A program made the position numbers and the translations under genes. Below, in pieces: positions 1 through 64,000 of a stretch of 64,000 bases of DNA. The notes under the pieces were generated by a model, which saw only the letters and a program-made list of their open reading frames with translations, was not told the origin of the DNA and ran no database searches. Origin of the DNA: Haliotis cracherodii (Eukaryota). Position 1 is the first letter of the stretch, and each line of letters opens with the position of its first letter. The stretch spans positions 57,350,001 to 57,414,000 of the forward strand of contig NW_027266265.1 in the NCBI RefSeq assembly GCF_022045235.1, given 5' to 3'.

Positions 1-487
1 ATTAAACTAAACTCATTATCATCCAAACCTGGCTCTCACAGGCAATATCACTTGGGTGAAATCAAGCAATATGTACATTGTAGATATCACTGCAATGAAA
101 TTGCATCACAGTGCTTTGCATACCATTGTGACGTCATTGGTCACAATTAAATGACATCACTAATGGCTCTGCTACTGAAGCTGTAAGCAGTACTCTTTAC
201 ACTTATGACACTGCTTGTTACTGTCTACAAACTGCAGAATGACGTTGGATGATAAATAGAATCTCACCCTTGTGTCTTTTGATATGAAATACATCTATTA
301 TTGATATCAAAAGACATTTGGGTGAGATTCTCCATTTCACACAACTTGATATGACACTCATGGATTGATGTAGTGACACTTCTAATGCCCGAGTACACTG
401 AAGGTTTAGTGAGTACTGGATTAATGTCCATGCAATATATTATCTGTTTGTGGGGGAAAATATATTTTATGTGAGCCATTGACACCC

Positions 488-666
488 AAATCAGTGTCAC
501 ACCTGTAGCATTAACTTAAATCAGTGTTACAGCTGTACCATGAATTTAAATCAGTGTTACAGCTGTAACATCATAAATCAGTGTTACAGCTGTAGCATGA
601 ACTTAAATCAGTGTTACAGCTGTAGCATGAACTTAAATCAGTGTTACAGCTGTAGCATGAACTTAA
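488..666. repeat. 30-bp minisatellite, ~6 copies
   Basis: aaatcagtgttacagctgtagcatgaactt. Confidence 0.9.
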
Positions 667-1529
667 GTGATCAACTATGACATGGTTATCCCAGGATTCC
701 CTCCGGCATTCTGCCAATGCATCATTTGACATGACCATGAAACTGTCTCCTTCATGGCCTGGGTTGGAGAGTCTATTATCATTCTGACTGCCAAGTGCCA
801 GCTCAATTTGACTGGTTGTGATTTAGGTGTTGGAAGTTATTTGTACTCTATGACTGATGTATACGGTTATTTGTACTCTATGACTGGTGTGTACGGTTAT
901 TTATGAGTGCTCTCAAGGGTCTGTAATAGTTGAGTCTTGTCAAGAGATTTGAGGCCCGGTGTCAATTCCATCTTCAAATGGAAGTGTGGGGTGAAATCGA
1001 GAGCTTTTATCAATGATTGAAAGGTAGTAATTGATTACAATTGTGGGTTTTTATATGTTGTTTGAAATAAAATGTATATCGTGTCATCATGGTCCTGATT
1101 GGTGTTTTGTATGTAATATGTAGGGTGAGTTATAATTCATGTCACCTCGGCATGACTTCAGCCATAGAGGGATGAGGAGATCAATGGGAAGGGGTTGAGA
1201 GCACAGAACATGTAGACTCAGAACCAACACCGTTTACACATTTAATACCTCACTTATGGATTTGTGTTGCTAGGGTTTCATTATGTTAGTTACAGGGAGT
1301 TACCTAGACCTGCTCAGAGGCCGATATAAGGCCCAAAGTCTGCAGGAAATGTCGGTATAAATTCCCGAATTAAAATTTTAACATTTCCCAATTCATGCTG
1401 TTATGTTTGTAACTGATGTTACTTTGTAAGGCAGCTTGTATTTTACTGAAGTTAAAAACATATATAATTTCAGTGATATAGTACTTTTGAATTTAGGAAA
1501 ATAAGAACAACATAACAATGTTATCTGAA

Positions 1530-2041
1530 GGAAGAGAAGATATGAATGTCAGCTTGTTTATTATGAGGAAAACGTTTCGGAGTATATACTAACTCCTTCA
1601 TCAGTCTTCATCATCTTTCATCCGGTGAATTCACCTGATGAAGGAGTAAGTATGTACTTTGAAACGTTTTCCTCATAATAGTGAGTGAGTGAGTTGGGTT
1701 TAACGCCGCTTTTAACAGTATTACAGTTATATCGCGGCGTGTCAGCTTAATGTGGGAGGAAAGCCCGAAGTGATGCAGGTCAACGACGTTTACCACTTCG
1801 ATGAAACCCACGAGCACGGGTATGGTGCTGACAAACCTAGAAACATAATTGGGGCGAACCGGGATTCGAACCCACAATCATAGGTTTCTGGCGTGCCCAA
1901 GGGACGCAACTCTGCACAGCGAATCGTGGCGCCTTTGACGACTGGGCCACCCGTGCCCCCTTTTCCTCATAATAAAGAAGTTGACATCCATAAATTCTCT
2001 TCCATATGTGTATCACTTCTAAATGCCTTTCAAAGACTTAA
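1530..2041. mobile_element. Palindromic non-autonomous element with CTGATGA...GAAAC core (Penelope-like terminal repeat derivative?), interrupted by a SINE
   Basis: Inverted arms ggaagagaa...tccttcatcag / ctgatgaaggag...ttctcttcc; relatives at 41647, 56553, 58031, 62284. Confidence 0.65.
1681..1960 (-). mobile_element. tRNA-derived SINE, family 1, full length
   Basis: A-box-like TGGCCCAGTCG, B box GGTTCGAATCCC, (CTCA)n tail, 14-bp TSD ttttcctcataata (1667-1680 / 1961-1974). Confidence 0.9.
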
Positions 2042-2156
2042 TTTTATCTTATTTGCATGCCATTGGCACTTAGTTTGGAATCTTAGATAAGTCCCTGAGT
2101 TTTGTAAAGTACTTCATTGAAATATTGCTGTTGCTAACCGTTTTGTTTCCTTTCAG

Positions 2157-2219
2157 TATTCAGGGTTTCAGCAAACTGCGGAGAAGTGCGTGGTTTGTGG
2201 CCATCTCATTATGGAAATG
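2157..2219 (+). CDS. WTIP: WTIP-like exon (start of LIM2)
   Basis: tttcag|TATTCAGGG...GAAATG|gtgagt; [21 protein letters not shown]. Confidence 0.93.
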
Positions 2220-5200
2220 GTGAGTAGTGTTCAAGAGGCTGGGTCTGAGGGTGAGGTCTGGTCGCTGGATCTGATGGCTGGGTGTGATGGCAGGGATTGA
2301 TAGCTGGGTCTGAGAGTGGGGTCTGATATCTGGGTCTTATAGCAGAGTCTGATAGCTGGGTCTGATATCGGGGTCTGAGGGTGAGGTCTGGTAGCTGGGT
2401 CTGATGGCAGGGTCTCATAGCTGGGTCTGTAAGTAGCAAGAGGTGACTATTAACCATTGGATGACTGTGGAGATACCCTGAATGGTTCTTCAGCAACCCA
2501 TGCTTTTCATAGGAGGTGACTAAGCTTACAGACTGCCGTCATATAGCTAGAATATTGCGGAGTGTTGTGTTAAACAACAATCAAATGAAATTAACTGCTG
2601 GGACTTAGTACTACACTGCTTTGAAACGATAGTCTCTGTGGTCTAATTGATAGAGCACCTGCCCAGAGAGCAGAGGTCTTTAATTGGATCCACTGCTGCA
2701 TCATACCAAAAGACATTACAAAATGGTACTTATTGTTACCCTGCCTGATGTTTGGCTTTAAAGGGGTAAAACAAGGACTGGTTGGTGTAGAAACAGTATA
2801 CTGTGTCTGAGTGGGGTATCCATGTTAAACGGTGTCATTAGATCTTAGTAGACTTGTACAAGCAGCCACACACACACGCATGTCGCTATGTGATTGCAGT
2901 AATCTTTAACACGATGTTCGAGAATGCTTCCAGAATGCCTTAAATGAATTAACTCCGGTGCCACTGATTGACTTTTATCCATACTTTTGTGCATGAGATT
3001 TAGCACATTCTTTCCTGTTTGTTTTGAACTATTTTTGAGATTCCGTGTCTCATGTTCAAGGGGGTATTGGTGGCCACAGGCCTTTAAGACTTTTAGATTC
3101 ACTGTTCACTCACTTGTTTTAATCTGACCGATAGTTGGCACGCTGTCCTATTTCTAAGTTTTCTGTTTTCCTTTCAGATCTTGCAAGCCATGGGGAAGTC
3201 ATATCACCCAGGTTGTTTTCGATGTTGTATTTGCAACGAGTGTCTGGATGGCGTTCCCTTCACGATCGACGTTGATAACAAGATCTACTGTGTGGCAGAT
3301 TATCACAGGTTTGTCAGCACCGCACCATTCCTGGTTGTTCTACCTCATGTATTGTGTTGTTTCAATCTTTTCAAAACTAAATGCTTTAAAAACCACTCGA
3401 CAAAGATTATGTATTTTTTTCTCCTTTCTTTTAAATATTGTTGTTCTATTACCCTGTTTACACTATATTTATGGGATAATCCTAACAATTTTCAATGTTT
3501 TCAGAACAAATTTGACAAATACAATTTTTCAAATGCATTTAACTTACTTTTGCTTATTATATTTTGAACTATCAACTTTTTCTAGTTAAATGTTTTTGTA
3601 CAGGAGGACTTGAAGTGTTCTTTGTGTTGTTTTAAACAACGTGTTTATGATTCTCGTCCATTGTTTCAGAGTGTATGCTCCCAAGTGTGCAGCGTGTGGA
3701 CACGCCATCACCCCAGTTGATGTGAGTTGACTAGTAGACACTGACGGAGGAACTAACCTCACATACCTGGGAACCCATCAGTGGGAACATGGTCATATTG
3801 TCATTGTACCAACATGAAACAGTGTGGATTTATCAACTGTATTGAGGGAAACTTTTCAGTTGTGCAGACATTTCACAAATCTGTTCAAGGGTCTAGGTTA
3901 ATGTTTCATCTCTGAAAATATCTAGTTTTAAGAGAAACAAGCAACTACATTTAAATTGAAAAGGAGCCCTTGAACCTGTGGAAAATCTAGACTTGCTTCA
4001 TTTAGGGATTACAGTAAGGTCGGGTCAGTCGTGTAGCCTAGTGGTTGAAACGTTCAACATACCGAAGACCCGGGTTCGATTTCCCACAATCATGGGTACA
4101 ATGTGTGAAGCCCATTTCTGGTCCCTAAACAAAGCTCATTGCTAAAAGTGGTGTAAAACCATTCTCACTCACAGTAAGGGCTGGGCAGAAGGGAACATAA
4201 ATTGTTCCAGGGACTGTGGGACAGACTATTCAAGGGGCCTACAAAAGGTGTTAGTATTTTCTACAACTGCTACTAATTAGTTGAATTGGGGTTCAATTCC
4301 CCACATAGGTACAATGTGTGAAGTCCTTTTCTGGTGTCCTCTGACGCGTTATTGCTGGAATATTGCCAAAAGCTCTCTCCTGAGAACTGTGTTGTATATA
4401 TGACGTATTTGCTGTTGTGTTGTATATATGATTTATTTGCTGTTATGTTGTAACAGGGTACAGAGGAGACTGTGCGGGTCGTCTCTATGGACAAGGACTT
4501 CCATGTCGACTGTTATCATTGTGAGGTAAGAGTTATCTCCCTTTTCAATCCTAACGCATCGTCATAGCGACATCCATCATCATGTCAACTTGCAGACTAA
4601 CCCCCCAAAACACTGAGATGTCTCTGTCAGAATCTGTGTCACACATTACTTAGACAGGAGATGGTTAGACTTTGAAAGAAAAACTTAGCACCCACGGAAC
4701 CTTGTGTTCTTTGAGTACAAATGACACATTGAATAAAACAAACAGTTTACATCCAGTTCAAGTAATTTAATTGACATCATGCTAATTCTGAAGATCTGTT
4801 ATCACTCCTTTGAATGGTTCTTATGATCCTATATTACAAAACTATTATTTCATCATTGCCTGGAATCCTGTCTTTCGGTTATCATCACACAATAAAATCT
4901 TCAGATTTTCAACCAAAGTCTTCTTCACTGTTAACTATCCATAAGTTGTGCAAGTACAATAGATCTTAGGGCTCCTTGGTGATATGACTGGCAAGACGTC
5001 TGATGAGTAGAGACATCTCAAGCATCAGTCGTGCACTAACCTGAGTATTGTATCAGTGTCTGTATGTCGATGCATAGCTATAGAGGAAGAGTGGATGTGG
5101 GTAAGAGAGCGGATATGTTGATCAACCATGGTAGCACCAGGCATGGAGGCGGATAGCTTGCATCGTAGGACTAGCTAGACCACGACTTGTCGATGTAACA

Positions 5201-8200
5201 CTTCATGTGGAGATGTGTTGATGTTGTGTGAGGTCAGGAGAATGCACTAATGCCGCACCGGTGAACCTCTAATGGCAGTCTTGGATCGGGCTAGAGTTTA
5301 CACAACAGAGATTCAGTCATTCTGAAGAAGCTTATGGCAAGTTAAGTTCTTGGCCTTGCTTCAAGAATTATATGTTTTGGGAACCTAGAATTAGAAGGAG
5401 TGTTTTTTAATTGGTCAGTGCATCGGGCTTCCGGTTGACCTGAGAAGCTGCTCACTAGGGGACAAAATGTTTTGCTAAATATTATTTATTGATTTATGAT
5501 GCACAGGTAATTCCATAAGTTTAAGTAATCAGTGAGTCTGTTTTGTCGTTCAAATGTATGTTTAGGACAAAAGTCTTAAGAAAACCACTCAAACTGAAGT
5601 CACTTAAAGCATATGTATAATTTGCTGTCAAATGTTTTGCAAACTTTCTTGTATGTGACGCTTTGATATTCATTGACATCAAACTTTTCATCTCTGCATT
5701 TGTACAATATAAAGTATTTTGTACAATATTTTTAAATAAAAAAAACTAAAGACTCATCATGCTCCGGGTATATATGAGTGTAGTAGTCAAGGGGAGACAA
5801 CTCTGTATTGCATATGAATCCTGTTCTGCTACAGAGAAAGAATGAATGGCTGTTAGGTTTTAACGATGGTGAGGGAGCATATATACGATGGTGAGGGAGC
5901 ATATAAACGATGGTGAGGGAGCATATAAACGATGGTGAGGGAGCATATAAACGATGGTGAGGGAGCATATATACGATGGTGAGGGAGCATATATACGATG
6001 GTGAGGGAGCATATATTCGTGTTGTTTGCCTTCACACATCTGCTTCTCTTTCAGGGCAAAAGAAAATCGGCTGAGCTGTATGCTCAAATATAAAGCAAAA
6101 TAAGGGTTAATATCAGTTCACGTAGACTTTCCCCCTTTTCCTAGCTTGGATAGCTCCTGGTCCTGGTGTCCTGGCATTGGTCTTATTGCATTGAACATAA
6201 CACGTGTTGGATGCTGAGTAGAAATTAACCATTGAAAACAACTGTAGTGCGCAGCTTCCTAAGAGTTGATACAGTTGAAAGGGTGTTATCCTTGATGTAG
6301 TTGCAGTTTGTGCAAGTTGGTTTTGTAGAAATTTGATTGCTAATTTGTGCATACTTCCTTTTCTTGCATTTTTCATTCCAACCTGTTCTGAAATTGAACC
6401 TGCTTGCATTCTTCCCATTCACAGTAGTTTTAAGACTTGGACTTTGCACCCAGATTGTACTTATTTCCATAAAAATAAAAAAAATATCTATCAGTAAAGA
6501 TTGTGTTGGTGGGTACAGAAGAACAGACTGAAACTTCTGATCCTGGTTTTAAGTACCTGAATAACCTAAGATGAAAAATGCATGACCTGTGGTTTTCCTT
6601 CCAAGATTTAGCGGCTGTGACAGGATGGAAATATTGAGACACTCACTTAGTACGATGATCCATAGCTGACTGAACACTTAGGAGCTTCTTAAAATGAACT
6701 CACTAGTTTTATTTTAGTTTTAGAGTAACTTAGACAATTTTCATTTCTCTCTTTGCATTTCTTCAACATTTGACAAAATTATGTGATCACATTGCCGTCA
6801 GTGGGACATCCTACACTGGACCTAGTATTTCAGATTTCATGATAAAAAATTGATTTAAAAATATGCTGCATTCTGATTGGACCATACATTTATCACTGGT
6901 TCATCTAATCAAGTTGGACGTCCATGTAAAGATGGCAATACTCATGAACAGGAACTTCTTAGTGCATGCTAGCTTACATAGCCCATCATTCATGCTTGCC
7001 TCAATCATTTTCTCATTCATTCTCTGTTTTGATATTTGCTGTATCAGATTATGTTTTGTTGTTTACAATGTTTTTTTAAGTACATATAGTGGCATATTGC
7101 TGCTTATTAAGTCCGTCGTACGTGTGTACATGTTTATTCTGCTTCCTGCTTTCACAGATAGATGGGAAGCCAGGGACGTAAGGTATTCTCCTGGTCGTAG
7201 TTTCCCACCAACTCAGTAGCATGTTTTAGGTTTTTTTGAAAAGCAAGGATTTTGTTTATTTTTCAATGGTTACATTTTAAGTATTTTTTTCGTTTGTTCA
7301 ATATGTCTGAGGTGCTTGCTTTAATCATCTTGTGACACCTGATAGACAGAGAGTATATTCTAGAAATACACAACACCCTCTCTCCCTCCCCTTATCCAAC
7401 AGTTTTTATTATTACCTGTTTACTTTGGGTAACTGGTTTTTATCTTAATATTTTCCATTCTAAAAAAGAAAGAATTTGTTGCTGTTTTACGTCTTTGTCA
7501 ATTTCCAGATATATCTCTTCTGTTTTATCCAAGAAAGATAGCATTGCACCAACCTTACAGCATATATATATAATAAAGTCTCCGATATAAGCCTGACTGT
7601 AGATACAGTCCCATTGCCTATAGCTATTAGATGTTTAGGCTAATTGACCCCTCCTAATTCCTACCCGACCTATCTATTATCATTATCATCTAACTTATCT
7701 ACTTTTCAAAGAAATTTTAATAATTTCATTACTTTTGTTTGGGAATACTTGTAATATGAATTATGTCTTCTGAGAATATGCATGTGTTCAGATAGTCACT
7801 TTCACAGCACGGCTATGGGGAAGTCAGAAGTTTTCCTGCAAATAGTTGACACATTTATGACAGTTCAAGGGAGACAACTCTGTTTGGAAGCACAACCAAT
7901 ATATTAATGTAAAGATTTTATAACCTATAGACATTGCATGCAGGTCATGAGTACATGGTGTAGAACATATTGAATATTCCTGTGTATTCCTGAGTACATG
8001 GTGTATAACATATTGAATATTCCTGTGTATTCCTGAGTACTTGGTGTAGAACATATTGAATAATCCTGTGTATTCCTGAGTACATGGTGTATAACATATT
8101 GAATATTCCTGTGTATTCCTGAGTACTTGGTGTAGAACATATTGAATAATCCTGTGTATTCCTGAGTACATGGTGTAGAACATATTGAATATTCCTGTGT

Positions 8201-11200
8201 ATTCCTGAGTACATGGTGTAGAACATATTGAATAATCCTGTGTATTCCTGAGTACATGGTGTAGAACATATTGAATATTCCTGTGTATTCCTGAGTACTT
8301 GGTGTAGAACATATTGAATAATCCTGTGTATTCCTGAGTACATGGTGTATAACATATTGAATATTCCTGTGTATTCCTGAGTACTTGGTGTAGAACATAT
8401 TGAATAATCCTGTGTATTCCTGAGTACATGGTGTATAACATATTGAATATTCCTGTGTATTCCTGAGTACTTGGTGTAGAACATATTGAATAATCCTGTG
8501 TATTCCTGAGTACATGGTGTAGAACATATTGAATATTCCTGTGTATTCCTGAGTACATGGTGTAGAACATATTGAATAATCCTGTGTATTCCTGAGTACA
8601 TGGTGTAGAACATATTGAATATTCCTGTGTATTCCTGAGTACTTGGTGTAGAACATATTGAATAATCCTGTGTATTCCTGAGTACATGGTGTAGAACATA
8701 TTGAATATTCCTGTGTATTCCTGAGTACTTGGTGTAGAACATATTGAATAATCCTGTGTATTCCTGAGTACATGGTGTATAACATATTGAATATTCCTGT
8801 GTATTCCTGAGTACTTGGTGTAGAACATATTGAATAATCCTGTGTATTCCTGAGTACATGGTGTATAACATATTGAATATTCCTGTGTATTCCTGAGTAC
8901 TTGGTGTAGAACATATTGAATAATCCTGTGTATTCCTGAGTACATGGTGTAGAACATATTGAATATTCCTGTGTATTCCTGAGTACATGGTGTAGAACAT
9001 ATTGAATAATCCTGTGTATTCCTGAGTACATGGTGTAGAACATATTGAATATTCCTGTGTATTCCTGAGTACTTGGTGTAGAACATATTGAATAATCCTG
9101 TGTATTCCTGAGTACATGGTGTATAACATATTGAATATTCCTGTGTATTCCTGAGTACTTGGTGTAGAACATATTGAATATTCCTGTGTATTCCTGAGTA
9201 CTTGGTGTAGAACATATTGAATATTCCTGTGTATTCCTGAGTACTTGGTGTATAACATATTGAATATTCCTGTGTATTCCTGAGTACTTGGTGTAGAACA
9301 TATTGAATATTCCTAAGTACATGGTGTAGAACATATTGAATATTCCTGTGTATTCCTGAGTACATGGTGTAGAACATATTGAATATTCCTGTGTATTCCT
9401 GAGTACATCGTGTAGAACATATTGAATAATTTTCATGGAATATGATGTGTATTCCTTGTTAAGTATCAACATATGCATATCATTGTATCAGTGATACTTA
9501 AATATATATTTACTGTACATTGTATTTGAATCCATTTCAACTACATTTACTTATCAATGAAACACTTAGCTGTTCACTAATTGTTTCTAACTATTCAATA
9601 CGGAATGATTGTGCAACCAAAGACGGATATCCACTATAATGAATATGTATGTGATAAAAGTATTTACTGAACCTCTTCTACCCCAGGCTACATTCTAGTA
9701 GACTGTTGGTATATACACAGTATCACTTTACTAGCACACTGGCTACTGGTTGCCACATTGTTAGGGTTGAAGCCAATATTGTTCCTATATGCATGACATC
9801 ACGCATTTACTCAGCATGTCACTAGGGCATGACGCCCATATCACACACGTCATGAGTCTGTCATGCCTAGGGAGGACCATGTATGTATTGTATGTGTTGT
9901 GCTACTAGCTGATTAACACTGAACACTTTTAAACATTGACATTTTCTTAAAAGGACTGTAGTCTCATAAGCTAGGATTAGATCTGATTTCGACTGGCAAA
10001 ACTTTCTTTGACACAGCTTGTAATCAAGTAACATACTAAACTGGATGAATAATTAAGTTTGCAATTGACATTTCCTCAATACATCTTTTAGTTTTCGATC
10101 CACACCAAACAGACACACTATGATGTAACTGAAATACTGTTCTAAGCATCGTCAAAACAAACTCACTGACTCGTCAATAACACCAATGTTGAGACAGACT
10201 TTTGTTAGAAAGCCAGTATTTTACATTAACTAAACATGAAATCAGTTGAATGCTGAAGTTCAATTCCCTCCTAAACACAATGCCCTCTGGTTTGTGCAAC
10301 ATCGGGGGCACGAGAGTTGTGGACATGACCTGTTGTAAGAGTAACACACACAAGCCTGCATCTGATCGAATGCCTGGTATATGAACACTAATCTGTGAAA
10401 ATAACGTTCCTGTGGTGTGATTAACTTGCCTGTGCTGCCATCTGTCTGTACTGCTGATCTAGACTTAACAGTATCAGACCTCCTATCTGGGTAGTTAGCA
10501 GTAGAACTCATGGAACCGGCATAGCCATGTTATGTGATGGGAGTAGCTGTTCAAGTAGATTCTATATTACGTAACATACAAATTTTAAAAAAAAAATTGA
10601 AACATATTTGCTTCTTTTGAAGTATTATTTTTCTCTTTTTAAAAATAATTTAATACATTATCTTTATTAAATTAATAGAAGATGATGTAGTGGAGAGTGA
10701 TTATTGTTTAACGCCGCATCAGCAATCTTGCAGCTATTCATGGCGAAAGAAGATACTGTAATATAATTTTATCTATTTTTTACACTTAACCTTTTTATCT
10801 GAATTATTTTATTTGAATTTGAATTGTCAGGTTTTATCAATAATTGGTGTCCCGATTTGTAACTTGTATTATGTGTTTCAGGACTGTGGTATCCAACTCA
10901 CAGACGAACCAGACAAGCGATGTTATCCACTTGAGGAGCACCTGTTCTGCCGAGGCTGTCACATCGCGAGACTCAACATCCAGTACCCTGATGAACAGTT
11001 TTACATAGACCCACTCACATTCAACATTCAGAAAAAGTCGGATCGACATGGAGGTTCAGGGATCATCACAGTGGCGCCATCTAGCTATGCAGCAGTTGCT
11101 ATTAACACCGGGTCCATACCCATTATAAACTCGGACAGAAATCGGGGAGGGGAGGAGATTCAAAATGGAGGCCATAATTTCGATTACCAATATGGTGGCC

Positions 11201-11280
11201 CTCCTCCCTATGCTGCCCCGAACAAACTGACACAAGGCCCACCGAAGCCGGGTACCAAATATCACATCACAGACTTATAG
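2157..11280 (+). CDS. WTIP: Ajuba/LIMD1/WTIP-family LIM protein, 3' part of gene (5 exons; 5' exons outside window)
   Basis: Exons 2157-2219, 3178-3308, 3670-3721, 4457-4525, 10882-11280 join in frame via GT-AG introns: [132 protein letters not shown]..., i.e. LIM2 and LIM3 of the WTIP/LIMD1/Ajuba subfamily as recalled. Confidence 0.93.
2237..2430. repeat. Degenerate ~21-bp tandem repeat just after a donor site
   Basis: gctgggtctga-type units. Confidence 0.8.
3178..3308 (+). CDS. WTIP: WTIP-like exon (LIM2)
   Basis: tttcag|ATCTTG...CACAG|gtttgt; [16 protein letters not shown]...YCVADYH. Confidence 0.95.
3670..3721 (+). CDS. WTIP: WTIP-like exon (LIM3 start)
   Basis: tttcag|AGTGTAT...GTTGAT|gtgagt; [17 protein letters not shown]. 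Confidence 0.93.
4020..4170 (+). mobile_element. tRNA-derived SINE, family 2
   Basis: gtagcctagtggtt A box, gggttcgatt B box, ctcactc tail, TSD acagtaagg (4011-4019 / 4171-4179). Confidence 0.85.
4457..4525 (+). CDS. WTIP: WTIP-like exon (LIM3)
   Basis: taacag|GGTACA...TGTGAG|gtaaga; [23 protein letters not shown]. Confidence 0.93.
5862..6016. repeat. 22-bp minisatellite, 7 copies
   Basis: acgatggtgagggagcatatat. Confidence 0.95.
7948..9430. repeat. 43-bp minisatellite, ~34 copies
   Basis: gagtacatggtgtagaacatattgaatattcctgtgtattcct; explains ORFs 7824-9478. Confidence 0.97.
10882..11280 (+). CDS. WTIP: WTIP-like last coding exon (end of LIM3 plus C-terminal tail)
   Basis: tttcag|GACTGTGGT...TTATAG; [27 protein letters not shown]...KYHITDL*. 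Confidence 0.93.
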   Translation, partial: DCGIQLTDEPDKRCYPLEEHLFCRGCHIARLNIQYPDEQFYIDPLTFNIQKKSDRHGGSGIITVAPSSYAAVAINTGSIPIINSDRNRGGEEIQNGGHNFDYQYGGPPPYAAPNKLTQGPPKPGTKYHITDL

Positions 11281-13137
11281 TTGTCATTGACATAGTTTTA
11301 GTGCAAATATATATATTTATTTTCTTATATCGTGTGATCGCCATTGAACAAATGGGTGTAGAGAGAGGTTGATGTATCAGGTGATAAAGGGAGATCACTC
11401 TCAGGTGATAAAGGGAGATCACTCTGCAGCTGAGAGTGCATTTTGGACAGCATTGTTGATTGTGATGCCGCGGGATTCCCTGTATGGACAAAGTGTGTGG
11501 TTAACCTCAGGAGGCTGAGTTGGCTTCATGGAGGGTATAGACATGGCTTTCTATCAACAATTGTGTTTGCAGACTGTCTCAAAACTTTGTTTCCCGGAAA
11601 CTTTGCATATTTCAGCGTACATGTTAAGATGAGCTACGCTGTCTCCAGAGTGAATGTGATGTTACTTTTGTTTTTTTAATTTCAGGTGGTTGTGCTTGCT
11701 CTTCAGTTCTAGGGTTATGTTGATGGAAATTTTGCTTGTGGATTTCCAATAGCCACGTCTTTCATTTCAACCCAAACTTTCATCAGTTTCATCCATTTTC
11801 ATATCTTAAGAATCTCTCTCCTGTGTATCCAAAAGTGATGTGTCATATGTTTTGTGAGTGAAACAATATTAGGAAGAAATTATTTATAAAGAATAATTTA
11901 GATAAATATATTTTATTTAGCTGGAGATGTGGTCTCAGTTGACAAGAACACTGTATTTGACATATGCGACCTGGGCTCTTTAATGACACACATGGTAAAC
12001 AAGCTTGTAACAATCCTAATGACATTGGCCAGCCCTTTGAGCATCTATAACAGTGTTGCCTGGCAACACAAGGAAGTTGGATTCCCCCAGCCTTGTGTGG
12101 GTAGAAGATGCTGAAGTCACATCACCTTTCATGCTGTGACTAGGAGAGCTTGGTGGTTCATCAACTTGTAGTTTCTATATGATTACAAGACTATGGGAAC
12201 CATATTTGCATGATGCATACAGGCTGCTGTCATACAGCTGGAATATTGCTGAGTGCGGCATTAAACAACAAACAAAATTCGAACCTATTTGGCCAGCAAT
12301 CCAAATCAAGTGCCAAGAAATGTCGTCATGCATCCAGTCGAGCACATGGCAATACTGTCGAAGCATCTTCTGGTGATAACACAGTCAGCACGGACTGCCA
12401 TGGGCGACAATGTACACCTGAGGTCAAAGAGAGGTTTTAATAAAAAAAATACTTAACCTCTATTAAATCATTGTCATAAATCCTGAATTTGGGCTGTCAT
12501 CACACTTAAGAAAATACTTTGATTTTCCACATAGGTCCTCTTCACTGTCAGCTGTCCATAATCAGTTGTGCAAGTAATAGTGTCTTGATCCAATGATATT
12601 TTTAGTATAGGATCAATCTTTTCATATTTTGGTGGGGTTCATATTTTTGGGGAGACGAAATATTTCATACAACTATTTTTCTGAAAGGAGACAATTATTT
12701 TTTACACAGTACATTTTTTTCGGGACATCTGTCGTGCCTTCAAATATATATTTTTAAATTTTTTTGTCAATATTAAATTTATATTTATTTGGAACAAATG
12801 GTTATATTTTCTACAGTCCCAGGGCCTCCAAGAATATGACATGGTGGGGTCCTCTCTTGCCATGCTGAACGCTGTTGTAGGGGCACCTGTCCACCTGTCC
12901 ACTCTGTGCCGTAGCGGGACCAAGTCGCTATGTCACATACATCGTGTTTCTGAAAGTCAGGATTGTTCGCCGAACATGCATTTTCTCTCTTTCGCATAAT
13001 GTGTCACAGAGATTGGTTGGATGGGTTCGTGATTGGTTTGTACAGCTTCTTCTAGTGCCAGAAATGTGATGATTTGTTGCCTGCTAGTGCTGCTTGATAT
13101 ACGGTAACCAGAGAACTAGCCAGTTTGTTACATCTAT

Positions 13138-13290
13138 CATGTTGAATGTCAGATGAATAGTTATGTTGAACATCAAATGAATAGTAATGTTGAATGTCAA
13201 ATGAATAGTAACGTTGAATGTCAAATGAATAGTTACATTGAACATCAAATCAATAGTAATGTTGAACATCAAATGAATACTTATGTTGAA
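13138..13290. repeat. 24-bp tandem repeat
   Basis: gttgaatgtcaaatgaatagtaat-type units. Confidence 0.85.
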
Positions 13291-15729
13291 AAGAATTGGT
13301 TGTTTCAGATCAATTCTCTCGGTCCCCTGTGATGAAAAAAAATATGAAAACCGGTTGTATGGGACATATGCTCTGTTTGGGGCATATGTGAAGACACTTA
13401 GGGTTTCTGACACGTGTGATGTCAGTGCTCCTGGGCGCCTTTCACAAAGTGATCGTAGCTACGACTGTCATAAATCTGTTACAGTATAGGCTTGTTGTGA
13501 TCGTCGTAGTGTTAGATCAGTTGTTGAAACGGGTCCCAATCCCTGGTGATGCATGATCCTAGTGCTGTACTGAGTCACCTTGATAACAACATGGGTGAAA
13601 ATCTGTTTGTGAAACTGTCAATGCCAAAAATAACATGCTTTGTCTGACCTGCCTGTTTCATCATTAATTATATTGTGTGATGCTTTGCGATGGTTCTGCA
13701 TCTGTGTAGAAAGGTGCCTCTATGTTGGACACAGATTTCTGAAAAATGCATGAGGCCGGTTCAAGGCTTATTGTTACACAAGTTGTCCATTGCTCAACCT
13801 TGAGGCTGTAATCTTCAGGTTCGTTCAATATTTATTGCAGGTGTATGTCTTTATGACATTGTTCAGATAGGACTTATTTATTGCAGGGAAGGAGAAACAG
13901 ATTGGGTAGATTAATTTATAACATATAGACCATAATGAATTAAAAACAACTGCTACAGTTTAACTCATGAAAAAAATTACTTTGAGATGGATGATATCTG
14001 TAATGGCTGCCAGCCTCACGCAGGTACCGGTATTTGCAGCGTGGGGACTCCAGGGATCTCCTCAGCTCGCCACAAGAGCTGACTAACGAGGTTTGGGTGG
14101 TCACAGTGTTGGACTGGGCTGACCTAGCGCCATCTCTCCTGATTATGAGGATTGTTGCTGTTACTGTCAGTCACTGGTTTGTCTGGTCCAGGCTACTGTG
14201 ACGCTTTGAATATTGCTGACTGTGCGAGACAATAACACTCATCCACTAGTGGTTTGTTTGTTGTTGTTAAATGCCACACTCAGGAATATTCCTGCTATAT
14301 GATAGTGGTCTGTAAATAAATGTCTGGATGAGACAATCCAGTGATTGACATTGATCTATGCAATTGGGGCTGCAGGGGCTGCTGGGGACCTATTTTCTTA
14401 CCTGGATTCCCCATGTGTGTCACTCACCAGTACTGCCACTACCAGAGAAGTCAAGCTGGGAGTAAGGGCTGGCTGTGCTTGTGTAAGATGAAACCCATCT
14501 TTGATGTCTGAGGTGAAATTCTATTAAACATCACACAGTTTCTATAATAGTTTCTAATGTTTAATTTATTGTGGTCTTAAGTTTGTGTGCGTGGCGTACC
14601 TTGTATGTGTTCATGGAGATGTCTATCAATGTAAAGGAAACGAAAGTGCAATATTGAAGATTATTTATTACCTTTCATCCCTGCCTCAGTACATGATTCC
14701 ATCAACTTCCTGTTAGTGTCCCTCTGCTTCATCGCCTAGCAACCATCTTGTATTAGGGGAATCATTATATTAACGAAGTCTTCCTTGTTTGTGATTCGAC
14801 AGACAAATGAAATTTGTTTGTTTTAACGATGTATTATACATGATGGGGATATGTCCACGGTGACACCTGTCGACCAGGTGGACATGTTGATGTTGTGTCG
14901 GATTTGTGATGCAAAGATATTTTTAGCCAAAATACCAAGCTTCCTACTAACAATGTTTGCGGTGTTCCTGCAGGGTGGAGATCGTGGATGGTCTGTTCAG
15001 TCTTATGAAAGCATGTATAACCCATGTGGCAGACCAAATAGGGGTGTTTAGAATAAGCTTTAATTGTATATTTAAGTGACTCAAGTTCTAAACGATGGCT
15101 GGATGAATAAATATTTATATATGTCAGAACTTTGAGAAGCATATCTCCTGTTACCAAATGTGATAGAAGCACTTAGTCAGTTAAGTATGGTCTTGTGAAA
15201 ATTGTTTATTCCAGATCAATACTATTGCTTGTTGCACAAATATTCTTTGCCAATATCAACATAGGGCAGCCCCCCCTTCTCAAAAAAAAAATGGTAGCCA
15301 AATGACAAAGATAATTAAATTAAATATAGAAATTTTCATAGCCAGAATTCTAAAAATACTAGTTCATAAAAATATTAAAAACTTTAACAGATTTTAGTTA
15401 AAGTTGAAACCATATGACCAGCAATCAGGGTTGAAATAACAAGTTAGTACATTCTGTGTGGCATCACTTATGTCTTTAATGCAGATAATAAACTTGGCTG
15501 GTCAAGAAAACTTTGTCCTGTCTTCATGTACATGTAGATACATGGCTTCTGGGGTGCTGTGTGGTCAGTGTAGGAAGTACTGGTCGGCCATAAACAGTTG
15601 TTTATTGTCAAAGTTGGAAATTAGTGTTACACTGCAACGAAGCAGAAGTGTGAAAATCACGATTCAAGGTTTCAAATAGTTGTCACTTCATCAGTACCAG
15701 AGAACCATGATGGTAATATGTCCTTCATT

Positions 15730-15857
15730 TGTAATCATATGACACCAGTTGGTAATCATGTGATACAAGTTGGTAATCATGTGACACCAGTAGGTTTATC
15801 ATGTGACACCAGTAGGTAATCATGTGACACCAGGTGGTAATCATAAGCTACAAGTTC
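15730..15857. repeat. 21-bp tandem repeat
   Basis: gtaatcatgtgacaccagtag-type units. Confidence 0.85.
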
Positions 15858-17976
15858 ATAGCCACCAAGATATTGCAGTATACACATCTTTGAGGTTGGA
15901 GATTGAATATAACCATTCATTGTGAATGTACCATTGTAAGTTATGCTCCCTACCATCATTCCTAGATATTTCATCATGGTACACAATATACACCATACAA
16001 ACCAGTACGGGTTGTTGACTGACTGTATACAGCAGTCCTCCTATAGCCAGCATACTGCAGTGTCTGTGGTGTTCCACAGGGAATGAATACCACCAGGCCA
16101 ACCAGTGAATGATAGGGAGTTACATAGAAAATATCACTCAATTATTACATAGAATTAGTTGTTATGATGGTGTTCAGCTGTCATACAAGTTATGTCAGGT
16201 TTAGCATGGATTTTGTACAAGCAAAATACTTCATAAGTAAAACAATCAAAATGTACTTGTATTGGTGATCAAATCAAAACAAATCTTTGTTTTTACCAAC
16301 GAATATGTATGTTAAGTTTTTATTCATCCACAGCAGATTAAAATTGAAAGCATTACATGCTCTTCTGGTGATACTGCTCTCTGGGTTTATATTTGCATGA
16401 CAAGTGAATAAATGTGTATATTTCCCCCCTAGATCTGTGCCCTGTGAAGATGTCTCCTATATTTTGTTAGAATCTGTGTAAAGAACTGCTTTAATATGAA
16501 TACAGCTTGTCCGGTAGTCAGCTCTTACATACTGTTATTTTCAAATTGTTTAAATTGGATTTTGAAAAAGTAAAGTGAAAAGATTTTAACCATTTTATCT
16601 ACCAAAATATACTGATGGAAACAAGGCATAAAGATGTTGCAGAATATTGATTGCTGCTCAATAAAAGGGCTCCATCGTGTCTCGGAAAATGTCGCAAAGT
16701 ATTTGTACCTGATCATGTTCATTACTTTTCGGATTTCTTTGGAGAAATAAAAGGAGTTCAAACCAAATATATACTTTCTTTGTCAGCCATTCCTTTCATT
16801 TTCTCCATCAGTTTGTCAAAAGAAAAAAATCTTTTCAGTTAACACTAGCCTGCTACAAGGTATAGGAGGTAGGTTTTCCTGTAATCCTGTTATCAAGGCA
16901 GAGAGTGACAGTGTGTAAGGCTGTGCTGCTCATACCGATGCATTTTACACAAAGCTTCTTGTGGACGTTGTCGGCGATGTTGACAACGCTGCAGTGAGCC
17001 AGGAGGAACACCATGGGCCTCATGTGATCAATGTTATAATAATTATTTTCAGTTTAGTTCTATTTAATTTTTTGCTGAAGACTTGGTTAGAAAGCCAAAG
17101 TTGTAAAGACTTTGTTTTGGTAAAAATATTCTGTCATAAAATTGGTGTTTGTTTTTCTTGTTCAGAAGTTGCTGCTGCATTAAGAGATTCTTGAGAGTGG
17201 ATGATAAATAGAATCTCAGCCTCGTGTGTTTTGTATATATCAACACTTGTCGATAAAGATTAAAAACTGAGGCTTATCGAGTCATGTTAAAAAATGTGTG
17301 ATTCATTGCTGGAAACACGACAAAAGAGAAGTAAACTGAACTCCTGGCACTACCACCCAACAATAATGAAGCTGACACGAGGTACTGATGCGAAGAAGTC
17401 TTAAAACGTTCATTTCGGCAGACTGCTTCATAATCACATTATATCACATTATGAAGAGGAAAAAGGGTTATTGTCAACCTAGGAATCACCAGACTCTGGA
17501 GTACTCTTACAGATGACATTCTTGCTGCTTAACTGACGTCAATTTCTTTTTTTACTTCTTGGCCATTCCTGGGTCAGCTCACTCAGGTTTGAACTTGAGG
17601 GTCTCCAGCTCTCACTTTGTGGCAGTAGATTTACACAACATGCTGACAAGTTAGGGTTCCTTTGTTCGTGAATAATGGATTTCGGAATTCGATTTTGAGG
17701 AGAACCCAATGCAATGCACGAAGATGCATCTACAGCACAGTGGGGGTGTTGATGGCAACAGGAAATGATTGATTTGTTTTCAAACTAAGCAGTTTCTTGC
17801 TTGGTTAATTGTGCCAAGACGCAGAGATATGATATGTTAATTTGAGGTTTTCATCCCTTGAGATAAAAACACACAAAGATATGCTCAAGAACATACTTTA
17901 ATGAAAAATCCTATTTTCACCTTGTTAAAGTCTGTACAATGTTTGGCATCAGGTTGAGATATGTTCAGTTTGGACC

Positions 17977-18012
17977 GGGGCTGGGGCTGGGGCTGGGGCT
18001 GGGGCTGGGGCT
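17977..18012 (+). repeat. (GGGGCT)6 microsatellite
   Basis: Six perfect copies. Confidence 0.95.
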
Positions 18013-18866
18013 GGCTCTTTGTCGAAGGAACAAAGATTTGTGTGGTTGAATAACTAAACAACATTTTTTGTAATAATTTATTTTACTCATTCAAAAGAAC
18101 TCAAAGTAGTTTTGTACAAAAATCTGTAAAATTGGACATTGTGTACATCTTTATCCCAAACATGTCTTCAACATGAGCTCGGGAAATATATTCGTGATAC
18201 TTGCATAGAAGCTTTATCCAATTGCTCCACGAGACGGGATCTACATTCACCATCACCCAACACCATTCACACATCATAACACATGTAAATGGACCAATGG
18301 GAAAACATCTGTTCTATTTCATCTGGCTGCACAGAAGCTCCACCTGTGCACCCACAAGATCTGTATTTTACCATGAATCAATATGTAAATACATTTAAGA
18401 CATTAACTACCTGATGATAAAATGACTCATGATAAGATCAGTGCTATACTTGCTATACTATCTGTCATTACTGATGGTGCTGGGCACACACCATCATGTG
18501 GAGAATCAGGGTCACTTTTTGTAGCTAGCATTTCCATGTCAACATTGCATTATATATAATGATATTACATCATGAGTTACATGAGCAATAATATGATGTT
18601 TCTCAGACAAATACCAGGGAGAATATGCCCAACCCTAAAGTTCTAGATGCTTTACACTATCACGGTATAAAACAGACATCATAAATGATGAAATATAAAT
18701 TCTTAAATATACACAAATATACATAAATATGTATAAATATGAATGTGAGTGAGTTGTTTAACCACTTCACTTTAAGTCAGGTGAGCTAAAATAATGAACA
18801 ACAAGTGGATGTTGAGTTTCCTAATCAAGGTCACATTGGCTACAGGTTCGGGAAGTTGTGGAGAAG

Positions 18867-46494
<27,628 letters not shown>

Positions 46495-46934
46495 GTTGTT
46501 TTCACTAACAACCGAGACATTCTCGTGAGAACGAGCGATGAAGTACGAGACTTCTATCATACGTGCAGGTGCGTAGTAAACAGAAAAAACACTGCCTATA
46601 TTAAGAAAGTACCACACATGAATGAGATAGTTTTCTTGTATAGTTCATGTTTGTTTTGTGATTAGTATTTCTTGTGCTTCTTTGACAATCAAAATAAAAT
46701 GGAATGCATGACTGTATATAGTACCAAAACGCATGAAGGAATTTGATTGAAACGGCTACAATTTTATTCTCGATTATCCAGCGAGAGAGAGACAGTGAGT
46801 GCGTTGACGTCATACATATAGATCTATCCTTGTTGACTTTATAATAGTGTTTAAAAGTGAAATACTAGCGACGCAATAACGCACCATTGTTGATGTCACA
46901 AGGACCCTGTTTGATTTTATTTGATGTTTGAGGC

Positions 46935-47341
46935 TAGGGCTGGGACGGGTAACTCGGGTATTTGGGTCGGGTGGGTACTGAGGAGGACCCGGGTACCCAC
47001 AGGACTACCCGGACCCGTGGTTAGTCACGTGATATATTGTTAAATGACAAAACATATCTAAAACTCTATGGTTACTCTACAAGTCACTAATGTTCGCATT
47101 TCTTTCTGACTAAGCACCATGCAATTCCTTCTGACCTTTATAGGTTTGAATAAAGATAAAACTTCAGTCAACTTCAGTGTATGCATGACCAGATTGTTTC
47201 ATACGTGTATCTGAATACATTATACCAGGGCCACGGTCAAACTATTCCCAATCGGACATTTTACACCTAAGTCTTGAGACATATAGCGGGTAATAGCGTG
47301 GTGGGTACCCGGGTAGTAAATTTGGATTCGTCCCAGTCCTA
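46935..47341. mobile_element. hAT-type MITE
   Basis: TIR tagggctgggacg / cgtcccagtccta; perfect 8-bp TSD tttgaggc (46927-46934 / 47342-47349). Confidence 0.9.
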
Positions 47342-47455
47342 TTTGAGGCCACACTCAGCACTATTCCAGACAGCTATACATGTATATATTAACGGGCCTT
47401 CGTCATAACAAGCAGAGGTAAATAATTAAAAAAAAATAACCTTGAAGATGCTTCA

Positions 47456-47655
47456 TGAGTGAGTGAATGAGTGAGTTGGGATTAATTTAAAGTCGCTTTG
47501 AACAGTATTCCAGTAAAATCACAGCGTGTCAGCTGGGGGGTACGTCTGGCGTGATGCAGGTCTCGGACGTTTACCACTCTGGTAAAAACCACGAGCACGG
47601 GTATGGTGCTTACACATCTAGAAACATAATTGGGGCGAACCTGGATTCGAACTCA
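47456..47655 (-). mobile_element. SINE family 1 copy, 5'-truncated
   Basis: Tail and body match 1681-1875. Confidence 0.8.
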
Positions 47656-47718
47656 CCAAACGCTATGATTCATCATAAAGACATGTAAAGATGATGCAGG
47701 TCCAAGACGTTGTGTTAA

Positions 47719-47857
47719 CCCTCTGGATGCCGAGGTTTTTTTCTGACGCACATTTTCCTAAGATCGGAAAAGTGAAGTGATGTATTTTGAATTATATTCG
47801 ACTTCAAAGTGAGGGTTGTAGAGGAGGGACATATATATCCCTATGGCATCCAGGGGG
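47719..47857. mobile_element. piggyBac-type MITE
   Basis: TTAA|ccctctggatgcc...ggcatccaggggg|TTAA. Confidence 0.8.
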
Positions 47858-48120
47858 TTAACGCACAATTATCGATGTGGTACTATCAGGGTTAATATAG
47901 CTATTGTTTGGTAGCATATTGATCACAAAAATATCTTCATATGTGAGGGTTCCAACAAACGAGTCCACCTTTTCCGTTTTGGCCGAGAAAACGGGCCGTT
48001 TTGGAGCTGTGCAGGTTTGGGTAACGACTGTAATTTGTGTACAATCAAGTGGAGCCAGGTTTTTTTTGTGTTCGTCTGAAATTGACAACTGACACAATCA
48101 GCTGATAACCACAAACAACG

Positions 48121-48168
48121 ATGGCAGACAAAAGTGTTGAAGATAGAGGAATGTCGATATTTCTGGAT
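48121..48168 (+). CDS. NECAB1: NECAB exon 1
   Basis: acgATGG; [16 protein letters not shown]|gtaagt. Confidence 0.9.
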
Positions 48169-51100
48169 GTAAGTGATGGTTTAAATCCCTAGCATTATCA
48201 TTGGTTATGAGGACTGGTGGCGTCCAAATCAGAGGTCGTCATTTAGCCTAGTTGTAGACAGAAGTTTACGAGGAAGTATTTCCATGTCAGACAACAGTTG
48301 GTCAACACGATGAGAGCAATAACAGGGCTTGTGCACGGTGAGGACGTTTGTCTTGCTGTTCTGACACGAACAATGTCCACAACATTTGACTGCTTGTTTA
48401 TTTTACATTTTTGTTTGGTAGTCGAGAAGGCCCGACGGAATTTCCAACGATAACATGTAGGCTTATGATGTATGCAAAGTTGATTACAATATGCTTCTTA
48501 TGCCAGTATTTCTAACTGGGTGTGTTTGTACTGAAGATTACAGAAGTACAATGTATTTAGGAATTGTCTGTGTTTTCTCCAGTTTTGCAGATTCTTGGAA
48601 AAGTTTGCACATTGGTTTTTCAATTCATACCTCAATTAACAAAATACACAGTCAATCCTTATAACTGAATTCAACAAAAAAAAAATGTGTTATCTTCAAA
48701 AGTTTAACCAAAAACAGTTGTATATATAAGCAGACAAAACTGATGAGATTGATAAACAATCCAAGTGTAGGAATACATACTGTGGCGTGATGTGAATAGG
48801 TGATTGTTTACTTTATGCACATAACTTGACACGCCCACAAAGTCAGTAGACATTCAACGGAGAGTAGAATCAAAACAAAGGACCTGTCAATGAAGGCAAG
48901 AAGCGAGAAGGACTGCAACAGTCCGGCGGTAATGAACCGGACCAAATATGTCCGGGAGAAGGCGGCTGTTTTAAATGACATGGTCAGTTACTGCCAGATT
49001 CAAACATAAGTTCCCTACGAACGGGAAGACAGAGTTGGAAAAATGCGGGTAAGAAATGAAACCCGAAGACATGAAATTTGTGGAACCCAGGCGAGTGGAA
49101 ATAAATCAGGCGAGCGAGCCTGCATGTTTGCTGTTTCATTCCTTCTTGGGGTAGTTTGGACAATGAATATGCATGAATTTAGATAAATGTCCTGTGCATG
49201 ACGATACTCGTGAGCAGAAAGGGAATAGTGGGCTTCCCTGACAATTCATAGTAATAGAAGTAGTCCTCCTTGGTGGGCGTGGCTTAATTTTTTACATTCA
49301 TTGGGAAATGTATGCAATAACACATGACCAATTCAGCTAATCAGAATGCAGGAATTACAATGAACACAATAAAAAAAATGATTGTAAGTGTATTAATTTG
49401 TTATTCTTTATATGAAGGATCCTGAGAAAGAATGTATAGTTCTCTATTTCTTCTTCATGATTGATCATGAATTGATAATCAATTAGTTTTCAAAATAAAT
49501 GATCAATCTTGACATGTTAAGTGATTCCCAATGCCAGCAGTAGGTATCTCATGCTTGGTGAAAGATGACTCAGATGGGCATCAGATACAGGCCATAGTGA
49601 TACAGGCAATTGTGTTACAGGCCATTGTTGTACAGGCCATAGTGATACAGGCCATTGTGTTACAGGCCACTGTCATACAGTGCATTGTCATACAGGTCAT
49701 TGTGATACGGGCCATTGTGATACAGACCATTGTGATACAGTGCATTGTCATACAGGTCATTGTGATACAGACCATTGTCATACAGGCCATTGTCATACAG
49801 GCCATTGTCATACAGTGCATTGTCATACGGGCCATTGTCATACGGGCCATTGTCATACAGGCCATTTTGTTACAGGCCATTGTGTTACAGGCCAAGGTGA
49901 TACAAGCCATTGTGTTAAAGGTCAAGGTGATAAAAGCCATTGTGATACAGCCCATATTGTTACAGGCCATTGTCATACAGGCCATTTTGTTACAGGCCAT
50001 TGTGATACAGGCCATTGTCATACAGCCCATTGTCTTACAGGCCATTGTGATACAGGCCATTGTCATACAGGCCATAGTGTTGCAGCCCATTGTCATACAG
50101 GCCATAATGGTTGAATATTGCTGACTGTGGCATAACAGTTAGATAAGCTAAAGTCTGAATGTATTGATAAGATATGCTGATGATGCTGTAGTAAATACTT
50201 TAATCAATTTCTAGACAGCGATATCATCTGGTGGGATTCTAATCCTAATATGCCTGTGCAGAGTTGTGTCCCTTGGGCATGCCAGAAACCTATGATTGTG
50301 GATACAAGTCACTGCTCGACACATCATGTTTGCTATGTCAGCACCATACCCTGCTCGTGGGTTTCACCAAAGTGGTAAACGTCTGAGACCTGCATCACTT
50401 TGAGCTTTCATCCCACATTAAGATGACATGATGTGATATAACTGAAATACTGTTCAATGCAACATTAAACCCAACTGACTCACTGACTCACTATGATCCT
50501 ATAATACAAGCATATTCTTATTTCTTTGCCAGGTGTTCAGAAGAGCAGACAAGGATGGTGGGTACTCTCTAAGTTTACATATTGCAGTATACAAACAACT
50601 AACTGTCCCAAACCTTCAAGATTGCAGTAACAAAATGTTCAGTGAATCTGGTATTGGTTCAGTTAATTGATGATTGATTGATGTAAGTTTCCAACCACAT
50701 TCCACATAGGTCATCAATTGATCTCAGGGCCTATTTATTGTTTAGCTATCATATAGATTTTAGCTATAAGAACCTTCTTTATCTTTTATGATTTATGTCA
50801 AATTATAAACAAGCAGCTGTTTGCTTTCATTTGCAATTTCGAACTCTGAATAACTCTTGAATAATACTTGAAACTATGGAAATAATTCTTGCGGTTATAA
50901 AAAACATCTTGATCATAAACAGTCAGTTCCTGGTAGAAGCTTGCTAGGAGATAGGTTCCCCTGAAATGATTTCTCAGGTGGAAATACTCTTCTTGACAGA
51001 ATACATGACCCTAGCAATGATGGGCTCTACAGTATATAGGAAATGTTCAGCAAGAAAACACTGCCATGCTGGATTCCTTGTGTGTGATTTATGTACAAAT

Positions 51101-54100
51101 ATAATTTCAGATGATGGTTTTATATCTTGGGAAGAGTTCATTGCCTTCTTTGCTGATGGCGTGATGGGAAAAGAAGAACTGAGAGCTTTGTTCAACGAGA
51201 TCGACACGCACAACACTGGGTACAGTAACTTGTTCCTGTTACCGACATCACCACGCACACTGCGACATCTAGCATATCTTTCTTCAACATGAGCGATCAA
51301 CACGCACACTGCGACATCTAGCATATCTTTCTTCAACATGAGCGATCAACACGCACACTGCGACATCTAGCATATCTTTCTTCAACATGAGCGATCAACA
51401 CGCACACTGCGACATCTAGCATATCTTTCTTCAACATGAGCGATCAACACGCACACTGCGACATCTAGCATATCTTTCTTCAACATGAGCGATCAACACG
51501 CACACTGCGACATCTAGCATATCTTAAACATGAGTGATCACCACGCACACTGCGACATCTAGCATATCTTTCTTCAACATGAGCGATCAACACGCACACT
51601 GCGACATCTAGCATATCTTAAACATGAGTGATCACCACGCACACTGCGACATCTAGCATATCTTTCTTCAACATGAGCGATCACCACGCACACTGCGACA
51701 TCTAGCATATCTTAAACATGAGTGATCACCACGCACACTGCGACATCTAGCATATCTTTCTTAAACATGAGCGATCACCACGCACACTGCGACATCTAGC
51801 ATATCTTTCTTAAACATGAGCGATCAGCACGCACACTGCGACATCTAGCATATCTTTCTTAAGCATGAGCGATCAACACACACACTGCGACATCTATCAT
51901 ATCTTTCTTAAACATGAGCGATCAACACGCACACTGCGACATCTAGCATATCTTTCTTAAGCATGAGCGATCAACACACACACTGCGACATCTATCATAT
52001 CTTTCTTCAACATGAGCGATCAACACGCACACTGCGACATCTAGCATATCTTAAACATGAGTGATCACCACGCACACTGCGACATCTAGCATATCTTTCT
52101 TAAACATGAGCGATCACCACGCACACTGCGACATCTAGCATATCTTTCTTAAGCATGAGCGATCAACACACACACTGCGACATCTATCATATCTTTCTTA
52201 AACATGAGCGATCAACACACACACTGCGACATCTAGCATATCTTTCTTAAACATGAGCGATCAACACGCACACTGCGACATCTAGCATATCTTTCTTAAA
52301 CATGAGCGATCAACACGCGCACTGCGACATCTAGCATATCTTTCTTCAACATGGGTGGAATGAGTATTTTCAGGTTTTCTAGAAAATGAATTTACTTGTG
52401 AAAAATGAAGTTCTTGGTTTTGTAGATTTGTCCATGAGATATTTTCTTTCGAAAGTAGCATATTTGAACTATATTTTGCAGTCTTCCATATACAAACTTA
52501 ATGTCAGGTTGCATGATTTTCAAGTGTTGCTTTGAAGAGCCTCGTTGTAGGGTTCTAGGTCAGACCTGGTTGATCTGTGATGAGAAACAACATCTGTGTT
52601 GTGTGTGGCCTTGTGTCTATACTACTCTGCACAAACACAATAAGGGAAATATTTTGGTGTGGAATTTGTCTGGAACAAACTCTTGAAACAGTGTACAGTG
52701 TCTGGGTAAACACCAAGTGGAAACCCTCTTTATTGAGGGTATTAGATCATGTGTTATTCACATCAGATCTCACTTGTGAACTATGATTTGATGCTAATAT
52801 CTGTGTTATTGCCTGCATAGTATCACTGTAACATACATACATAACAGTTTACAACAATGTAAGGATATCTACATCAGATCAGAATATAATGAACTCCTGT
52901 CTATGATGCAAAAGATTGCTATTACTGCCTGCATGGTAACACTGTAACATACATATATGTATATAAATAACAGTTTAAGACATAAGGATAGGTGAGGTGG
53001 GGTTGAACATCGTGTACAAGATTTTGAAATTTTATAGGGAAGTGCGTGCGTGCATTTGGAGTTTTGAAACTACTGTGTATCATGGTACAAGGTAACATTA
53101 CAATCTGGTACCATTTGAGGGCTATAATTCTGAACCAGCTTTCAATGCTGCAGTTTTGCTACAAATCAGAACTTAATAAAACTGACAGTAGTCAACATTT
53201 TTGTCTCATTGACCAGGTACAAACTCTGAGGACGTGTGAAGTAAGGTTTACGCTAATCCTCTGCAGTTGTTTTAAAACGAATTATTTTTAAGGCTGCTAT
53301 TACTAGTTCGCTTGATTGTAAGGTATGGAAAGTACGTAAGGAATACAAGATATCCTTATGTGGTGTCTCACCATTAACATTTGACTCTGCGAGGGTTCAG
53401 CATTATAGTCCATGCACACGCAGACATTTGGACCAACTCATTGGTTCAACCAGAAACATGACGTACATTCTGTATTGCGATGGTTTGGAACGTGTTTAAA
53501 AGGATGGGGGATACTGATGACATGCCTGCTCCCTCTAATCCAGCAACATCGACACGGGAGAACTGTGCACCTACGTCGCAACGCACCTGGGGGACTTCCA
53601 GCAGATCTACGGCACCCTGGAGGATCTGTCGGCCAAAGTGACGGGGGTGCTCTTCTCCACATCGAAGGTACTGCAGCTCATCCGGAGGACTCCATGTAGA
53701 CTGGTCATGTTCAGTGGTGTATAGTACTTGCTTTACAGATCTCAGACATAATGCGATGGTTGTTCAGTGGTGTACAGTACTTGCTTTACAGATGTCAGAC
53801 CACAGCGATAGTTGTTCAGTGGTGTACAGTACTTGCTTTACCGATCTCAGACCACAGCGATGGTTGTTCAGTGGTGTACAGTACTTGCTTTACCGATCTC
53901 AGACCACAGCGATGGTTGTTCAGTGGTGTACAGTACTTGCTTTACAGATCTCAGATGCCTGAATTTACGAGGGCGCAGATGAATATGTTGAGAGAAATCT
54001 TTTATTTCAGAGTTATGAGGGGGCACATGAATATGTTGAGTGTAATCTGTTATTTCAGAGTTACGAGGGGGGCATATGAATATGTTGAGTGAAATCTGTT

Positions 54101-57100
54101 ATTTCAGAGTTATAAGGGGGCACATGAATATGTTGAGTGTAATCTGTTATTTCAGAGTTATGAGGGGGCACATGAATATGTTGAGTGAAATCTGTTATTT
54201 CAGAGTTACGAGGGGGCAGATGAATATGTTGAGTGTAATCTGTTATTTCAGAGTTACGAGGGGGCAGATGAATACGTTGAGTGTAATCTGTTATTTCAGA
54301 GTTACAAGGGGGCAGATGAATACATTGAGTGTAATCTGTTATTTCAGAGTTACGAGGGGGCAGATGAATACGTTGAGTGAAATCTGTTATTTCAGAGTTA
54401 GGAGGGGACAGATAAATACGTTGAGTGTAATCTGTTATTTCAGAGTTACGAGGGGGCAGACAGAAAGGAGAAGTTTGTGACCCGGTTCCTGATGCGGGAG
54501 ATACAGAACCAGTTGTCGGCCCTGCAGCAGCCGCTAGAGGCAGCATCAGAGGAACTCGACCTCCAGGCGCGCAGAGAGAGGTAGGGGATCTACTCACCTC
54601 AGTCACAAGATTCTGTTTTATTAGAAAAACCAAAACATTTGAAGCTGTATTGGAGCTATATAGGCTATGAACGGTTCCAGTGTTAAAATATTATATTTCA
54701 TGTTTGCTGAAACTTTTTCTCTAGTTTGTGTCAGTAAGTCAGTGAGAATATAGATTAATGCCACAAGAATTATTTTTGGAACATAAAAAATCATCAGGGT
54801 CATTTTCATGAAAATGTAGAAAAAATTGTTCGCTAGCTCGGTGTTTGTTTTTGTTTTTGGCATTGTTTGAGTAAGTTGTGTAACGGGAAACTATTATGTT
54901 ATGTAGTAAGACTCTTCTGTACCCTGTCCCACAATGCCATGTTGGGGCTATCACTGGAGTTACTTTCCTTCGGCATATTTTGAGGTCAAAGGTGAAGGTC
55001 ACGAGATAGAAACAAAATGACCCCAAATGGTTTTGTTACACTTTCTTAATAGTATGAAAGTATTTATCATTAAGCGTGGTTCTTGCCCTCTCCGGGATGG
55101 GGCCCTGCCTTGAAAATGTTTGGATCAAGATGACTCAGGCTTTTGTTTTTGTCAGTTTCTGGGGCACGGTTAACACAATATGTATGGAAGATAGTAGTTG
55201 CTCGTGACTTAAAACTCCTACCACATGGCATGTCTGTCAGAGGTCAAGGTTATCTGTGAGGTTATTGTGTATCATTCATTGCTAGTTCCTGCCCTGCAGC
55301 TGTGTTACTTGCACAGTCCTGACACTTGGTGGTTGTTGCATCTTGTTTAAGTCTGAGAGTTATGGAAGTGACATAGGTATGTTTTGGGAGCTTGGAGGAA
55401 ATAGTGTTGAAGGGGATGCAAACATCTCAGTTTCAAAAGTCAACAGCTACTTTTTGTTAAAAATTGCTATTTGTAATTTTTTGTGTTATAACCCATCAAA
55501 GATGAAGCAGTTGGTCAAAATATAATGCATTCAAACTATATTTACTGGACAGCCTGAAGTTAGCTGTGGGTTAGTTATTCGTTTTTTCTAATAATGAAAA
55601 ACAAGCCAGAAGCGGATTCATTATTCAAAGTCTCTATATATGAATGTTGGTCGGGGTCGAGTGATTCACTTTCTGACAGTCATAACTGGTAATCCTCAGG
55701 GCGGACATACAACCTGTTGAGGTAGAGGCCATGAAGAAGACAGGAGCCACCATCCCAGGTAACCTTCAACTACCCGACACTGCCAGATAAACACCTATAG
55801 GAGAGTCACCCTGAAGACCCAGGTTTGATTCCCCACATGGGTACAATATTGATATTGTGATATTGCTGAAATATTGCATTACTATAAAAAGCGGCGTAAA
55901 ACCATACTCACTCACTCACTCACAAATTGTATGGGGCGTAGGACAATCACACATTGTACAGATGATTTAAGACTCCAAACTACCCAGGTGTGTTTTATTG
56001 TCTCTTCCCATACAGGTTCAAGCATTTAGGCATCAGAGCCCTGTTTGAGGATTTTCAATTTACGACAGGCACTGCTTGTTGGAGATTTGATTTTAAATAC
56101 ATCTCCAGTAAGACACAAGGTTGGACTTAAATTTGGCGGTTTAGAAGGGTAATAAAGTTTTCTCTACCCCCTGCTAGTGTCCTTGTGCTGTAGCTTTTAT
56201 AGTTCAGGGCAAAGCTGTTTCAGTACACATGTGGGTAGTGCAAACCTTATTGTTAATAATATTTTTTTGGGAAAATACCATACATCATCGATTAACATAA
56301 AAAACTTAGAACTCAAAGTATTCCTTCTGTGTTTAACTCACTCACTCACTCACTCGGTGTTTCAGGTCGGATTGTCCGGCGAGCCAAGCGACAGGTCAGC
56401 TCCCAGAGCACAACTAGTGAAGGTAGGTCAACCTGGGGACATTTATGAGATGCTTGCTCAGGATGTAAGTTCCATGTGACATAATGACACAATAACTCCG
56501 TCACTGTCAATATGTTCAAGTCTTTGACTGGCATGTAGATGTGATACACATAAGGAAGAGAATTTATGGATGTCAACTTCTTTATTATGAGGAACACAGT
56601 GTTTCGGAGCATATGCTTACTCCTTCATCAGGTGAATGAATGCTACGAGGTAAGGAAGATATATATGTACCTGGAAGAACATCCATGCTAATTACCCCTG
56701 GCTGCCTGTTTGCCCAATGTCCATTGCCTATCACCAATCAGTGATAATGTAAGTCCTGGCCTCCAGTTGTCCATCGCGATCACCTACCAGTGCCAAATAT
56801 CTGTTAGAAGTTATGAGTGCCAATCAGCTGTTGGCTTCCCTTGTTAAGTCTCTGCCTTTTGTTATCTTAATACTTTTGTTGTTCTTACATGTCGATATAT
56901 ATATTCTCTGCCTTATAGCATTTATTCACCTGATGAAGGAATAAGTATATACTCCGAAACGTGTGTTCCTGATAATAAAGAAGTTGACATCCATAAGCTC
57001 TTTTCCTCATTGACAAATTATCTATTCACTCCAAAGGAAAAATATGGAATATATTTGTATTGGAATCCTGTTATCATACACGTCAAGGAACTAAGATGTT

Positions 57101-60100
57101 TATTTTTTCTTGCCATAATTTTGAGAGGTAATTTGAATATTTTTGTGATAAGTGACATAGGACAGAAATTAAAAAGTTAATTATTTATAAAGGTTCTTTA
57201 TAAGTATACCACACAAAGGAAGTTAAAGAACAACCAATTCTTTCACATCACAATGGTTAATCTGTCAAGCGTTCTTTAACATCTTTTGAGTAGAAATTAT
57301 ACACATATATATGTGTGTAATTCTTATATGATATTGCCGGGACTATGCTTGATACTTTCATACCGCCTCTGACTTCTGCTAATACGACCGTCTATAACTT
57401 GATGTCTGCATGTGATTCTGCATGATACATCTTTTATCATGTTTATGGACTATCTGCTCATTATTCTATTAAAAGTGATAATTAATAAAGGGTATCTTTT
57501 TGCTTATTCAATATGTTATATATTATATAAGTAATTGATTTCAGTTGTCATATTGTAAAAAACTGAACACATTTATTGTTTTTACAATGACCTGCAGCAG
57601 TTGAGAATATTGTGGAGGGTAAATATTTTCAAGTAGTATATTTTTCAATTTTCTTCAAATTTTATCTTCTGACTGTCTGTCTCAGCCTCTGCTGCTCATG
57701 CTTGTGGTGGTTTGTTGGAGGTGGCAGTTATAGAGTATTATACCACGACTTTATATACTAATGAATACGTATCTCAATACATTTGGAGAATAGTTAATTC
57801 CGTTGTATTGCATTTTTCAAAATCATGCAAATTTCATCTTCTTGGCAAAGATATTTACAAGTCAAATTGAAATGATGAAATTCAGAAATTAGCAACTGAT
57901 CCCTGTGACTGCAAAGGTGAAACTAGTTGCGTCCAGCTACCTGTATATAATAGTCTGTTAGGAATATGTCGTGACCATAGCAACATCCAACAAAATCGTG
58001 GATGACTAAAGAACATATCAATCTTTTAAGTAAGGATAAGAATTTATGGATGAACAACTTCTTTATTACAATTAAGAGCGACGTTTCGGTGTAGGTTCTA
58101 ACACCGTTATCAAGCAAGTGATTTACAGAGTGCAGTAAGCTCTTAATTGTAATATAGAAGTTGTTCATCCATAAATTCTTATCCTTACTTAGTACTCCAA
58201 CTTCTAAATGCCTATCAAAGAAGTTATCAATCTTTTGATGAACGTATCGCAATACATCATGCCACATTATTGCAATACGACAGAAAACATTATTCTTTGT
58301 GTAACACAAACATGGATTCCTGGTACTGACAGAAAAGTTAGATTCAGCGTTGAAACTATTGACATAATGTCCCATTCCATAATACTAACAGACCACAGAC
58401 CACTCATGTGTTTTCTGTGCGGGGATTCCGGGTTAGAATAGGTCCCCAGTATCCCACACTTGTAAGAGAAGACTAAATAGGTGATCAGACTCTGCTACCT
58501 CGTCTTCAGTAATCTATGCAGGCTGTAAGAGGTGACTTAATGGATGGGAGGTCAGACTTGGTGACCTGGCCCCTGTAGAGATTCTGGGTTAGAATTAGTC
58601 TTCAGTAATCTATGCAGGCCAAGAGGTGACTAAATCGATGTCTGGTTGGTTTTGGTGACCTGGTTGATAGTTTCTTGTACTGTACAGTGTGAATTGTTGT
58701 TATTAATATCCATCACTGGATCATCTGGCCCAGACCATATAGCTGCAATATTTCTGAGGGTGGCATAAAACAAAGGACACACAGTTTCTTGGCTGATTGC
58801 ATGTCATGACAGGGAGTGATCTCATGCTTTCAATCACGTGTCTGTCTGGTCCAGACTTGATTGTGTACAGGCCGCTGTCTTGTCACTTCAGTATTGCTGA
58901 CAGAAGTGTTAACCAACATTCACTCACTCACTCTGGTTTATTGTTGGTTTATTCTGGTTATTGTCAAAATGTTTGCAAAAACCTGTGGTGTGGTTGATAA
59001 AGACCTTTGCCAAAAAGAAGCCAGATGAAAGTTATGTAACACATATAATATAATATCTAGTTGTGTATGATAACATTATTAATCACATATAGCCTCTTTG
59101 ATAACTTTGTGTGCTAATTCTATTTTGCTACTTCTATTTTGATATCTTGCAAACCTATGCATGTTTAACTGTGTTTCATACATTCTAACTTCTACAGTCT
59201 TTCTGGCTCTATCAGCTGTGCTTATTTCTTGCGCATCACCTTCTGTCACCATGGTTACACATGTGTAAACTTTGGTCTTTGTTTGATTTCAATCAATTAT
59301 TTGTCCTAATCAATCAGTGCAGTGCCACACAGTATCATGTCTTCAAGCCCCCTGTTGTCACAATGAAATTGTAATACTGATTGTCAGAGGAAATTTATCT
59401 GTTAGTTCTCATTAAAGAAAGTAATGATGTATGTTTCTCAAGGAAAATATGAAGCAATTGAATACAATTTTTTTTTATAATTCAACAACCAGTGTTGTTT
59501 GGGACGACAGACATGAACATTGGGGACATGAACCCTCGGCACCTTTCTGCATCTACAAATGTTCTGAATCAGGATGCAAAAATGCCTCACATGGCATTAT
59601 ACAGGTGTTACAGCAGTGTGTCTGTATTGTGCAGGGTGTTACAGCAGTGTGTCTGTATTGTGCAGGGTGTTACAGCAGTGTGTCTGTATTGTGCGGGGTG
59701 TTACAGCAGTGTGTCTGTATTGTGCAGGTGTTACAGCAGTGTGTCTGTATTTTGCAGGGTGCTACAGCAGTGTGTCTGTATTGTGCAGGGTGTTACAGCA
59801 GTGTGTCTGTATTGTGCAGGGTGTTACAGCAGTGTGTCTGTATTGTGCAGGATGTTACAGCAGTATGTCTGTATTGTGCAGGGTGTTACAGCAGTGTGTC
59901 TGTATTGTGCAGGGTGTTACAGCAGTGTGTCTGTATTGTGCAGGTGTTACAGCAGTGTGTCTGTATTGTGCGGGGTGTTACAGCAGTGTGTCTGTATTGT
60001 GCAGGGTGTTACAGCAGTGTGTCTGTATTGTGCAGGGTGTTACAGCAGTGTGTCTGTATTGTGCAGGGTGTTACAGCAGTGTGTCTGTATTGTGCAGGTG

Positions 60101-63100
60101 TTACAGCAGTGTGTCTGTATTGTGCAGGGTGTTACAGCAGTGTGTCTGTATTGTGCAGGGTGTTACAGCAGTATGTCTGTATTGTGCAGGGTGTTACAGC
60201 AGTGTGTCTGTATTGTGCAGGGTGTTACAGCAGTGTGTCTGTATTGTGCAGGGTGTTACAGCAGTGTGTCTGTATTGTGCAGGGTGTTACAGCAGTGTGT
60301 CTGTATTGTGCAGGGTGTTACAGCAGTGTGTCTGTATTGTGCAGGGTGTTACAGCAGTGTGTCTGTATTATGCAGGGTGTTACAGCAGTGTGTCTGTATT
60401 GTGCAGGGTGTTACAGCAGTGTGTCTGTTTTGTGCAGGTGTTACAGCAGTGTGTCTGTATTGTGCAGGGTGGTACAGCAGTGTGTCTGTATTGTGCAGGT
60501 GTTACAGCAGTGTGTCTGTATTGTGCAGGGTGTTACAGCAGTGTGTCTGTTTTGTGCAGGTGTTACAGCAGTGTGTCTGTTTTGTGCAGGTGTTACAGCA
60601 GTGTGTCTGTATTATGCAGGGTGGTACAGCAGTGTGTCTGTATTGTGCAGGTGTTACAGCAGTGTGTCTGTATTATGCAGGGTGTTACAGCAGTGTGTCT
60701 GTATTGTGCAGGGTGTTACAGCAGTGTGTCTGTTTTGTGCAGGGTGTTACAGCAGTGTGTCTGTATTGTGCAGGGTGTTACAGCAGTGTTAACTGTGTCT
60801 GTATTGTGCAGGGTATGGTAGCCAGGTGTTGACGCTGCAGGTGGACAGGCTGGAGAATCTCATAGACAAACTGGAGTCTAAGGTAATTCCTTGCTTTTAT
60901 CGTAACTCAAAAGAAAAATGTGCATGCAGTTACCATGGTTACCATTTGATAAATAATTGTAAAATGTTCTTTTCATTGATATTCTTATTGTGTTCCGAAT
61001 CATTTAACCTGCAATGCTAATTTTGTACAAATGGTGTATTGTTTGTGTTTTCAGGTGAACTTCGACAACTTTGTTGATGAGGAGGTTGTGTATGAGCCTG
61101 AGTGCCTGGTGCGTACAAGCTGAAGATCTTTTTTGTATAGGTCACATTTATTTAAAATCCACCTAAAATCATCATTGTGTAATTTTGTTTTGCTACAAAA
61201 TAGTGTATTAGGATAAAAAAATAATAGTCTTGTTTCTCAGGAACCACCCGCATGATCATAAAGTCTGCCGCATATTTTGTTTTAATTTCTATTTAAAAAA
61301 AAATATCAAAATCCTAATACTTAAACACAATGCACAAAAAAATGAAAATGGAAACAAAACGAAACGTGCAATGAACTTTATGATGATGTGGGCAGTGCAG
61401 ATGTTGATGCTACGATGATGCTACTTGTGTCTTCATCTAGTGTTTTTGCAGATGTTGATGCTACGATGATGCTACTTGTGTCTTCATCTAGTGTTTTTGC
61501 AGATGTTGATGCTACGATGATGGTACTTGTGTCTTCATCTAGTGTTTTTGCAGATGTTGATGCTATGATGATGCAACTTGTGTCTTCGTCTCGTGTTTTT
61601 GCAGATGTTGGAGCTGGGATGATGCAACTTGTGTCTACATCTCGTGTTGTTGCAGATGTTGGAGCTGGGATGATGCAACTTGTGTCTACATCTCGTGTTG
61701 TTGCAGATGTTGATGCTATGATGATGCAACTTGTGTCTAAATCTCGTGTTGTTGCAGATGTTGATGCTATGATGATGCAACTTGTGTCTAAATCTCGTGT
61801 TGTTGCAGATGTTGATGCTACGATGATGCAACTTGTGTCTAAATCTTGTGTTGTTGCAGATGTTGATGCTACGATGATGCTATTTGTGTCTACATCTTGT
61901 GTTTTTGCAGATGTTGATGCTACGATTATGCAACTTGTGTCTAAAACTTGTGTTGTTGCAGATGTTGATGCTACGATGATGCAACTTGTGTCTAAATCTT
62001 GTGTTGTTGCAGATGTTGATGCTACAGAGGAACTTTGAAGTAAAGGTGGAGGAGCTGGACAGTTTCAAGTCGAGTCTCAGGGCTTATGTGGAGTCTACCC
62101 AGGGTGTGGGTGGATGTCGCAAGTAAGATCATGTTGTTGATAATTGCGGCCTAAATTTATCCATGTATGTCTCTGAAATGCATTCGTTCATGATTCCGAA
62201 ATCAATACTATGTAAGATATATTATGATGCAAATTTCTTTTTATCATAAGTCAGCCTTCTTATTTAACATGTTTAAGATATGCAGGGATACGATATCTGG
62301 AAGAACAACTTCATTATTACATTTAGGAGCAACGTTTTGGTCTAGATTCTAACAATATATCAAACAAGTGGAGAATATACACAGAAACGTTGTTCCTAAA
62401 TGTACGAAGTTGTTCTTCCACATATCGTATCCCTACTGAGTAGTCCATCTTTTAAATGCCTCTCAAAGAAGTTATGTTTAAGGTCGATAATAGAGTCCTT
62501 GGTACTGCTACCATACCATGCTTTTCAAAGTCTGAAGTCTTCATGTTCATCTTGGAGCAGAGATTAATGAGATAGTGTTTTTAATTTCATGAGTAGGGCT
62601 ACTCATGTTAGTTAATGACACGGGCCAGGGTTGGCATGACCTATGTTTTGGTGATACGTTACTTTGGTGATTTCCTGTACCTCTGTGTGATAGCGCCTCT
62701 GTGTGATAGCATCTCAATGTTGTCTACTTTGCAACCAAATGAATCAGGTCGTCCGGCTCTGTAACTTGGTTGATCGTACCCTGATAACGTAGATTGTTGC
62801 TCACAATAATGATAACTGTATTGTTTGGTTGAGACTTGATTATTTACAGGATGTTATCATATAGCTGTAATATTGTTGAGTACAGAGTTAAACACAAACA
62901 TGCTCACAAAGATTGATGAGAGTACTAGGGTTTGATCATTATATAGTCTGGGATTTTGTGTTAAACTTAATAGATTTTCATTCAGCACTTCAGTACAGGC
63001 AGTGTTTTACTCTGAGTGGATCCAAACNNNNNNNNNNNNNNNNNNNNNNNNNNNNNNNNNNNNNNNNNNNNNNNNNNNNNNNNNNNNNNNNNNNNNNNNN

Positions 63101-63400
63101 NNNNNNNNNNNNNNNNNNNNNNNNNNNNNNNNNNNNNNNNNNNNNNNNNNNNNNNNNNNNNNNNNNNNTGGGTGTTTTAGAACCTGACAAATTATATAAA
63201 AGATATTAAATCCTAGCCCCCCCCCCCCCCCCCCCCCCCCCAACAGGTGACTTTCCCTGTAGCAGCTCCTACACAGGAACCATGTCTGTCAGTGTGACTT
63301 TGTGACACTTGTGCTGTTTCAGTGTGAGTGTACGATCATTCAGAGACAGCAACAAGCTGACCTTGTACGAGATCTGGAATACAGGAGCAGACAAGAAAAG
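48121..63400 (+). CDS. NECAB1: N-terminal EF-hand calcium-binding protein (NECAB family: EF-hands, coiled region, ABM domain); continues past window
   Basis: Exons 48121-48168, 50533-50557, 51111-51219, 53544-53667, 54444-54580, 55700-55758, 56366-56422, 60812-60882, 61055-61108, 62013-62122, 63323-63400 join in phase: [69 protein letters not shown]...[15 protein letters not shown]...[15 protein letters not shown]...LYEIW. Matches recalled NECAB motifs; NECAB1/2/3 paralogue identity not resolvable. Confidence 0.92.
49580..50105. repeat. 15-bp minisatellite, ~35 copies
   Basis: gccattgtcatacag; explains the IQAIV and GHCHT ORFs. Confidence 0.95.
50254..50491 (+). mobile_element. SINE family 1 copy
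   Basis: ctgtgcagagttgtgtcccttgggcatgccagaaacctatgattgtg...ccaactgactcactgactcac. Confidence 0.85.
50533..50557 (+). CDS. NECAB1: NECAB exon 2 (25-nt microexon)
   Basis: tgccag|GTGTTCAGAAGAGCAGACAAGGATG|gtgggt; VFRRADKD. Confidence 0.88.
51111..51219 (+). CDS. NECAB1: NECAB exon 3 (EF-hands)
   Basis: tttcag|...|gtacag; [36 protein letters not shown]. Confidence 0.94.
51250..52351. repeat. 49-bp (45-bp variant) minisatellite, ~23 copies
   Basis: cacgcacactgcgacatctagcatatctttcttcaacatgagcgatcaa; starts ~30 nt after the NECAB exon 3 donor. Confidence 0.97.
53544..53667 (+). CDS. NECAB1: NECAB exon 4
   Basis: atccag|...|gtactg; [41 protein letters not shown]. Confidence 0.92.
53708..53955. 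repeat. 52-bp tandem repeat, ~5 copies
   Basis: gttcagtggtgtacagtacttgctttaccgatctcagaccacagcgatggtt. Confidence 0.93.
53965..54460 (+). repeat. 48-bp tandem array, 10 copies, each containing the NECAB exon 5 acceptor
   Basis: tgaatatgttgagtgtaatctgttatttcag|AGTTACGAGGGGGCAGA. Confidence 0.97.
54444..54580 (+). CDS. NECAB1: NECAB exon 5
   Basis: tttcag|...|gtaggg; [45 protein letters not shown]. Confidence 0.92.
55700..55758 (+). CDS. NECAB1: NECAB exon 6
   Basis: cctcag|...|gtaacc; [19 protein letters not shown]. Confidence 0.82.
55808..55923 (+). mobile_element. SINE family 2 fragment
   Basis: gaagacccaggtttgattccccacatgggtacaat...gcggcgtaaaaccatactcactcactcac. Confidence 0.75.
56366..56422 (+). 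CDS. NECAB1: NECAB exon 7
   Basis: tttcag|...|gtaggt; [19 protein letters not shown]. Confidence 0.85.
56553..57007. mobile_element. Palindromic element with two inverted CTGATGA...GAAAC cores
   Basis: Inverted arms of ~95-130 bp around a ~200-bp spacer. Confidence 0.75.
58031..58226. mobile_element. Related palindromic element (second subfamily)
   Basis: taaggataagaatttatggatgaacaacttc / gaagttgttcatccataaattcttatcctta, plus tail cttctaaatgcctatcaaagaagtta; another copy at 62284-62475. Confidence 0.7.
59604..60813 (+). repeat. 30/31-bp tandem array, ~39 copies, ending in the NECAB exon 8 acceptor
   Basis: ggtgttacagcagtgtgtctgtattgtgcag. Confidence 0.97.
60812..60882 (+). CDS. NECAB1: NECAB exon 8
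   Basis: gtgcag|...|gtaatt; [24 protein letters not shown]. Confidence 0.88.
61055..61108 (+). CDS. NECAB1: NECAB exon 9
   Basis: tttcag|...|gtgcgt; [18 protein letters not shown]. Confidence 0.85.
61396..62025 (+). repeat. 51-bp tandem array, ~12 copies, containing the NECAB exon 10 acceptor
   Basis: ...gtgttgttgcag|ATGTTGATGCTAC gatgatgcaacttgtgtctaaatctt. Confidence 0.97.
62013..62122 (+). CDS. NECAB1: NECAB exon 10 (ABM domain)
   Basis: ttgcag|...|gtaaga; [36 protein letters not shown]. Confidence 0.9.
63028..63168. other. Assembly gap (N run)
   Basis: 141 N; poly-C run nearby at ~63217-63241. Confidence 0.99.
63323..63400 (+). CDS. NECAB1: NECAB exon 11 (ABM domain)
   Basis: tttcag|...|gtggat; [25 protein letters not shown]. 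Confidence 0.88.
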
Positions 63401-63767
63401 GTGGATGTCATCCGTGGTGTTTCTTCACTTACATTTTGCTATCATAACTACAGCTTCAGCTTCAGGACACCCTGGGCTACAGTTTCTATAAATAAAATCG
63501 TCTGTTTTATTCAGAGGTGGTAAATGTGATTTGGTGCCTCTGACTGACCAATCAAAATAAAGTAATTTCCAAATACTGGTTTACAACTTACTCAAATCTA
63601 TCTGTCAGGCTATTTCATCGTGTCGTAGTCGAAGTCGTCACTCTGTAGGAATCGAAGTCCAAACTAATACATCGTGTCACTCAAGGGTATCAACAAATCT
63701 CAGATATTCAGGGCTGGTGACCATGAAACAGAAACATCTTGAGGGCCTCATTTCATTACCTGACTAC

Positions 63768-64000
63768 TAAGGCTGGGACGGGTAACATGGGTACTCAGGT
63801 CGGGTGGGTCCTGAGTAGGACCCGGGTACCCAAAGAACTACCCGGACCCGTGGTTTGTCACATGATATATTGTTTAATGACAAAAATTATCTAAAACTCC
63901 ATGGTTACACCATGAGTCACTAATGTTCGCATTTCTTTCTGACAGTGCACCCATTCCTTCTGACTTTTATATGTTTGAATAAAGATAAAACTTCATGCAG
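63768..64000. mobile_element. hAT-type MITE, second copy (cut by window edge)
   Basis: taaggctgggacgggtaac...ggacccgtgg; colinear with 46935-47170. Confidence 0.88.

What the first reader, a model, noticed from the sequence alone, without database searches (positions are those of the whole stretch)
59604..60832. Only the last of ~39 acceptor copies has a 7-nt insert that is both a branch-point motif and an in-frame stop
Seen: units read cagcagtgtgtctgtattgtgcag, but the final one reads cagcagtgTTAACTGtgtctgtattgtgcag. TTAAC (60789-60793) fits the yUnAy branch consensus about 20 nt before the true AG (60810-60811). The array is stop-free in all three + frames. The TAA at 60790-60792 closes the exon frame, and the other frames close at 60819-60821 and 60830-60832. 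Inference: one short element marks the correct acceptor and makes every decoy-spliced mRNA an NMD target.
Basis: partly seen in the sequence, partly recalled or inferred. Interest (0 to 1): 0.8.

Follow-up and report, generated by a model that had tools for sequence, protein, structure and literature searches.

The report
Splice-acceptor minisatellite with one branch-point copy
The last 1.2 kb of an intron in an EF-hand (NECAB-like) gene consists of 38 extra copies of the intron's own end; this repeat type ("mirage" minisatellite) is already known, and only the real, RNA-confirmed splice site keeps a 7-base block with a strong branch-point motif, which gives a testable idea of how the cell picks it.

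Summary
Observation confirmed. There are 39 units of 30/31 nt (59604-60814).

RNA-run contigs from three species labels and the spacing in related proteins show that AG 60810-60811 is the acceptor in use. It opens exon 60812-60882 of a single-copy NECAB-like gene.

The array occurs only at this locus. It is an acceptor-side "mirage" minisatellite, a kind described in amphioxus, with a donor-side human counterpart in F7. This scan has already reported the same kind elsewhere in this genome. This window holds three more acceptor-side arrays, two of them in the same gene.

A60792 in the block is the only adenine near any of the 37 AGs that can pair fully (6/6) with U2 GUAGUA. Every decoy reaches 3/6 at best. 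The block is also present in runs about 5% diverged.
  - The block is more likely the ancestral branch site kept by the edge copy than an insert.
  - Only 13 of 36 decoys depend on its TAA.
  - Lack of stops in the array is trivial.
  - The other three arrays have no such mark.
  - Array-to-exon RNA still makes up 20-25% of exon depth.

No branch point, decoy use or NMD was measured.

The parts
59604..60814 (+). Minisatellite of 39 units (30/31 nt; the last is 38 nt). It is made of the last ~28 nt of the intron plus AG plus the first 3 nt (GGT) of the exon: an acceptor-side 'mirage' array.
   Evidence: Unique in the 1.18-Gb genome. Flanks hold no degenerate copies.
60780..60811 (+). The authentic (last) unit, the only one with the 7-nt block.
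   Evidence: Present with the block in contigs of X1, X11 and X19.
60789..60795 (+). TTAACTG block. TTAAC matches yUnAy. The predicted branch adenine A60792 lies 19 nt before G60811. TGTTA[A]C can form 6 of 6 pairs with U2 GUAGUA.
   Evidence: The branch point is inferred, not mapped.
60790..60792 (+). TAA in the exon frame. It would stop the 13 decoy-spliced forms that stay in frame.
60810..60811 (+). AG of the acceptor in use.
   Evidence: Spliced contigs of X11 and X1 start at 60810/60811. The spacing RRAxRQ...VDRL is the same 19 residues as in relative P0009.
60812..60882 (+). Exon h of the NECAB-like gene, (G)[23 protein letters not shown]. It contains the out-of-frame stops TAG 60819-21 and TGA 60830-32.
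   Evidence: Differences in other runs at 60849 and 60876 are synonymous (plus my own reading of the codons).
56366..56423 (+). Upstream exon g, (G)[18 protein letters not shown](G). It ends ...GAAG in phase 1.
   Evidence: tblastn of relatives; sequence.
56424..60811 (+). Intron g-h (4388 nt). The array forms its last 1208 nt.
61055..61108 (+). Exon i, joined to exon h by a GT..AG joint in three RNA runs.
   Evidence: tables 2 and 5.
53965..54460 (+). Second acceptor-side array of the same gene (48-nt unit: acceptor plus 16 nt of exon e).
61396..62025 (+). Third acceptor-side array of the same gene (51-nt unit: acceptor plus 13 nt of exon j). The 3' copies are identical to the authentic one.
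31042..31713 (-). Acceptor-side array in the neighbouring gene (61-nt unit: acceptor plus 17 nt of exon).

Best explanation
This is an acceptor-side 'mirage' minisatellite. The 3' end of intron g-h of a NECAB-like gene (weak pyrimidine/UG tract, CAG, first 3 exon bases) was tandemly amplified in place to 38 extra copies upstream of the authentic site. The authentic, exon-adjacent edge copy keeps a 7-nt block, TTAACTG, whose second A (60792) is the intron's branch point: a perfect yUnAy, fully complementary to U2, 19 nt before the AG. The amplified copies descend from a copy that lost this block, through a 7-nt slippage deletion between flanking TG repeats. They therefore carry only a poor branch site. 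This is why the array could grow without destroying the gene, and why the last AG is the one mainly used. The TAA inside TTAAC is a by-product of the branch motif that happens to fall in the exon frame. Together with two ordinary out-of-frame stops in the exon, it means every decoy-spliced RNA would be prematurely terminated. Shown: the array, its uniqueness, the acceptor in use, the gene, the presence of the block in diverged runs, the U2-pairing contrast and the stop arithmetic. Inferred: branch-point use, the direction of the indel, selection, and NMD.
For: Array anatomy. Only locus in the genome. Gene single copy. Acceptor: in X11 and X1 the contig carrying exon h joined to exon i starts at 60810/60811. 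That is exactly where a k-mer graph would merge the spliced path (exon g ends ...AG) with the unspliced path. Relatives P0009, P0010, P0011 and P0018 (EF-hand pair plus ABM domain) align exon by exon, with the same 19-residue spacing across the junction. U2 proxy: A60792 scores 6/6 and every decoy at most 3/6. Among 2760 background AGs outside arrays, 6.4% reach 6/6 and 9.9% are at or below 3/6. Four of 10 acceptors of this gene reach 6/6 (binomial P 0.0026), so the proxy carries information here. Only 0.5-0.9% of adenines score 6/6, so a random 7-nt insert would rarely create one. The block is intact in X1 and X11 RNA contigs and in an X19 DNA contig with 27 differences and 6 gaps over 563 nt. 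Edge copies escaping homogenisation is described for mirage arrays (PMC3087553).
Against: No lariat or branch-point data. Metazoan branch sites are degenerate: five of ten real acceptors in this gene score only 4/6, and each decoy has GTTAC (UnAy) 24 nt before its AG, so decoys may still work. The three other acceptor arrays in the window show no copy-specific branch-site difference, yet their last copy must be used. RNA running from the array into the exon is 20-25% of exon depth in X11 and X1. In X5 the exon contig runs 11 nt into the intron without a break. No outgroup without the array could be fetched, so the direction of the indel is untested.
Confidence: 0.55

Rival explanations
1. Neutral edge variant. 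The 7-nt difference is an indel in the poorly homogenised terminal unit and does not decide acceptor choice. The last AG is chosen because it adjoins the real exon (exon definition: enhancers and the donor at 60883), as must be the case for the other arrays. Mis-spliced forms are simply lost.
For: The 48-nt, 51-nt and 61-nt acceptor arrays in the same window have authentic copies identical to their decoys in the intron part. Boundary copies escape homogenisation in mirage arrays (PMC3087553). In human F7, identical pseudo-donors stay silent through position alone (PMC1557585).
Against: A random indel would rarely create the only 6/6 U2-complementary site at the right distance (per-adenine rate 0.5-0.9%). 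Decoys fall in the lowest tenth of all AGs for this measure. The block is kept in diverged runs.
Confidence: 0.25
2. A selected 7-nt insertion evolved as one dual-purpose element: a branch point that marks the right acceptor, and an in-frame stop that sends decoy-spliced mRNAs to NMD.
For: TTAAC is a perfect yUnAy 19 nt before the AG. TAA lies in the exon frame. All 36 decoy choices end in a premature stop at least 50 nt before the next junction.
Against: Only 13 of 36 decoys depend on this TAA. A TAA in a given frame is a 1-in-3 chance once TTAAC is there. Lack of stops in the array is trivial. Insertion is less parsimonious than loss between TG repeats. No NMD data exist. Array-to-exon RNA is abundant rather than cleared.
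Confidence: 0.12
3. The array is a tunable attenuator. Decoy acceptors or slow removal of this intron divert a copy-number-dependent share of transcripts into unproductive RNA and so set NECAB output. The UG-rich units might also bind UG-binding splicing factors.
For: Array-to-exon RNA is 20-25% of exon depth while the next intron has zero depth in the same three RNA runs. There are 39 x GUGUGUCUGUAUUGUG. Several such arrays sit in one gene.
Against: Contigs cannot separate decoy splicing from retention. The boundary contig is not broken at 60774|60775, so the nearest decoy is not detectably used. Array depth relative to the boundary is inconsistent between runs. Minisatellites cover 23% of the window, so a by-product is the simpler reading.
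Confidence: 0.08

Closest known systems
'Mirage' minisatellites of amphioxus (Adh3, globin BflGb6/BflGb9, troponin C, PGBD5)
   Same: Tandem repeats copied from a gene's own exon-intron boundary, lying against the authentic site. Many copies keep AG/GT signals. Normal splicing persists, and boundary copies escape homogenisation (PMC3087553; PMC3902484).
   Different: A different phylum: earlier scan notes say abalone, which I did not test. The exon part of the unit is only 3 nt, against 13-17 nt in the neighbouring arrays and more in amphioxus. Copy number is much higher (39 against 3-6 for the globin genes). Here the authentic copy differs by a branch-site block, a feature not mentioned in the two papers I could read.
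Human F7 intron 7 37-bp VNTR (array of pseudo-donor sites)
   Same: A minisatellite whose edge element spans the exon boundary, so that the authentic site adjoins identical silent pseudo-sites. It has been used as a natural model of splice-site choice (PMC1557585).
   Different: It is on the donor side. There the choice is explained by 5'-to-3' scanning that takes the first site, with no sequence difference. Here it is the acceptor side, the last copy is used, and there is a sequence difference.
Competition between duplicated 3' splice sites, and AG scanning from the branch point (classical in vitro work; from my own knowledge, not checked here)
   Same: The first AG beyond about 10 nt downstream of the branch is used, and branch-site strength and exon context decide between duplicated sites. 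The block places A60792 so that AG 60811 is the first AG after it.
   Different: Those are engineered duplications of two sites. This is a natural array of 37.
Repeat-created acceptors in expanded CAG tracts
   Same: Tandem repeats that each offer a CAG acceptor and yield repeat-containing RNAs (PMC10614865, abstract listed).
   Different: Those are trinucleotide expansions linked to disease. They are not copies of a gene's own acceptor.

Membership tests
Mirage minisatellite (tandem repeat spanning an exon-intron boundary) | Head-to-tail array of minisatellite-sized units | tested here: met
   39 units of 30/31 nt, 96% matches.
Mirage minisatellite (tandem repeat spanning an exon-intron boundary) | The unit is copied from the gene's own boundary and includes the splice signal and some exon sequence | tested here: met
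   Every unit ends ...TGTATTGTGCAG|GGT, like the authentic junction. Homology stops at 60814, so only 3 exon nt are shared. Further similarity to the exon is not significant (p 0.17). The feature is met, but minimally.
Mirage minisatellite (tandem repeat spanning an exon-intron boundary) | The array lies directly against the authentic, used boundary | tested here: met
   RNA-run contigs and the spacing in relatives place the acceptor at 60811|60812, which is the array's last unit.
Mirage minisatellite (tandem repeat spanning an exon-intron boundary) | Local origin, not a dispersed satellite or transposon | tested here: met
   Searching the window's own genome with four units finds only this locus.
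Mirage minisatellite (tandem repeat spanning an exon-intron boundary) | Regular splicing persists | tested here: inconclusive
   The canonical form is the major one in X11 and X1, but a contig running from the array into the exon has 20-25% of exon depth, and X5 shows no break at the junction. Contigs cannot quantify isoforms.
Mirage minisatellite (tandem repeat spanning an exon-intron boundary) | Length instability or polymorphism | not testable with these tools
   Short-read contigs collapse the array.
Functional branch-point sequence | yUnAy motif 18-40 nt upstream of the AG, with no usable AG in between | tested here: met
   TTAAC at 60789-93. A60792 lies 19 nt before G60811, and there is no AG between 60787 and 60809.
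Functional branch-point sequence | 2'-5' lariat formed at that adenine | not testable with these tools
   This needs lariat reads or RT-PCR.
NECAB family (N-terminal EF-hand calcium-binding protein), for the host gene | EF-hand pair followed by a C-terminal ABM domain | tested here: met
   Window exons hit EF-hand models weakly. Relatives found with exon d carry EF-hand_7 plus ABM and align to 10-11 exons of the window, including the ABM part at 63315-63416.

The most novel reading that the evidence does not exclude
Junction-copy arrays can grow only when the amplified copy has lost its branch site or meets an early stop. Their copy number then sets how much pre-mRNA is diverted to unproductive, array-containing RNA. 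That would make these arrays heritable, fast-mutating dials of gene output in a genome rich in them. This locus would be the clearest example: the authentic copy is in the top 6% and the decoys in the bottom 10% for U2 pairing, and about a fifth of the RNA still carries the array.
Probability: 0.12. Interest if true: 0.7.

Novelty: new member of a known kind. Interest (0 to 1): 0.4.

Why it matters
How a spliceosome picks one site among dozens of near-identical neighbours is still discussed, and natural arrays of this kind are ready-made competition assays. This locus offers a clean, one-variable contrast: 36 decoys and one authentic site share the same tract and AG and differ by 7 nt that carry a consensus branch site. 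Three neighbouring arrays with no such difference serve as internal controls. If the branch maps to A60792, and moving the block moves the acceptor, this would show that branch-site strength alone can silence a whole array. It would also explain which junction duplications are allowed to expand. If not, the locus joins the cases where position and exon context decide. The array itself is an ordinary member of a repeat type already described, and the same kind has already been reported by this scan elsewhere in this genome.

Tried and rejected
- **Alternative acceptor at 60839-40 (gctgcag|GTGGAC):** rejected. RNA contigs run through it to 60810/11, and relatives need the nine residues YGSQVLTLQ.
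- **Dispersed satellite or transposon tail:** rejected. The unit is found only here.
- **The array as a coding repeat exon:** rejected. Relatives have no such insert, the canonical junction exists, and all frames end in stops at the array's end.
- **Degenerate older copies in the flanks or in the exon start:** not significant.
- **Recursive splicing through regenerated donors (CAG|GTGTTA):** the donor is weak, and 31-nt units would leave an extra G. Not pursued.
- **Palindrome or hairpin origin of the block (CAGT-GTTA-ACTG):** only 4 bp, judged by eye and not tested.
- **Word search for transcript-derived protein fragments containing the junction:** no candidates. A blank says little, because only proteins of 41-131 residues were visible.
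- **The original mirage paper (PMC117041):** not held.
- **Using array depth against boundary depth to separate decoy splicing from retention:** the ratios disagree between runs (about 6x in X11, about 78x in X1, about 17x in the X19 DNA run), so no conclusion.
Full report
**1. The observation**

The stretch 59604-60814 is a tandem array.
- Tandem Repeats Finder gives period 31, 38.5 copies, 96% matches.
- Anchoring on ACAGCAGT gives 39 units of 30 or 31 nt.
- Unit 39 alone reads ACAGCAGTG-TTAACTG-TGTCTGTATTGTGCAG. No other unit has an indel larger than 1 nt.
- TTAAC lies at 60789-60793, and A60792 is 19 nt before G60811.
- No stop occurs in any + frame inside the array. The first stops are TAA 60790, TAG 60819 and TGA 60830.

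- Units 3 and 12 end in CGG, so there are 36 decoy AGs.
- The lack of stops follows trivially from a unit that contains no stop triplet and whose length is not a multiple of three.

**2. The gene and the true acceptor**

The host gene is NECAB-like.
- Exon-sized open stretches on the + strand between about 48.1 and 63.4 kb hit EF-hand models.
- A whole-library search with exon d (53539-53667) found relatives P0009, P0010, P0011, P0018 and P0014.
- Those relatives have an EF-hand pair and a C-terminal ABM domain. That is the architecture of N-terminal EF-hand calcium-binding proteins (the family name is from my own knowledge).
- tblastn of these proteins against the window maps 10-11 exons.

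I compared exon by exon.

The relevant junction:
- Exon g (56366-56423) encodes (G)[18 protein letters not shown](G).
- Exon h (60812-60882) encodes (G)[23 protein letters not shown].
- The distance from RRAxRQ to VDRL is 19 residues in both the window and P0009. This fits an acceptor at 60811|60812 and rules out the AG at 60839-40.
- The gene is single copy in the 1.18-Gb assembly.

**3. RNA evidence (stretch 60687-61395)**

Three runs guessed to be RNA (X11, X1, X5; three organism labels) behave as RNA.
- They cover 60812-60882 and 61055-61108.
- They have zero depth in the intron between those exons.
- They carry a GT..AG joint 60882|61055.

X19 behaves as DNA: even depth, and one contig over 60774-61330 with 27 differences and 6 gaps.

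In X11 and X1 the contig carrying exons h and i starts at 60810 and 60811.
- Contigs from a 31-mer graph end where two paths merge (my knowledge of the method).
- Exon g ends ...GAAG and the intron ends ...GCAG, so the spliced and unspliced paths share exactly AG. X11 shows this.
- This independently places the junction at 60811|60812.

A second contig (60752/3 to 60839/40) represents the other path, from the array into the exon.
- Its depth is 10.2 against 50.1 in X11, and 35.4 against 140.7 in X1. That is 20-25%.
- The next intron has no depth at all, so this is not general DNA or pre-mRNA background.
- It reflects either slow removal of this intron or use of upstream decoys.
- The contig is not broken at 60774|60775, so the nearest decoy is not detectably used.
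- In X5 the exon contig runs on to 60801 without a break at the junction. I cannot explain this.

All contigs that cross 60789-60795 (X1, X11, X19) contain the block; no 'left out' row is listed there. Exon differences from the window at 60849, 60876 and 61099 are synonymous by my own reading of the codons.

**4. What the array is**

A search of the window's own genome with four units finds only this locus, so the array arose in place. Each unit equals the end of the intron plus AG plus GGT, the first three exon bases. Beyond that, the flanks show no significant similarity to the unit.

The same construction recurs nearby.
- A 48-nt array ends at the acceptor of exon e and includes 16 nt of exon.
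- A 51-nt array ends at the acceptor of exon j and includes 13 nt of exon.
- A 61-nt array on the minus strand includes an acceptor plus 17 nt of exon.
- An array starting 25 nt after the donor of exon c has units whose start resembles the exon's end.
- Minisatellites cover 22.9% of the window.

Earlier notes of this scan pointed me to the name 'mirage' minisatellite. I checked the literature.
- They do not prevent regular splicing.
- Their boundary copies are excluded from homogenisation (PMC3087553; PMC3902484).
- The human F7 intron 7 VNTR is a donor-side counterpart, studied as a model of site choice (PMC1557585).

The kind is therefore known, and the scan has met it before on other DNA of this genome. 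The notes say abalone; I did not test the species.

**5. The 7-nt block as a branch site**

As a simple proxy, I counted for each adenine how many of the six flanking positions can pair with U2 GUAGUA, with the adenine bulged out.
- A60792 (TGTTA[A]C) scores 6 of 6: four Watson-Crick pairs and two wobble pairs.
- No other adenine in the last 70 nt exceeds 3, and the best site ahead of every decoy AG scores 3.
- Among 2760 AGs outside arrays, 6.4% have a 6/6 site 12-45 nt upstream, and 9.9% have nothing better than 3/6.
- Four of ten acceptors of this gene reach 6/6 (binomial P 0.0026), so the proxy carries information here.
- The authentic site therefore sits in the top few percent and the decoys in the bottom tenth. 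The tract and AG are identical in both.
- AG 60811 is the first AG after A60792.

There are caveats.
- Each decoy still has GTTAC (UnAy) 24 nt before its AG.
- Five real acceptors of the gene score only 4/6.
- The three other acceptor arrays have no copy-specific difference: the 51-nt units all carry the same 6/6 site.

A general mechanism, such as exon context and nearness to the real donor, must therefore exist as well.

**6. Insert or remnant**

Only 0.5-0.9% of adenines score 6/6, so a random 7-nt insertion would seldom produce one.
- The block is flanked by TG on both sides (GTG-TTAACTG-TG), the usual setting for a slippage deletion.
- Edge copies of such arrays are known to escape homogenisation.
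- I therefore favour this account: the authentic copy keeps the ancestral branch site, and the copy that was amplified had lost it. This would also explain why the array was tolerated.

This is inference.

**7. The stop and NMD part**

Exon g ends in phase 1. Of the 36 decoy choices, 13 stay in frame and stop at TAA 60790, 12 stop at TAG 60819 and 11 at TGA 60830.
- All of these stops lie at least 50 nt before the junction at 60882, and further junctions follow.
- The arithmetic holds, but only a third of the decoys depend on the block.
- Once TTAAC is present, a TAA in the exon frame is a 1-in-3 coincidence.
- No data bear on NMD, and array-containing RNA is not rare.

**8. Verdict**

- The structure is a new member of a known repeat kind.
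- The 'branch-point mark' is a plausible and well-posed hypothesis. I put it at about 0.55-0.6, in the form 'ancestral branch site kept only by the authentic copy'.
- The 'built-in NMD switch' is mostly arithmetic.
- The N run at 63028-63168 was left untouched.

Noticed in passing
window 61396-62025 (+): A 51-nt x 12.4 array ends exactly at the acceptor of NECAB exon j (62012|62013). Its units include the first 13 exon bases. The 3' copies are identical to the authentic one, and each unit has an in-frame TGA in its exon-like part.
   Followed up: partly
window 51247-52353 (+): A 49-nt x 23 array starts 25 nt after the donor of exon c. The unit start (ATCAACACGCACACTG) resembles the exon's last bases (ATCGACACGCACAACACTGG), but the GT is missing. 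This may be a donor-side junction-copy array with disarmed donors.
   Followed up: no
window 53708-54460 (+): The 776-nt intron between exons d and e consists almost entirely of two arrays: 52 nt x 4.8 and 48 nt x 10.3. The second spans the acceptor of exon e.
   Followed up: partly
window 1-64000: About 24 minisatellite arrays cover 22.9% of the window. In the NECAB gene at least three array ends coincide with splice acceptors. My rough estimate for random placement is about 0.5 such coincidences.
   Followed up: partly
window 61191-61395: Very high summed contig depth in all four runs (up to about 13,000 in the RNA runs and 40,000 in the DNA run), with many variant contigs and loose ends. 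This looks like a fragment of a highly repeated dispersed element inside intron i-j.
   Followed up: no
window 60801-60880 (run X5): In the organism-B run, the contig that carries the exon h-exon i joint continues 11 nt into the intron and ends at 60801, with no break at the acceptor. That run also has a non-synonymous C>T at 60833 (Thr to Met). Unexplained.
   Followed up: no
window 60783: G>T in the contigs of X11, X1 and X19 removes the AG at 60782-83 (ACAGCAG to ACATCAG) in the last unit only. This is a second difference specific to the edge copy in those runs.
   Followed up: no
window 56336-56356: An (ACTC)n microsatellite, preceded by GTTTAAC, fills the branch-point zone of the exon g acceptor. 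An earlier scan note mentions SINE (ACTC)n tails in branch-point zones elsewhere in this genome.
   Followed up: no
window 3097-3564 and 10762-11277 (+): Open stretches that look by eye like LIM-domain peptides ([13 protein letters not shown]...; CRGCHIARL), probably exons of a prickle/testin-like gene upstream of the other genes. I did not scan them.
   Followed up: no
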